From the NCBI GenBank assembly GCA_963762565.1, contig CAVXLD010000005.1, positions 384,001 to 448,000 of the forward strand: a DNA stretch of 64,000 bases, given 5' to 3'. The translations under genes and the position numbers were made by a program. Shown here one piece after another: positions 1 to 64,000 of this stretch. The stretch is from an uncultured Verrucomicrobiae bacterium (GTDB lineage Bacteria > Verrucomicrobiota > Verrucomicrobiia > Chthoniobacterales > JAFAMB01). The stretch's first letter is position 1. Each line of letters begins with the position of its first letter. The notes under the pieces are model-generated. The model worked only from the letters and a program-made list of their open reading frames with translations. It was not told the origin of the DNA and made no database searches.

Positions 1-1
1 A

Positions 2-1591
<1,590 letters not shown>

Positions 1592-1597
1592 GCAAAC

Positions 1598-1895
1598 TTG
1601 GTGGGGCGAGGCTCCCGGATGGCCTGAGAGCTTTCGCAGGGTTAAGCTGCGTATCCTACCTTATTGCATAAAACGCCTGAACCCTGCCGAGCCGGGCCCA
1701 GCGCGAACCATGCTCATCAGTAGATTTGTGAGAATAAGGTTCCCTCCCGGACTTGGGGCTGGCGATAGCTTACGGTTTCAATGACATCCTGGGACCAACG
1801 GCTCGGCAACGGTTTGGTGTATTCCGCGAATCGTCTGAATGAGCTGTGTTGCCTTGCGAAATCTCACAGGCCATTCCGGAGCCTCGCCCCACCAA
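1598..1895. mobile_element. MITE/REPIN-like element of about 300 bp with long terminal inverted repeats
   Basis: 1598-1641 TTGGTGGGGCGAGGCTCCCGGATGGCCTGAGAGCTTTCGCAGGG matches the reverse complement of 1852-1895 with a few mismatches. Weaker pairing continues inward (TGCCGAGCCG / CGGCTCGGCA). Confidence 0.7.
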
Positions 1896-1908
1896 TCATG
1901 GCTTCCAC

Positions 1909-1922
1909 TGTAAACGTTTGCA
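1909..1922. promoter_or_regulatory. LacI-family operator candidate TGTAAACGTTTGCA
   Basis: Near-perfect palindrome with central CG and A/T flanks, about 46 bp upstream of a sugar ABC operon. Weaker copy at about 1938-1951. Confidence 0.6.
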
Positions 1923-1968
1923 TCATTTGCTCTGCGAGTGTTACGTTTGCGCGTTTTCTCTTTCCCCC

Positions 1969-3411
1969 ATGAAACGCGTTGCTCAATTCTTGGCTGCCGG
2001 TGTTGGAGCCGTTATTTGGACCTCTGCTGCTGCGGCAGCCGATTTACCTTCGTTTAACCATGTCACCGTTACTGTCGTGGGCGATGCCGGCCAAAACATG
2101 GAGTCGTTGAACAAATACGCCGACGATTTCACTAAAGCTGGGATCACCATCAAACAGGTCGGCGCCACCTTTACCGGTCTTTACGACAAGTTGAAGACCA
2201 GTTTTGTCGCAGGTTCGAGTGACTACGACATGGTGATCTTTTACCCGTCCTATATCGGCGATTTTGCTGGAAACGGTTATCTGGCGCCGCTCGACGATTA
2301 TATGAAAAAGACGCCGGCTTCCATCTGGGACCCGAAGATGGATGAGGTAATGCCGCCTTACCGCGAGGTCTATTGCAAATGGGAGGGGAAAACTTATGCA
2401 TTGCCCTACGATGGCGACGTGCTGGTGCTTTACTATCGCAAGGACCTATTCAACAACCCGGACGAAAAGGCCGCTTTTCAGAAAAAGTATGGACGTGAAC
2501 TGGCTCCGCCTGCGACTTGGAAAGATTGGCTGCAGGTAGCGGAATTCTTCACCCGAAAAGCCGGAGATACGTTGGCCGGTCAGAAGTTGACCCGGCCTTT
2601 CTATGGCGCTGCCGAGTACGGCGCTCGCGGGTTCAGTTACGGCTGGTTCCTATCCCGATTTGCCAGTTCCGGCGGCATTTACTTCGATGCCAACATGAAC
2701 CCACAGATTAATACGGACGCCGCAGTAGCCGGTCTGCAAAACATGGTGGATACGCTGAAGTTCAGTCCGCCGGATGTCCTTAGTTACGGATATGAAGAGC
2801 TCAAGAATGCGTTCTTAAACGGCGATCTCGCCATGGTGGTTCAATGGTCTGACGTCGGCAAAAAGACGGCCGATCCGCAACTCAGCAAGATCGTCGGTAA
2901 AGCCGGATTTGCCGTGGTCCCTGGGACGGAGGTGAACGGCAAAGTTGTCCATAAAGCGCCCATGCCCGTGGGCCGGGTATTAGCCGTGTCTGCCAAATCG
3001 AAGAACAAAGAAGCAGCCTATTGGGTTGCGAAGTATCTATCGCTAGATAAGAGCCCGATCACGGTAGCGGCTAACTGGAGCGGCCAGGATCCTTATCGGC
3101 TCAGCCATTTCACCGATACTTCCCATTACAAGTTCCCGGATGAAGCTTCAGTCAAAGACTACGTGGCGGCAGTCCAAGAGAACCTGAACGACGGTTTTCC
3201 GGACCTCAATATTCCTGGCGCCGCTCAATACATCGATTCTTTGGACGTCGCCGTGACCAAGGCTTTAGCTGGTGAAGCTGATCCGAAGACCGCATTGGAC
3301 GGCGTCGCCGAAGATTGGAAGGGAATTACCCAGCGTCTGGGAGCGGACACCCAGAAGAAATTCTGGGACGCGGCCTTGGAAAGCTACCGCGCAGCAGGGC
3401 TGCTCAAATAA
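1969..3411 (+). CDS. Sugar ABC transporter substrate-binding protein (CUT1/MalE-like)
   Basis: Signal peptide MKRVAQFLAAGVGAVIWTSAAAAAD; YALPYDGD..LYYRKDLF and PATWKDW motifs. Start moved from 1846 to ATG 1969. Confidence 0.9.
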   Translation: MKRVAQFLAAGVGAVIWTSAAAAADLPSFNHVTVTVVGDAGQNMESLNKYADDFTKAGITIKQVGATFTGLYDKLKTSFVAGSSDYDMVIFYPSYIGDFAGNGYLAPLDDYMKKTPASIWDPKMDEVMPPYREVYCKWEGKTYALPYDGDVLVLYYRKDLFNNPDEKAAFQKKYGRELAPPATWKDWLQVAEFFTRKAGDTLAGQKLTRPFYGAAEYGARGFSYGWFLSRFASSGGIYFDANMNPQINTDAAVAGLQNMVDTLKFSPPDVLSYGYEELKNAFLNGDLAMVVQWSDVGKKTADPQLSKIVGKAGFAVVPGTEVNGKVVHKAPMPVGRVLAVSAKSKNKEAAYWVAKYLSLDKSPITVAANWSGQDPYRLSHFTDTSHYKFPDEASVKDYVAAVQENLNDGFPDLNIPGAAQYIDSLDVAVTKALAGEADPKTALDGVAEDWKGITQRLGADTQKKFWDAALESYRAAGLLK

Positions 3412-3416
3412 AGACC

Positions 3417-3497
3417 GTGTGGGCGTATGGGCGCGCCGGCGTATCGGCGAGACGCCGGCCGCTATTCGTGGTCCACTCAGTCTACTTTGTCCACTAC
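3417..3497 (+). repeat. 8-bp array (GTATCGGC-like) followed by 9-bp array (GTCCACTnn)
   Basis: gtgtgggc gtatgggc gcgccggc gtatcggc; gtccactca gtctacttt gtccactac. Confidence 0.75.
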
Positions 3498-3920
3498 CAG
3501 TAACGGGCGGGACGCATCCATAAGTCCCCTCCCTGCCGGATAGGTCGAGAGATCGAACTCGGCCTGGCGGGGAACCCCGAGAGCGAAAATTCGTACTTGG
3601 ATCTCTAGATCATGTTCGATGTATAACTCGCTGAGCACCAACGAGATTCACTCGATGCCAAACATTGGCATGCTCTATGTTCGCTCATGGCTTAGAGCAA
3701 TCCCGTTACCTAACTGAAACTATCATGCAGAGCGCCGCAACTCCTGCTTATCGCTGTGAGAAAAACTAACTATTACCCGCGTTCGCGATCACGGGTTTAT
3801 CTTCGCCGAGATAAAATTACCGACATCACACAAGCAGTTGTTCCATGAGTCTACTCGATCCACTCCGTAAACTTATTTCACCAGAGCCAAAAGCTTTCGA
3901 CGCTGATGCGCTTCCAAGCA

Positions 3921-3966
3921 AACCGCTAAACGCCGAACGCCAAACGCCGAACGCCAAACGCCAATC
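3921..3966 (+). repeat. 7-bp tandem array (A/G)AACGCC x5 abutting the permease start
   Basis: aaacgcc gaacgcc aaacgcc gaacgcc aaacgcc, then aatc GTG. Confidence 0.9.
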
Positions 3967-4851
3967 GTGAACCTTTCTCAGCAACACGACCGAACGTTTG
4001 CCCGCGCCATGGTTGGACCCGCGGTGACCCTCCTATTTCTGGTGACCATCGGTCCGTTACTGTTCTCCTTGGTGGTTTCGTTCACGAATCTGCAATTCAG
4101 TGCGCCGCAACCGATGCGCTGGGTGGGTATCGATAATTATGTAAACCTGCTCTTCAATGATTCTCGGTTCCTCAGCTCAATGGGTCGAACCCTGGTCTTT
4201 GTGCTGGCCGGTGTTGTGGTCCAGACACTGCTCGGCTATTTCATCGCTTCCTTGCTGTTGCATGTCCAGCGGTTCCGCGCGTTCTTCCTCGGACCGATCT
4301 TAATTCCTTCTGTGATTTCCTCTGTGGTGGCCGGCTGGCAAGGGAGAATGATTTTCAATGCGTCTTACGGTCCATTGAACGATCTTCTTGCGCATATCGG
4401 GATCACAGGACCTGCCTGGTTGGCGCATCCGCAGACGGCTCTTTTATCCGTATTTCTGACTGATACCTGGCAATGGACGCCGTTTCTAGCCCTGATTATT
4501 TTAGCAGCGTTACAAAGCCAACCTCAGGAGTTGTTGGAGGCAGCCCGGCTCGATGGCGCCCGCGGTTGGTCTATGTTTCGCCGGATCACGTTACCGCTGA
4601 TTTTGCCGGTAGCTGGGGTAGGTGTCTTGCTTCGCGGAGTCGATTTATTCAAAACGTTTGATTTGGTTTATATCCTGACCCAGGGGGGACCCGGCAATAG
4701 CAGCGAGACCCTCACGTTCTTAACCTATCTGCAGGGGTTCAAGTTCTTCAATCCGAGCTACGCTTCGGCCATGTCGTTCATTCAACTGATCGTCATCACG
4801 ATCGTGGCGAAAAGCTACCTCGGAGTAATGAATAGAAGGGGAGCGATCTAA
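3967..4851 (+). CDS. Carbohydrate ABC transporter permease
   Basis: EAA loop ELLEAARLDGARGWSMFRRITLP; DTWQWTPF; hydrophobic segments. Confidence 0.92.
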   Translation: MNLSQQHDRTFARAMVGPAVTLLFLVTIGPLLFSLVVSFTNLQFSAPQPMRWVGIDNYVNLLFNDSRFLSSMGRTLVFVLAGVVVQTLLGYFIASLLLHVQRFRAFFLGPILIPSVISSVVAGWQGRMIFNASYGPLNDLLAHIGITGPAWLAHPQTALLSVFLTDTWQWTPFLALIILAALQSQPQELLEAARLDGARGWSMFRRITLPLILPVAGVGVLLRGVDLFKTFDLVYILTQGGPGNSSETLTFLTYLQGFKFFNPSYASAMSFIQLIVITIVAKSYLGVMNRRGAI

Positions 4852-5669
4852 TGTCGAAACGGTCATTGATCGACATCGCAAGGTGGATTGCCCTATTAGC
4901 AGTGCTGGTAGTTCTGCTCTTCCCCCTGTTTTGGATTATCTCCAGCAGCCTTAAGGCCAGGGGCGAATTCTTTACTCGCCCACCCGTTTGGTTGCCTGCC
5001 CATCCAGAATGGTTTAACTATCCGGATTCACTTCAACGGGGCGGAATGAAGGGGTTAACGGATAGTTTTACCATTGCTTTCTTTTCGATGGCCGTTTCGC
5101 TGCTGCTGGGTACGCCAGCCGCTTATGCCATCGCCCGTTTCCAGATAGGGAAGAAGAACCTGGCTTTTTGGATCCTGTCCATTCGCATGTTCCCGCCCAT
5201 CGCTACGATCCTGCCTTTATTTGTGCTATTCCGGTATGCCGGTCTAGTCGATACCTATGCCGGGTTAGTTCTGTGTTATACGGTATTTAATCTTCCCTTT
5301 GCGATTTGGATCCTGAAAGGATTCATCGAGGACTTACCAAAAGAAATTGAGGAAGCAGCCAAGGTAGACGGAGCCACCCGTTTCCAAATTTTTCGGAGCA
5401 TAGTGCTCCCATTGACCGCACCGGGACTGGTGGTGGTGGCATTGTTCACCTTCATCTTCGCTTGGAACGATTTCGCCTACGCGGTCATTTTCAGTGGGTC
5501 GAATGTCACGCCACTGCCAGTCGTGATAGCACAATTTGCCGGTGGCCATGAGATTCTTTGGGGACAAATTTCCGCCGCCGCCATCATGGCGATTTTACCA
5601 GCCTTAGTCCTGGCGACTTTCTTACAGAAATACCTCACCCGAGGCCTGACCATGGGAGCGGTGAAATGA
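4851..5669 (+). CDS. Carbohydrate ABC transporter permease
   Basis: EIEEAAKVDGA, FIFAWND, C-terminal GLTMGAVK; start overlaps the previous stop. Confidence 0.92.
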   Translation: MSKRSLIDIARWIALLAVLVVLLFPLFWIISSSLKARGEFFTRPPVWLPAHPEWFNYPDSLQRGGMKGLTDSFTIAFFSMAVSLLLGTPAAYAIARFQIGKKNLAFWILSIRMFPPIATILPLFVLFRYAGLVDTYAGLVLCYTVFNLPFAIWILKGFIEDLPKEIEEAAKVDGATRFQIFRSIVLPLTAPGLVVVALFTFIFAWNDFAYAVIFSGSNVTPLPVVIAQFAGGHEILWGQISAAAIMAILPALVLATFLQKYLTRGLTMGAVK

Positions 5670-5689
5670 AGCAAGGAGGGCCCAACGCC

Positions 5690-5808
5690 GGGAGGGCGCG
5701 CGTCCCCGCGCGCCGCGGACCCGGTCTGTATCGTCGACCCAATCCGGCGCTTGATCGGGTCTATGCTGGGCTTCGCGAACAACGGATCGCGAGGACGCGA
5801 TAGCTCCC
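5690..5808. repeat. Inverted REP-like doublet (REPIN-like)
   Basis: GGGAGGGCGCGCGTCCCCGCGCGCCG versus reverse complement of 5783-5808, GGGAGCTATCGCGTCCTCGCGATCCG. Each arm is itself palindromic. Confidence 0.6.
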
Positions 5809-5832
5809 CATCACGGGTGATGACCGGACCCC

Positions 5833-5878
5833 AACCTAAAACCTAGAACTTAAAACTTAAAACCTAAAACCCAGAGCC
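5833..5878 (+). repeat. 7-bp tandem array AAC(C/T)TA(A/G)
   Basis: aacctaa aacctag aacttaa aacttaa aacctaa aacccag. Confidence 0.85.
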
Positions 5879-5906
5879 GTAATGGTGATATAGATCAAAG
5901 ACACTT

Positions 5907-6335
5907 ATGCTTAAAAATCTGACCTCCCTGCACACGCCCGAGTTGTTACACACATTGGCTTCGATGGGACACGGTGATGATATCGTAGTCGTTGACGCCC
6001 ATTTTCCGGCTGTATCTATGGCGCAAAGACTTGTCCGGCTTGATGGTGTCAGTGCTCCTGCCGCTCTGGATGCGATTTTACAGCTCATCCCCCTGGATAG
6101 CTTCGTGGATGACCCAGCCTTACGGATGGAAGTGGTGGGAAAGCCGGATGAAGTTCCGGAGGTGCAGAAAGAATTCCAAGCGGTCATCGATAAGCGGGAA
6201 GGTAAGGCTTCGCCGTTAGCGAAAATCGAACGGTTCGCATTTTATGAACGGGCAAAGAAAGCTTTTGCCATCGTAGCGACCGGCGAACTGCGTACTTACG
6301 GGTGTGTGATCATTAAGAAGGGCGTTATCCTGTAG
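5907..6335 (+). CDS. RbsD/FucU family sugar pyranase/mutarotase
   Basis: LASMGHGDDIVVVDAHFP; ERFAFYERAKKAFAIVATGE..YG..IIKKGV. Confidence 0.92.
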   Translation: MLKNLTSLHTPELLHTLASMGHGDDIVVVDAHFPAVSMAQRLVRLDGVSAPAALDAILQLIPLDSFVDDPALRMEVVGKPDEVPEVQKEFQAVIDKREGKASPLAKIERFAFYERAKKAFAIVATGELRTYGCVIIKKGVIL

Positions 6336-6345
6336 AATTGCCGGT

Positions 6346-7281
6346 ATGCCGAAAGCGAAAGTCAGCATCCTAGGAGCATTCGTAACCGATCTCGCTTGCC
6401 GAACGGATCGTATGCCGAAGTGGGGAGAAACGATCCTGGGTAATTCATTCAAGCTGGGGCCTGGTGGAAAAGGCTCGAACCAAGGGGTAGCCGCGGCGCG
6501 TTTAGACGCGGACGTTGGTTTGATCACTAAGATCGGGAAGGATGCATTCGGCGAGATGGCGAAGCGCTTTTACGTAGAGCAGGGGATGAGTCTAGCGCAT
6601 ATCTACGAAGACCCGGAAGAAACCAGCGCCACCGCTACAATCGTTATCGACGAAAAGACGAATGAGAACTCGATCATCGTTGTGCAAGGCGCTTGTGCTC
6701 ATCTCACCATAGAAGAAGTGGAAGCCGCCGATTCTGATATTGGCAGCGCTGACATTTTCATGACCCAACTCGAGTTACCGCTCGCGCCGACGGTACGCGG
6801 TATCGAGTTGGCACATGCAGCCGGCGTACCGATCATTCTGAACCCGGCGCCCGCTTTACCCGTACCGCCGGATGTACTGGCCAAGGTCGATTATTTGACT
6901 CCGAATGAGACCGAAGCAGTGACCCTGGTTGGCAAAGAATCGCTGGATCAATTCCGAAACATCGAGCAGCTCGCCGATGAGCTTCTCGCGCTCGGAGTAC
7001 GCAATGTGGTGATTACTTTGGGCGAGAAGGGAGCTTTTGTGAAAGGGCCGGGGGTTACCCAGCACGTTCCACCGTTTTCGGTAGAAAAAGTCGTGGAAAC
7101 CACCGGCGCGGGGGATGCCTTTGCCGGCGGGTTCGCAGTGGCGTTAGCCGAGAAAAAGCTCCTGGTAGAGGCGGTGACATTCGGGTGTGCAGTCGCCGCG
7201 ATTTCTGTGACTCGACGCGGCACCGCGCCATCGATGCCCTACAGGAAGGAAGTGGATGCGTTGTTGGGAGTGAGGACTTAG
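6346..7281 (+). CDS. rbsK: Ribokinase (PfkB family), possibly deoxyribokinase
   Basis: GPGGKGSNQ, LNPAP, TPNETEA, TTGAGDAF. Confidence 0.88.
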   Translation: MPKAKVSILGAFVTDLACRTDRMPKWGETILGNSFKLGPGGKGSNQGVAAARLDADVGLITKIGKDAFGEMAKRFYVEQGMSLAHIYEDPEETSATATIVIDEKTNENSIIVVQGACAHLTIEEVEAADSDIGSADIFMTQLELPLAPTVRGIELAHAAGVPIILNPAPALPVPPDVLAKVDYLTPNETEAVTLVGKESLDQFRNIEQLADELLALGVRNVVITLGEKGAFVKGPGVTQHVPPFSVEKVVETTGAGDAFAGGFAVALAEKKLLVEAVTFGCAVAAISVTRRGTAPSMPYRKEVDALLGVRT

Positions 7282-7315
7282 CAAGCGATGAAAACGCTGC
7301 CAACAGGATGAACCT

Positions 7316-8296
7316 ATGAACTCGATCGACACAAGCTACCCCGATGCGTTGCTCAAAGACCAGGACGCCTGGGCCAGGCCGGATCTGGATTGGGTAAAAG
7401 CGATCGCCGTAAACAAAAGCGCTATCGAACGGCGGGTCGCTACGTTAGCGGGGAGGCGTACAGTAAAGAAGGAATGGCAGGCTGCTTGGCTCTTAAAAGC
7501 GATTACCTGTATCGATCTTACCACTCTGTCCGGAGACGACACCGAAGGCAAAGTGCAACGGCTGTGCGCCAAGGCCAAATCTCCCGTTCGAGCGGACCTT
7601 CTCGAGGCTTTAGGTGTGACTGACATTACGGTCGGTGCGGTCTGTGTCTATCCGACCATGGTCGGCCACGCAGTACGAGCCCTGAGCGGCACCAACATCC
7701 CGGTTGCCTCAGTTGCCACCGGTTTTCCCACCGGTTTGATGCCGATGACCCAGCGCTTGGAGGAGATCCGGTACGCAGTCGATCAAGGGGCCGCCGAGAT
7801 CGATATGGTAATCACGCGCGAGCTCGTACTAACGGGAAGATGGGAAGAGCTTTTCGATGAAGTTGCTGCCTGTAAGGACGCCTGTGGCCGGGCACATTTA
7901 AAGGTCATTTTAGCCACAGGCGAGCTTGCCACTCTGCGGAACGTGGCTCGGGCTAGCATGGTTGCCCAACTCGCCGGCGCCGATTTCATAAAGACTTCCA
8001 CCGGAAAAGAGGCAGTAAACGCGACTTTGCCGGTTACTTTAACCATGGTTCGTTGTATCCGGCATTATTATCAATCGACCGGCCGAAAAGTCGGTTTCAA
8101 ACCCGCCGGCGGTATCCGTTCCGCCAAAGACGCTCTAGCCTGGCAAATCTTAATGAAAGAAGAACTGGGCCGCGATTGGCTTGAACCAGAGCTCTTCCGT
8201 TTCGGCGCCTCCGGCCTGTTAACCGATATCGAACGCCAGCTCGAACACTTTGTGACCGGCCGGTATTCGGCCAATTACCGCCATCCGGCGGCATGA
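7316..8296 (+). CDS. deoC: Deoxyribose-phosphate aldolase
   Basis: IDLTTL, GADFIKTSTGK, GFKPAGGI, FRFGASGLL. Confidence 0.95.
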   Translation: MNSIDTSYPDALLKDQDAWARPDLDWVKAIAVNKSAIERRVATLAGRRTVKKEWQAAWLLKAITCIDLTTLSGDDTEGKVQRLCAKAKSPVRADLLEALGVTDITVGAVCVYPTMVGHAVRALSGTNIPVASVATGFPTGLMPMTQRLEEIRYAVDQGAAEIDMVITRELVLTGRWEELFDEVAACKDACGRAHLKVILATGELATLRNVARASMVAQLAGADFIKTSTGKEAVNATLPVTLTMVRCIRHYYQSTGRKVGFKPAGGIRSAKDALAWQILMKEELGRDWLEPELFRFGASGLLTDIERQLEHFVTGRYSANYRHPAA

Positions 8297-8324
8297 CTCA
8301 CATCTGAGAACGGAGCGATGGCCC

Positions 8325-8499
8325 ACAGTAAGCACGTAAGCAGTAAGCAGTAAGCGGTAAGCAGTAAGCAGTAAGCAGTAAGCAGTTTTATCATGACCTG
8401 GCTATCCAAAGCACCGACTAATTGTGGCGACGGCGCCGTAATCGAATGCCGCCTCGGCTGCTCGGCACTGCTCACTGCTTACAGCTTACTGCTTACTTC
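8325..8499. repeat. Inverted pair of 7-bp arrays: (GCAGTAA)n at 8325-8388 and (TTACTGC)n at 8465-8499
   Basis: About 9 units on the left and 5 on the right, separated by a 76-bp spacer. Confidence 0.92.
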
Positions 8500-8549
8500 C
8501 GCGCCACCCCACCAAACCTTTTCTAACCCAGTTAGCTTCCACGCCAACA

Positions 8550-10958
8550 ATGCCTACCGTTAAAGAGATATTCGCCACCATGGAATACGGCCCAGCGCCG
8601 GAGAGCGCCGAATACGTGAATGCATGGCTGGAAAAACACGGGCGCCGCTTTGGGCACTTTATCAATGGCCGGTTCGTGGAAGGGAGTAGCACCTTTGAGG
8701 TGATCAATCCGGCGACGAAAGCAACTATCGCTACGGTTAGCCAGGGAACCGGCGCCGAGATCGATCAAGCGGTTCAAGCTGCCAGTGCTGCCTTTGAAAA
8801 CTGGCGTGCTACTTCCGGTCATGAACGTGCGCGTTATCTGTACGCGATTGCTCGTCAGATCCAAAAACATTCCCGGCTTTTCGCTGTGCTCGAAACCATC
8901 GATAACGGCAAACCGATCCGTGAGACCCGTGACATCGACATCCCGCTGGTAGCGCGGCATTTCTACCATCACGCGGGCTGGGCCCAGCTCGCCGGCGAGG
9001 CTTTTTCGAATTACGGACCTGTGGGTGTTTGTGGCCAGATCATTCCCTGGAACTTTCCGCTACTGATGTTGTCCTGGAAAGTCGCGCCCGCATTAGCGGC
9101 CGGTAACACCGTCGTGCTGAAGCCTGCCGAGTTTACTCCGCTAAGCGCAATCCTTTTTGCCGAGATCACCCAGCAGATCGGCTTACCTCCCGGCGTATTT
9201 AATTTGGTTACTGGAGACGGACGCGCCGGAGCAGCGTTGGTAGAACACCCTGGCGTCGCTAAGATTGCATTTACCGGTTCAACTGAAGTCGGCCGGATCA
9301 TCCGGCAAAAAACTGCCGGTTCCGGGAAAAAGCTATCGCTCGAGCTCGGCGGCAAGTCCCCGTTTGTTGTTTTCGACGATGCCGATCTGGACAGCGTCGT
9401 GGAAGGTGTGGTGGACGCGATCTGGTTCAATCAAGGCCAGGTCTGTTGCGCGGGAAGCCGGTTATTGATTCAAGAGAGCATCGCAGAGGTGATGTACTCC
9501 AAACTTCGGAACCGGATGGAGAATCTGCGAGTGGGTGATCCTCTCGATAAAGCGATCGATATTGGCGCGATCGTGGCGCCCGTCCAACTCCAAAAGATCG
9601 AGTCCCTGGTCCAGCAAGGCATCAAAGAAGGCGCCAGTTGCTGGCAACCGCACTGGGCGGTCCCAACCGAGGGACTGTTTTATCCTCCCACCCTGTTTAC
9701 CAATGTTGAACCGGCCGGCACCCTGGCCCAGGTCGAGATCTTCGGACCTGTCCTGGTCGCGATGACCTTCCGTACACCAGAGGAGGCAGTCGAGCTTGCT
9801 AATAATACTCCGTATGGATTGGCCGCATCGGTCTGGACCGAAAATTTGAATCTGGCACTCGATATCGCTCCAAAAATCAAAGCCGGAGTCGTCTGGGTGA
9901 ATTGTACAAATGTGTTCGACGCTGCAGCCGGGTTCGGCGGCTACCGAGAGAGTGGGTTTGGCCGGGAAGGCGGCGTGGAGGGAATGTACGAATATCTGAA
10001 GCCGAATTGGGAGCAACACCTTCCCGAGGTAGAGGACTCCGGCTTTGAACCTCGAGCCGAACCGGGTGTTAACGCCGGCAACGCCGACAGCGCCGACAGC
10101 GCCGTCAACGTGGGTATCGATCGGACACCAAAGCTTTATATAGCGGGAAAACAGACACGGCCGGACAGCGGTTATAGTTATCCGGTGTTTGATCCAGCCG
10201 GAAAACACCGGGGAGAGGCCGGATTCGGCAACCGCAAAGATATCCGGAACGCGGTCGAAGCGGCCGTTAAAGCCACAGGCTGGGCAAAGTCACCGGCGCA
10301 TTTGCGGGCTCAGATTCTTTTTTATATCGCCGAGAACCTTCAGGTGCGGGCCCGGGAATTCACAGACCGTTTGGTTGGCGACGCCGGTTATGCGGTTGAG
10401 CTGGCTGAACGTGAAGTGAAAGCCGCTATCGAACGGACGTTCTATTACGCGGCGTGGGCCGACAAATACGACGGGCGGATACACCAGACCCCATTCCGCA
10501 ACGTGACCTTGGCCATGCCTGAGCCATGGGGAGTCATGGGAATCGTCTGTCCGGAAGCAAACCCGCTGCTGGGTTTCCTTTCCCTGGTGCTGCCGGCCAT
10601 CACCATGGGAAATAATGTCGTGGCGATCCCGTCCGCAAAATATCCGCTCGCGGCAACGGACCTTTATCAAGTCCTCGACACCAGCGACTTGCCGGGTGGA
10701 GTCATCAACATCGTCACCGGCAACCAGCTGGAGCTCGCCAAGGTTCTCGCCCAACACCTCGAGGTCGCAGCCATGTGGTTCTTCGGCTCAAAATCGGGAA
10801 GCGAGATGGTGGAACGCGAGTCGGCCGGCAATCTCAAGGCAACCTGGGTCAGCCATGGTAAAGCCCGCGACTGGTTCAACCCCGAACAAAGCCAAGGGGA
10901 AGAATTCTTGCGGCATGCGACGCAGATAAAGAACATCTGGGTGCCGTACGGAGAGTGA
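8550..10958 (+). CDS. Double-domain aldehyde dehydrogenase (DeoC-associated type)
   Basis: N-terminal ALDH with PWNFP, FTGST, LELGGKSP, NQGQVCCA, EIFGP and SGFGREGG; second degenerate ALDH domain after a linker. Confidence 0.92.
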   Translation: MPTVKEIFATMEYGPAPESAEYVNAWLEKHGRRFGHFINGRFVEGSSTFEVINPATKATIATVSQGTGAEIDQAVQAASAAFENWRATSGHERARYLYAIARQIQKHSRLFAVLETIDNGKPIRETRDIDIPLVARHFYHHAGWAQLAGEAFSNYGPVGVCGQIIPWNFPLLMLSWKVAPALAAGNTVVLKPAEFTPLSAILFAEITQQIGLPPGVFNLVTGDGRAGAALVEHPGVAKIAFTGSTEVGRIIRQKTAGSGKKLSLELGGKSPFVVFDDADLDSVVEGVVDAIWFNQGQVCCAGSRLLIQESIAEVMYSKLRNRMENLRVGDPLDKAIDIGAIVAPVQLQKIESLVQQGIKEGASCWQPHWAVPTEGLFYPPTLFTNVEPAGTLAQVEIFGPVLVAMTFRTPEEAVELANNTPYGLAASVWTENLNLALDIAPKIKAGVVWVNCTNVFDAAAGFGGYRESGFGREGGVEGMYEYLKPNWEQHLPEVEDSGFEPRAEPGVNAGNADSADSAVNVGIDRTPKLYIAGKQTRPDSGYSYPVFDPAGKHRGEAGFGNRKDIRNAVEAAVKATGWAKSPAHLRAQILFYIAENLQVRAREFTDRLVGDAGYAVELAEREVKAAIERTFYYAAWADKYDGRIHQTPFRNVTLAMPEPWGVMGIVCPEANPLLGFLSLVLPAITMGNNVVAIPSAKYPLAATDLYQVLDTSDLPGGVINIVTGNQLELAKVLAQHLEVAAMWFFGSKSGSEMVERESAGNLKATWVSHGKARDWFNPEQSQGEEFLRHATQIKNIWVPYGE
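10071..10110 (+). repeat. In-frame 9-bp array in the ALDH interdomain linker
   Basis: aacgccggc aacgccgac agcgccgac agcgccgtc, encoding NAGNADSADSAV. Confidence 0.75.
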
Positions 10959-10961
10959 GCT

Positions 10962-10993
10962 GCGTATCGGCGTATCGGCGTGTCGGCGTGTGG
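10962..10993 (+). repeat. 8-bp array GCGT(A/G)TCG x4
   Basis: gcgtatcg gcgtatcg gcgtgtcg gcgtgtgg directly after the ALDH stop. Confidence 0.85.
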
Positions 10994-11179
10994 GGAGCTC
11001 GAGCGCTTCGTTCTCCCGACTTCGCTCGCCGACAGAGCTGCCAAACCAGGGAGGTAAAGCTTCGTCGGGCAGGCTGTCCTCGTCGTCGCCGAGGTTCTTG
11101 TGGAGCGCGCCTCGCTTGCGAGGCCGACTCGGTGGAAACCGCGGACGGAGGAAATAGACTGGGGCGAACCGGGCCTTCG

Positions 11180-11785
11180 CTATCTAGCGCGGCGCTGACT
11201 GCGCATGCGATACATGCGCTCCGTGAAACCGCCCTCTTCTAGGAAATGTTTTCCGAGGCTAGCGAGCTGACGATCCAAGAGCGAGCAGGCGACCGCGATC
11301 AGTACGAGGGCGGCGTTCGCGGCGATTTCGCAGTACCGTTGCTGCCGGCGGCTATGAGCGAGACGGCTACGGGTCTCTCTCACCCATCGCGCCACTTCCG
11401 CTGCGCTGCCGCAGCGCGCATCGATGAGTTCTTGTCGTAGTGGCTCTGAAAAGGACCATTCCTTGAATCCTCTTTGGCGGAGAAAGTCTCGATAATCGCG
11501 CTTCAGCTCTTCGAGACTGAACCGTGCCGTATCAGTGAGCTTCAGCTCAGTCTTCTTTGAGGTGCCGCTGGAGGCACTCCCTTCAACGATATTCTGCGTG
11601 CCGCTCCTCGCGGCCTGGACCATCTGATCATGAGTGCGGCTACGTCTTTCGACGTACCGTTCGCAAAAGCGAACCGTCACATCGAAGCAGAGCTCCGCCA
11701 TCTGGAAACTTTTCAGCTTCCGGTACCCGCCATGCGGCGGGATAAGACCATCGCCGTCAGGCGTGTCGTCAGAACGTCTCTCCAT
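11180..11785 (-). CDS. Four-helix-bundle protein (IVS/bAvd-like fold) with C-terminal suffix domain
   Basis: HGGYRKLKSF, RTHDQMVQAARSGTQNIVEGS, ELKLTDTARFSLEEL..DY.DFL; suffix EIAAN...LLDRQL...F..EGGFTERMY. Start taken as ATG 11785. Confidence 0.88.
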   Translation of the reverse strand: MERRSDDTPDGDGLIPPHGGYRKLKSFQMAELCFDVTVRFCERYVERRSRTHDQMVQAARSGTQNIVEGSASSGTSKKTELKLTDTARFSLEELKRDYRDFLRQRGFKEWSFSEPLRQELIDARCGSAAEVARWVRETRSRLAHSRRQQRYCEIAANAALVLIAVACSLLDRQLASLGKHFLEEGGFTERMYRMRSQRRAR

Positions 11786-11799
11786 GGAGAAGAGACATA

Positions 11800-11830
11800 T
11801 ATCATAACATAAAATATTCAAGTTGTATAT
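11800..11830 (-). promoter_or_regulatory. Extended -10 promoter candidate (TGtTATGAT) for the four-helix-bundle gene
   Basis: AT-rich patch; minus strand reads TATACA-17 nt-TATGAT with a TGn extension. Confidence 0.45.
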
Positions 11831-11848
11831 TCGCGGCCCCGCCAGAAT

Positions 11849-11960
11849 AGTAGACAGAGTGGACGTAGTGGACCCAGTAGACGGAGTAGCCACGACGATG
11901 AGCAGCCATCCGCTGTCCACTAGGTCCACTCCCGTCCACTCCGTCCACTCTGTCCACTTC
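11849..11960. repeat. Inverted pair of 9-bp arrays: (AGTGGACnn)5 and (GTCCACTnn)5
   Basis: 11849-11893 and 11915-11960. Confidence 0.9.
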
Positions 11961-12026
11961 CCCCGCATGCCATCCCTTCGCCGCCCCACTCATTGACAAC
12001 CCGCCCCTCCATTCCCATTTTTCTAC

Positions 12027-13013
12027 ATGAAATCTCCCGTCAAGGTCGCCGTGACCGGCGCCGCAGGTCAGATCGGCTATTCGCTTCTCTTCCGGATTGC
12101 TTCCGGGTCAATGCTCGGACCGGATCAACCGGTCGAGCTGTATCTTATCGAAATACCACCGGTATTGCCCGCCCTGGAAGGAGTCGTGATGGAGCTCGAA
12201 GATTGTGCTTTCCCGCTACTAAAGCGGATCGTGCCGACGGCTGACTTGAATGAAGGCTTCAATGGTGTGAACTGGGCGCTCCTGGTAGGAAGCGTTCCCC
12301 GTAAGCAAGGGATGGAACGAAAAGATTTGTTGGGCATTAACGGGAAGATCTTCACCGGGCAAGGACAAGCGATCGCCAAAAATGCCGCCGCGGATATCCG
12401 CATCCTGGTCGTCGGTAACCCATGTAACACCAATTGTCTGATCGCCATGAACAACGCAAATGACATCCCCAGCGATCGTTGGTTTGCAATGACGCGCTTA
12501 GACGAAAACCGGGCCAAAGCCCAACTAGCCACCAAGGCTGGAGTACACAGTTCCCAAGTCACGAATCTCACGATCTGGGGTAACCATTCATCGACCCAGT
12601 ACCCGGATTTTTATAACGCCAAGATCGACGGAAGGCCGGCAACCGAAGTGATCAAAGACGAGGCTTGGTTCAAGGAAACGTTTATCCCTACGGTCCAACA
12701 GCGCGGGGCCGCCATTATCAAAGCCCGCGGCGCTTCTTCGGCCGCATCGGCCGCAAACGCAGCCGTTGACACGGTCCGGAGCTTGGTAACGCCGACGGCC
12801 GCAGGCGACTGGTACAGCGTGGCGATCTGTTCCGATGGAAGCTACGGCGTTGAAAAAGGCCTGATCGCTTCTTTCCCGATCCGGACCAGCGGCGCCGGCC
12901 GGGAAATTGTATCCGGCGTCCCCATCAACGATTTTAGCCGCCAAAAAATCGATCTCTCGGTAAAAGAACTCGCCGAAGAGCGTTCCCTGGTCAGCGAACT
13001 TCTCCCGAAATAA
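12027..13013 (+). CDS. mdh: Malate dehydrogenase (cytosolic-type, MDH family 2)
   Basis: [51 protein letters not shown]. Confidence 0.97.
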
Positions 13014-13044
13014 TGGAGCGGCCGCGCTCGCGGGGCCCACTGCC

Positions 13045-13090
13045 ATTCCACTGAGTCCACTCCGTCTACTCAGTCCACTTAGGTCCACTA
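13045..13090 (+). repeat. 9-bp array GTCCACTnn; further copies at 13447-13492, 14782-14817 and a degenerate one at 3849-3875
   Basis: ttccactga gtccactcc gtctactca gtccactta ggtccacta. Confidence 0.85.
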
Positions 13091-13096
13091 AACCCC

Positions 13097-13133
13097 AAAA
13101 CGCCGACACGCCCTCGTGGCGTATCGGCGTTTT
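13097..13133. terminator. Hairpin, possibly a bidirectional terminator between mdh and the patatin gene
   Basis: AAAACGCCGACACGCC ctcgt GGCGTATCGGCGTTTT; built from the 8-bp repeat unit. Confidence 0.55.
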
Positions 13134-13490
13134 CCCGACGTCTATCCCTGACCATCTACGTGTAACCAATGCCGGCCACACTTGGATGCTTTCCTTTGCC
13201 TGAATCCTCTTTGCGCGCAACGTCGGCTGTTCAACGCCGGGATTGAAATATTTCTTTCGAATGCGGACGATAGGCTGGGCCTATAGCAAGAGCGCTGAGA
13301 TGGCGACTGCGCGTTAGCTAGGCGGCGTTAAATCGCCTTGGTTCAGTGTTGGACAATGTGCGCCTTCGCCGAAGCGCTTGTTATGGAGCGGCCTCACTTC
13401 CGCCTTCGCCAAGCCTACGGCGCGACAAGGTGCGAGGCCAACTTATGTCCACTCCTGTCCACTGCGTCCACTCCGTCCACTCCCGTCCGC

Positions 13491-14720
13491 TCACCGATAC
13501 AACCGCGGCGGCGTATGTTGCCAGGGGTCCCCACGTACACCTTCCGCGTGCCCTAAATCAAAGAGAGCCAACATATATTTTTGGTCGACTAAACCGACGC
13601 TTTTGACTTCGAAGCTATTAGGAATGTAGGCCAGGTTAAAAGTGTATCCCTCATCCTTGGCGAAGACGTACGAGTTGAGGATGGTGTCGTAGAAAGAGCT
13701 CTTCACTAAAGTGTTAAAGGCCCGAGCTGCGATATTGAATGTTTTGGGCTTGGTGACGGCAAAATCCGGGTCAAGGTTATTATTGATGATGACGTAAATT
13801 TGGCCGCCATTATGGCCACTACCTTGGCCGCTGTCGCCACTACCTTGGCCGCTGTCGCCACTACCTTGGCCGCTGTCGCCACTACCTTGGCCGCCGTTGC
13901 CACCAGCCTCGCCGCTGTTATGGCCGTCAACTTGGCTGGTAGCGGCCAACAATCGTACCGGCACAGCAAACAGCGGGTAAGCGGTCCCTCCGTCCACATG
14001 CATCTCTTTAAAATGGTGTCCGTTTGCCTCCGCATCGATATAAATGGGATCGAATGCGCCCGCTACGCTGGCTGAAGCCACGAGCACTTTGCGGAACAAT
14101 TCCAAGGCTTGAGGATGACCGCTGGCCGCCAGAGCGCCCATGTTCCAGAGCACAGGCCGCTGAGCGTCCAGATTAGTCGTGATAACGAAAAGACGTCTCC
14201 CGTTGCGATACGCGGTAGCAATGTCGTCGAGCACCTTTTGATCGATCTGACTCGCTACAAGCCGTTGTAGCGGAGCTGTGCTGTACAATCCTTGCCCGAA
14301 CAGCCCCAGGAAAGGATTCCCTGAAAAGACACTATGGAACGTCATCTGCGTATAGAGTGTCTTAAGCCGTTCGTCGTATTGCCGTCCGAGAAAGGCAAAC
14401 GGAGACATGAGTGCGCCCGTTGAAACCCCGGTCACAATATCGAAACTCGGGCGATGTCCACTCTCGCTCCAGCCGCACAGTAAGCCGGCTCCGAAGGCGC
14501 CGTGTTCACCGCCACCGGAAAGGGCAAGCATCGAAACCGGTTGCCCAGTGAGCAGGGGACCTAAGTTTGCTAGCTGGGTTCGAAGCACAGAAAGCGGCGC
14601 ATCTCCCCAGGCGCGTACTCCGGGGATCCCCATCGGTAACGCGTTTTCTAGTTCCGCTTCGGTGTATGGCATCCGCTGTTCTGCAGTTGCCGGGATAGCC
14701 GTGCTTACGAGGAGAAGCAC
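13491..14720 (-). CDS. Patatin-like phospholipase, probably exported
   Basis: LALSGGGEHGAFGAG, VTGVSTGA (GxSxG), HVDGG. Start uncertain. Confidence 0.88.
   Translation of the reverse strand: MLLLVSTAIPATAEQRMPYTEAELENALPMGIPGVRAWGDAPLSVLRTQLANLGPLLTGQPVSMLALSGGGEHGAFGAGLLCGWSESGHRPSFDIVTGVSTGALMSPFAFLGRQYDERLKTLYTQMTFHSVFSGNPFLGLFGQGLYSTAPLQRLVASQIDQKVLDDIATAYRNGRRLFVITTNLDAQRPVLWNMGALAASGHPQALELFRKVLVASASVAGAFDPIYIDAEANGHHFKEMHVDGGTAYPLFAVPVRLLAATSQVDGHNSGEAGGNGGQGSGDSGQGSGDSGQGSGDSGQGSGHNGGQIYVIINNNLDPDFAVTKPKTFNIAARAFNTLVKSSFYDTILNSYVFAKDEGYTFNLAYIPNSFEVKSVGLVDQKYMLALFDLGHAEGVRGDPWQHTPPRLYR
13815..13898 (-). repeat. In-frame 21-bp tandem repeat x4 (GQGSGDS)
   Basis: gccactaccttggccgctgtc x3 plus one variant. 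Confidence 0.92.
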
Positions 14721-14884
14721 GGAGAGGCCGTAACAAATCGAGCATGACCGAAGTTTTGCATCCGTTCGAAAGTTGTTTCTCGTCTACTAAGTCCAGTCCG
14801 TCCACTAAGTCCACTTCCTGCAGGCGCGAATTTTAGCTTGCAACAAACGCTTCTCCCTCTACTTTTCTTTTCCTCTGATTCTCA

Positions 14885-14957
14885 GCACCGTTAGCTCAAT
14901 TGGCAGAGCAAGTGACTCTTAATCACTGGGTTGTAGGTTCGATTCCTACACGGTGCA
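14885..14957 (+). tRNA. tRNA-Lys (anticodon CTT), CCA not encoded
   Basis: Acceptor GCACCGT/ACGGTGC, D-arm GCTC/GAGC, anticodon arm AGTGA-CTCTTAA-TCACT, T-arm GTAGG-TTCGATT-CCTAC. Confidence 0.97.
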
Positions 14958-15395
14958 TGGCTCAGTATCAAGTACTTACGTATGTTTTTACGTAAGTTAG
15001 CAAGCTCGCTTTTTTTGGTATCTTAGCCACTTTTTTGACTGATCCGAGTTAAGAAACTCCGTTCACACCTGAACGCTATCACTCCGGCCTGGTCTGCGGA
15101 AGGTCAGCATCCACGCGCTGGCGCCGGATCCATCAATCAAGTGCGACGTGGCCGGAGTTTACCTCACGGCCGCATCACGCTTTGTGCGCAGACGCATCAG
15201 AAACAGACTTGGCCTCGCTTTGGAGTTTTTCTTCGAGTCGGCGCGTGCAACCACACTCCGAACACGCCCACGGTTCGGTGCCGTTCAAATGCGGCAGTTC
15301 CGACGCGCGTGCGCGGCATTCGCGATTAGCACGAACGGAAACGTAATAATTGCGATTTTCGGTTGAAGTTTCTAGGAGACCCGCTCTCGAAGAAG

Positions 15396-15430
15396 TGAAG
15401 TGTGTTCAGTAGTCGACTGAACATTTTTCA
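15396..15430. promoter_or_regulatory. Doubled LysR-type box TGAA-N5-TTCA-N9-TGAA-N5-TTCA (also 19010-19044, 19270-19304, 19430-19464)
   Basis: Four copies with identical spacing; each half fits T-N11-A. Confidence 0.65.
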
Positions 15431-15534
15431 GTTTCGCAAAAGCGAGGCGTCGGGAACTTGCAATAATGTTTTGGAGTTCGTCGCTAGGACGCGGCCAATT
15501 ATCAGACAGAAAGAAAACATTCTGCTATTGCTAT

Positions 15535-15918
15535 ATGGACCCTCTTGACTACACGAACTCCCTTCAACCATCTGACTTCGGCGAGAAGTTAGTAGAGCGC
15601 AAAGAGTCTGCGCGTCACGCTCTGCGTCAGACATCCAGCCAAGAATTGCACGAGCTGGTTCGCACGCTATTTCCCGATGGAACCCATCCGTGGGCCGCAG
15701 AATTCTCGAAATTCATTGACGAACACCGGGCGGAATCCCCGGTTCGAGGTGAAACGTCTGACGGGTTTGTGTTCGTTTATTATCCGCAATCCAATTGCGG
15801 AATCTGGTATAAGTATTTCGGTGAGTTACCGGCTGTGGGATTGCTTGGGCCATCCAACCTTCGCATGATTAGCGAAATCATGGCTGAATCCAGCGGAAGC
15901 CAGACGACTGGTCACTGA
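15535..15918 (+). CDS. Hypothetical protein
   Basis: Globular-looking ORF from MDPLDYT, downstream of a duplicated regulatory block. Confidence 0.6.
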   Translation: MDPLDYTNSLQPSDFGEKLVERKESARHALRQTSSQELHELVRTLFPDGTHPWAAEFSKFIDEHRAESPVRGETSDGFVFVYYPQSNCGIWYKYFGELPAVGLLGPSNLRMISEIMAESSGSQTTGH

Positions 15919-16031
15919 AAGTGTTTGCTTGCGCATGGCTGGTGTTGAGGTCTCGAGGCTTCCCGTATTCCACCTGGCAAAACTTGTGCAAACGTGAGGT
16001 CACGCTGTTAATCGGCTGAAGCCATTGCCGG

Positions 16032-17375
16032 ATGGACTACTCCAGCCACACTTATCCTAGAGAGCTTGCGGAACGAATCATTTCTGAATGGCCGGAGGTT
16101 ACGAACCCTTTGGACGATCTGCCTCCTAAGGAGGCTCTTATTTCTCTTTTGAACGAAGCATTTCAGGCAAGTTTGCTGCGGGAAGAGAGCCGGCCTATCA
16201 CATGTCGCTTGATTCTAATTAATCCCTCCGAACTCAGCGAGGCGGAGGGTCCGCCGACGGGGATGCATGTTTTACAGCTGGAAGACGAAAGGAAATTAAG
16301 TGCGCAAGAAATTCGGCGGCTTAGCCCTTGTGCAACATTTTATCGTTCGCTAATTGGTATCCGCTGGGATTCCGAAGAGGGCTTCCGGATCTGGGCAATA
16401 TTAAACTCTGGTACTCGCTGGGTGGCCCGAATCGATGGAGGTCGTTTGCAAAGTTCAGCCGCCCCAGGTCGTCTGACCATTCATGTCAGCGGGCCCGGTA
16501 ACTTGATCATCTCCCGAGGTGACAACCTGATCACCACGCTGCTGAATGGCAGGCTGGAAGGTCATGGATTTGATATTTATGAAGCGCGTTGGCTACAGAA
16601 ATCTCAAGAGGCCTTCGAACAGTGGGCAATTCGAGAATGTTTTAGGGATCACGACAGAGGTGCCATCGTCGAATCGGATTTCGTCAACATGCTTGGCCAA
16701 AACTTCACGCGCCGGATAATCAGCAAAGTCAGACGCGCTCGGCATGGCGGTATGCTTATTATCGTCAGAACGAAAGACGCTGCGAAAATTGTCGATCCGC
16801 TAGGCCTAATCTGGCCAAAATATTGGGTCAAAGAGACTCGGGCCAGACATCGTTGTCGCGACCTTCTTTTCTCCGTGATGCGGACACTATCGCAAGTGGG
16901 AGCTGAACGCGGCTTGAAGAAAGTCGGTTGGAAAGATTACCAGGAGCTCGAGGATCAGCGCCTGACGCGATTGGACGAGTCGATTTTTGAGTGCGCAAAT
17001 TTCTTGGCCGATCTTATGGCGGTGGACGGTGCTTTGGTGGTGACGGATGCCTGGGATATCATCGGGTTCGGGGCAGAAATTCACGGTCCCAGTAACCGGA
17101 ATGAAGTGATTTATCGAGCGCTAGCTCTTGAAGGCACGAAACTTGTCGGAGAACGCACGGATGAGGCGGGCACGCGACATCGAGCTGCGTACCGGCTGAG
17201 CCGTCAGCACCCAGAATGCATGATTATCGTCATTTCACAAGACGGTGCTGCTAGGTATGTGGGTAATCTAAACGGGAAGGTTATCTACTGGGAACTCGGT
17301 TCGTTTAAACCCCGAGCCCGAAATTCGGCGTCATCGCCCTCGTCCTCGATAATTGGGGCGCAAATGCGAGAGTAA
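16032..17375 (+). CDS. DisA_N/diadenylate-cyclase (DAC) domain protein with an N-terminal putative sensor domain (DACNV-like)
   Basis: C-terminal AVDGALVV, GFGAEI, GTRHRAA and VISQDG motifs; N-terminal AFQASLLREE.RP. Confidence 0.75.
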   Translation: MDYSSHTYPRELAERIISEWPEVTNPLDDLPPKEALISLLNEAFQASLLREESRPITCRLILINPSELSEAEGPPTGMHVLQLEDERKLSAQEIRRLSPCATFYRSLIGIRWDSEEGFRIWAILNSGTRWVARIDGGRLQSSAAPGRLTIHVSGPGNLIISRGDNLITTLLNGRLEGHGFDIYEARWLQKSQEAFEQWAIRECFRDHDRGAIVESDFVNMLGQNFTRRIISKVRRARHGGMLIIVRTKDAAKIVDPLGLIWPKYWVKETRARHRCRDLLFSVMRTLSQVGAERGLKKVGWKDYQELEDQRLTRLDESIFECANFLADLMAVDGALVVTDAWDIIGFGAEIHGPSNRNEVIYRALALEGTKLVGERTDEAGTRHRAAYRLSRQHPECMIIVISQDGAARYVGNLNGKVIYWELGSFKPRARNSASSPSSSIIGAQMRE

Positions 17376-17405
17376 TCTTGGTAAAACCCGAGCATTGATT
17401 GGGCG

Positions 17406-18434
17406 TTAGTTGCCGAAGTCGAGCACGACGCGCCCCTCGATCTGTCCCTCGCGCATCCGCTCGAACACTTCGTTAATGTCCTCGAGCCGTTCCGTTTGAA
17501 CCGTCGCCTTTACCGAACCCTTCTCGGCGAAGGCCAAGGCCTCCTGCAAGTCGAGCCTGGTTCCGACGATCGACCCGCGAAGGGTAATGCCCTCAAGCAC
17601 CATGTTGATAATCGGCAGAGGGAAAGAGCCTGGGGGCAGGCCATTCAGGACGATCGTCCCGCCGCGGCGGACCATGCCCAGAGCCTGCTCGAACGCCTCC
17701 GGAGAGGGGGCGGTTACAAGCACGCCATGCGCTCCGCCGATTTCCTGCTTCAGGTAGGTGGCGGGGTCGGTGCCGCGGGCATTGACCGCTACGGCTGCAC
17801 CAAGTTGGTGGGCGAGGTCGAGCTTGCGATCTTCCACATCGACTGCCGCGACGTTTAGGCCCATCGCTCTGGCGTACTGGATGGCCATGTGCCCGAGACC
17901 GCCGACGCCGGAGACCACGACCCAGTCGCCCGGTCGGGTGCCCGACACCTTCAGGCCCTTGTACACGGTAATGCCCGCGCACAGAATTGGCGCGATCTGG
18001 ACGAAGTCCACGTTGGAGGGCAGGTGACCGATGTAGTTGGCGTCTGCGACCACATACTCGGCGAAGGCGCCGTTAACCGAGTACCCGGTGTTCTTCTGCG
18101 CCTCGCACAGCGTTTCCCAGCCGGACCAGCAGTAGGAGCAGTGACCACAGGCGGAGTGCAGCCACGGTACGCCGACCCGGTCGCCCTCGCTCACGTGCGT
18201 TACCCCGGGGCCGACGACCGCCACGTTCCCCACGCCCTCATGCCCCGGAATAAAGGGAGGGTTCGGCTTGACTGGCCAGTTGCCGCTGACCGCATGTAGA
18301 TCGGTCCCGCACACGCCGCATGCCCGAATCTTTACCAGCACCTGGCCAGGCCCCGGCTGGGGGATTGGCACCTCCTCGATCTCCAGTGGCTTACCGAACT
18401 CGCGCACGATTGCGGCTTTCATTGTTCTTTTCAT
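17406..18434 (-). CDS. adhP: Zn-dependent alcohol dehydrogenase (AdhP type)
   Basis: CGVC.TDLH, PGHEGVG, CGHCSYC...C, APILCAG, GVGGLG, GSIVGTR, GRVVL. Confidence 0.93.
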
Positions 18435-18510
18435 AATCGTAGTCGCATCCGATTTTCAGCCTTAGGTCAGAACAGATTTAAGATACCCTGGAACAGGCAT
18501 TCCGGAAAAA

Positions 18511-18972
18511 TCAAGGCGCTAAAGGTCCAGTGTGTAGATCCAAAGCCGCTTGGCGTTTTAATTCAAAGCTTACCTTAACCGGTGAACTATTCCTGAGTAC
18601 CTTGCCTCCCTCAATGTCAAATCGAGTGCCCTGCGGTTCAGTGTAAGACAAGACTTCCACGTCTCCCGTTGCATCATAAGCGACCGAGAAATCTGTGACT
18701 AAATCAGCTACAACAAATGGGTGGTCGCCGACGATTACTCTGTTTTTCTCCTCGATTACCACCAGTCCTGTCCTCACTTTCGAATTTATCCAGTCGGTTC
18801 TCTCAGCGACCGGCCTCGTTGGAGAGTTGTAATATAGGCTGTATAGGTACTCCTTGACCTTCTCTGCCTTCCAGCGCCACGGGAGGACCTGGAAAAAGTC
18901 TTGCAAAACGGAGGCTTTTCCCGCAAATCGCCATCGAACTACCCAACAATGTCCAGTCTCTTCTTTGTCCAT
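18511..18972 (-). CDS. Hypothetical protein (truncated paralog at 35219-35479)
   Basis: ORF from MDKEETG; the paralog keeps the frame and amino acids despite many DNA differences. Confidence 0.7.
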   Translation of the reverse strand: MDKEETGHCWVVRWRFAGKASVLQDFFQVLPWRWKAEKVKEYLYSLYYNSPTRPVAERTDWINSKVRTGLVVIEEKNRVIVGDHPFVVADLVTDFSVAYDATGDVEVLSYTEPQGTRFDIEGGKVLRNSSPVKVSFELKRQAALDLHTGPLAP

Positions 18973-19608
18973 CAATGGAAGTTTGATCGCAATTTCCAGG
19001 TTGGGAAAATGAAAGATGTTCAGCGACTGACTGAACAAGTCTCACTTTTCTAACTATACCCGCTTGGCGGCAGAGGAAGCGGACCAGCCCTCTTAAGCCG
19101 AGAAAACAAAAGAAGGGTGGCTTTGGTCAAATCATGATTAGCAACCAACAATCACCGTTCTAAACTGGAGTGGAACATCGTATGCACTCGTCCCGGAAGA
19201 ATGGCGGTCGGGATCATAGTAGTTCCGGTTTCCGATTCAACGTCTAACCGGGACCTGCTCTCAGGGAAATGAAGAGTATTCAGTAATCGACTAAACATTG
19301 TTAAGTTTCGCAAAAGCGAAGCGTAGGAAACTTGCAACGATGCTTTGGAGTTAGTCACTAGGACGAGGACAATCATCAGACAGAAAGGAAAACATTCTGC
19401 TCGTTTCAGAAGCAGTACGAACAGTTAGCTGAAAGAAGCTCAGTCATGAACTGAATACCTTTCACTTTCGTAAAAGCAGCGCCTCAGGAAAGTCACTATA
19501 CGGAAAACAAGAGACGCGACCGGGACAAGAACACGTTCCGGAACACGTTCCGACCCACGCCTGAAAATTTGCTGCGACTATTTTACTTAAACCCATCCGA
19601 CTCACGAA

Positions 19609-22065
19609 ATGAATCAGACTCAATCAAACGAAGCAACAACGCCGGCTACCGGCGCCAAGGGGCCCGCAGCTAAACCAGGCGCAAGAAAGCGTTCAGCAGC
19701 CGAAATTTCACCGCTGTCGCTTAGTCCTGACCTGCTTGAAAAAATCGATGCATGGTGGCGCGCCGCCAACTATCTAAACATCGGGCAGATCTATTTAATG
19801 GCCAACCCGCTTCTCCGGGAGCCGCTAAAGAAGGAACACATCAAACCGCGTCTGCTGGGGCACTGGGGCACCTCACCCGGCCTAAATCTTGTTTATGTCC
19901 ACCTGAATCGTCTGATCAACCAGTACGACCTCAATGTGGTGTATATGGCTGGTCCCGGCCATGGGGGTCCAGCGCTGGTGGCCAACGTTTATCTCGAAGG
20001 CACCTACACCGAACATTTTCCTCACATTACTCAAGATCAGGAAGGGATGCTTAAGCTTTTCCGCCAGTTTTCTACCCCTGGTGGTGTTCCTAGCCATGTA
20101 AGCGCCCCAACGCCCGGTTCCATTCACGAAGGAGGGGAACTAGGTTACGTGCTGGTGCACGCGTTTGGCGCGGCATTTGATAATCCGGACTTGATTGTCG
20201 CAGCGGTCGTTGGCGACGGCGAGGCAGAAACCGGACCTTTGGAAGGCAGCTGGAAAGGAAACAAGTTCCTGAACCCCGTACGCGACGGCGCAGTCCTTCC
20301 CATTCTCCATCTCAATGAATACAAGATTTCCGGTCCAACCATCTGGGGTCGCGAAAGCGATGATCGGGTCAGTAGTTTTCTGGCCGGTCACGGCTACGAA
20401 CCCGTATTTGTTGAAGGCAGCGATCCGATGACAGTGCATCAGGAATTCTCGGGTACGCTGGAAACAGCGATCCTGAAAATCCGTGATATTCAGAGTGACG
20501 CTCGTAAAAACGGATTCAAGGAACGCCCAGTTTGGCCGGCAATCGTCTTACGGACGCCCAAAGGTTGGACCGGGCCAAAAATCGTGGATGGTCTGCCAGT
20601 CGAGGGCACATTCCGAGCCCATCAGGTGCCGCTCGCCAATGTGCGCGATAATCCCTCGCATCTAAAGCTGCTCGAGGAATGGATGCGCAGCTATCGCCCG
20701 GAAGAGCTTTTTGACGGCAAAGGCCGGTTCCGGGAGGAGTATGCCGCACTGGCTCCGAAAGGACAAAGACGCATGGGCGCTAATCCACACGCGAACGGAG
20801 GATTAGTGTCTGTTCCGCTGGATCTACCTGACTTCACCGAATATGCTCTGGAGGTAGCCAAGCCAGGAACGGTTCAGCACGAATCGACCCGCGCCCTGGG
20901 AGAGCTCTTAAGAGATACTTTTAAGAGGAACGCCAAACAGGCCAATTTTCGCCTCTTCTGTCCAGACGAAACCAACTCCAATCGACTCGGCGCCGTTTTC
21001 GAGGTCACCAACCGCTGTCTGGTCAGCCGACTTATCGATAATGATGACCATGTTTCGCATGATGGTCGAGTCATGGAGGTCTTGAGTGAGCACAACTGCC
21101 ACGGATGGCTGGAAGGGTATGTTTTGACCGGGCGACACGGATTGTTCGCGACCTACGAAGCCTTTGCGATGGTGGTTGATTCCATGGCGATGCAACATGC
21201 GAAATGGGTTGAACATTGTTCGCGGATCTCTTGGCGTCGGCCGGTTCCGTCCCTGAATTATCTGCTGACGTCAACCTGCTGGCGGAACGACCACAACGGC
21301 TTCAGCCACCAAGGGCCGGGGTTCATCGATAACATCGTGACCAAGAAGCCGAGCGTCGTCCGAGTTTATCTACCTCCGGATGCCAACTGTTTGCTTTCAG
21401 TGGCCGATCATTGTTTGCGCAGCGTCAACTATCTCAATTTGATCGTGATCGATAAGCAACTTCAGCTGCAGTGGTTAAAGATGGATGATGCGCGCGAACA
21501 CTGCGCCCGTGGCGCCGGAGCCTGGGAGTGGTGTAGCAATGATCAAGGCAGAGATCCGGATATGGTGTTGGCCTGCGCCGGTGATATCGCAACGCTCGAG
21601 ACAGTGGCAGCGGCCTGGCTTTTGCGCCAGTATCTGCCTGAGCTGAAGGTGCGCGTGGTCAACGTTGTCGACCTCATGTCGCTTTGCCCGCCGGATCGAC
21701 ATCCCCACGGCATGACCAGCGACAGGTTCATTTCGCTCTTCACCGCAAACAAGCCGGTCATTTTCGCGTTCCACGGTTATCCCGGGGTTATACACCAGCT
21801 TATCCACGGTCGCCCGGAAGCCACCCGATTCCATGCGCGCGGCTACATCGAAGAAGGTACGACGACTACCCCGTTCGATATGGTGGTGTTGAACAAAATG
21901 AGTCGTGTTCACCTCTGCATGGACGCGGTACGATACGCACCGGACATCCGCAATGCCGGGGAATTGTTAGCTAAAGGGGAAGCGGTGCTGGCGAAACATC
22001 GGGCTTATGTGCAGGAGCACTTTGAAGATTTACCGGAGGTTCGAGACTGGGTGTGGTCGGACTAG
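19609..22065 (+). CDS. xfp: Xylulose-5-P/fructose-6-P phosphoketolase
   Basis: [56 protein letters not shown]. Confidence 0.96.
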
Positions 22066-22254
22066 GGGACGCAGCTTAACCAACTGGAAAGTTTAAATCA
22101 CGAGTAGTCAGGACTAAGTACGCCAACCATAGACTCCGCGAAATTGCTACTGCCGGAAGGAAGGGAGGGAGGCCCGCGCTTACTCCGTCAACCCACCGGA
22201 AGCCAGGGCTAAGGCATCGCAACCTATCACGACAAAACTTCTTTAGTTAGTACT

Positions 22255-24774
22255 ATGAATCCACCTCCAAACACATCCTTAGATTCTCAATGCCAGAACC
22301 CAGGCGTCGAGGACGATCGCACCGGTTTGAGTGTAGAAACGCTCAGACGAGCCCTGGCCGATAACCTTTTCTACGTACAGGGTAAATTCCGAGCGATCGC
22401 GACAAAAAATGATTTCTACATGGCCTTGGCCTATACTGTGCGCGATCGTTTGTTGCAGCGCTGGATAAATACCCTCGAAACCTACATCAAAGAAAAACAG
22501 CCTAAAATTGTCTGCTATTTGTCTGCGGAATTTCTATTGGGACCGCGCCTTGGTAATTCCCTGATCAATCTCGGTATCTACGATCAAGCGCGGCAAGCGG
22601 TTGAAGAACACGGGCTAGACCTGAAGGAATTGCTCGAGCAGGAAGCGGAACCAGGCCTAGGAAATGGCGGACTGGGACGGCTTGCCGCCTGCTACATGGA
22701 CTCGCTATCAACTCTGGAGATTCCCGCTATCGGATACGGTATCCGCTACGAATTCGGGATCTTTAGCCAGGTGATTCAGGATGGCTGGCAGGTGGAAATT
22801 GCGGACAAATGGTTGCGTTTGGGAGATCCCTGGGAGATTCCGCGTCCAGAGGCATCGGTCGAGGTAAACTTCAGTGGTTATACCGAAGCTTACACCGACG
22901 ATCAAGGCTGCTATCGGGTGCGCTGGATTCCTGCGCAGGTAGTTAACGGTGTTCCCTGCGATATGACTATCCTTGGCTATAGCGTAAATACCGCTAATAC
23001 GCTGCGTCTGTGGAAAGCGGAAGCACGCGAATCCTTCAGTTTTCAGGAGTTCAATGTGGGTGACTACTATGGCGCCGTCCACGACAAGGTGGTCACGGAG
23101 AACATCACAAAAGTTCTGTATCCGAACGATGAACCCGCTCAAGGCAAACAATTACGTCTGGAGCAACAATATTTCTTCGTGTCCTGTTCCTTGCAGGACA
23201 TGATCCGTATTCACCTGCGCAGGGGAAAGAACCTGACCGACTTCCACGAAACGTTTGCCGTGCAACTGAATGATACCCATCCATCGATTGGGGTTGCCGA
23301 ACTCATGCGGTTGCTGGTGGATGAGCATCAGATGAATTGGGATGTGGCTTGGGACATTACCGAGAAAACGTTTGCTTACACCAATCACACGCTACTGCCG
23401 GAGGCTTTGGAGAAGTGGCCGATCAGCTTGTTTGGTAGCCTCTTGCCCCGGCACCTCGAGATTATTTACGAGATCAATCGGCGTTTCCTGGATCAGGTGC
23501 GCCTTAAATTTCCCGACGACACAGCCCGCATCGCCCGAATGTCGCTGATTGATGAGAGCGGTGAAAGGTATGTCCGGATGGCTTATCTCGCCACGGTCGG
23601 TAGCCATAAAGTCAATGGAGTGGCCGAACTGCATTCCCAGCTTCTGAAGGAAACAACGTTGCGCGACTTCTTTGAGCTCTGGCCCGAGAAATTTCTCAAC
23701 ATCACTAACGGCGTTACTCCGCGCCGGTTCATGGTGGCGAACAATCCTCGACTCTCCAGCTTGGTGACCCGGACAATTGGTGATGGCTGGGTCAAACAAT
23801 TGGACGATCTCCGCGAACTGGAAGCGTTGGTGGAAGACCCAGGATTCCGTAGCGAGTTTCAAAAGGTTAAGCAGGAAAATAAGCAGGACCTAGCTGACTA
23901 CATTCGCGCGCAGACGGGGATAGCCGTGAATCCGGAATCGATCTTTGATGTGCAGGTGAAACGCTTGCATGAATATAAGCGACAGCATCTGAATGTGCTG
24001 CACATCATCACGTTGTACAATCGCCTAAAACACGATCTCAATACCGAGATCGTGCCCCGGACGTTTATTTTTGGCGGCAAAGCCGCTCCGGGCTACTTCA
24101 TGGCCAAGCTGATCATTAAGTTGATTAATTCAGTGGGAGAAGTCTTGAACAGCGATTCCGACGTAGGCGACCGCCTCAAGGTCGTGTTCTTGCCCAACTA
24201 CAACGTCAAACAAGCTCGATGGATCTATCCCGCCGGAGACTTGTCCGAACAAATCTCCACGGCTGGCTATGAGGCGTCCGGTACCAGCAATATGAAATTT
24301 GCCCTGAACGGGGCTTTAACGATTGGCACGTTGGACGGCGCTAACATTGAAATCCGCCAAGCAGTCGGCCAAGACAACTTTTTCCTGTTTGGATTAACCG
24401 CGGAAGAAGTTCGAGCGAAACGAGCTACCGGTTATCATCCGTGGGATTACTACGAGTCTAACCCGCACTTGCGGGAAGCGATTGACCAGATAAACTCCGG
24501 TCACTTTTCCCGTGGCGACACTAACTTGTTTAAGCCACTGGTAGATTCTGTGATGAAATACGATCCGTACCTGGTTTTCGCGGATTACCAGGCCTATGTA
24601 GATTGCCAAAAACAGGTCAGTCAGGCTTATAAGGATAGAGAGAACTGGACCCGGATGTCGATTCGCAATACTGCTTGCATGGGCAAATTTTCATCTGACC
24701 GCGCGATTCGGGAGTACTGTGAGAAGATCTGGAATGCCAAGCCAGTCAAGGTTGAACTCGAACAATATGTTTAG
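22255..24774 (+). CDS. glgP: Glycogen/alpha-glucan phosphorylase
   Basis: [40 protein letters not shown]. Confidence 0.97.
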
Positions 24775-24825
24775 GGCGAGTGGAAAAGCGGCAACTTGAA
24801 ACGAGTTTTGAGTTAACAAGTCTGT

Positions 24826-25479
24826 TTGGGAGCGGTAATTCTGAGCTTAACACTATATTTTTTGCGCCATGGAGAGACGGCCTACAGTAAGACCGGCGCG
24901 TACTGTGGGGAAGTGGACGCCGAACTAACTTCTGAGGGCGCCCGAATGGCGAAAGCGTTTGCCGACGCCTACCGCCTAGTGCCATGGACCGCCGTTTATG
25001 TCAGCCCAATGAAACGCACCATCGCAAGCGCGCAACCTTTGTGTGACGCTCTCGGCTTGAAGATGGAACTCCGATCCGGACTCGAAGAAATCCACTACGG
25101 GAAGTGGGAAGATAAGAGTGTCGATTTTGTGAAACAACATCACTGGGACGATTATATCCATTGGCTAGCTGAACCTGCCTGGAATCCGCCCACTGGAGGT
25201 GAAACCTCCGTCGAAATTGCCAGTCGAGCATCGTTAGTGATAGCGGAGATTCAGAAGAAGTATGCCTCCGGTAATGTCTTGGTTGTTTCTCACAAAGCGA
25301 CGATCCGAATTATTCTCTGTGACCTGCTAGGCATCGACCTGGGGCGTTATCGCGATCGCATCGATATGTTGGCTGGCGCAGTGAGTACTGTTAAGTTTGA
25401 CCTACATGGTCCCTTACTACAGGAACTGGGTAATCGCGCCTATATGGGCGAAGACCTGCGTTCTCGGGCAGGAACGTAG
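24826..25479 (+). CDS. Histidine phosphatase (phosphoglycerate mutase superfamily)
   Basis: LYFLRHGET, EIHYGKWE, GGE, VVSH. Confidence 0.9.
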   Translation: MGAVILSLTLYFLRHGETAYSKTGAYCGEVDAELTSEGARMAKAFADAYRLVPWTAVYVSPMKRTIASAQPLCDALGLKMELRSGLEEIHYGKWEDKSVDFVKQHHWDDYIHWLAEPAWNPPTGGETSVEIASRASLVIAEIQKKYASGNVLVVSHKATIRIILCDLLGIDLGRYRDRIDMLAGAVSTVKFDLHGPLLQELGNRAYMGEDLRSRAGT

Positions 25480-25530
25480 GGTGCCAATTTTGCCAGAGAT
25501 GCTGCCGTTCAGTCTTGTTGTGATGTCGCG

Positions 25531-26745
25531 ATGAAAATCTTGGTACTGAACGCGGGATCGAGCAGCCAAAAGAGCTGTCTCTATGAGTTCAATCCGGAAG
25601 CGCTCCCATCTCCGTCTCAGCCTCTTTGGGAAGCCGAGATTGATTGGACCCACCGCCGGGCTCTGGCGGAGCTGAAAGTAACAACTGCGCACGGAGCTTC
25701 GCTGGAGGAGAGTTTGAAGTCAGAATCCCGGTCTGACGCAACCGGCCACATGCTGAGGACTCTCTGGAGCGGGAAAACGCAGACGATCACGCAGCCTAAC
25801 GACATTGATATAGTCGGTCATCGAGTGGTGCATGGTGGGCGGGAGTATGGACAGAGTGCATTTATTACGCCTGAGGTGAAGGCGGCGATCGCCCGCCTGG
25901 CCGAGCTAGCTCCTGCTCATAATCCAGCGAATTTGGCGGGCATTGTTGCGATTGAGCAAATGTTAGGCGCTGTTCGGCAAGTAGCCGTCTTCGATACCGC
26001 CTTTCACGCGCAAATGCCAGAGATAGCGGCGATTTATCCGGGCCCCTACGAATGGTGGGAACAAGAGATTCGACGGTATGGTTTCCATGGCATTAGCCAT
26101 CAATATTGTGCGGCTCGTGCTGCCGAAATCCTTGATCGCGACCCGAAGGATTTGCGCCTAGTTACCTGCCATCTCGGCAACGGTTGTTCCTTGGCGGCCA
26201 TTCGCGGCGGCCGCAGTGTCGATACCACAATGGGGTTCACGCCACTGGAGGGGCTGATGATGGGCAGTCGCTCTGGCTCAATCGATCCCGGCCTGTTGCT
26301 CCATTTGTTGCGGCAGCCAGACTACAGCGTCGACAAGCTCGACCGCGTCCTAAATCAGGAATCAGGTTTAGAGGGCATCTCTGGCATATCGAGCGACCTG
26401 CGGGAAATTTTGGCAGCGATGGCCCAAGGCAATTCGCGCGCTCAACTCGCTTTTGATGCCTATGTACATAGCTTGCGGTCTCACATTGGTGCGATGCTGG
26501 CTACCCTCGGCGGGTTGGACGCACTGGCGTTTACGGCAGGAGTCGGCGAACACGCCGCGGCCGTGCGCGCTGCCGCCTGTGAGGCATTTGCGTTTCTAGG
26601 GCTGAAGCTAGACCCGGAGAAGAACGCTCAATCGCGATTGGACTGGGATATCGCGGCTCCTGACTCAACCGTGCGAGTGTTAGTGATTCATGCCCAAGAA
26701 GATTGGGAGATCGCGCGCGAATGCTGGAAACTCACTCGGCACTGA
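25531..26745 (+). CDS. ackA: Acetate kinase
   Basis: [54 protein letters not shown]. Confidence 0.97.
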
Positions 26746-26758
26746 AAGGAACCAACCC

Positions 26759-28438
26759 ATGGAAATCTCCGCACTGGCAGGCAAGCCTGCCCCGAGGAAT
26801 ATGCTAGTAGATCTTGCGCGACTCGAACGGGAATATTACGAGCACCGGCCCGACATTGCAGATCCCGACCAATTGGTCAGTTTCGGGACCAGCGGACACC
26901 GCGGCTCCTCGCTGCGCGGCACGTTCACCGAATCCCATATTCTCGCGATTACCCAAGCCATCTGCGACTGCCGGCGCAGCCGTGGGGTCGACGGGCCGCT
27001 CTATATGGGCAAGGATACGCACGCATTGTCCGGTCCTGCGCAGCGGACCGCGCTAGAAGTGCTCGCGGCCAATGAGGCGGAGACATTCATCCAGCGCGAC
27101 GACGGCGTGACTCCGACCCCGGTGATTTCGCATGCCATTCTTGGATACAACCGAGGGCGCAAGGAGCATTTCGCAGATGGCATTGTCATTACACCATCGC
27201 ATAACCCGCCTGAAGATGGCGGCTTCAAGTACAACCCTCCTAATGGCGGGCCGGCGGACACCGACGTGACGCGGTGGGTGCAGGATCGAGCAAACGACTT
27301 GCTCCGCGGGCGCAATGCCGGCGTGAAACGCGTGCCATTTGCCAAAGCGATCGCGGCGGCAAGCACGCACCAGGAAGACTTTGTCGTGCCCTACGTCAAG
27401 GATCTGCGGAACGTGGTGGACCTTGATGCCATCCGCACGGCCGGCCTCAAGCTGGGCGTAGACCCGCTCGGCGGCGCCGCCCTCTCTTATTGGGAACCGA
27501 TCAACTCCATTTACAAATTGGATATTAGCGTCGTCAACCCGAAGCTCGACGCAACGTTCTCATTTATGACCGTCGATCATGACGGCAAAATTCGTATGGA
27601 CTGCTCCAGCCCGTATGCGATGGCCCGGCTCGTGGGACTCAAGGATCAATTTCGAGTTGCTTTTGCTAATGATCCGGATTCGGACCGGCATGGGATCGTA
27701 ACCCCTTTCGCGGGATTGATGAATCCCAACCATTATTTGGCAGTGGCGATCCGCTACTTGCTTACCCATCGTCCGGGTTGGGCGGCCAGCGCCGCGGTGG
27801 GAAAAACGGTGGTTAGTAGCAGCCTGATTGACCGCGTCGTCCAGAAACTCGGCCGCCGGCTGTATGAGGTGCCGGTGGGATTCAAATGGTTTGCGCCTGG
27901 ACTGTTCGATGGCTCACTCTGCTTCGGGGGCGAGGAGAGCGCGGGAGCAAGTTTCCTCCGGCAGAAGGGCACTGTTTGGACGACCGATAAGGACGGACCG
28001 ATCATGGATCTGCTAGCAGCCGAGATCACCGCGCGCACCGGCAAAGATCCCGGTGAACACTTCGATGAGCTGGCGGCGGAATTTGGCATGCCTTACTACA
28101 CGCGCATCGATGCGCCGGCCACGCCGCAGCAGAAGAAAAGTCTCGGGCAGCTTTCGGCTGACGCCGTTAAGGAATCAACATTGGCCGGAGAGACGATTAC
28201 CGCCAAGCTGACCCGTGCTCCGGGTAACAACGCGCCTATCGGCGGCTTGAAGGTCGTTGCTGTTAATGGCTGGTTCGCGGCCCGTCCGTCCGGCACGGAG
28301 AACATCTACAAGATTTACGCAGAGAGTTTTAAGGATCTGACGCACCTGAAAACGATTTTGAATGAAGCCCAGGATATGGTGACCAACGCGCTGAAATCGA
28401 CGCTTCCAGGTCGCGAACCTGCAGAAGGAGAACAATGA
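26759..28438 (+). CDS. pgm: Phosphoglucomutase
   Basis: [36 protein letters not shown]. Start at MEISALAG. Confidence 0.96.
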
Positions 28439-30003
28439 GCGATACTAGCCGCCCAACGCGTCTTATCCCGTTCGGACCCCAGTACCGCGCTTCCGGTATG
28501 CTGCTGCATCTAACGTCGTTGCCTTCGCCTTATGGTATTGGAGATATTGGGCCGGCCGCATTCGCGATGGTGGACCGCCTCCAAGCAGCGGGCCAGGGCT
28601 GGTGGCAGGCGCTCCCGCTCGGTCCTACGGGTTATGGTAATTCGCCCTACCAGTCTTTATCTTCTTTCGCGGGCAATGGACTGCTCATCAGCCCGGACTT
28701 CCTGATCGAAGAAGGACTCTTGCAAGCCAGCGATTGTGACGAGGGACGTTCGTTCCCAACAAACGCTGTCGATTACGACGTAGTCATCCCGTTCAAACAT
28801 AAGTTACTCGAGAAGGCCTGGACGACCTTTAGCGGCATGCCGCGCTCAGCGTTGCGCCTCGACTATGACCAGTTTTGCACTCAGCATGCACATTGGTTAG
28901 ACGACTACGCTTTGTTTCGAGCATTGAAAGCCAGACATGGCGGCGTCTGCTACCTCGATTGGCCGGAAGAATTAGTCCGGCGTGAGCCAACAACGTTGGC
29001 TCAAGCGCGGCGCGATCTGGCGGAACCGATCGACCAGTTTCGTTTCGCCCAGTTTCTTCTTTTCCGTCAGGGCAAACAGCTGAGGGAATATGCTCACTCC
29101 AAGGGGGTGCATCTCGTCGGTGATCTGCCCTTTTTCGTTTCGCCCGATTCGAGCGACGTTTGGGCAAACCCAGAACTGTTTCTGCTAGATGAACATCGCC
29201 GGCCGCGGTTCGTTGGTGGCGTTCCACCCGACTATTTCAGCGCACAAGGGCAACTGTGGGGCAACCCCGTCTATGATTGGGAGGCGCTTCAACGGATCGG
29301 TTATCGGTGGTGCATCGACCGCTTGCGAGCGTTGCTGACGCACGTTGATGTCGTGCGACTAGATCATTTTCGCGGGTTTGCGGCTGCGTGGCACGTACCG
29401 GCAGAGGCGAAAACCGCGCAGTCCGGACAGTGGGTGTCCGGTCCGGGTGCCGGCTTCTTCAGTGCGGTCCGGAAGGAGTTAGGGACTCTGCCGTTTATAG
29501 CCGAGGACTTGGGAGTAATCACACCCGACGTTTCCGGGTTACGCGAGCAGTTCCAGTTGCCCGGAACCAGGGTCCTTCAGTTCGCGTTCGACGGCCACTC
29601 GGACAACCCATACCTCCCTGAAAACTATATCCCGAATACGGTTGTTTACACGGGCACCCACGACAATAACACAACTCGTGGTTGGTTTGACGCACTGCCA
29701 GAGGACCAGCGGCGGAACCTGTGGAATTATCTGAAGAGCCCGATGGGTAAGAGCGAGGAGGTGGCTTGGGAACTAATCCGTCTGGCATCGTCTTCCGTCG
29801 CAGGGCTCGCCATCGTGCCATTACAGGATTTGCTCAATCTGGGAGCAGAAACTCGGATGAATCTGCCTGGAAGCACGGAAGGCAACTGGCGCTGGCGCTG
29901 CACCGACAAAATGTTGTCCGATTCGGTTTTCGACCGCTTGCGCGAGTTGACCATGACGTCGGAACGCTCTCCGGGAATAACGCCGACGAGGCCGCGAATT
30001 TAA
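28435..30003 (+). CDS. malQ: 4-alpha-glucanotransferase (GH77)
   Basis: [47 protein letters not shown]. Confidence 0.96.
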
Positions 30004-30134
30004 TGTGCGAGTGCATTTTTTCCGCCCCGAAGGGGCGCATGATTCGGGGCGGGCGCTCCAAGACCAAGCGCCCTTACGAGGAGCGCCAGATGGAGTGGCT
30101 TTTATATGAACAAAGAAAAGAAAGCCGGAAATTT

Positions 30135-30170
30135 ATGCGCATAGGAATTGCCACCAATTACGGCAGATGA
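30135..30170 (+). pseudogene. Probable N-terminal remnant of an RpiB/LacA/LacB sugar-phosphate isomerase
   Basis: MRIGIATNYGR* resembles the RpiB start MxIxIxxDHxG; its stop overlaps the glgX start (ATGA). Confidence 0.45.
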
Positions 30171-32233
30171 ACACCGTAGTTTCGACCGGTAAAAGTTTTC
30201 CAATCGGTGCGACCGTGTATCCGAGCGGCGTGAATTTCAGCGTTTTCGCCCAAGGCAACACTGCTGTGGAGTTGCTGCTGTTTGACCAGGCCGATGACAG
30301 TTGCCCTTCGCGGACGATCATGCTGGATCCAGTTATTAACCGCAGCCGTCACTACTGGCATGTCTTTGTGTCGGGCGTCGAAGTTCGCCAGATTTACGGT
30401 TATCGTGTAGACGGGTCCTTCGCCCCCGAGCGCGGGTTGCGATTTGATCCCCAAAAGGTGTTGCTCGACCCGTATGGCAGCGCCATTGCGCGCCCGGCGA
30501 ACTATAGCCGTGTTGCTGCCTGCAGGCCCGGCGATAACTGTGCTACGTCCCTAAAGAGCGTCGTTGCGGACGTAAGCCGGTACGATTGGGAAGGCGATGA
30601 GCCCCTGCGGCGGCCATTCTCAAGCACAGTGATTTACGAAATGCACGTTGCCGGTTTCACTAAACATCCTAGTTCCGGCATCGATCCGGTGAAGCGAGGC
30701 ACCTATGCGGGGTTAATTGATAAGATCCCGTATCTTCAAGATCTCGGCGTAACGGCCGTAGAATTGCAGCCTGTTTTCCAGTTCGACGAGCAAGATGCTC
30801 CCGGAGGGTTAACTAACTATTGGGGTTACTCGCCCGTGTCGTTCTTCACCCCTCATTCCAAATACAGTTCGTGTCTTGATCCCCTAGCCATGCTCGATGA
30901 GTTCCGGGATATGGTTAAGGAGCTGCACCGGGCTGGAATCGAGGTTATTCTCGATGTGGTTTATAATCATACCGCAGAAGGCGACGAGAATGGGCCAACT
31001 CTCTGTTTTAAAGGGTTCGCCAACCAGGCCTACTACATCCTTGATCGAGACACGGGGCGCTACGCGAATTACACTGGCACCGGCAATACTCTGAACGCTA
31101 ACGAACCCTTTGTCCGGCGACTCATTCGTGACAGCCTGCATCATTGGGTAGAGGTCATGCATGTAGACGGTTTCCGCTTCGACCTGGCATCGATCCTCTC
31201 GCGAGACGAGTCGGGGCGTCCACTTGAGAATCCACCTATCCTCTGGGACATCGAATCGGATCCAGGGCTAGCCGACACCAAGCTTATTGCGGAAGCATGG
31301 GACGCCGCCGGCCTCTACCAGGTCGGCTCATTCATTGGCGATTCGTGGAAGGAATGGAACGGCCGGTTCCGAGACGATGTGCGCAGCTTTATGAAGGCGG
31401 ACAATGACACGGTCACACGGATCTCGTATCGACTGTTTGGCAGCCCGGACATCTACGGGCCGGCGCAACGTGAGCCCGAGCAAAGCGTTAACTTTATTAC
31501 CTGCCATGACGGCTTCACACTGAACGATCTCGTCTCGTACAACGTGAAGCACAACGAAGCGAACGGAGAGAACAATTGCGATGGTTCAGATGCCAACGTC
31601 AGTTGGAACTGCGGCTTCGAAGGTCCCAGCGACGATCCAGCTATCGAGGGATTGCGCAACCGCATGGTGAAGAATTTTCTAGCTCTCATACTGCTCTCTG
31701 TTGGCACGCCGATGCTGCTCATGGGGGACGAGGTTCGGCGTACCCAACGCGGAAATAACAATGCTTATTGTCAGGACAACGACATTACTTGGTATGACTG
31801 GTCGCTATTGGAAAAGCACGCGGACATTCACCGGTTTGTCAAAACGCTGATCGAAATCCGGCGCCGGCAGACGGAGAGTGTCTTGCCGAATTTGACTCTT
31901 AATCAGTTGCTGGCACGGGCTCGCATCCAGTGCCACGGCACTAGCCTAAATGAACCCGACTGGAGCAATCAATCTCACAGCCTGGCGTTAGCTGCGTCTT
32001 CAGTTGCCGCCGACTTGGACCTCTACCTGATACTAAATGCGTACTGGGAACCTCTGAGATTCGAGGTACCACGGGTTTATGAACATGAATTACGGCCATG
32101 GCGACGCTGGTTAGACACGTTTCTTGAGCCCCCTGATGACATCTGTCTATTCTCCAATGCGCCGCCGATCGACGGCTCATCTTATCTAGTGCAGCCGCGT
32201 TCTATCGTTGCCCTGGTGCGTGGAGAGAAGTGA
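30167..32233 (+). CDS. glgX: Glycogen debranching enzyme/isoamylase (GH13)
   Basis: NYWGY, ILDVVYNHT, DGFRFDLA, IAEAWD, HDGFTL, NNNAYCQDN. Confidence 0.96.
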   Translation: MNTVVSTGKSFPIGATVYPSGVNFSVFAQGNTAVELLLFDQADDSCPSRTIMLDPVINRSRHYWHVFVSGVEVRQIYGYRVDGSFAPERGLRFDPQKVLLDPYGSAIARPANYSRVAACRPGDNCATSLKSVVADVSRYDWEGDEPLRRPFSSTVIYEMHVAGFTKHPSSGIDPVKRGTYAGLIDKIPYLQDLGVTAVELQPVFQFDEQDAPGGLTNYWGYSPVSFFTPHSKYSSCLDPLAMLDEFRDMVKELHRAGIEVILDVVYNHTAEGDENGPTLCFKGFANQAYYILDRDTGRYANYTGTGNTLNANEPFVRRLIRDSLHHWVEVMHVDGFRFDLASILSRDESGRPLENPPILWDIESDPGLADTKLIAEAWDAAGLYQVGSFIGDSWKEWNGRFRDDVRSFMKADNDTVTRISYRLFGSPDIYGPAQREPEQSVNFITCHDGFTLNDLVSYNVKHNEANGENNCDGSDANVSWNCGFEGPSDDPAIEGLRNRMVKNFLALILLSVGTPMLLMGDEVRRTQRGNNNAYCQDNDITWYDWSLLEKHADIHRFVKTLIEIRRRQTESVLPNLTLNQLLARARIQCHGTSLNEPDWSNQSHSLALAASSVAADLDLYLILNAYWEPLRFEVPRVYEHELRPWRRWLDTFLEPPDDICLFSNAPPIDGSSYLVQPRSIVALVRGEK

Positions 32234-32370
32234 CAAGACAAGCGGAGGAGCTCCTTTTTTGTTGAACGGTAGCAGAGTAAATACAATTATAGGTCCCCGG
32301 CCGTGGGGCTTCATGGGCCGACCGAAATTCGGGACTTGCGAAATCTTGTCTGAATCCGGAGGAACCCCAA

Positions 32371-34002
32371 TTGGTGGTGGCTAAAAGCGCTGCGAGTTCT
32401 AGTTGGACCGCCTTACGCAATCGCGCCTTTCGCGCGATCTGGTTCGCCTCTCTCAGTTCCGGAATCTGTGATTCCGCTCACGGCACGGCAGCGACCTGGG
32501 CGATGAACCAGCTCAGTCACTCGGCCCTGTTCTTGTCCATGATTTCGACGTTCACCTCTCTCCCGTTCTTCCTGTTTACTCTTCCCGCCGGCGCCATTGC
32601 CGACATAATGGACCGCGGGAGGCTGGTAGCGATCATGCATATCTACTTAGCCGGCGCAGCTGGCGGGCTTGCAGTGCTTGGCTGGTTCAATCTCCTCAAC
32701 TGCTATCTCATCCTGCTCTTCGTATTTTTGACGTCAGGAGGTTTTGCCTTCAACGCACCGGCGTTTTGTTCCCTGCTGACGGACATCGTTTCCAGCGAAG
32801 AGCTTCCTTCCGCAACGGTAATTGAATGGACTGCAGCTTGATCTCTCCGGGATGATCGGGTCGGCCCTGGGCGGGGCACTGATACCGTTAATTGGGACAA
32901 ACACCATTTTTGCAGCAAACGGCGCGGCGTTTCTGTTGTTCAATCTCGCTCTGTTGCAGTGGCGCGAACCGAAGGCGCAGCCTCAATCTTTGATGGAGAA
33001 CTTCTTTCAATCGCTTGCTACGGCGGTCCACTACGTCCGCTATGCACCCGGGATGCAAGTCATCTTGGTGCGGCAGATCTTGTTCTCTCTGTTGGTGGCA
33101 GCGATTCCGGCGCTGTTGCCGGTCGTCGCCTTGAACGAATTACACGTCGGCGCGGCTGAGCTTGGACTGTTGTACACCAGCATGGGCGCCGGATCCGTGA
33201 TCACGGCAGCATTTATTCTTCCCTGGGGCCGTGCGCGTTATTTGCCCGACACGTTAACAAAACTGGCCGCGTACCTTTTTGTGCTGGTCATGGTGTTGCT
33301 GGCTTTCGTGCGCCAAATCCAGTTGTTGCCGCTGATCGCGGTTCTGAGCGGCGTGGCTTGGACCTCCACTGCTAACGAGCTCTGGCTGGCCGGGCAGCGT
33401 GCCATGCCTGCCTGGGCTCGCGGCCGGATGAATGCCACGGTCATCATGTTCTCTCAAGGAGCAATAGCGCTCGGCGGAATCATCTATGGCGCCGGCGCCC
33501 AGACCTGGGGCGCCGCTACCGTGTTGATAGCAGTCGTCGCAGTGATCCTGGTTTTGTTGCTGACAGTTCAATTGTTCTCTGTCCCGTTATCGATTGATTT
33601 TACCAAAGAGCTCAACTTCGAGCCCGGGCCCATCGCTCCCTTTTCGCTGAATTTCATTCATGTCCCGCGGCCGGCCGACGGGCCGGTGCGATTACGATCG
33701 ATGTCCAGCTGGACAAGAGTCGAGGGCCCGAGCTCGACGCGTTTGTGAACGAGCTGCGGCTGATTTATTTGCGGAACGGAGCGTACAGCTGGCAGCTGTT
33801 TGCCGATCCTACCCGGCCCAACCGCTTCCATGTCCAGATCATGATGCCGTCCTGGTCCCAATACTTGCTTCTTTGTGAGCGGATCACAAAGGATGAAAGA
33901 AAGCTGATCGATCAGGCGCGAAATCTTCACGTGGGCGAAAACCCGCCCGAAATCCAGATGTATATTCGTGTGAATAAGCGGTTTCGCGATTCGCGACCAT
34001 GA
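32371..34002 (+). pseudogene. MFS transporter (MFS_3/DUF894 type) split by two frameshifts
   Basis: Three consecutive ORFs join into one MFS with the typical C-terminal domain (GPV..., RNGAY.W.LF, PSW..YL). Shifts at about 32821 (+1) and about 33689 (-1). Confidence 0.82.
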
Positions 34003-34137
34003 AATGGTCGAACATGACAGCCGGGGGCCCCGCATTCGCTTTGCTACGGCGAGCCCGTGTTCTGAAGCCGCTTTGACTCAAGTTGTCGCCGCGGATTCTG
34101 GCACAAATTCAGAGGAAAAAAGTAATCGGAGCCGGCA

Positions 34138-35112
34138 TCATTGCAAATCTCCGACCGACGCGACCAGTTCATTTAATAGCCAACGGATAGTATGGTCTTC
34201 ATCCGAGGTCTGGTGCCAAACCATCTCGATCTCTACGGCAACCGCCGGGTAGGGCGGATCCAGCAAGAAAAGCGGGGCGTTGGCCGCAGCCCACAACGCC
34301 AGCCGGCGTGGTGCGATCGCGACCATGTCGCTCATTTGGAGAAATGAGACAATGGCCGCGAAATTTGACACCGAAACGGTAGCGCGCCCAGTCGGGCTAA
34401 TCTTTCCTTCCTGAAATTCTTGCAAAGCGCGTTCAACCGAAACCAAGTAGCTCCCCTGGCGATCGGCTCCACTCTTGTTCTCTTCAATTAATCGCAGAAC
34501 TATATGCGGAAACACATTTAGCTTTTCTTTTGTTACCTTGCCTCGTGTCAGTGGATGGCGAGCGCGAACCACAATGACCTCATCCTCGCGCAGTAGCGTT
34601 TTGCGACGCGCGCTTTCCGGTAATTTGCTGAATGACCCGATCACGAGATCGGCATGACCTTTCTCAAGTTGCTGAACCGCGTCGATATGATTAGAGGAGA
34701 CGACCTGGAGCTCTAGATTCGGCGTGCTCTTGGCTAACCGTTTAAGCAGCGGCGGAAGAAGAACGACGCAGGCATAGTCTGTCGCTACGATACGAAGCGT
34801 TCGGGGCAGTTCGGCCGGCGCAGAGTTATTTCTTCTTACAGCTAACTCGAGCATTTGGTACGCTTCTCGAACGGCTGAAGCCAACTCAAGGGCGCGTTGA
34901 GTTGGTAGCATTCCGGATCGGCTCGGAGTAAACAGTTCATCTCCGATCGACTGCCGCAGTCTATTTAACGCGTGACTGACCGCCGAAGGGGTAATTGAGA
35001 GGACTTGGCTCGCTTTGACGACGCTACGAAGCTCCATCATTGCATTAAATACCCGAAACAGATTGAGGTCGATCATACGGAGGTAGTCGTTCCCGACATA
35101 ACCTTGACGCAT
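34138..35112 (-). CDS. LysR-family transcriptional regulator (NodD/SyrM-like)
   Basis: IDLNLFRVF..., SITPSAVSHALNRLR..IGDELF HTH; LysR substrate-binding domain. Start may be 35076. Confidence 0.92.
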   Translation of the reverse strand: MRQGYVGNDYLRMIDLNLFRVFNAMMELRSVVKASQVLSITPSAVSHALNRLRQSIGDELFTPSRSGMLPTQRALELASAVREAYQMLELAVRRNNSAPAELPRTLRIVATDYACVVLLPPLLKRLAKSTPNLELQVVSSNHIDAVQQLEKGHADLVIGSFSKLPESARRKTLLREDEVIVVRARHPLTRGKVTKEKLNVFPHIVLRLIEENKSGADRQGSYLVSVERALQEFQEGKISPTGRATVSVSNFAAIVSFLQMSDMVAIAPRRLALWAAANAPLFLLDPPYPAVAVEIEMVWHQTSDEDHTIRWLLNELVASVGDLQ

Positions 35113-35218
35113 TTCGCGATTCTCAGGTATTCCAAGTGCCTGGTTTTTGGGAAACCTTTCCGCTCGGGATACTCCGATTCTGGACGGGGAACTCAGCATT
35201 GTCGTTCAAGACTCCATA

Positions 35219-35479
35219 CTAAGCTTGGCGCTTCAGTTCTAATTTTACCTTAACCGGTGGACTATTCCTAAGGACCTTCCCTTTCTCAATGTCAAATCGA
35301 GTGCCGCGCGGTTCAGTGTAACACAAGACTTCCACATCTCTAGCTGCATCGTAAATGACGGAGGAGTCTGTGACTAAATCAGCTACGAGAAATGGGTGTT
35401 CGCCGATGATCACTCTTTCTTTCTCCTCAATTACTAACAATCCCATGCGCACCTTCGAGCTCATCCAGTCGGAGTTCAA
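35219..35479 (-). pseudogene. 5'-truncated paralog of the 18511-18972 hypothetical gene
   Basis: Colinear DNA and protein similarity (VADLVTD, VEVL.YTEP.GTRFDIE.GKVLRNS) ends a few bases from the RND stop codon. Confidence 0.75.
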
Positions 35480-35485
35480 TCCCGG

Positions 35486-38400
35486 TTAGTTGCTGACCTC
35501 TTGGAGCTCTCCTTCGGGGCTTGGCCGTGTGGGCGCCTTGGCCCGAGATTTGCGACCAAAGAGTTTCATGATCACGGAAAAGAACACTGGAGTTAAGAAA
35601 ATTCCGAAAAACGTTACCCCGAGCATGCCGGTAAAGACTGTGGTGCCCAGTGCCTGCCGCATCTCCGAGCCCGCGCCTAACGCAATCACTAACGGCCAGA
35701 CGCCCATGCTGAACGCAAACGACGTCATGAGGATCGGGCGCAACCGCAACCGGCAGGCTTCAACTGCGGCTTCATGCCGCTCCACCCCGGCGTCCATCTG
35801 CTGTTTGGCGTATTCCACGATCAGGATCGCGTTCTTACAGGCCAGACCCACCAAGACCACCAACCCGATCTGGGTGAAGATGTTATTGTCCATGCTACGC
35901 AGGAAGACGCCCGAGATGGCGGCCAACAGGCACATCGGCACGACCAGGATGATGGCAGCCGGCAGCGTCCAGCTTTCGTACTGCGCCGCCAGTGCGAGGA
36001 ACACAAACAGCACGCACAACGGGAAAATGTAGACCGCTGAGTTACCGGCGAGTTCCTGTTGTAGCGCCATTTCGCTCCACTCATAACCGAACTGCTTGGG
36101 CAAGTTTTCGGTCGTCATCCGTTGCATGAGATCCATTGCCTGGCCCGAACTGAAGCCTGGTTGCGGGACCGCATTTATGTCTGCCGAGGGGTAGAGATTG
36201 TAGTGCATCACTTTGTCGGGCCCGTTGGTCTCGGTGATGTTGAGCAAAGTGCTCAGCGGCACCATTTCATTGTTCTGGTTGCGGGTATAAAGGCTGCGGA
36301 TCGACTCCGGCCCAAGCCGAAACGCGTTCTCGCCTTGGATGTTGACCTGGTAGACGCGGTTCAGAAAATTGAAGTCGTTCACGTAGGCGGACCCCAGGTA
36401 GCCCTGAAGGGTATCGAAGATCGAGCTGAGCGGCACGCCCAGCGTCTCGGCTTTCCGGCGGTCGATGTCCAGATAGAGCTGGGGCGCCTGCGAACGGAAA
36501 GTGGTGAACGCGTTCATGATCGCCGGCTGAGCGATTGTTTTTCCGACCAGAGCGTCGGTGGCCGCCTGCAGAGCGGGCAGGCCGGCGGCGCGACGGTCCT
36601 CTACCTGCAGTTTCAGGCCGCCTGCGTTCCCGATTCCTTGGACCGGCGGCGGAGGAAATACCATCGCCCGGCCGTCTTGAAGCGTGGCAAAGCGTCGTTG
36701 CACTTCGGCCAGGATGGCAAAACCGTTCTCTTCAGGGTGTTTTGTCCGCTCTTCAAAGGGCGCCAACACAAGAAAAGTGGTGACTGCGTTACTGCGGTTG
36801 GTCCCGTCGAGGCCGGAAAAGCCCGTGAACTCGACTGTGTGGCTGACTCCGGGCACGCTCGAAGCCAGCCGGACCATTTGCTGGCGCATCTCGTCTGAGC
36901 GTTGCAGGGTAGCGCCGTCGGGTAACTGGGCCAGGCCGATCAGATACCCCTGGTCCTGCATCGGGATGAACCCGACCGGGACCGTCTTGAAGCCGAAAAA
37001 GGTGAGTACCAATAACCCCGCGTACACCAGCAGGACCATCGCTGCGACGCGCAAGAGGCGCCGCACGGTCGAGGCGTACGCGCCGGTGGCGGCGTCAAAC
37101 CCCTTGTTGAACAGGCGGAAAAACCAGCCCAGCGCCAGGTCAAGGCCTCGGGCGATCAGGTCTTTTTTCGCGCTTCTTGGCTTCAGTAGCATCGCGGCCA
37201 AGGCCGGGCTCAAGGTCAGAGAATTGAAGGCTGAAATAATCGTCGCGACCGCGATGGTGAGCGCAAATTGGCGGTAGAACTGGCCTACGATGCCGCTGAT
37301 GAACGCCGTTGGGATGAACACCGCGCTCAACACAATCGCAATGGCCATCACCGCTCCACCAACCGTGTCCATGGCTTTGCGCGTCGCTTCCTTAGGGTCC
37401 ATACCGTGCTCGATGTTGTGTTCAACGGCTTCGACCACGACGATGGCGTCGTCGACCACGATCCCGATAGCCAGCACCAAGCCGAATAATGACAGGTTGT
37501 TGAGCGAAAACCCGAACGCGGCCATCACCGCGAAAGTGCCCACCAACGACACTGGCACGGCGACCATCGGGATGAGGGTAGCCCGCCAGGTTTGCAGGAA
37601 CACCAGCACCACGATTAACACCAGAACGACCGCCTCAATCAAAGTGTGGATGACAGCCTCGATCGATTGTTCGACGAACGTGGTAGTGTTGTAAACGATC
37701 TTATACTCCAGGCCCTTTGGAAAACGCTTGGCTAGCTCTTCCATGGCGGCCGACACCCGGTGGGCGGTGGCCACCGCGTTGGCGCCCGGAGTTTGGTAGA
37801 TGACAAGGGCCTGGGAGGGTTTGCCGTCCAGATAGGAAGCCACGCTGTAGTCCCTGGCCCCGAGTTCGACTCGCGCGACGTCCCCCAGGTAAACGAGCTC
37901 GCCCCGGTCGCCATGTTTGAGCAGGATCTGGCGGAATTGCTCGGGTGTGATGAGCCGGCCTTCGGTATTGACGGATAATTCCAGGTTCGTCCCGGGCGGC
38001 GCCGGTTCTGAGCCGAGGCGGCCGGCGGCCACTTGCACGTTCTGGGCTTGAATGGCCTTGACCACGTCATCGGTGGTTAGCTGGCGCGCCCACATCCGGT
38101 CAGGGTCCAGCCACACGCGCATGCTGTACTCGCGAGCCCCGAGCACGACCACATCGCCTACCCCTTCGATACGGTTCAGCACGTCTCGGATCTGCAGGAA
38201 AGCGTAGTTTGAAATATAGGTTTGATCGTAGGTATTGTCCGGGGAGAGCAAGTTCACCACCATCATCAGGTTGGGCGATTTTTTCTTGGTAGTGACACCC
38301 AGTGAGCGAACTTGATCGGGTAGCCTTGGTTGGGCGGTTGCAACCCTGTTCTGAACGAGGTTCTGCGCTGTATCGAGGTTGGTGCCGAGCTTGAACGTCA

Positions 38401-38680
38401 CGGTGAGGGTCATCGTGCCGTCGCTGGTCGATTGGGAGGACATATAGAGCATGTCCTGAACTCCGTTGACCTCCTGTTCGATCGGGGTGGCGACCGTGTC
38501 GGCGATGACCTTGGGGTCGGCGCCCGGATAACGGGCTGTAACCTCGACCGTGGGTGGCACGATGTCCGGGTATTGGGACGTCGGCAGGCCCAAGAGAGCC
38601 AATCCGCCTGCAAGGAGGATGACTAAGGAGAGCACCATCGCAAAAATGGGCCGGTCGATGAAGAAATGAGAGAATTTCAT
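35486..38680 (-). CDS. RND efflux permease (HAE1 family, MexF/OqxB-like)
   Basis: FFIDRPIFA, LAIGIVVDDAIVVVE, KNAILIVE, RLRPILMTS. Confidence 0.96.
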   Translation of the reverse strand: MKFSHFFIDRPIFAMVLSLVILLAGGLALLGLPTSQYPDIVPPTVEVTARYPGADPKVIADTVATPIEQEVNGVQDMLYMSSQSTSDGTMTLTVTFKLGTNLDTAQNLVQNRVATAQPRLPDQVRSLGVTTKKKSPNLMMVVNLLSPDNTYDQTYISNYAFLQIRDVLNRIEGVGDVVVLGAREYSMRVWLDPDRMWARQLTTDDVVKAIQAQNVQVAAGRLGSEPAPPGTNLELSVNTEGRLITPEQFRQILLKHGDRGELVYLGDVARVELGARDYSVASYLDGKPSQALVIYQTPGANAVATAHRVSAAMEELAKRFPKGLEYKIVYNTTTFVEQSIEAVIHTLIEAVVLVLIVVLVFLQTWRATLIPMVAVPVSLVGTFAVMAAFGFSLNNLSLFGLVLAIGIVVDDAIVVVEAVEHNIEHGMDPKEATRKAMDTVGGAVMAIAIVLSAVFIPTAFISGIVGQFYRQFALTIAVATIISAFNSLTLSPALAAMLLKPRSAKKDLIARGLDLALGWFFRLFNKGFDAATGAYASTVRRLLRVAAMVLLVYAGLLVLTFFGFKTVPVGFIPMQDQGYLIGLAQLPDGATLQRSDEMRQQMVRLASSVPGVSHTVEFTGFSGLDGTNRSNAVTTFLVLAPFEERTKHPEENGFAILAEVQRRFATLQDGRAMVFPPPPVQGIGNAGGLKLQVEDRRAAGLPALQAATDALVGKTIAQPAIMNAFTTFRSQAPQLYLDIDRRKAETLGVPLSSIFDTLQGYLGSAYVNDFNFLNRVYQVNIQGENAFRLGPESIRSLYTRNQNNEMVPLSTLLNITETNGPDKVMHYNLYPSADINAVPQPGFSSGQAMDLMQRMTTENLPKQFGYEWSEMALQQELAGNSAVYIFPLCVLFVFLALAAQYESWTLPAAIILVVPMCLLAAISGVFLRSMDNNIFTQIGLVVLVGLACKNAILIVEYAKQQMDAGVERHEAAVEACRLRLRPILMTSFAFSMGVWPLVIALGAGSEMRQALGTTVFTGMLGVTFFGIFLTPVFFSVIMKLFGRKSRAKAPTRPSPEGELQEVSN

Positions 38681-38695
38681 TAGTTGAGCTCCAGG

Positions 38696-40045
38696 TTAAT
38701 CACTTGTCCCGGCGGGCGCCTTACCGTTTGGGGCAGAGTCGCCCTGCCCGTTCTGAGACTGCGATTCTGCCCTGGCGGTCACAATCGTCTCGGACTGGCC
38801 GGCCAGCGATTGATTCATGTCGCCCGGTTGGGCCGTGACCTTGCTGCCCGGGCGGGCATTGACCAAGCCGTTAATGATGACCCGGTCGTCCGGCCCAAGA
38901 CCTCTGCGGACCACGCGCAATCCATCAAAAACCGGGCCGAGTTCCACCGGGCGCACTTGAACGACACTGTTATCATCCACTAACAGCACAAACTTCTGTC
39001 CCTGATCGGTCGCGATGGCCCGATCGGTGATCAGGAGAGCGTCGTGTTTGGGTGTCCCCGCGATTCGGACGCGGACAAAGGCATCGGGGTAAAGAGACGC
39101 ATCCTTGTTTTGGAAACGGCCACGGATCTGAAGAGTACCCGTCGATGCGTTGTAGGTGTTGTCAACGAAATCAATGAGACCTTCGTGCGGAAAGCCTGTT
39201 TCGCCTTCCAATTGGAGATACACCGGCATGGCCGACACCCGCGGGTCTTGGAGTTGGCCGCCTTGGATCTGGTTGTAGTATTTTTGCACTGTCCGTTGGT
39301 CGACGTTGAAGTACGCGTAGATGGGATCAACGCTCACCACTTTTGTAAGGACGGTCGCATCGGTCTGGACCAGGTTGCCTTTGGTAACGAGTTGGCGGGA
39401 AATGCGGCCCTCGATCGGGGATTTGACCTGGGTGAAATCCATGTTGAGCAGGGCCGAGTTTACCGAGGCCTGTGCCTGAGCAAACTTGGCCTCGGCTTCA
39501 TTCCTTTCCGCAACGCTGGTATCGTATTCTTCTTTCGCGGTAACTTTGTTTTGGAACAGCTTTTCCGCCCGGGCGAAATTAGCCAGCTTCAGTTGGCGTA
39601 GTGCCTCGGCGTCCTGCAGATTGGCCTTGGCTTGGTCGAGAACATCCTGGTAAGGACGCGGGTCGATTACGAACAGAACGTCGCCCGGCTTAACCAGTTG
39701 CCCGTCCTTGAAACTGATTTGATCGATGTAGCCACTCACGCGCGGACGGACGTCCACGCTTTCAATAGCCTCGGTGCGTCCGGTATATTCATCCCACTCC
39801 ACGATTTCCTTATGGATGGGCGTTGCGACAGTCACCGGCGGCGGCGGCAGAATCGGCGCCTGCGTAGATGGTTTGCAACCCGTCGACAAAATGCCAAAAA
39901 CGGCAGCCACCCAGCAAACTGGCTTGAAAAATCTTTTCAAAGATTTGGTTAACTTTAATGAAAGGGAACCCGACTCGGTTCTTTCTGAAAAGAACGAGGT
40001 CGAGGCTCGACGAAAAGTGTTCGCGGCTACGGCGATCGGGATCAT
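38696..40045 (-). CDS. RND periplasmic adaptor (MFP, MexE-like)
   Basis: EWDEYTGR, VRPRVSGYI, LFVIDPRPY, SPIEGRI, TDQGQKFV; lipobox-like LSTGC. True start may be downstream. Confidence 0.93.
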   Translation of the reverse strand: MIPIAVAANTFRRASTSFFSERTESGSLSLKLTKSLKRFFKPVCWVAAVFGILSTGCKPSTQAPILPPPPVTVATPIHKEIVEWDEYTGRTEAIESVDVRPRVSGYIDQISFKDGQLVKPGDVLFVIDPRPYQDVLDQAKANLQDAEALRQLKLANFARAEKLFQNKVTAKEEYDTSVAERNEAEAKFAQAQASVNSALLNMDFTQVKSPIEGRISRQLVTKGNLVQTDATVLTKVVSVDPIYAYFNVDQRTVQKYYNQIQGGQLQDPRVSAMPVYLQLEGETGFPHEGLIDFVDNTYNASTGTLQIRGRFQNKDASLYPDAFVRVRIAGTPKHDALLITDRAIATDQGQKFVLLVDDNSVVQVRPVELGPVFDGLRVVRRGLGPDDRVIINGLVNARPGSKVTAQPGDMNQSLAGQSETIVTARAESQSQNGQGDSAPNGKAPAGTSD

Positions 40046-40204
40046 AGTAGTTTGGAATCTAAACTAAGAAACGAGGATAGGCGGAAGATGCATACCTTTA
40101 TTTGTCTGAAACTGCCCTTTCCTTGTCATTTCGTTGATGAGGTTTATGCGCGTTTGATCTACTGCAGTTTGGAAAAGTGGAGGCGTATGATTTTTGTTTA
40201 GTGG

Positions 40205-40385
40205 ATGCATGTAACAGTCTCTGCCATGCCGCCCATCTGCCGCAATTGGCTGAACGCCTACTTTATTTCCTTCTCAAAAGGATTAGGCGCGCCTAACGGT
40301 CAGGCCGCTGTCGTTGCATCTAAACAAATCGTACATCAATCGAGGATTCGGTGGCAGTAATTAGCCGTAAGCTTGCCGTAAGCTT
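40205..40385 (-). promoter_or_regulatory. Repeated promoter/leader module, copy 1 (others at 41770-41937, 45666-45773 partial, 48919-49098)
   Basis: Shared blocks TGTAACAGTCTC, GCCATGC, CCGCAATTG, TCCCTCTCAAAAG, TGCATCT and CAGTAATTAGCCGTAAG; always upstream of a minus-strand gene. Confidence 0.8.
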
Positions 40386-40391
40386 GCGGCC

Positions 40392-41756
40392 TCAGTTCAG
40401 CATAACCTCATTCAGTCTTTTCGAACCTGATGAACCGTCGGACGCTGCTCGCGCGCGAATTCGAGTCATCCGGCTGGTTAGCTCTTCGATATCGCGTAAG
40501 GTAATTATCTGCTCGATCTCTCTGGAGAATAAGAGCTCCAGCGTCCAGCCGCTGATTACCCGCAGCTTTTTCGCCAATCGTGGAAGTTTCAGCAAATACA
40601 CTGTTCGCCAAAGGCACCAGGCGATGAAGCCCGAGAACTTAATCCCGAATACCATGGCTACACCCGTTCGATGCCCGATGCTCGCCAATTGTCCCAACGT
40701 TTTAAAGACGAAAGGTGTTGGGGGACGGCCCAGGATCTCGGCTTCGATATTCTTCGCAGCGACCAGCCCCTGCCGCAGTCCGTGTTGTGCCGTTGGCGGA
40801 TGCAACTTTCCGGTGGTTCCATCGGGTACTGCTGCGCAATCACCAGCAGCCCAAAGGCCAGAAACACCAGGAACACGCAGGAATTCGTTTACCAAAACGC
40901 GGCCTCGCTCCTTTTGGTAAGGTAATGAAGCGATAACCGGACTTGGCTTTATACCTGCCGTCCAAATGAGAGTCGAAGCGGGTAGTGATTTCCCGTCGCT
41001 CAATCTGACGAGGGAACCGTCATCGAAGCCTGCTACACCCACACCGGCGATCACTTCCACTTTGCGCTCGCGCAATTTACGTTCAGTGTAATCACCGAGT
41101 TCCTCACCTAATTCCGGCAGGAGAAACTGGCCTGGATGGACGAGAACAACCCGAATCAACTCCTCGCTCAGATCGGGATAATACGTTGCGGCTTCGTGTA
41201 CGAAATCGTTGATAGCGCCAGCGGTTTCTACCCCTGAAAAACCGGCACCGGCAATTACAAAAGTTAACAACTGGCGACGTATGGCAGCATCGTCTCGTAG
41301 ATTGGCTTCTTCCAACAATGCAATGACACGATTGCGCAGGAGCGCCGCATCGCTCAGGCTTTTCATTGTCACGGCCCAATCGCTCAGGCCAGGAAGATCA
41401 AAAAAGTTCGTTTCTGAGCCAGGAGCCAGCAGCAGATGATCGAATTCTACCTCGAAATCGAGCTGCGCCACGCCTCCAGAACAACGAAGCCGGCGCTCGC
41501 TCGGATCAATTGCCTTCACCTCGGCTTGAACAATCTTCACATGCCGGAGGATACGACGGAGGGGATTAACAATATCGTTTGGATTAAGATCTCCCGATGC
41601 CACCTCGTGCAACATCGGCGTGAAAAGAATGAAATTCTCACGACTGATCAGCACTACCTCTATGTCAGGCTCTGCAGCGAGCCGTTTGTCCAAATAGGTC
41701 GCGGCAGCCAGTCCGGCGAATCCGCCACCGGCAATAACGATTTTGATCTTATTCAT
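40392..41756 (-). CDS. NAD(P)/FAD-dependent oxidoreductase (type II NADH dehydrogenase-like)
   Basis: IAGGGFAG, FTPMLHEVA, GAGFSGVE, IWTAG, AAGDCA, PPTAQHG. Confidence 0.88.
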   Translation of the reverse strand: MNKIKIVIAGGGFAGLAAATYLDKRLAAEPDIEVVLISRENFILFTPMLHEVASGDLNPNDIVNPLRRILRHVKIVQAEVKAIDPSERRLRCSGGVAQLDFEVEFDHLLLAPGSETNFFDLPGLSDWAVTMKSLSDAALLRNRVIALLEEANLRDDAAIRRQLLTFVIAGAGFSGVETAGAINDFVHEAATYYPDLSEELIRVVLVHPGQFLLPELGEELGDYTERKLRERKVEVIAGVGVAGFDDGSLVRLSDGKSLPASTLIWTAGIKPSPVIASLPYQKERGRVLVNEFLRVPGVSGLWAAGDCAAVPDGTTGKLHPPTAQHGLRQGLVAAKNIEAEILGRPPTPFVFKTLGQLASIGHRTGVAMVFGIKFSGFIAWCLWRTVYLLKLPRLAKKLRVISGWTLELLFSREIEQIITLRDIEELTSRMTRIRARAASDGSSGSKRLNEVMLN

Positions 41757-42496
41757 CTTTGTTAGGTGGATGCTATGTAAATAGTTCTCCGCCATGCGGG
41801 CGATCTCCCGCAATTGGCGGGATGCCTAGATAAACTCCCTCTCGAAAGGGTTAAATGCGCTTGAGGTCATGTCGCTGCGGTGCATCTGAGGAATTCTTGT
41901 ACCATTAGAGGACTCTGCGACAGTAATTAGCCGTAAGTCCTCTGCGGTTAGGGCGAAAGGCGCACTGGGCGTCCAAATAGGCCAGATAAGAGGTAGCCAG
42001 TTGCCGCCTTCGCGTCGGCCCGGCTGCGTTATGCCTGGTTCAGGCTGATCTGATCGTGAGAAACGGGACCGTTGGCAGGCTGATTAACACACGCGGCAAT
42101 GGCAAAGCAGCACCCAATCAGAAAAGAATGTGAGCCTTGTGATGAAAGAATTGAAGTGGGTTCCGTATCGCGAAGCGGTTAAAGATGTTAGCACTAGGAA
42201 TGCTAAAATGACGAGATAAGCCTTCTCTAGGTCCGCCACGGTGCGCCCAGATGCTTTCTTTGTCCTTCCAGCTCATCGTTTCTTTGCTTTCTGCTCCGCC
42301 TTCCATTGCACATAGGCCGGGTTTACTCGGCTCTGGCAGTTTGGATCCATTTTGGGCGGTATGTCCTTCGGCGTGGATGCGGCCATGATGGGGCCGATGA
42401 TTAGGATTACTGGTATTAGTGGGTTCATAGTTCAAAAGGATCTTTCTTCGTTTTTGCCGCGTTCCGTGGGCGCCCTTCGGGCACCCCAGGGAAACG

Positions 42497-42721
42497 TCAC
42501 AAATACAAATTTAGAGCTGTAGGCGCGGCACAACCGTGAGAATTGTCCGGCGCTGACACACGATCCTTCGCCAACCCGTTTAGGCCGTAAAGTTTCCGGA
42601 ATAAGGCCCACCATTTGGCTCGACGTAGGCGTCGCTGCTCTGCGCGATGTAAGATTTCACCGATTAATAATGGATACTGCGAAAGTGTTTTGATTTGGTA
42701 AGTATGGACTGTTCGGTTCAT
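42497..42721 (-). CDS. Small hypothetical protein
   Basis: ATG-started 74-aa ORF with a purine-rich upstream region; no recognised motif. Confidence 0.3.
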   Translation of the reverse strand: MNRTVHTYQIKTLSQYPLLIGEILHRAEQRRLRRAKWWALFRKLYGLNGLAKDRVSAPDNSHGCAAPTALNLYL

Positions 42722-43088
42722 ATTTCTTCAATTGGCAGTAAGTCGTTTTTCGCCTTTGGCTCCAACGATTTGGTGCTTGATCGTGCCCTGCGTTATTGGC
42801 GACCACGGCGGTCCCGCTCGGTGAAAAATGGTGAGTTGGGGCGGAGGTGTGTTTGCGTACAACACGACCTCATTTTTATTGTGTCGCTCTAGTAAGCCAC
42901 CTCCGCCCCTTTCCCCCCACACGTCAGTTGCGAATTTCAATAGAGCTTACTATCAGGAACTGTTAGCGCTATTGGTGGGATGCGGGATTTTTCTACCTCT
43001 CAGAAGGGTTAGTTCGGCGCGCGACTCGGCATGGCGGTTGTCGTCAGTCACAACTGTGCGGGTTCCAAGATGTAGGTGACAAAGGATT

Positions 43089-43317
43089 ACCGCCGTAGCG
43101 GGTTTGCATGAAAGACTAGGCCCTTAGGCCTGGGGAACACCCGTGCCCAAAAACCCGACCTCTAGAGGCGGCAGGGTGCGTATAAAATGTCCCGCTCGGG
43201 AAAAACTATGGCTGATTGGTTAAGAACGTGAGTTTGGCCGCCCTTTCAGGGCGGTTTTCATTCCGTATGTAACCCAGGGCTAAAGCCCTGGGCTGTGATG
43301 TATGCCGCTTCGCGGCA
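43089..43317. repeat. Inverted doublet of composite REP-like palindromes
   Basis: Right arm has hairpins CCGCCCT ttc AGGGCGG, CCCAGGGC taaa GCCCTGGG and TGCCGC ttc GCGGCA. Left arm 43089-43173 is a diverged mirror image. Confidence 0.65.
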
Positions 43318-43479
43318 AACGCGAGAGGGCAGATTTCGCAATCAGTGTCAGCCATTTTTGTTCAAGTTCTTGCGTGAACACACTGGTCGAGCGACGCGGA
43401 AAGCAAACTGCTAGTTTTCCTAACCGGAACGTGGAATCTACCCCAACCTGCCGTCGCTCCCTCGAGCGCTAAATTAGCG

Positions 43480-44337
43480 TCACGACCCGTGGTTCTTCGT
43501 GCGCCAGCTGTACTTGGGATTGTATCCGAGGATTTTTATCGCTTTCTCAATCGACAGCAGGGTTTCGTGTTGCCCGAAAGACCGCTTATGAGGAACACTC
43601 GGGAAAACCTCGTTTAACAATGACTCATTGTCCCGTTCCATTACTGTGTCGGCATTCGCGATGATGAAAACTTCCGCCCCTTTGATGGTCGATTCTAGGG
43701 AAAGCCGAACCGCTTGAGCTGCATCCCGGGCATCAACGTAACCCCAGAAGTTCCATTTGCGTTTTCGGGCATCATCCTGAAAACCGGGGAACCTGGAATA
43801 ATCGTGGGGTTCCATGATGTTCGAAAAACGCAGGCCGATAATCTTCAACTGCGGATCCCAACGGCAAAACTGCTTTGCCATTTCTTCGCCCATCAGCTTG
43901 GAAAGAGAGTAGGCCCATTCCGGTCGTCCGGGATACTCTTCATCGACCGGGACGTAGGGCGGGGGCGTATCAAAAGGCAAACCGAGCACGGTCTCGCTCG
44001 AGGCCCAAACCACATTTTTAATCCCAAGTTGTCGCGCTGCTTCAAACACATTGTAGGTGCTGATGGTGTTTGTGGCGAAGGTTACTGCGTTCGTCGCCAA
44101 CCCTGGAGCAGGGATCGCAGCCAGGTGTACGATCCCGGTCACGTTGTGGATCCGGTCGTCAATTTGAGAAAACGCGGCCACTGTCTGGCCGAAATCAGTA
44201 AGCTCAACCCGGCTGAATGGTACCGGCACATCCGGCGGCCGGACCAGATCGACACTGGCTACCTCGTAGTGATAAGCCAGCAATTCCGAGATACAGGCTC
44301 GCCCGGCCTTTCCGCTGCCACCGGTTACAATAATCAT
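43480..44337 (-). CDS. NAD-dependent epimerase/dehydratase (extended SDR)
   Basis: VTGGSGKAG, VHLAAIP, WASSE, YSLSK. Confidence 0.92.
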   Translation of the reverse strand: MIIVTGGSGKAGRACISELLAYHYEVASVDLVRPPDVPVPFSRVELTDFGQTVAAFSQIDDRIHNVTGIVHLAAIPAPGLATNAVTFATNTISTYNVFEAARQLGIKNVVWASSETVLGLPFDTPPPYVPVDEEYPGRPEWAYSLSKLMGEEMAKQFCRWDPQLKIIGLRFSNIMEPHDYSRFPGFQDDARKRKWNFWGYVDARDAAQAVRLSLESTIKGAEVFIIANADTVMERDNESLLNEVFPSVPHKRSFGQHETLLSIEKAIKILGYNPKYSWRTKNHGS

Positions 44338-44451
44338 GGGGCACTCAAGCGTTCGGCATTGGCTGTGGCAAACGGTTTCTGCTATAAAGATCTCGCTCCT
44401 ACGGAGCTAGTGATTCGCTTTGCTTGGGGATCCCGTGTTTTTGCCGGTTAG

Positions 44452-44826
44452 TTAAATTGCCTCCGGGCGTCGGCTAGTACGGATCAACCGGCATAAGCTT
44501 ACCTCATAATCTCGCCGCCAACGCACGTTTCGGACGACGTCTAAGGCAATTAACATACAGCAGGTGAACAACCAGGCTGCTCCAAGAACGATGCCGACAG
44601 GCCAACTAAGCAAAAGCAGGATGCTTATTACGACGACCAGAGCATAACCAAAGGCCCCTCTACCCAGAATTTCTCTCGGTCGACGTCGCCATAGCCATTC
44701 GGTGCGCAGACTCTCCGAGGGGTTTACCGGCGGGTAACCAAAATATCTGTGGATCTGCCAGGGTGGGACTTCCGGAAATCGCCATACGTCCTCACTCTGA
44801 AAGTCTGTCCAAAAGTTCGATCGCAT
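44452..44826 (-). CDS. Hypothetical membrane protein (2 TM)
   Basis: Two hydrophobic segments flanked by Arg-rich stretches. Confidence 0.6.
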   Translation of the reverse strand: MRSNFWTDFQSEDVWRFPEVPPWQIHRYFGYPPVNPSESLRTEWLWRRRPREILGRGAFGYALVVVISILLLLSWPVGIVLGAAWLFTCCMLIALDVVRNVRWRRDYEVSLCRLIRTSRRPEAI

Positions 44827-44936
44827 CCGCTTCTTCGTTTATTAGCCGTCATTTGCAAACGCCGTACAAAGAAGAACCAGCGAGATGCAAGAAAGCGTTA
44901 GTAATGTTGCCATGTATTTTCGGCCTAATTAACTGC

Positions 44937-45533
44937 TTACTGCTTACTGACTGCTGGATTGACGTCCGCAGCGCGGTTGCTCAACTCGGAGGCGGCGGTG
45001 TACGCGGCACGAAAAAAGGAATAGCAGATGGACAACTCGTGCTGATCTCTGGGCGTGTATACGACAAGGGCGCCAGGTGGCATTAGTCCATGAGAAGAAA
45101 GGTAGTGAGGCTCGGCCCAACCGCGCACTATCGCCCAGTGAGCACATACCAATGGCAAAGCCAAGTAGATGGTCGGTGCGCCTATTAGGACGCGGCCAAA
45201 CTCTCTCGGACTGATAAATGCAGCGACATTGTACCCTGCGGCGGTTTCCGCTAATCGGAGAGGGATTGTGTTTGAAGAACTATTGTTCGGTGGATTGCTT
45301 TCGACGTAAGGCCAACTCAAAACCGCGGTGGTTAACTGATCCAGGTGCTGCGGATCACCATGTCCGTTGCACTGAATATGCAGTGGTCCACTTAAAGTCG
45401 CGGGCCTTAGCCCTTTTCTACGAGGTAGTTCGTGAAAATCGAACCCTGTCGCGCCATAGCGAAGCGGCGGCGGAGGTTCGCAACTGCAGTCAATATCTCC
45501 GCCTGATTCAGCGCGAGTTGCAAGCTTGTTCAT
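44937..45533 (-). CDS. Luciferase-like domain protein (DUF5519-like)
   Basis: LPRRKG.RP, REFG, RGWAEPH, VYTPRD..EL. Confidence 0.6.
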   Translation of the reverse strand: MNKLATRAESGGDIDCSCEPPPPLRYGATGFDFHELPRRKGLRPATLSGPLHIQCNGHGDPQHLDQLTTAVLSWPYVESNPPNNSSSNTIPLRLAETAAGYNVAAFISPREFGRVLIGAPTIYLALPLVCAHWAIVRGWAEPHYLSSHGLMPPGALVVYTPRDQHELSICYSFFRAAYTAASELSNRAADVNPAVSKQ

Positions 45534-45819
45534 CGCCCTGGGAGCAAGTCCCACGCGCCATGGGTCGTGCTTTTTGCGGATTGTTCTGTTGAGATGGATT
45601 GCTCTGGATTCATGTTGAAATCTCCTTTTTATTAATTGGTGGCGTAAGGATGTTTGTTAATTAGTATGCGTGTAACAGTCTCTGACATGCTGTCCAAGGT
45701 GCCGCAATTGCCAGGAGGCTTACATTGTTTCCCTCTCAAAAGAGCTAGCGCGCCTCAGGGTTAGGCCGCTGCCACGGCGGCCGAAGCGGGACTCTATGGT
45801 CCAAAAATAGTAATGTCCG

Positions 45820-46302
45820 TCACATGGTTTGACGGTTTGAAAAATTGACCGGCGTCAATGCGGACAATTCTTCTCGGCAAATCTCGGCAAATTCTCGTAA
45901 CGGATCCAGTGCACCACTCTCCATCATGCTGCGCAACTCTGGCAGTGTCTTGTTTGGCAAGACATAAGTGTCGAGGATCATGCGAACGAACTTGTCGGCC
46001 CGCTCAGCGATGCGGGGATCGGAGACGACCCTCATTTTGTTGATCAATGCGTAAAGGCTTACCAGTGGCGCGAGGGCGGTTTCATCGTGAATCAGAGCGT
46101 CGACGTAGGACTTGGATGCCTCTTCAATGAATTGTTGGTAAAGCTCTTGCCGCCTTGTCTTCTCTTGCAAGAGCCATTGTACATTCGCCTGTTGATGCTG
46201 TGTAACCCAGGCCGCGGCAAAAGTCATCAATCCTCCGATTACGGATCCGGCCAAAGCGGCCAAGGCGGTGATATAGGCGGGATTCATGGCGCGTGCGGCC
46301 AT
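45820..46302 (-). CDS. Hypothetical membrane-anchored protein
   Basis: N-terminal TM ALAALAGSVIGG followed by a helical domain. Start 46287 or 46302. Confidence 0.75.
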   Translation of the reverse strand: MAARAMNPAYITALAALAGSVIGGLMTFAAAWVTQHQQANVQWLLQEKTRRQELYQQFIEEASKSYVDALIHDETALAPLVSLYALINKMRVVSDPRIAERADKFVRMILDTYVLPNKTLPELRSMMESGALDPLREFAEICREELSALTPVNFSNRQTM

Positions 46303-46309
46303 CCTGAAT

Positions 46310-47884
46310 TCATTTCGAATCGTCCGCCACAGATCCGGACTGGGTCGCGTTCGGCATGTCTGGATCTTTCAGCCGCACTAACAGCCAGGTCTGCGTTGTA
46401 TCCGTATCAAAATGCACCAGGCAACTCGCGACGTCCTGAGTCAAATTCTGCAGGCCGGCCTCGATCACGGTATTATTCGAGCCGATTTTCCAGGCTACCC
46501 GCTGCGTTTTCTTGTCTACTTGGCCGGAGATTGGCGATACCTGTCCGCTCAACAGGTTTTTATAGGCGCCGGTGACGACTCCATCTTTGTCGATAGAGAT
46601 TTGGAAGAACATATAGGCGTCACCCTTTTCTTCCTGAACCATTGCCCAGACTCCAAGCGGCAGGTATTGGGCCTGCTCGCCTTTTTCGGGCGGCACTGGC
46701 GCCGGCGGCTGTTCCTTTGAAGTATTCGCCAAATCAACGGCCTGTTGTGAATACTCCTTGGCGCTCGCCACCCGTTTTCCGTCAACGTAAACGTCGTCGC
46801 CCTCATAGGTCACGTTCACGCCGTAGTCGTAGCTTCGAGAGCGGCCAGAATCGTGGCTTCCAGAGTTGCCGTAATCGTAGCTTCCAGAGCTGCCGTTGCC
46901 ATAGCTTTCGGAGTTGTCGTATGCGCTGTCTAAGGCCAGCCACGTCGCAGCGGTGGCGTACGTCGCTGCTCCCCACCACCAGTATTTTTCGGCGTAACTC
47001 CCGTATTTGTCGGCGTAACGCCAGTAATTGCCGTAATCCCGGCCGGAATAACCGCCGTAGTCCTTCCACCAGTTCGAGCTGAAGTAATTGTCAAGGCTAT
47101 TCCGAGTATTGTCTGTGACCTCAATCGCTCGATTATCCCGATAGTTCTGAACATTATTCTTGTAATCGTTCCACTCGGGCCGGTTAAAGCTGCTTGCTAC
47201 ATTCCGATTATTTCGGAACTCACTGATGTTATTCCAATCTTTGGCACGGTTCGCCTGAAAACCCGCCAGTTTGCCCTGAGTCTGCCCACTCCAATTTTCC
47301 CAAAACTGCTGGTTAGCAAGTGGCTCTGGCGCTCTGTTTCCTGGTTCGCCAGGGCCTTTCCCTGAAAGATCAGGAAATCCCTTGCCCTGCGGTCCTGGTC
47401 CCGGCTGCTTACCTTGCGCAATTGAGGGTAGAACAGATCCGTTTCCTTTCGGAAGGGATTGAATTTTCGATGGCAATTGCAGTCGGTTATTCCCGCCGCC
47501 CCCAAGCTTGCTGTTTGGAACCAAGCCTCCCGTCCGGCTAGAGCCTGGGCGGGTAATGTTTGGGATGTGCGGTTTGGGCCCGCCACCCGCAAGCTTGCCG
47601 TTTGGAGCCAAGCCTCCAATCCGGCTAGGTCCTGGCCGGGAAATATTCGGTGCGTTCGAGAAATTCGGCGGCCTTGAGATACCGGGTCCACCGCCGATAC
47701 CGGGTCCACCGCGGAAGCCCCCTCCAGCCACCGAGGGCGGCATGAATCCGCCGGCAGGTGGACCCATGCTGGGCGGCGGCCCTGGCGGGGGACCTGGGAA
47801 AGCTATCGCATCCGTCCCTATCAGCAGCAAAATGGTCCCGACCACGAGAGCCGATATTTTGAGTAGCTTCAACTCCATAGTCAT
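46310..47884 (-). CDS. Exported Gly/Pro-rich, Trp/Tyr-rich protein with a conserved C-terminal beta domain (resembles PVC 'mu-protocadherin-like' proteins)
   Basis: Signal peptide, low-complexity N-terminus with internal duplication, C-terminal LPLGVWA..., VDKKTQRVAW and GLQNLTQD...VHF...TQTWLLVRL. Confidence 0.7.
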   Translation of the reverse strand: MTMELKLLKISALVVGTILLLIGTDAIAFPGPPPGPPPSMGPPAGGFMPPSVAGGGFRGGPGIGGGPGISRPPNFSNAPNISRPGPSRIGGLAPNGKLAGGGPKPHIPNITRPGSSRTGGLVPNSKLGGGGNNRLQLPSKIQSLPKGNGSVLPSIAQGKQPGPGPQGKGFPDLSGKGPGEPGNRAPEPLANQQFWENWSGQTQGKLAGFQANRAKDWNNISEFRNNRNVASSFNRPEWNDYKNNVQNYRDNRAIEVTDNTRNSLDNYFSSNWWKDYGGYSGRDYGNYWRYADKYGSYAEKYWWWGAATYATAATWLALDSAYDNSESYGNGSSGSYDYGNSGSHDSGRSRSYDYGVNVTYEGDDVYVDGKRVASAKEYSQQAVDLANTSKEQPPAPVPPEKGEQAQYLPLGVWAMVQEEKGDAYMFFQISIDKDGVVTGAYKNLLSGQVSPISGQVDKKTQRVAWKIGSNNTVIEAGLQNLTQDVASCLVHFDTDTTQTWLLVRLKDPDMPNATQSGSVADDSK

Positions 47885-48837
47885 TGAGAAAATCCAGGTT
47901 GTGGCTTTGAGGTGGTGCGCTGCACCACGATCTTTGGAACTGATGGCTGGGGTTCACGATCCAGAGCGCGATTCTGCGATTCCCAAGTGAACTTATTGTC
48001 GTCGACCTTGGTTAGTACGTTTTCGGCTGTGGAGCGGCTGCCGTCCGGCAACACGTTGGAAGCCCGGATCAACCAATGCCCATCCTCATACGACCAGCTC
48101 GATTCGCCGAAGCCGCCGTTACTATCAAAGATCCAGGAACGAATCTGCTGGCAGTCTGGATCCCAGCCGACAATCTCCCAGCCCTCTGTCTCGGCTTCCT
48201 CACGCTTGAGTTTGAATGTGCGCACCAGAAAGTTTCTGTCGCCTGCCCATTCGACCTTCGATTCGACCGTCTGGTCCGCATCTTTATTCTCCCAGTTTCC
48301 GATTAACCATTTAAGCGCTTCTAACTGGGAACTGGCACTGGGAGCCGGCGCCGCCGTCTGCGTCAATTGGGAGATTTGCCAGCGATCAGCTCTTTTGACC
48401 AGAACGGCTAAATATCGAGTCGCGTCGATGGCACCGTTGGCTGCTGTCACAATTGCAACCCCACGATTCACCTGCACATCTGGTGTCAGCGATTTTACTT
48501 CCTCCATCGTGATGGTGATTTTGGCACCCGGAATTGCCTGAAAGTTCTCGGCAAAGAGTTTTTCCATTTCGCCACGGCCTTTTGTTTCTACGCCGTCTTG
48601 ATCGATGTAATCTATATCCTCGGCATAAAAGGCTGCCAGAGTCTTTGCATCGCCTCGGTTATAAGCTTCCTGGTACTTGCGGAATTGATCTTGGGCTGCC
48701 TGATATTCTGGCGATGATTGAATGGCCACCGGCTGTGCCTTCTGAGCACCCAGTGACGAATTTTCGGCTGCCATACTGGTACTACCGAGTGAACATGCCA
48801 TGGCCATAGCGGTCACGGCTAACGATGTTATCTTCAT
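47881..48837 (-). CDS. Exported NTF2/SnoaL-like (DUF4440, SgcJ/EcaC-type) domain protein with a second beta domain
   Basis: Signal peptide MKITSLAV...; YQEAYNRGDAKTLAAFYAED; LKWLIGNW; IVGWDP...IRSWIFDS.GGFG. Stop overlaps the next start. Confidence 0.8.
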   Translation of the reverse strand: MKITSLAVTAMAMACSLGSTSMAAENSSLGAQKAQPVAIQSSPEYQAAQDQFRKYQEAYNRGDAKTLAAFYAEDIDYIDQDGVETKGRGEMEKLFAENFQAIPGAKITITMEEVKSLTPDVQVNRGVAIVTAANGAIDATRYLAVLVKRADRWQISQLTQTAAPAPSASSQLEALKWLIGNWENKDADQTVESKVEWAGDRNFLVRTFKLKREEAETEGWEIVGWDPDCQQIRSWIFDSNGGFGESSWSYEDGHWLIRASNVLPDGSRSTAENVLTKVDDNKFTWESQNRALDREPQPSVPKIVVQRTTSKPQPGFSQ

Positions 48838-49192
48838 TTTTTGGTTCGCTAGAGGTTTGTGCCTGGGTGGAATCTCCATTTTTTTGTTAACTGCACGCGA
48901 GAAATTATTGTTAGTCACATGCGTGTAACAGTCTCCGCCATGCCGCCCATCAGCCGCAATTGCCGGAACGCTCATATTATTTCCCTCTCAAAAGGGCTAG
49001 ATGCGGCTAGATGGGCTTCAGGGTCAGGTCTGCATCTAGAGAACGGTGCGTGAATCAAGGACTCGGCGGCAGTAATTAGCCGTAAGCTGTCCGTAAGCCT
49101 GCATTTCTCAGCAGTCTGAGCGCCGGGGAGGGGGCCTAACTAACTAAACCGCAATCAGCGGTGGCTTCGCCCAAGAGTGTGAGATTTGCGGG

Positions 49193-51004
49193 TTAGTTAG
49201 CCGCGAGATTCAATCTTCTCAAAAGGCTTGTGAATCGGTGCTCGCTCCGGAGCGGCTGAAAGAATGGCTCGACTGCCAGCAGGTTGACGAAATTTGCCTT
49301 GTGATCGATCGCTTCATCGAGGCGTTGAAATGCTAGATCGAAATCTTTCAGTCCGATCGCAGCCAAAGCTTCTGCCAGAGGAGTGATATATTGGCTCGCT
49401 GCGAGTCGATGAAGTTCTTCAACGCATTTCTCGGCCTGCGGCCGCTTACCTCGCCGCGCGTACGTTGCGGCTAGCAAGCCTATTTCTAAGGGAAACCGCG
49501 TATGATAAAGGCACTCTACGGCGGCGTCATACTCTTGCTGCTGGAAATGCAACAGTCCCTTGTAAAATCGTGCTTCCGGATAGTCGCGATCCAAGGCAAA
49601 CGATTTTTCAAGATGCTCGGCAGCTAATCGATGGTCGCCTTTAACGTAGTGAAGGTAGGCCAGCCGTGCGCAGTCGCTGGCGGACAGGGGATCCAATTCG
49701 GTAGAGCGGCGGAGCGCTGCCTCTGCTGCTGGAATCTTGCCAAGGCACAGCAAAGCCATGCCAAGGAAAAAGTGAGCGGGCGCGTGGCCGGGTTGTAGTT
49801 CCAGCGCGCGATCGTACAGCTTCAACGCTTCATCCCAACGATGCTCAAACCAGCCACGAATTCCGCCCAGGATCGTGCACGTTTCTCCCGAGTGGGGATC
49901 GAGAGCATAGCCGCGCTCGGCATTCGCTTTAACTTCGGGATACACGTCACGCCCGGACACCACGCCGAAAAGAGAAAGAAAGCCGGCGGCCGCAGCCATG
50001 CCGCTATAGGCGAGAGCGTAATCCGGAAATGCGTGAGTGAGCTCCCGCAGCTGCTCCAGTGCCGCGCGCAGTGTTTCAGGAGACTGTTGGTGAATGAGGA
50101 ATCGGGCTCGTAAGTACCTGGTATAGGCGTCGAGATCGCCGACGAACGGGTGTGCTCGTGTTCGTGCCGGCGGCGGGTGAACTCGCAGCAACGCGGCAAC
50201 GGATTGGGCTATCTCCTCTTGAACTGCAAACACATCCTTTAGTTCGCGGCGGAACACTTCTGACCAGAGCTCATAGCCGGATTCAACCCGGATCGCCTGC
50301 GCCGTGATCCGCAGTTTTTCGCCCGCTTTCCTGACGCTTCCTTCGATAACGACATCGGCATTGAGACGCCGGCCGGCTTCGCGGATATCGACAGACATTC
50401 CCTTAAACTGGAATGCCGACGACCGCGCGACGACCTTCAATCCCGTGATGTGCGTGAGCGAGTTGATGATTTCTTCGCTGATCCCGTCGCAAAAATAGTC
50501 TTGCTCCGGCTCTGGGCTCATGTTCACGAAAGGCAGCACTGCAACGGACGCACCTATTTGGACTGCAGCGCCGATTTCTTGGTGTGGCTTTTGAGGCTCT
50601 GCGTCTAACCAGCGAAAAATGGGTACGTAACTGCCGGGCCGCAGGCCGATCAGGACAGGGTCATTTCTCCCCGGACCTTCGTAATATTCCTTCAACTTCG
50701 TTCTAAGGCGGCGAGCCTCAACCCGCACAATGGCGTCAACGTTCGGATCGTATTTGGACGAGCGGTCAAACACCTCCATTGCGATCGAGAACTCTTTAAG
50801 ACAGTCGAGATCTCGGCAAAGGGTCCGATTCACAACGTGCGCGAGGAACCGGCACAGCCGAGCCGAGGGAATGAACTTTGGGCTATCCACAATTCGCATC
50901 AATTGTTCGCGAACAGCAGTCTCCGGCACCGCGTCCACCGTAGTTTTGCCAGACATTTCTGTTGATGACGAGCGAGCCATGGGGGTCGAGCCTGGATCGC
51001 TCAC
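49193..51004 (-). CDS. One-component regulator-like protein: N-terminal winged-helix-like domain, TolB-like domain, TPR repeats
   Basis: VREQL.RI..S..F..S.RL.RFL, LKEFSIA.EVFDR...YDP..DAIVRVEARRLR; SVAVLPFVNMS...EQDYFCDGISEEII; TPRs. Start may be 50980. Confidence 0.82.
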   Translation of the reverse strand: MSDPGSTPMARSSSTEMSGKTTVDAVPETAVREQLMRIVDSPKFIPSARLCRFLAHVVNRTLCRDLDCLKEFSIAMEVFDRSSKYDPNVDAIVRVEARRLRTKLKEYYEGPGRNDPVLIGLRPGSYVPIFRWLDAEPQKPHQEIGAAVQIGASVAVLPFVNMSPEPEQDYFCDGISEEIINSLTHITGLKVVARSSAFQFKGMSVDIREAGRRLNADVVIEGSVRKAGEKLRITAQAIRVESGYELWSEVFRRELKDVFAVQEEIAQSVAALLRVHPPPARTRAHPFVGDLDAYTRYLRARFLIHQQSPETLRAALEQLRELTHAFPDYALAYSGMAAAAGFLSLFGVVSGRDVYPEVKANAERGYALDPHSGETCTILGGIRGWFEHRWDEALKLYDRALELQPGHAPAHFFLGMALLCLGKIPAAEAALRRSTELDPLSASDCARLAYLHYVKGDHRLAAEHLEKSFALDRDYPEARFYKGLLHFQQQEYDAAVECLYHTRFPLEIGLLAATYARRGKRPQAEKCVEELHRLAASQYITPLAEALAAIGLKDFDLAFQRLDEAIDHKANFVNLLAVEPFFQPLRSEHRFTSLLRRLNLAAN

Positions 51005-51033
51005 AAATGCTTAGAGAATTGCGAGCGATCCAC

Positions 51034-51104
51034 GATAGCGAATAACAAATCGAAGATAGCTAAGAGTGGACCCCTCCGCTATTCACTATTCGTTACTTGC
51101 TACC
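51034..51104. repeat. Degenerate inverted pair of 7-bp arrays (RATAGCG-like / CGCTATT-like)
   Basis: gatagcg aataaca aatcgaa gatagct ... cgctatt cactatt cgttact tgctacc. Confidence 0.6.
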
Positions 51105-51201
51105 TGAATATCTCACAATCTCCGCGGAAAGCCTTCAGATAGTGACCGTCTTCGGCAGAGAGTGTGATCGACTTTGGAATTAACGCAACGGCAACCCGCA
51201 G

Positions 51202-51255
51202 CTTACGGCAACTTACGGCAATTCGCGGGTACGCTTAGCTACGCTGTAATACAGT
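51202..51255 (+). promoter_or_regulatory. CTTACGG direct repeat followed 31 bp later by a -10-like TACAGT
   Basis: Same heptamer and same spacing to the -10-like hexamer as in the 40328-40382 module. Confidence 0.55.
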
Positions 51256-51263
51256 GGAAGCCG

Positions 51264-51632
51264 ATGCACGCTGAAGAACCGGCAAAGACAACAATCGTGC
51301 TGTGCGCAACGAGCCCACCACCCGAGATCGAGAACGAGATCGAAGCGCGTGGCATCAGAGTGCGATGGGCATCTAGTATCACGGCGGCTACTGCTTTGCT
51401 CGATTCGGCGTCCAATGGAGCCGTTGTAATCACGGAACTGGCGCTCAGGGATGGCAACTGGAGAGACTTGGTCGAACGGCTAAGGCGTATCGGCAAACCC
51501 GTTCGGGTCGCACTCGTGAGTCCAACCCGTACCTCTGAGTTGTGGTGGGATGCATTGGAATGCGGCGTAGAAGATATACTGCTGGCGCCCTTATCGGTTT
51601 CTCGCGTCTGCGAATACCTGGACATCCAATGA
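51264..51632 (+). CDS. Atypical single-domain receiver (pseudo-REC)
   Basis: REC-like pattern VVITELALRDGNWRDL, LWWDALECGVEDILLAP; Glu at the phospho-Asp position and no conserved Lys. Confidence 0.6.
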   Translation: MHAEEPAKTTIVLCATSPPPEIENEIEARGIRVRWASSITAATALLDSASNGAVVITELALRDGNWRDLVERLRRIGKPVRVALVSPTRTSELWWDALECGVEDILLAPLSVSRVCEYLDIQ

Positions 51633-51895
51633 TCTACAAAAAGGACGCCACAGGTTTACTGCAAAGCCTCCTCGGATTGAGCCACGGTCCGTGGCGATGG
51701 TCGGCTGGTGTCCAAGCTAGCGTGGCTACCGCAGTGCCGCTCGCTGCATTCACGTTGACGGGCCACCAATCGCTCAGGCTCTTGCATCGCTTGCCAGGGG
51801 CAAGAAAAGTGAGGGTCGCTGTTTCTAACTTTACTCGCATCGCCCATAATACGAAGAGATTAAACGTAATTATACAAGCAACCGCTGAAGTGTGA
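51629..51895 (+). pseudogene. N-terminal fragment of a FUSC-like membrane protein
   Basis: GPWRWSAGVQASVATAVPLAAFTLTGHQSL resembles FUSC N-termini, then degenerates; ATGA overlap with the previous gene. Confidence 0.4.
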
Positions 51896-54800
51896 TCGAG
51901 CTGTCAAGACAACTGGCGCACGATGATGAATGTGTGCTTTATCGTGCCCGGAGGAAGGAGGACGGGTCCCGGATTCTGGTTTTGGTACCTGCCGTGCAGC
52001 ATCCCAACCCGGACATTCTAAAACGTCTGGAGCACGAATACTCCTTGCGCGAGGAGCTTGATCGGGAGTGGGCTGTTAGGCCCCTGGCATTGAATCGCCG
52101 CGACGGGCAGACGACGCTGGTGCTGGAGGATCCGAGCTCTGCGGCTGTGGGGCTCGATCAATGTTTGGGGTCCGCCGGCATCCGCCAAAGTAGAACCGGC
52201 GCAGGCGCGGAACCGATGGAATTGGGCCGTTTTCTTCGGCTAGCGATCAATCTGGCGGCTGGACTGGACAAGCTCCATCGCCGGGGCCTCATGCACAAGG
52301 ATATAAAGCCGGCTCACATTTTGGTTGATCTTGAAACCGATAAAGTATGGTTCACCGGTTTCGGAATCAGTTCGCGTTTGGCTCGTGAACGACAGGCGGC
52401 TGAACCTCCCGAAGTGATCGCCGGCACACTGGCCTACATGGCGCCGGAACAGACCGGGCGAATGAATCGGTCGATTGATTCTCGCATTGATCTCTACTCG
52501 TTGGGCGTCACCTTCTATCAAATGCTCACCGGCGTTTTACCCTTCGCTGCGGCTGATCCGATGGAGTGGGTGCACTGCCATGTCGCCAGGCAGCCGGCGC
52601 CGCCGGCCGAAAGGTGGCCGGCGGTCCCGGGCGTTATCTCGGCAATCGTTTTGAAGCTGCTCGCCAAGGCCGCCGAGGAACGTTATCAAACCGCCGCCGG
52701 GCTCGAGGTCGATCTGCGGCGCGCCTTGGCCGAATGGGAGAGTCGAGGACGAATCGACGCCTTCCCGCTCGGAGAGCGCGACACGCCTGACCAGCTGCTG
52801 ATCCCTGAGCGCCTTTACGGGCGCGAGCGCGAAATCGCGAGCCTGCACGCCACCTTCGAACGCGTGGCAGCCGGGGGCGGGCCGGAGCTGGTTCTGGTCG
52901 AGGGCCAAGCTGGAGTCGGCAAGTCCGCGATGGTCCATGAGCTTCAGCGCGCGCTGGCGCAGCAACGCCGCCCCGCCCGCAACGCTTCCGCCGCGGCGGA
53001 AGCGGGTGGGCTGTTCGCGTCCGGCAAGTTCGACCAATACAAGCGTGACATCCCCTACGCCAGCCTGGCGCAGGCCTTGCTGAACCTGATCCGGCCTCTT
53101 CTGGCGAAGAGCGAGACCGAACTGGCGTCCTGGCGCGTCGCGCTTACCGCGGCGGTTGGCTTGAACGGCGCGCTTATGGTGACACTGCTGCCGGAGCTCG
53201 AACATATCATCGGCCCGCAGCCGCCGGTGGCGGAGCTGCCACCGCGCGACGAGCAGCGCCGGTTCCAGCTCGTGTTCCGGCGCCTCCTCGGTGTCTTTGC
53301 TCGACCCGAGCATCCGCTGGCGCTGCTCCTAGATGACCTGCAATGGCTGGACGCAGGGACACTCGATCTCCTCGAGGACCTACTGACGCAACCGGATCTG
53401 CAGCACCTGCTTCTTATCGGTGCTTATCGGGATGATGAGGTCACGCCCACGCATCCTCTGATCCGGCGGCTGGCGACGATCCGCCAAACCGGCGGACGCG
53501 TTCAGGTGATCGTCCTAAAGCCGCTTGGGCTCGATGACGTGAGCCGGATAGTTGCCGGTGCGCTGCACTGCGGCAACGCTCGACCTCTGGCCCGGCTTGT
53601 GCATGAGAAGACCGCCGGCAATCCGTTCTTCGCCATCCAGTTTGTGACCACATTGGCCGAGGAAGGACTGCTCATGTTCAACCGTGAGGCGGCCCACTGG
53701 ATTTGGGACCTCAAGCGGATACGCGCCAAAGGCTACACCGATAACGTCGTGGATCTCCTATTGAACAAGCTGCGCCGCCTGCCCGCTACAACACAAGCTG
53801 TCCTGAAGCGGCTGGCCTGCCTCGGGAACAGCGTGCAGATCGGTACCCTGGCCCTCTTCCAAAGCGAGAGCGAGGACGCCCTGCACGCGACCCTTTCGGC
53901 GGCGACACGGGCCGGGCTTCTGTTCCGGCAGCAAGGGACCTACAAGTTTCTGCACGATCGTGTGCGGGAGGCGGCCTACGCACTGATCCCGGACGGCGAG
54001 CGTGCGGCGGCGCACCTCACCATCGGTCGCTGTCTCGCCGCGCGCACCCCGCCTGGCGCGGTCGAGGAAAACATCTTCGAGATCGCCGGCCAGCTCAACC
54101 GGGGGGCCGCACTGATTAGCTCGGGAAAGGAGCGCGAGCAGCTCGCCGAACTGAACCTCATTGCGGGCCGGCGCGCCAAGTCCTCGACCGCCTATTCCTC
54201 AGCGCTGACTTACCTCACCGCGGGTGCGAGCCTCCTACCTGAAGACGCGTGGGAGCGCTGCCATGATCTCGCCTTCGCGCTCGAGCTGAATCGGGCTGAA
54301 TGCGAGTTTCTAACCGGCGCCCTGGCGGAAGCAGAAGCGCGCCTCGCCGAGCTGGCGGATCACGCCGCCACCCCCTCTGAGCGCGCAATGCTAACCCGCC
54401 TCCGGGTTGACCTCTTCATGACCCTGGGCCGAAGCGACCGCGCCATCGAGGTCGGCCTCGACTGCTTGCGCTACTTCAACGTTAACTGGTCAGTGCATCC
54501 GACGAAGAAGGAAGTCGAGGATGAATACGCACTGCTATGGCGGCAGCTCGGAGACCGGCCGATCGAAGGACTGGTCGACCTGCCCCGCATGGTCGATCCG
54601 GTCGCGTGCGCGACGGTGGACGTTCTCGCCTCCCTCGTGACACCGGCGCTGTGGACCGACGAAAATCTTCGCCGCCTGGTCATCGGCCGCATGGGGAATC
54701 TCAGCCTGGAGCACGGCAACAGCGACGCTTCGGGCTACGCCTACACGGCTGTGGGGAACGTGCTGGGGCTTTACTTCGGGGATTACAAGGCGGGATTCCG

Positions 54801-57630
54801 CTTTGCCCAGCTCGGGTTGGACTCTGTCGAGCAGCCGGGAATGGACCGCTGGAAGTCTCGGGTCTATCTGGCCTTCGGTAATCTCGCGAAACCATCGGTG
54901 CGTCATGCTCGCACGGACCGCCCGCTCGCGCGCTATGCTTTCGAAGCCGCGCAGCAGGTCGGCGACCTCGCATATGCCGGGATCAGCTGCAACAACGTCA
55001 TTACGCAGCTTCTCGCGAGCGGTGCCCCGCTCTCGGAGGTGCATCAGGAGGCCCAGGCGGGGCTCGACTTTGCGCGCCAGGCCCGTTTCGGTGTCGTCGT
55101 CAATCTGATCACCGCGCAGCTCGGGATGATCCGGACGCTTCGGGGCTTGACGCCCCTCTTCGGCTGCTTCAACGACGATACCTTCGAGGAGGGTCAGTTC
55201 GAGCAGCAGCTCGCGGCGGACCCAAATGTCGGGTCAACGGCCTTCATATACTGGATTCGCAAACTGCAGGCCCGCATCCTCGCCGACGATTACATCGCAG
55301 CTGTCGCCGCAGCCAGCAAAGCAGAACACCTCGTCTGGATGTCGCCGGTCATTTTCGAGCGGGCCGACTACCACTTCTACGCTGCGCTCGCGCTAATCGC
55401 GCTGTGCAATGCGGGGTCTGATGCCGAACGGGCCCAATACCGAGATAGCTTGGCCTCCCACCACCGCCAGCTCCAGGCTTGGGCCGAACACTGCCCGGAA
55501 AATTTTGCGAGCCGAGCCGCCCTGCTCGGCGGGGAAATTGCACGACTTGATGGCCGCGAGCTCGAGGCTGAGCATCTATATGAACAAGCTATCCGTTCGG
55601 CTCGTAGCAATGCATTGCTACACAATGAAGCGATAGCGTATGAGCGCGCTTCCACATTCTACCGAGCGCGCGGGTTCGACGAAATTGCCACGCTCTACTT
55701 TCAGAACGCCCGCCACTGCTATTTGCGCTGGGGAGCCGATGGAAAGGTGCGGCAACTCGACGAGCTGTACCCAAACCTCAGGACCGAAGGGGCCGCCGCC
55801 GGTCCTACAGGGCAGATTAAAGCGCAGACCGATCAACTTGATCTAGCTGCCGTAGTCAAGGTCTCGCAGGCTATCTCGAGCGAGATCGTGCCTGAAAAGC
55901 TGATAGAAACACTCTTAAAGGTGGCGCTCGAAAATGCCGGTGCTGAGCGCGGTCTTTTGATCCTATCACAAGGGGAGCAACATCGGATCGAGGCCGAAAT
56001 CAAGACGGACCTCGACCAGGTCCGGGTTCAGCTGCGGCATGCGCCGATAACCTCCTCCGAATTGCCCGGGTCACTCTTTTGGTATGTGATTCGAACTCAA
56101 CAGAAGATCATTCTCGATGATGTGTCGGATAGCAACATGTTCTCCGATGATGACTACTTCCGGCAGAGGCGCCCGAGGTCAATTCTTTGCCTGCCGCTGG
56201 TAAAACAAACCAAGGTGGTTGGAGCCCTTTACCTGGAACATAACTTGGCTCCGCGGGTATTCACTCAAAAGCGGTTGGCCATGCTGGAACTGTTAGCCTC
56301 TCAAGCTGCGATCTCGTTGGATCATGCCCGGTTGTACTCGCAGCTAAGCCGCGCCAACGAAAACCTCGAGCAGGAGGTCAACGAACGGCTACGGGCGGAA
56401 GCCGCCGCGCGCCGAAGTGAGGCTTACTTAGCGGAAGCGGAGTCGCTCAGCAAATGCGGCAGTTGGGCGTTAAAACCCGCCACCCAAGAGATCACCTACT
56501 GGTCGCCGGAACGCTACCGCCTGTTTGGGTTTGATCCGGAGGCTGGCGTACCCTCCTACGAGGCCGTTCTCCAGCGAGTTCATCCTGACGACCGGACAAG
56601 ATGGCTTGAAAACACCAAAGAGGCGGAAGCGCGAGATTCCAGCCGTGAGTTCCGAGTTGTTCTTCCGGACGGCGAGATCAAGTACCTGCACGGAGTAGGT
56701 CATCCCGTTTTCAGTGAATCGGGCGAACTCGTCGAAATCATCGGGGCGGCTATCGACATCACCGAACGCAAACGCGCAGAGGAACAACAGCGCGAGGCGC
56801 AGGCACAGCTGGCTCACATGACGCGAGTGGCGACCCTCGGTGAGTTGGCTGGATCAATCGCTCATGAAGTGAAGCAGCCGCTCACTGCTATCATTAACAA
56901 TGCTGATGCCTGCCTCGCTCTGTTGCCAACTGAGATTAGTAAGCTCGACGAGGTGCGTGAGGCATTATCGGATATTATCTCTGACGCCGATAGGGCCAGC
57001 GCCGTGATTGAGCGAATTCGGGGGCTGATTAAGAAGTCGCCGCCGCAGAAGAGCCGGATAGATCTTAATGAGACAATCGGTGGAGTAATCGCTCTGGCCC
57101 GCGGCGAACTAGACCGCCATGGAGTGTTATTACTGACCAGGCTTGCCAATGACTTGCCTCCCATCCTGGGCGATCGAATCCAACTGCAGCAAGTGCTTCT
57201 CAATCTGATCATCAACGCCATCGAGGCGATGAGTGGTGTGACTGAGGGTCCGCGCGAGCTTCAGATACGTTCGGAGAAAATAGCCAAGGCGTGCAGCGAA
57301 TCGGAGCGCCTGATGCCGATACGCTCCGACCGCCGCCGGACCGAGACGCGGACACAGCCAGACGCGCGTCATGAGGACCCGGGATCGTCTTTGGCCGAAA
57401 CGGAAGCAACCTACGCCCTGGTTTCCGTGGCAGACTCAGGTCCGGGGCCGAACGCAAACGCGCTGGATCGTCTCTTTGACGCGTTTTACACTACAAAGCC
57501 TGAGGGATTGGGAATGGGGTTGTCGATCAGCCGTTCTATTGTTGAAGCTCATGGAGGGCGGCTATGGGCGGGGGCAAATGTGCCGAAAGGCGCTCTGCTT
57601 CAATTCACGCTACCGATTGCTAATGACTAA
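51892..57630 (+). CDS. Hybrid Ser/Thr kinase - AAA ATPase - TPR-like - GAF - PAS - histidine kinase
   Basis: HKDIKP, GTLAYMAPEQTGR, Walker A GQAGVGKS, LDDLQW, GAF (RSILCLPL, LYLE), PAS (VHPDDR), AHEVKQPL, NLIINA, GMGLSI. Confidence 0.93.
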   Translation: MIELSRQLAHDDECVLYRARRKEDGSRILVLVPAVQHPNPDILKRLEHEYSLREELDREWAVRPLALNRRDGQTTLVLEDPSSAAVGLDQCLGSAGIRQSRTGAGAEPMELGRFLRLAINLAAGLDKLHRRGLMHKDIKPAHILVDLETDKVWFTGFGISSRLARERQAAEPPEVIAGTLAYMAPEQTGRMNRSIDSRIDLYSLGVTFYQMLTGVLPFAAADPMEWVHCHVARQPAPPAERWPAVPGVISAIVLKLLAKAAEERYQTAAGLEVDLRRALAEWESRGRIDAFPLGERDTPDQLLIPERLYGREREIASLHATFERVAAGGGPELVLVEGQAGVGKSAMVHELQRALAQQRRPARNASAAAEAGGLFASGKFDQYKRDIPYASLAQALLNLIRPLLAKSETELASWRVALTAAVGLNGALMVTLLPELEHIIGPQPPVAELPPRDEQRRFQLVFRRLLGVFARPEHPLALLLDDLQWLDAGTLDLLEDLLTQPDLQHLLLIGAYRDDEVTPTHPLIRRLATIRQTGGRVQVIVLKPLGLDDVSRIVAGALHCGNARPLARLVHEKTAGNPFFAIQFVTTLAEEGLLMFNREAAHWIWDLKRIRAKGYTDNVVDLLLNKLRRLPATTQAVLKRLACLGNSVQIGTLALFQSESEDALHATLSAATRAGLLFRQQGTYKFLHDRVREAAYALIPDGERAAAHLTIGRCLAARTPPGAVEENIFEIAGQLNRGAALISSGKEREQLAELNLIAGRRAKSSTAYSSALTYLTAGASLLPEDAWERCHDLAFALELNRAECEFLTGALAEAEARLAELADHAATPSERAMLTRLRVDLFMTLGRSDRAIEVGLDCLRYFNVNWSVHPTKKEVEDEYALLWRQLGDRPIEGLVDLPRMVDPVACATVDVLASLVTPALWTDENLRRLVIGRMGNLSLEHGNSDASGYAYTAVGNVLGLYFGDYKAGFRFAQLGLDSVEQPGMDRWKSRVYLAFGNLAKPSVRHARTDRPLARYAFEAAQQVGDLAYAGISCNNVITQLLASGAPLSEVHQEAQAGLDFARQARFGVVVNLITAQLGMIRTLRGLTPLFGCFNDDTFEEGQFEQQLAADPNVGSTAFIYWIRKLQARILADDYIAAVAAASKAEHLVWMSPVIFERADYHFYAALALIALCNAGSDAERAQYRDSLASHHRQLQAWAEHCPENFASRAALLGGEIARLDGRELEAEHLYEQAIRSARSNALLHNEAIAYERASTFYRARGFDEIATLYFQNARHCYLRWGADGKVRQLDELYPNLRTEGAAAGPTGQIKAQTDQLDLAAVVKVSQAISSEIVPEKLIETLLKVALENAGAERGLLILSQGEQHRIEAEIKTDLDQVRVQLRHAPITSSELPGSLFWYVIRTQQKIILDDVSDSNMFSDDDYFRQRRPRSILCLPLVKQTKVVGALYLEHNLAPRVFTQKRLAMLELLASQAAISLDHARLYSQLSRANENLEQEVNERLRAEAAARRSEAYLAEAESLSKCGSWALKPATQEITYWSPERYRLFGFDPEAGVPSYEAVLQRVHPDDRTRWLENTKEAEARDSSREFRVVLPDGEIKYLHGVGHPVFSESGELVEIIGAAIDITERKRAEEQQREAQAQLAHMTRVATLGELAGSIAHEVKQPLTAIINNADACLALLPTEISKLDEVREALSDIISDADRASAVIERIRGLIKKSPPQKSRIDLNETIGGVIALARGELDRHGVLLLTRLANDLPPILGDRIQLQQVLLNLIINAIEAMSGVTEGPRELQIRSEKIAKACSESERLMPIRSDRRRTETRTQPDARHEDPGSSLAETEATYALVSVADSGPGPNANALDRLFDAFYTTKPEGLGMGLSISRSIVEAHGGRLWAGANVPKGALLQFTLPIAND

Positions 57631-58912
57631 GATGTCTCAGACAAGCCTAGACGGGATTCTACCGAGATTCTGGCGCACAATCGCGTCGGCTTTGCTTGGC
57701 TGCATTCTTCTCGCGTTGGTGATCTTTGTTTGCTTTCAATTGCATACCAGGTTGGGGATTGTTGCTCTTTTCTGTCTGCTTACAATTGTTATCCTCTCGC
57801 TTCAGGGCCGCTTCTTGGTGGCGCTTTTTTGCTCGGTGCTCGCAACCCTGGGTCTGGACTACTTCTTTACGCAGCCGGTTTTCAGCTTAGCCGTGACTCG
57901 GCCGGAGGATATTGCCGCGCTGCTTACTTTCTCGGCGATTGCATTGGTTGTCAGTGCGCTGGGCTCTAAACTGCGGAAATCGTATTGGGAACTCGCCCAA
58001 GAAAACACCGAGCGCAAACGGGCGGAAGAAGAGCTGCGTGAAAAGGAGGCCTCCTTGCGCGAAGCGCAATCAAGTTTGGCTCATGTTAGCCGGCTGACTA
58101 CGATGGGAGAATTGGCAGTGTCAATCGCGCATGAAGTCAACCAGCCGCTCACCGCGATCCTCAATAACGCCAACGCCTGCCTGGCCCTACTGCCGAGGGA
58201 GACCAAGGATGTGGACGAGCTCAGCGCGGCCTTGTCGGATATTGTTAGTGACGCCCACAGGGCAAGTGCCGTGATCGCGCGCATTCGAGAACTGGTTGAG
58301 AAGGTGCCCCCGCAGAAGAGCCGGCTAAATATTAACGAGACCATAGGGGAAGTGATCGCTCTGGCCCGTGGCGAATTGAATCGTCATGGAGTGTTACTGC
58401 AGACCAGCCTCGCCGATGACTCGCCGTCCATCATGGGCGATCGAATCCAGCTGCAGCAAGTGATTCTCAATCTGATCATCAACGCCATGGAGGCGATGAG
58501 TGGTGTGACTGACGGTTCACGCGACCTATTGGTCAGTTCGCAGAATGTGACCGGAATGCCGGGCGAACCGAAGCAAGTCAGGCTCGCTGAAACTGTCGGG
58601 CTGGAGATTGACCGCCGAATACCGAAAGCCGACTTGTCCGACGGAGTCCCGCGTACCGGGACGAAGTCAGAATGCCGAACGCAAAACGCGTACGTGTTGG
58701 TATCTGTGGCGGATTCAGGCCCAGGGCTGGATCCAAAGGACCTGAATCGTCTTTTCGACGCGTTTTACACGACTAAGTCTCAAGGCCTGGGAATGGGATT
58801 AGCAATCAGCCGTTCCATTGTGGAAGCTCACGCAGGACGGCTTTGGGCGATGGCGAATGTGCCTAGAGGAGCGCTGTTTCAGTTTACGTTACCTATCGGA
58901 CAGAGTGAATAA
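57623..58912 (+). CDS. Membrane sensor histidine kinase (DUF4118-like TM domain, HisKA, HATPase)
   Basis: TM helices with LDYFFTQP.FSL; AHEVNQPL, DSGPG, FYTTK..GLGMGL. Start 57623 or 57632. Confidence 0.9.
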   Translation: MTKMSQTSLDGILPRFWRTIASALLGCILLALVIFVCFQLHTRLGIVALFCLLTIVILSLQGRFLVALFCSVLATLGLDYFFTQPVFSLAVTRPEDIAALLTFSAIALVVSALGSKLRKSYWELAQENTERKRAEEELREKEASLREAQSSLAHVSRLTTMGELAVSIAHEVNQPLTAILNNANACLALLPRETKDVDELSAALSDIVSDAHRASAVIARIRELVEKVPPQKSRLNINETIGEVIALARGELNRHGVLLQTSLADDSPSIMGDRIQLQQVILNLIINAMEAMSGVTDGSRDLLVSSQNVTGMPGEPKQVRLAETVGLEIDRRIPKADLSDGVPRTGTKSECRTQNAYVLVSVADSGPGLDPKDLNRLFDAFYTTKSQGLGMGLAISRSIVEAHAGRLWAMANVPRGALFQFTLPIGQSE

Positions 58913-58941
58913 CGCTGGCATAGTGCGTTGCCGTGCTAGCT

Positions 58942-58983
58942 GCGAAGAGCGGTAAGCCATAAGCCGTAAGCAGTAAGCAATCT
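58942..58983 (+). repeat. 7-bp array GC(A/C/G)GTAA upstream of the four-helix-bundle gene
   Basis: gcggtaa gccataa gccgtaa gcagtaa gcaatct. Confidence 0.88.
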
Positions 58984-58986
58984 ATT

Positions 58987-59442
58987 ATGACTGATTTAGA
59001 CGAAACGTTTCGGCCAATGAGTAAAGGCTTTGTGAAGGACTACACGGACCTCCTTGCGTATCGGGCGAGCTTTCAGCTGAGCAAGGAAATTTTTGAAACG
59101 ACGAAGCAATTCCCTAAGGAAGAGGTATATGCGTTAACCGACCAATTTCGCCGTGCTATAAGGTCTGTGGGAGCCAACATTGCAGAAGCGTGGGGCAAGC
59201 GGCGGTACGAGAAGCATTTCATAAGTAAGCTCACCGATGCAGATGCCGAACGCTTGGAGACCCAACACTGGCTCAGAACCTGGTATGCTTGCGAATATGT
59301 CAGTAGCAATCAGGCCGAGAAAATGAACGAAAGATTGCTAGAAATTGGTCGTCTTTTGAATGGCATGATCGAAAGGTCATCCGCTTTTGTGATCAGGGAT
59401 GATCGTGTGCGGGAGGACCCTTTGATCGATGAATTCTTTTAG
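58987..59442 (+). CDS. Four-helix-bundle protein (23S rRNA-IVS protein / bAvd-like family)
   Basis: DLLAY, FPKEEVYALTDQFRRAIRSVGANIAEAW.KRRY..HF.SKLTDADAE..ETQHWL, EIGRLLNGMI. Start may be 59017. Confidence 0.92.
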   Translation: MTDLDETFRPMSKGFVKDYTDLLAYRASFQLSKEIFETTKQFPKEEVYALTDQFRRAIRSVGANIAEAWGKRRYEKHFISKLTDADAERLETQHWLRTWYACEYVSSNQAEKMNERLLEIGRLLNGMIERSSAFVIRDDRVREDPLIDEFF

Positions 59443-59460
59443 CTTATCGAAACTGCGTCA

Positions 59461-59495
59461 CATACGCTTACTGCTTACTCCTTACTGCTCCTGAT
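59461..59495 (+). repeat. 7-bp array TTACTGC, reverse complement of the upstream array, abutting the next start codon
   Basis: catacgc ttactgc ttactcc ttactgc tcctgat ATG. Confidence 0.88.
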
Positions 59496-60113
59496 ATGGT
59501 CGAGCCGGAATCCACGGTATTTGTGGTAGATGACGACCCGTCGATCTGTCGCTCGATCGAGCGGTTAATCGGGCCCGCCGGGTTCAAAGTTCAAAGCTTC
59601 CGGTCGGCAGCTCAATTTCTCGCGCATGGTCGACCGTCAGGTCCGGCATGTCTAATACTTGATGTCCAGCTGCCCGGACTGAGCGGTTTGGATCTGCAGC
59701 GCGAACTAACCAACTCGGGAATCCAACTCCCCATTATCTTCGTGACGGCCCACGGTGATATCCCCATGACCGTGCGTGCAATGAAGGGTGGAGCGGTTGA
59801 GTTTCTAACGAAGCCATATCGCGCCGCACAACTGCTCAGCGCTATTCGGGCAGCCCTCGAGCGAGATCGCACCATGCTCCAGCAGCGGATTGAGGTGGCA
59901 CAACTGCATAGTCGTTACGATTTGCTTACGCCCCGAGAACGAGAAGTGCTTGCCTTTCTCGTATCAGGGCTGCTCAACAAGCAGATTGCAGGCGAATTGG
60001 CCACCACGGAAAGAACGATCAAATTCCATCGTGCTAACATTATGCGCAAGATGCAGGCAGAGTCGGTCGCGGATCTGGTTAAAATGGCGCAAAAGCTGGG
60101 GCTGGGGGAGTAG
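59496..60113 (+). CDS. FixJ/TodT/NodW-type response regulator (REC plus LuxR HTH)
   Basis: VFVVDDD, LILDVQLPGLSG, TAHGDIPMTVRAMK, FLTKP, LTPREREV, NKQIA, TIKFHR. Confidence 0.95.
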   Translation: MVEPESTVFVVDDDPSICRSIERLIGPAGFKVQSFRSAAQFLAHGRPSGPACLILDVQLPGLSGLDLQRELTNSGIQLPIIFVTAHGDIPMTVRAMKGGAVEFLTKPYRAAQLLSAIRAALERDRTMLQQRIEVAQLHSRYDLLTPREREVLAFLVSGLLNKQIAGELATTERTIKFHRANIMRKMQAESVADLVKMAQKLGLGE

Positions 60114-60114
60114 G

Positions 60115-60392
60115 GAATAGCAGATAGCAGATAGCAAGTAAGGAGTTCAAGGAGTGTTGGAGTAGTCGAGGCGCGAAGCGCTGACCCCGAAAGCTTTCTG
60201 GGCTGGCAAGAATTTAGCCTGGCTGCGCTTTTTTTCATCTACCTAGGGTTTGCTGCGCTCACCTCTAGACTAAATTCTCCCGCGCCTTCGGCGCTAAATA
60301 CCTACCGCGCTGCACGGGCGGGCCGAATGTCGTCAGATCGTCGTGTCGCACACGCGCTCGTTGGCGGCGTTTTCGGCGTTGTCGGCGTTCCC
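60115..60392. repeat. Composite intergenic repeat tract: 7-mers AGATAGC, REP-like doublet 60170-60295, 9-mers GGCGTTnnC at 60366-60392
   Basis: Read directly; GAATTTAGCCT pairs with AGACTAAATTC. Confidence 0.65.
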
Positions 60393-60407
60393 GCTCGTTC
60401 CAACCCC

Positions 60408-60426
60408 TGTACCAAGGAACAGTAGA
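60408..60426 (+). promoter_or_regulatory. Conserved upstream motif TGTACCAAGGAACAGTAGA (second copy TGTACCAAAGGACAGTAGA at 62238-62256)
   Basis: 17 of 19 positions identical; both precede REC-domain genes; imperfect palindrome. Confidence 0.6.
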
Positions 60427-60477
60427 TTTGTTCTTTAGATATCTTTAATAACTAAACATCTAGCTGAAGAAACGCCT

Positions 60478-62019
60478 ATGTCCCCCAGCGCGAATATCTC
60501 GGAAGCACCGCTCGTTCTCATTGTAGACGATGACGTCTCAGTGAGGCGATCGACTGCGAGACTCCTACGTTCGGCAGGCATGCGGGCGGAAAGTTTCGCT
60601 TCGGCTCAGCAACTGCTCGATTCTGAGAACACAATCAAAGCGGATTGCCTGATCGTCGATGTACGAATGCCCGGTATAGACGGGCTGCAATTAATGCGCT
60701 GTCTAAGGGCACACGAGCAGCGCATCCCAGTGATTTTCTTTACTGGGGAGGCTGCTCAAGAAGATGAAGACTGGGCGCTCCGAGCGGGCGCTCTGGCTTT
60801 TCTGCGAAAGCCCGTCGGTAAAGGCGCGTTACTGCGGTTGATTCAGATGGCGCTCGAGAGTGCAAAGCATGCAAAGCAATTGGCCAAGGCAAACGAAGTG
60901 CTTCGGAGCTGCCTAGACAGGCTAGCCTCAGTTCCTGAGCTAGATGAGTTTCTCGGACAGGTTATGGCGGCGATGATCAGACAGCTAGGGGCAGTCTCTT
61001 GCATCTTAAAAGTGTTTAGCGCCGAACAAAAACGCCCGTTATTTGACCTGCTTTTCCAAGATGGCAGGGTAATCTCTCCCGCGGACGCTAGCTATCCTCA
61101 GGTTTATCGATCCTTGTACTTAGAAGAGCTAGACATTCAGCCCTGTACGACCGTGCTGCATCTTCAAGACCCTCAGACGATGCTAAAACCGGAGGGGCTA
61201 CGCAATTATCTGCTCGGCCAGGGCGTCAAGACTCTATTGACCATTCCATTGATCTCGCGTGGCGAACTCAATGGTGTATTGCGTTTCCGGTTTGCCGAGG
61301 AGTGCGATTTTACAGCCGAAGAACTTGAACTTGCTCGAGCTTTGGCGACACAAGCCAGTTTGGCAATTCACCTCGCTCAACTTGCAGAATCAGCAAAACG
61401 ATCTGCTGTGCTGGAAGAGCGCAATCGGTTGGCTGGCGAGATTCACGATTCACTGGGTCAAAGCTTTGCCGCTGTTTGCATGCAGCTCGCGCTTGCAGCA
61501 GAAGAGACGCAAAACAACCGCAAAGCGGTTCGCGGCCAAATAGGGCGTGCGTTAGAGTTGGCTAGGTTTGGTTTATCCGAAGCGCGTCGTTCGGCATTGA
61601 GCCTGCGATCGCAGGTCATCGAGGAGTTAGGATTCGTCGAGTCCCTCAAAATGTTGGCCGAGCGCTCAACTATCCCGGGCCGGTTGCTCTGTACCTTTCG
61701 GTGCAACCTCGAGAACGACGCCGGCCTGCCGGTCGGGATCCGCCAGGATTTACTGCGAATTGCGCAAGAGGCGATTAGTAACGCAATGCGCCACGCCGAG
61801 CCCACAGCAATTGAGGTCAGTCTGCGCTTAGATCGGACCGATCTGATCCTCAAAGTCACTGACAACGGGTGCGGAATGGCCAATACAGAAGGGATCAGAT
61901 ACGGATTCGGTTTCGTTAACATGCGAGCAAGAGTGAAAAACCTGAATGGTTCATTAAACACCCGCAGCGCGCGCGGTCGCGGAACGAGCATTTTGGTTAC
62001 TGTGCCGGTTGAGGTTTAG
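60478..62019 (+). CDS. Hybrid REC - GAF - HisKA_3 - HATPase sensor kinase
   Basis: IVDDD...IVDVRMP...LRKP; EERNRLAGEIHDSLGQ; QEAISNAMRH; DNGCG; GFGFVNMRAR. Confidence 0.92.
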   Translation: MSPSANISEAPLVLIVDDDVSVRRSTARLLRSAGMRAESFASAQQLLDSENTIKADCLIVDVRMPGIDGLQLMRCLRAHEQRIPVIFFTGEAAQEDEDWALRAGALAFLRKPVGKGALLRLIQMALESAKHAKQLAKANEVLRSCLDRLASVPELDEFLGQVMAAMIRQLGAVSCILKVFSAEQKRPLFDLLFQDGRVISPADASYPQVYRSLYLEELDIQPCTTVLHLQDPQTMLKPEGLRNYLLGQGVKTLLTIPLISRGELNGVLRFRFAEECDFTAEELELARALATQASLAIHLAQLAESAKRSAVLEERNRLAGEIHDSLGQSFAAVCMQLALAAEETQNNRKAVRGQIGRALELARFGLSEARRSALSLRSQVIEELGFVESLKMLAERSTIPGRLLCTFRCNLENDAGLPVGIRQDLLRIAQEAISNAMRHAEPTAIEVSLRLDRTDLILKVTDNGCGMANTEGIRYGFGFVNMRARVKNLNGSLNTRSARGRGTSILVTVPVEV

Positions 62020-62225
62020 CGGTTCACGGTTCACCGTTCGCGGTTCGCAGTTGGTAGTTTGCACTTGAAGACGCGAAGCGTTTACTCCCAGTCTTTCGGG
62101 ACAGGAAAGAATTTAGCCTTCGGCTGAGACTTTCACCCGCTTCACGGCAAAAATCCCTAATGCGAGGATCTACGGCAAACTGCAAACTGCAAACCGCCAA
62201 CTGTGAACCGCGAACGGTGAACCCG
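62020..62225. repeat. Inverted pair of 7-bp arrays with co-varying units
   Basis: Left cacggttcaccgttcgcggttcgcagttggtagtttgca; reverse complement of right cacgggttcaccgttcgcggttcacagttggcggtttgca. Confidence 0.92.
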
Positions 62226-62286
62226 TGCCCTTTCACCTGTACCAAAGGACAGTAGAACTCCAAGCGCCTCTAAATTAATCACCACA

Positions 62287-62679
62287 GTGGCCCCAAACGC
62301 AAATGCAAGCGAATCAACGCTCGTTATTGTTGTGGATGATGACGCTTCGGTCGCTAACTCGACCTGCAGACTCATACGCTCATTGGGCATGCGAGCCGAG
62401 GCATTTTTCTCCGGAGCAGATTTACTGAATTCGGGACGCGCAACCGAGGCCTCCTGTGTGATTCTGGATGTACGCATGCCGAATCTGGATGGCTTGCAGC
62501 TACAGCGGCGTCTTAAGGAAATTAGGTCGAGTATTCCCGTAATCTTCTTCAGCGCTCACGCGGGCAAGGAAGAGGAAGACCAGGCGCTGCGCTCCGGTGC
62601 GGTGGCTTTTCTGCGCAAGCCCGTGCATAGGGATGACTTGCTGCGCGTAATTCATATGGCCCTCGAACGAACGAGTTAG
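62287..62679 (+). CDS. Single-domain response regulator
   Basis: VVDDD, ILDVRMP.LDG, FFSA, FLRKP; paralog of the REC domain at 60478. Confidence 0.92.
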   Translation: MAPNANASESTLVIVVDDDASVANSTCRLIRSLGMRAEAFFSGADLLNSGRATEASCVILDVRMPNLDGLQLQRRLKEIRSSIPVIFFSAHAGKEEEDQALRSGAVAFLRKPVHRDDLLRVIHMALERTS

Positions 62680-62800
62680 CCTGCATTTCTCACAGATCTG
62701 AGCGGCTAGGAAAGAGCGCCAGTGTGCTTGTGAGAAATGCGGGCTGAGCCGCAATCAGCGGCTGGCCTCGTCCAAGAGCGTGAGATTTGTGGGTTAGGTA
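62679..62800. repeat. Dispersed block of about 120 bp also present at 49097-49200; contains a 16-bp stem (62679-62694 with 62729-62744)
   Basis: GCCTGCATTTCTCA...CCGCAATCAGCGG...CCAAGAGyGTGAGATTTGyGGGTTAG in both places. Confidence 0.75.
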
Positions 62801-63273
62801 AATGGGTCAAGACATGACTGAGTCCGATTGGGTCGTTGCGAGGACCAGAAAACTATTCACAACGAGATCCCGAAGGCCACAAAGACTGATTTTGAACGGT
62901 CCGACTTTGTGGCCTTTGTAATCCTGGTGTTAACATTTCTGGCTCTTTGCGCCTTTTCCGCGAGTTGCGAATGTTGAGCCGCTGGCAGTGAAACCCGGCG
63001 CTCCCTGTACTAATAGACAGTAGAATTGCCGTATCCAACGATGTTAGTTCATTGTCGCCCACTAAAACCTAACAATCGAAAAGAGACACAAAAATATGGA
63101 CCTCAATGCCTACGTCTTGGCCATGGCTATAATCGCCACACCTAGACACCAGAGAAACCAGCAAATAGTTCCTGAGTCGGAGTTCACTCCGTTCGATCTC
63201 CGTTACCTCAGGGAACTGCCCGTGAACAGTAGCCAACCGGGACACATTAGTCGACAAGGAAAGGCACAGAACA

Positions 63274-63981
63274 ATGTATCTGAAGCCCTACTGGCCTGAA
63301 GCGCCAGGCATTTTATCGGCGGTTGGAGAAGTGCGAGAGAGCGGCGCGTCCCACGAATCGCTGATCACTGTGGTTATTGCCGATGACCATCCCGTAATCC
63401 TAGAAGGATTAGTAAAGATCCTAAACTCGCAAAAAGACATAAGGGTCGTGGCTAGTGCCACCGATGGCGAGGGAGTAAGCAAGCTCTACTATCAGTTTCT
63501 TCCGGACGTGCTCATACTCGATCTTCGCCTGCCAAAGAAGGATGGGCCGCAGGTGCTTAACGAGCTAGTGACGTGTGGCAAATCCAAACCGCAGGTGATC
63601 ATAATGACAACTTTCGATTGTGAAGAAACTATTTTCAAGACCGTCCGTGCAGGCGCCAGGGGTTACTTGGTCAAAGTTGCAGACCCTCAAGAAATTCGGG
63701 AAGCAGTGCGTTGCGTCGCGAAAGGGGAAACCTTCTTTCCTTCAGAGGTTGGGTTGAGACTAGCTAAATCGGTCGCCTCCCCTAGACTGTCGAAGCGAGA
63801 AATGGAGGTTCTTGGGTGTGTAGCTAGTGGTAAAGGCAATAGAGAGATCGGGCGCAGTCTCGACGTCAGTGAAGGGACTATAAAGTTTCATGTGAAGTCA
63901 ATCCTTCGAAAGCTGGATGCAGTCGGCCGTGCTGAAGCGATTGCCATTGCTGCCAAACGCGGGATCATCCAATTAGCTTAA
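63274..63981 (+). CDS. NarL-family response regulator (REC plus LuxR HTH)
   Basis: IADDHP, PDVLILDL.LP, GYLVK, LSKREMEV, GNREIG, EGTIKFHV. True start may be downstream. Confidence 0.93.
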   Translation: MYLKPYWPEAPGILSAVGEVRESGASHESLITVVIADDHPVILEGLVKILNSQKDIRVVASATDGEGVSKLYYQFLPDVLILDLRLPKKDGPQVLNELVTCGKSKPQVIIMTTFDCEETIFKTVRAGARGYLVKVADPQEIREAVRCVAKGETFFPSEVGLRLAKSVASPRLSKREMEVLGCVASGKGNREIGRSLDVSEGTIKFHVKSILRKLDAVGRAEAIAIAAKRGIIQLA

Positions 63982-64000
63982 TCGCCGTGACTAACGCGCC

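Follow-up and report, generated by a model that had tools for sequence, protein, structure and literature searches.

A 64,000-nucleotide stretch of DNA (hereafter the window) contains a small four-helix-bundle gene that is bracketed by inverted arrays of 7-base repeats and lies between a histidine kinase gene and a response regulator gene. The gene and its arms are probably an optional selfish or hitch-hiking cassette, which would represent the ORF-bearing 23S rRNA intervening sequence in an operon-borne version. As judged from sequence comparison among related soil bacteria, the cassette was inserted at this junction, decays there and has been exchanged between lineages. Sister cassettes have been swapped at a second junction, and the protein is under selection.

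The gene (58987-59442, plus strand), identified by ORF call and profile matches, encodes a protein of 151 amino acids that belongs to the TIGR02436/PF05635 (23S_rRNA_IVP) family. In profile searches, the product scored 100.7 bits against TIGR02436 (cut-off 24) and 101.7 bits against PF05635 (cut-off 33.8), which bears out the four-helix-bundle assignment made in the preliminary description. The score against PF22296 (44.2 bits) exceeds the cut-off of 40, and that against NF033474, the Avd profile, is 42.5 bits, under the cut-off of 80. An AlphaFold model of the protein (pLDDT 86) has four long helices. Its best Foldseek structures are Xcc0516 (2gsc) and BT_0352 (2rld), followed by a weaker match to Avd (4dwl, TMq 0.64), and the predicted model deviates from the Xcc0516-like fold by an rmsd of 1.2 Å across 113 columns. 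Xcc0516 and BT_0352 are also the best sequence matches, and by homology to 2GSC and 2RLD the cassette protein may be a homopentamer. The protein has invariant glutamate and arginine (E/R) residues. TIGR and Pfam profiles and the ESM Atlas gave no nuclease family match, and the ESM Atlas search returned members of the same family only. Between the window gene and its copy in genome G002, dN/dS is 0.10, and on such substitution estimates the intact cassette genes are under purifying selection.

Both host genes lie on the plus strand, as does the cassette gene. The upstream gene (57632-58912), called by ORF and profiles, encodes a membrane sensor histidine kinase with DUF4118, HisKA, and HATPase_c domains, its start being placed by inference at the ATG right after the stop of the preceding gene. 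The downstream gene (59496-60113) encodes a FixJ-like receiver/LuxR response regulator that scores 198.6 bits against NF006900, under the cut-off of 255. The profiles thus agree with the earlier placement of the small gene between a histidine kinase and a FixJ-type regulator. A spacer (58913-58941, plus strand) separates the kinase stop from the left arm and is the break zone of gene-less alleles, near 58924. A search for sigma-70 promoters and terminators across 58700-60500 gave no match, and Rfam found one tRNA only in the whole window, with rRNA absent. The region from 51892 to 64000 is a dense signaling cluster, a horizontally moved mosaic with a multi-domain kinase of 1912 amino acids and several regulators.

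The left arm (58942-58979, plus strand) is purine-rich and was recognized from the sequence, by TRF, and as part of the inverted pair I1/I2. It consists of a degenerate unit (58942-58948), four GCnnTAA heptamers (58949-58976), and a partial unit, GCA, that runs up to 58979. The pattern GCnGTAA fits three of the four heptamers, and TRF reports a period of 7 with 4.6 copies at 58948-58979. Seven nucleotides lie between the end of this arm and the ATG of the gene. The right arm (59466-59495, plus strand), recognized from the sequence and by TRF (3.4 copies, 59466-59489), is pyrimidine-rich; TTACT(G/C)C occurs three times in it, at 59468-59488, and a degenerate fourth unit ends at 59495, flush with the ATG of the regulator. 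The inverted arrays had been described as directly adjoining the gene on both sides. This holds for the left array and for the end of the right array at the next ATG, but the right arm begins 24 nt past the stop.

The arms are 83% complementary over 24 nt each and are separated by 487 nt. They pair in a second register as well, offset by 7 nt, and they pair with each other in both the MFE and the centroid folds of the 581-nt region, which is consistent with the proposed register-tolerant stem around about 490 nt. The arm-to-arm duplex reaches -34.7 kcal/mol, a value matched by 6 of 1000 random 45-mers from the window, but over its full 581 nt the region is not predicted to fold more stably than its shuffles (z -1.35, 9/100). 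On the sense strand, the stem mismatches of 52 cassettes comprise 46 G-U against 53 A-C, and those of 105 gene-less hairpins comprise 103 G-U against 85 A-C (p 0.21). Because there is no G-U excess among the mismatches, the idea of an RNA-level stem under selection is not supported, and sites or copying at the DNA level would fit. The covariation term of the stem (+2.49) comes from three alleles only, which are too few to inform.

A total of 94 regulator loci were examined, and 76 of them have a full regulator and an upstream kinase. A cassette or its remnant is present at six of these 76. The junctions that are free of it measure 20 nt or less in 68 of 70 cases, and the genes mostly overlap. 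In the kinase-end tree, a single clade of eight contains all six of these loci and is placed among overlapped junctions (support 97/74; 75 columns). This nesting indicates that the cassette is an insertion. The regulators that follow the cassette belong to two separate lineages, and a single clade is rejected (p-AU 2e-6; 22 rows, with the group named post hoc), suggesting that the cassette, either alone or together with the kinase end, was joined to a second regulator. The regulator tree of all 76 rows is a quick tree.

Locus alignments revealed alleles in different states at this junction. Intact alleles occur in the window, in G022, and at G002:C298, and the G022 allele has about 12 units per arm. 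In G000, the genome that contains the window, a paralogous cassette on contig C3 is split by a 270-bp insertion (G000:C3:44470-44739), which has inverted ends; its core, a dispersed element, occurs 25 times in the genome as near-full copies. The allele at G002:C37 is internally deleted. G020 retains a 3' remnant in which a single unit on the left and roughly 40 bases from the end of the gene precede the right arm; G098 has short arms without a gene; and L119 and L120 have no trace of the cassette. Contigs of sequencing runs provided an internal-deletion allele (X1) and an allele in which each side has shrunk to a single unit (X5, where 58909 is joined to 59491 across 22 intervening letters), and the database protein P0059 corresponds to a deletion that fuses half of the cassette protein in frame to the regulator. 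The 20-nt sequence that makes up the entire L119/L120 junction recurs in the loop of the residual arms of G098 (L287:1430-1505). Since the junction sequence recurs in that hairpin, L119 and L120 may be either pre-insertion or fully deleted alleles.

Most of the alleles seen at the kinase-regulator junction are thus broken or lost, and the alignments indicate that loss of the cassette is frequent and leaves ragged ends. The filled and empty alleles compared show neither a target-site duplication nor a precise boundary. The close empty alleles are mostly derived by deletion and not by precise excision, and none of them is demonstrably pre-insertion. A precise presence or absence at orthologous junctions had been named as a check; intact, broken, remnant, and empty alleles were all found, but the close gene-less alleles are ragged. 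The possibility that the gene is fixed at this junction in all relatives, which would have spoken against a mobile unit, is contradicted by the empty and remnant alleles.

The window and G022 differ less in the cassette than in the genes around it. Their dS is 0.091 for the gene, 0.41 for the regulator, and 0.75 for the kinase end (Fisher p 2e-5), and 276 of 279 nt of the cassette core are identical. G022 belongs to a different genus, and its rpoB is 79% identical to that of the window genome. The regulators nearest to that of the window are those of G098 (dS 0.055) and G020 (dS 0.092), which both come from alleles without the gene. The low dS of the gene, together with the gene-less state of the nearest regulators, fits recent re-acquisition or conversion, as far as these sequence distances can tell. 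The signaling region of the window has a median identity of 86-94% to genomes whose rpoB is 79% identical. When identity is followed in windows along the region, the median is 86%, the cassette reaches 97-98%, and 3 of 92 windows outside it reach 96%, with a second 96% tract at 62250-62450. Ordinary recombination can account for the low dS of the gene, given that the entire signaling region is a mosaic moved by horizontal transfer. The greater closeness of the cassette than of its flanks across lineages was seen in one pair, within this mosaic region.

A second junction, G000:C11:15941-16552, lies between genes that we take to be zwf and opcA. Cassettes with GGTGATT arms occupy it in G000, G003, and G005, and cassettes with CAGTAAT arms occupy it in G002 and G004. 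Across the four genomes compared, one type of protein shares 44-48% identity with the other. In the comparison of G005 with G002, both flanks are 96% identical, the proteins are 48% identical, and the units differ. A swap between near-identical flanks indicates that gene and arms travel together and that the unit goes with the protein and not with the site. Among 29 loci that have the upstream gene (including L313-L342), five carry full-length cassettes of the two types, one carries a decayed cassette, one carries a reversed fragment that adjoins an 8-mer array, and 22 carry none. Some of these 22 have hairpins that lack the gene and are built from at least four other units, and some have empty gaps that measure about 10-12 nt. 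The CAGTAAT-type clade is present at two further junctions. The earlier suggestion of a mobile unit accords with the presence and absence of alleles at the first junction, with a gene dS below that of the flanks, and with the swap at the second.

The genome of the window (6.1 Mb, 94% complete) has 1188 period-7 arrays, and neighboring array pairs of period 6-9 are inverted in 414 cases and direct in 31. Since the genome is crowded with arrays, chance adjacency of gene and arms was tested. Inverted arrays flank 36 of 4518 crudely called genes on both sides, and 12 of these 36 have the purine-rich arm upstream, as at the window locus; they comprise five PF05635 genes, one PF13366 gene, and six others. 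Seven of the eight PF05635 matches in the genome lie inside an inverted array pair, and these seven have six different units. A wider sample was built from 139 relative loci, of which 123 were full-length with complete flanks and 61 remained at less than 65% identity. The strict inverted-array score was passed by 39 of these 61 non-redundant relatives and missed by 22, compared with 0/70 for swapped flanks, 2/61 for direct orientation, and 2/120 for random small genes of this genome. These findings substantiate the predicted enrichment of inverted arrays around four-helix-bundle genes. The hosts of the cassette family come from several phyla, and the operon junctions occupied are many and unrelated. 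For 30 representatives with 7-base units, the unit distance to the nearest protein is 2.57 against 3.26 ± 0.19 after shuffling (0/2000 shuffles); kin are not independent in this comparison, and co-inheritance alone would produce such a correlation.

Several other loci touch on the same arrangement. A second four-helix-bundle gene, with the TIGR04258 suffix domain, lies in the window on its minus strand (11183-11785) outside any inverted pair; upstream of it is a gene-less 9-mer hairpin (11849-11958), and downstream is an 8-mer array (10962-10989). A PF05635 gene located 1.4 kb before the window (G000:C5:382068-382597) has 6-mer arms of the opposite, pyrimidine-first polarity, and its right arm is translated in frame as an acidic tail. 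PF13366 genes, presumably of the PD-(D/E)xK fold and GxxExxY type, occupy 11 loci in G000 (for example, C1:643910-644429, C1:116913, and C11:163341). At least four of the 11 are clearly bracketed by inverted 9-mer arrays, which is the cassette plan with a nuclease-fold protein. Two non-family genes, G000:C7:422788-423562 and C5:138157-138835, which we take to be sirtuin-like and methyltransferase-like, are bracketed with the cassette polarity; cargo capture is possible, or chance.

Repeats of the window family also form hairpins without a gene. One such hairpin lies in the window at 8326-8497, where TRF and the inverted-pair search found 8.6 and 4.4 units around an 80-nt loop. Across the genome, 18 of the 20 inverted pairs of this family have no gene, and the polarity is one way in 20 pairs and the other way in none. 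BLAST of the 18 gene-less loops against the gene gave no similarity. As no gene remnants are present in these loops, descent of a hairpin from the cassette is shown only at the kinase-regulator junction. Counts of arrays after stops and before starts were considered as evidence of function and set aside, since a hairpin of fixed polarity produces them automatically. Gene-less hairpins are often nested and mirrored on both sides, with one repeat family within another or inside or around REP-like palindromes, as in G000 C1:474117-474406, C10:396625-396911, and C3:478682-478996.

The preliminary description had seen no transposase or reverse transcriptase (RT) in the window, and none linked to the cassette was found in the genome. 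None of the 12 Y1 transposase (PF01797) matches has period 6-9 arrays within 900 nt. The cassette locus has no RT, and the four RT matches of the genome are all on other contigs; the one intact RT classified out of the four is a group II intron maturase. A RAYT or RT as the linked mobilizer was therefore rejected, there being no arrays near Y1 genes and the RTs lying elsewhere. No recurring nuclease or recombinase fusion partner was found in 71 longer homologues drawn from 8000 scored candidates, and the fusions were varied and mostly one-off. Eight sequencing runs matched, none with half of the sampled words, and four were compared as assembled contigs only. The single run recorded as RNA has, in its contigs, one near-identical piece of 197 nt within the gene (59199-59395), which is no proof of transcription, and the contigs of this one run contain no joined kinase-regulator form.

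In the cassette reading, these observations fit together as follows. The cassette sits at a normally tight stop-start junction and decays raggedly to gene-less hairpins and then to nothing. By the dS values, its interior was exchanged between lineages later than its flanks. Sister cassettes replace one another at a junction, and the repeat unit changes with the protein clade. The family-specific arms, the match between unit and clade, and the role of Avd in an RT-RNA complex make it reasonably likely that the cassette protein binds the repeat unit of its own arms. In that case, the arms would be strand-symmetric arrays of binding sites, and their reading on DNA would be at least as likely as on RNA. 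As no linked enzyme was found, movement may depend on recombination or repair by the host, with the bound arms as the source of bias. At close to even chances, the bound arms mark the ends of the cassette and bias these host processes so that it is copied into empty or decayed junctions. The resulting cycle of gain, decay, and re-gain would resemble that of a homing element, without a known nuclease of its own. It is conceivable, though rather doubtful, that the arms also pair in the transcript and are cut by RNase III, by analogy with the Coxiella element. Such cutting would split the operon mRNA and not splice it, and rejoining would be unlikely.

A host regulator offers a different explanation, in which the protein is a sequence-specific nucleic-acid binder, the junction arrays across the genome are its sites, its own arms are autoregulatory, and gain and loss are accessory turnover. 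The purifying selection on intact copies (dN/dS 0.10), the match of several large array families to the unit around one resident paralogue, and the position of arrays beside stops and starts are in line with it, as is the translational role proposed for TAACTGA arrays before start codons in the available text of PMC4679880. It is nevertheless improbable, because most alleles seen at the kinase-regulator junction have been disrupted or lost, cassettes that differ in unit take one another's place at a single site, and the stem mismatches have no sense-strand bias. Some large array families also lack a cognate gene among the eight matches of this 94% complete genome, while relatives have one. Less probable again is a passive by-product, in which slippage and arm-to-arm template switching in neutral DNA made the hairpins and a small mobile gene, unrelated to the repeats, landed in one of them. 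The 18 of 20 family pairs without a gene, many of them nested with other repeats, and the symmetry of the mismatches, which suits copying at the DNA level, would be expected on this account, and the convergent heptamer pairs of Xanthomonas are likewise given no mobile-element link in the text available from PMC4692102. Against it, the arms are specific to PF05635 and PF13366 genes and not to small genes generally, the polarity is fixed (20 pairs to 0), and the unit follows the protein and not the site, as in the nearest-protein comparison (2.57 vs 3.26), in which kin are not independent.

The preliminary description had offered, as one option, an intervening element of the mRNA. In the strong sense of this option, the stem is cut, the loop is taken out, and the flanks are joined again or stay together, which restores the translational coupling of kinase and regulator. 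This is very improbable. In the Coxiella element, as far as the text of PMC4990558 describes it, excision fragments the rRNA without rejoining. The stem at the present junction is short and interrupted, the region folds at z -1.35, the mismatches have no G-U bias, and no joined form was found in the contigs of the one RNA-recorded run. A selfish or hitch-hiking cassette remains the preferred explanation. Its widest extension is speculative and, on balance, unlikely: PF05635 proteins in general could be the agents of widespread mobile cassettes free of transposase, RT, and known nuclease, whose pentamers recognize their own 6-9-base units, drive copying into stop-start junctions, and seed the gene-less arrays with which many bacterial genomes are filled. 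PF13366 genes with inverted 9-mer arms would then be a parallel class, and 23S intervening sequences and the Avd of diversity-generating retroelements (DGR) would be domesticated offshoots.

The locus links two open questions, namely the role of the PF05635 family and the origin of abundant intergenic heptamer arrays. It supplies evidence at the population level, consisting of a decay series, a recent exchange across genera, and a swap with a matching change of unit. The question lends itself to direct testing, because the protein-repeat pairs are defined and filled as well as empty junctions occur in nature. Should the protein recognize a 7-base unit and its paralogues other units, they would be natural re-targetable nucleic-acid binders and a possible origin of Avd.

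Several known systems share parts of this design. Homing-endonuclease elements are gained at fixed sites, decay there, and are gained anew in a cycle. REP/REPIN-RAYT systems have a gene between inverted repeats that recur across the genome as gene-less doublets. The cassette differs from the latter in that its protein belongs to PF05635, with no HUH transposase or known nuclease, and its arms are tandem 7-mers. Membership in the REP-RAYT (REPtron) class was rejected on account of the enclosed PF05635 protein and the 12 Y1 matches that carry no arrays. GGGAATC arrays of Xanthomonas often form convergent pairs (PMC4692102), and TAACTGA arrays of Beggiatoaceae, Cyanobacteria, and Bacteroidetes often lie just upstream of start codons (PMC4679880); the available text of each gives no mechanism of spread. 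The cassette arms are likewise intergenic heptamer arrays, but they bracket a four-helix-bundle gene. In a term search, the texts of these two papers mentioned neither a four-helix-bundle gene nor one from an intervening sequence.

The proteins closest in sequence and fold are Xcc0516 (2GSC) and BT_0352 (2RLD), which are structures of five chains each without an assigned function, and the papers searched gave no repeat context or function for either. Avd is pentameric and contributes a positively charged barrel to an RT-RNA complex, according to the text available from PMC6182149. The cassette protein shares its fold (4DWL, 8UB7), as the Foldseek match and the PF22296 score indicate. Assignment as a DGR Avd was rejected, given the sub-threshold NF033474 score and the lack of an RT at the locus. 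The homology of PF05635-type proteins to Avd has been noted (PMC10053308), and genes of this type have been reported as insertions in cas loci (PMC3936711), again in the portions of these papers that were accessible. An operon-borne cassette class was not found described in the literature searched, which consisted of main texts and included few subscription papers.

The nearest parallel is the 23S intervening sequence of Coxiella burnetii. As described in the available part of PMC4990558, it spans about 430-550 nt and has an S23p ORF within terminal inverted repeats, with tandem GACAGAT heptamers of variable copy number before the ATG; RNase III has a site at the first of these repeats, and one strain carries a deletion of the ORF. 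The cassette likewise has an S23p-family ORF, terminal inverted repeats, heptamers upstream of the ATG, and a deletion-prone ORF, a plan that also recalls the Leptospira element. It was rejected as a true member of the 23S rRNA intervening sequences, being built alike but located outside rRNA. Unlike the Coxiella element, the cassette lies at a junction of protein-coding genes and has a different unit, and its gene is under purifying selection and has been exchanged between genera, as sequence comparison suggests.
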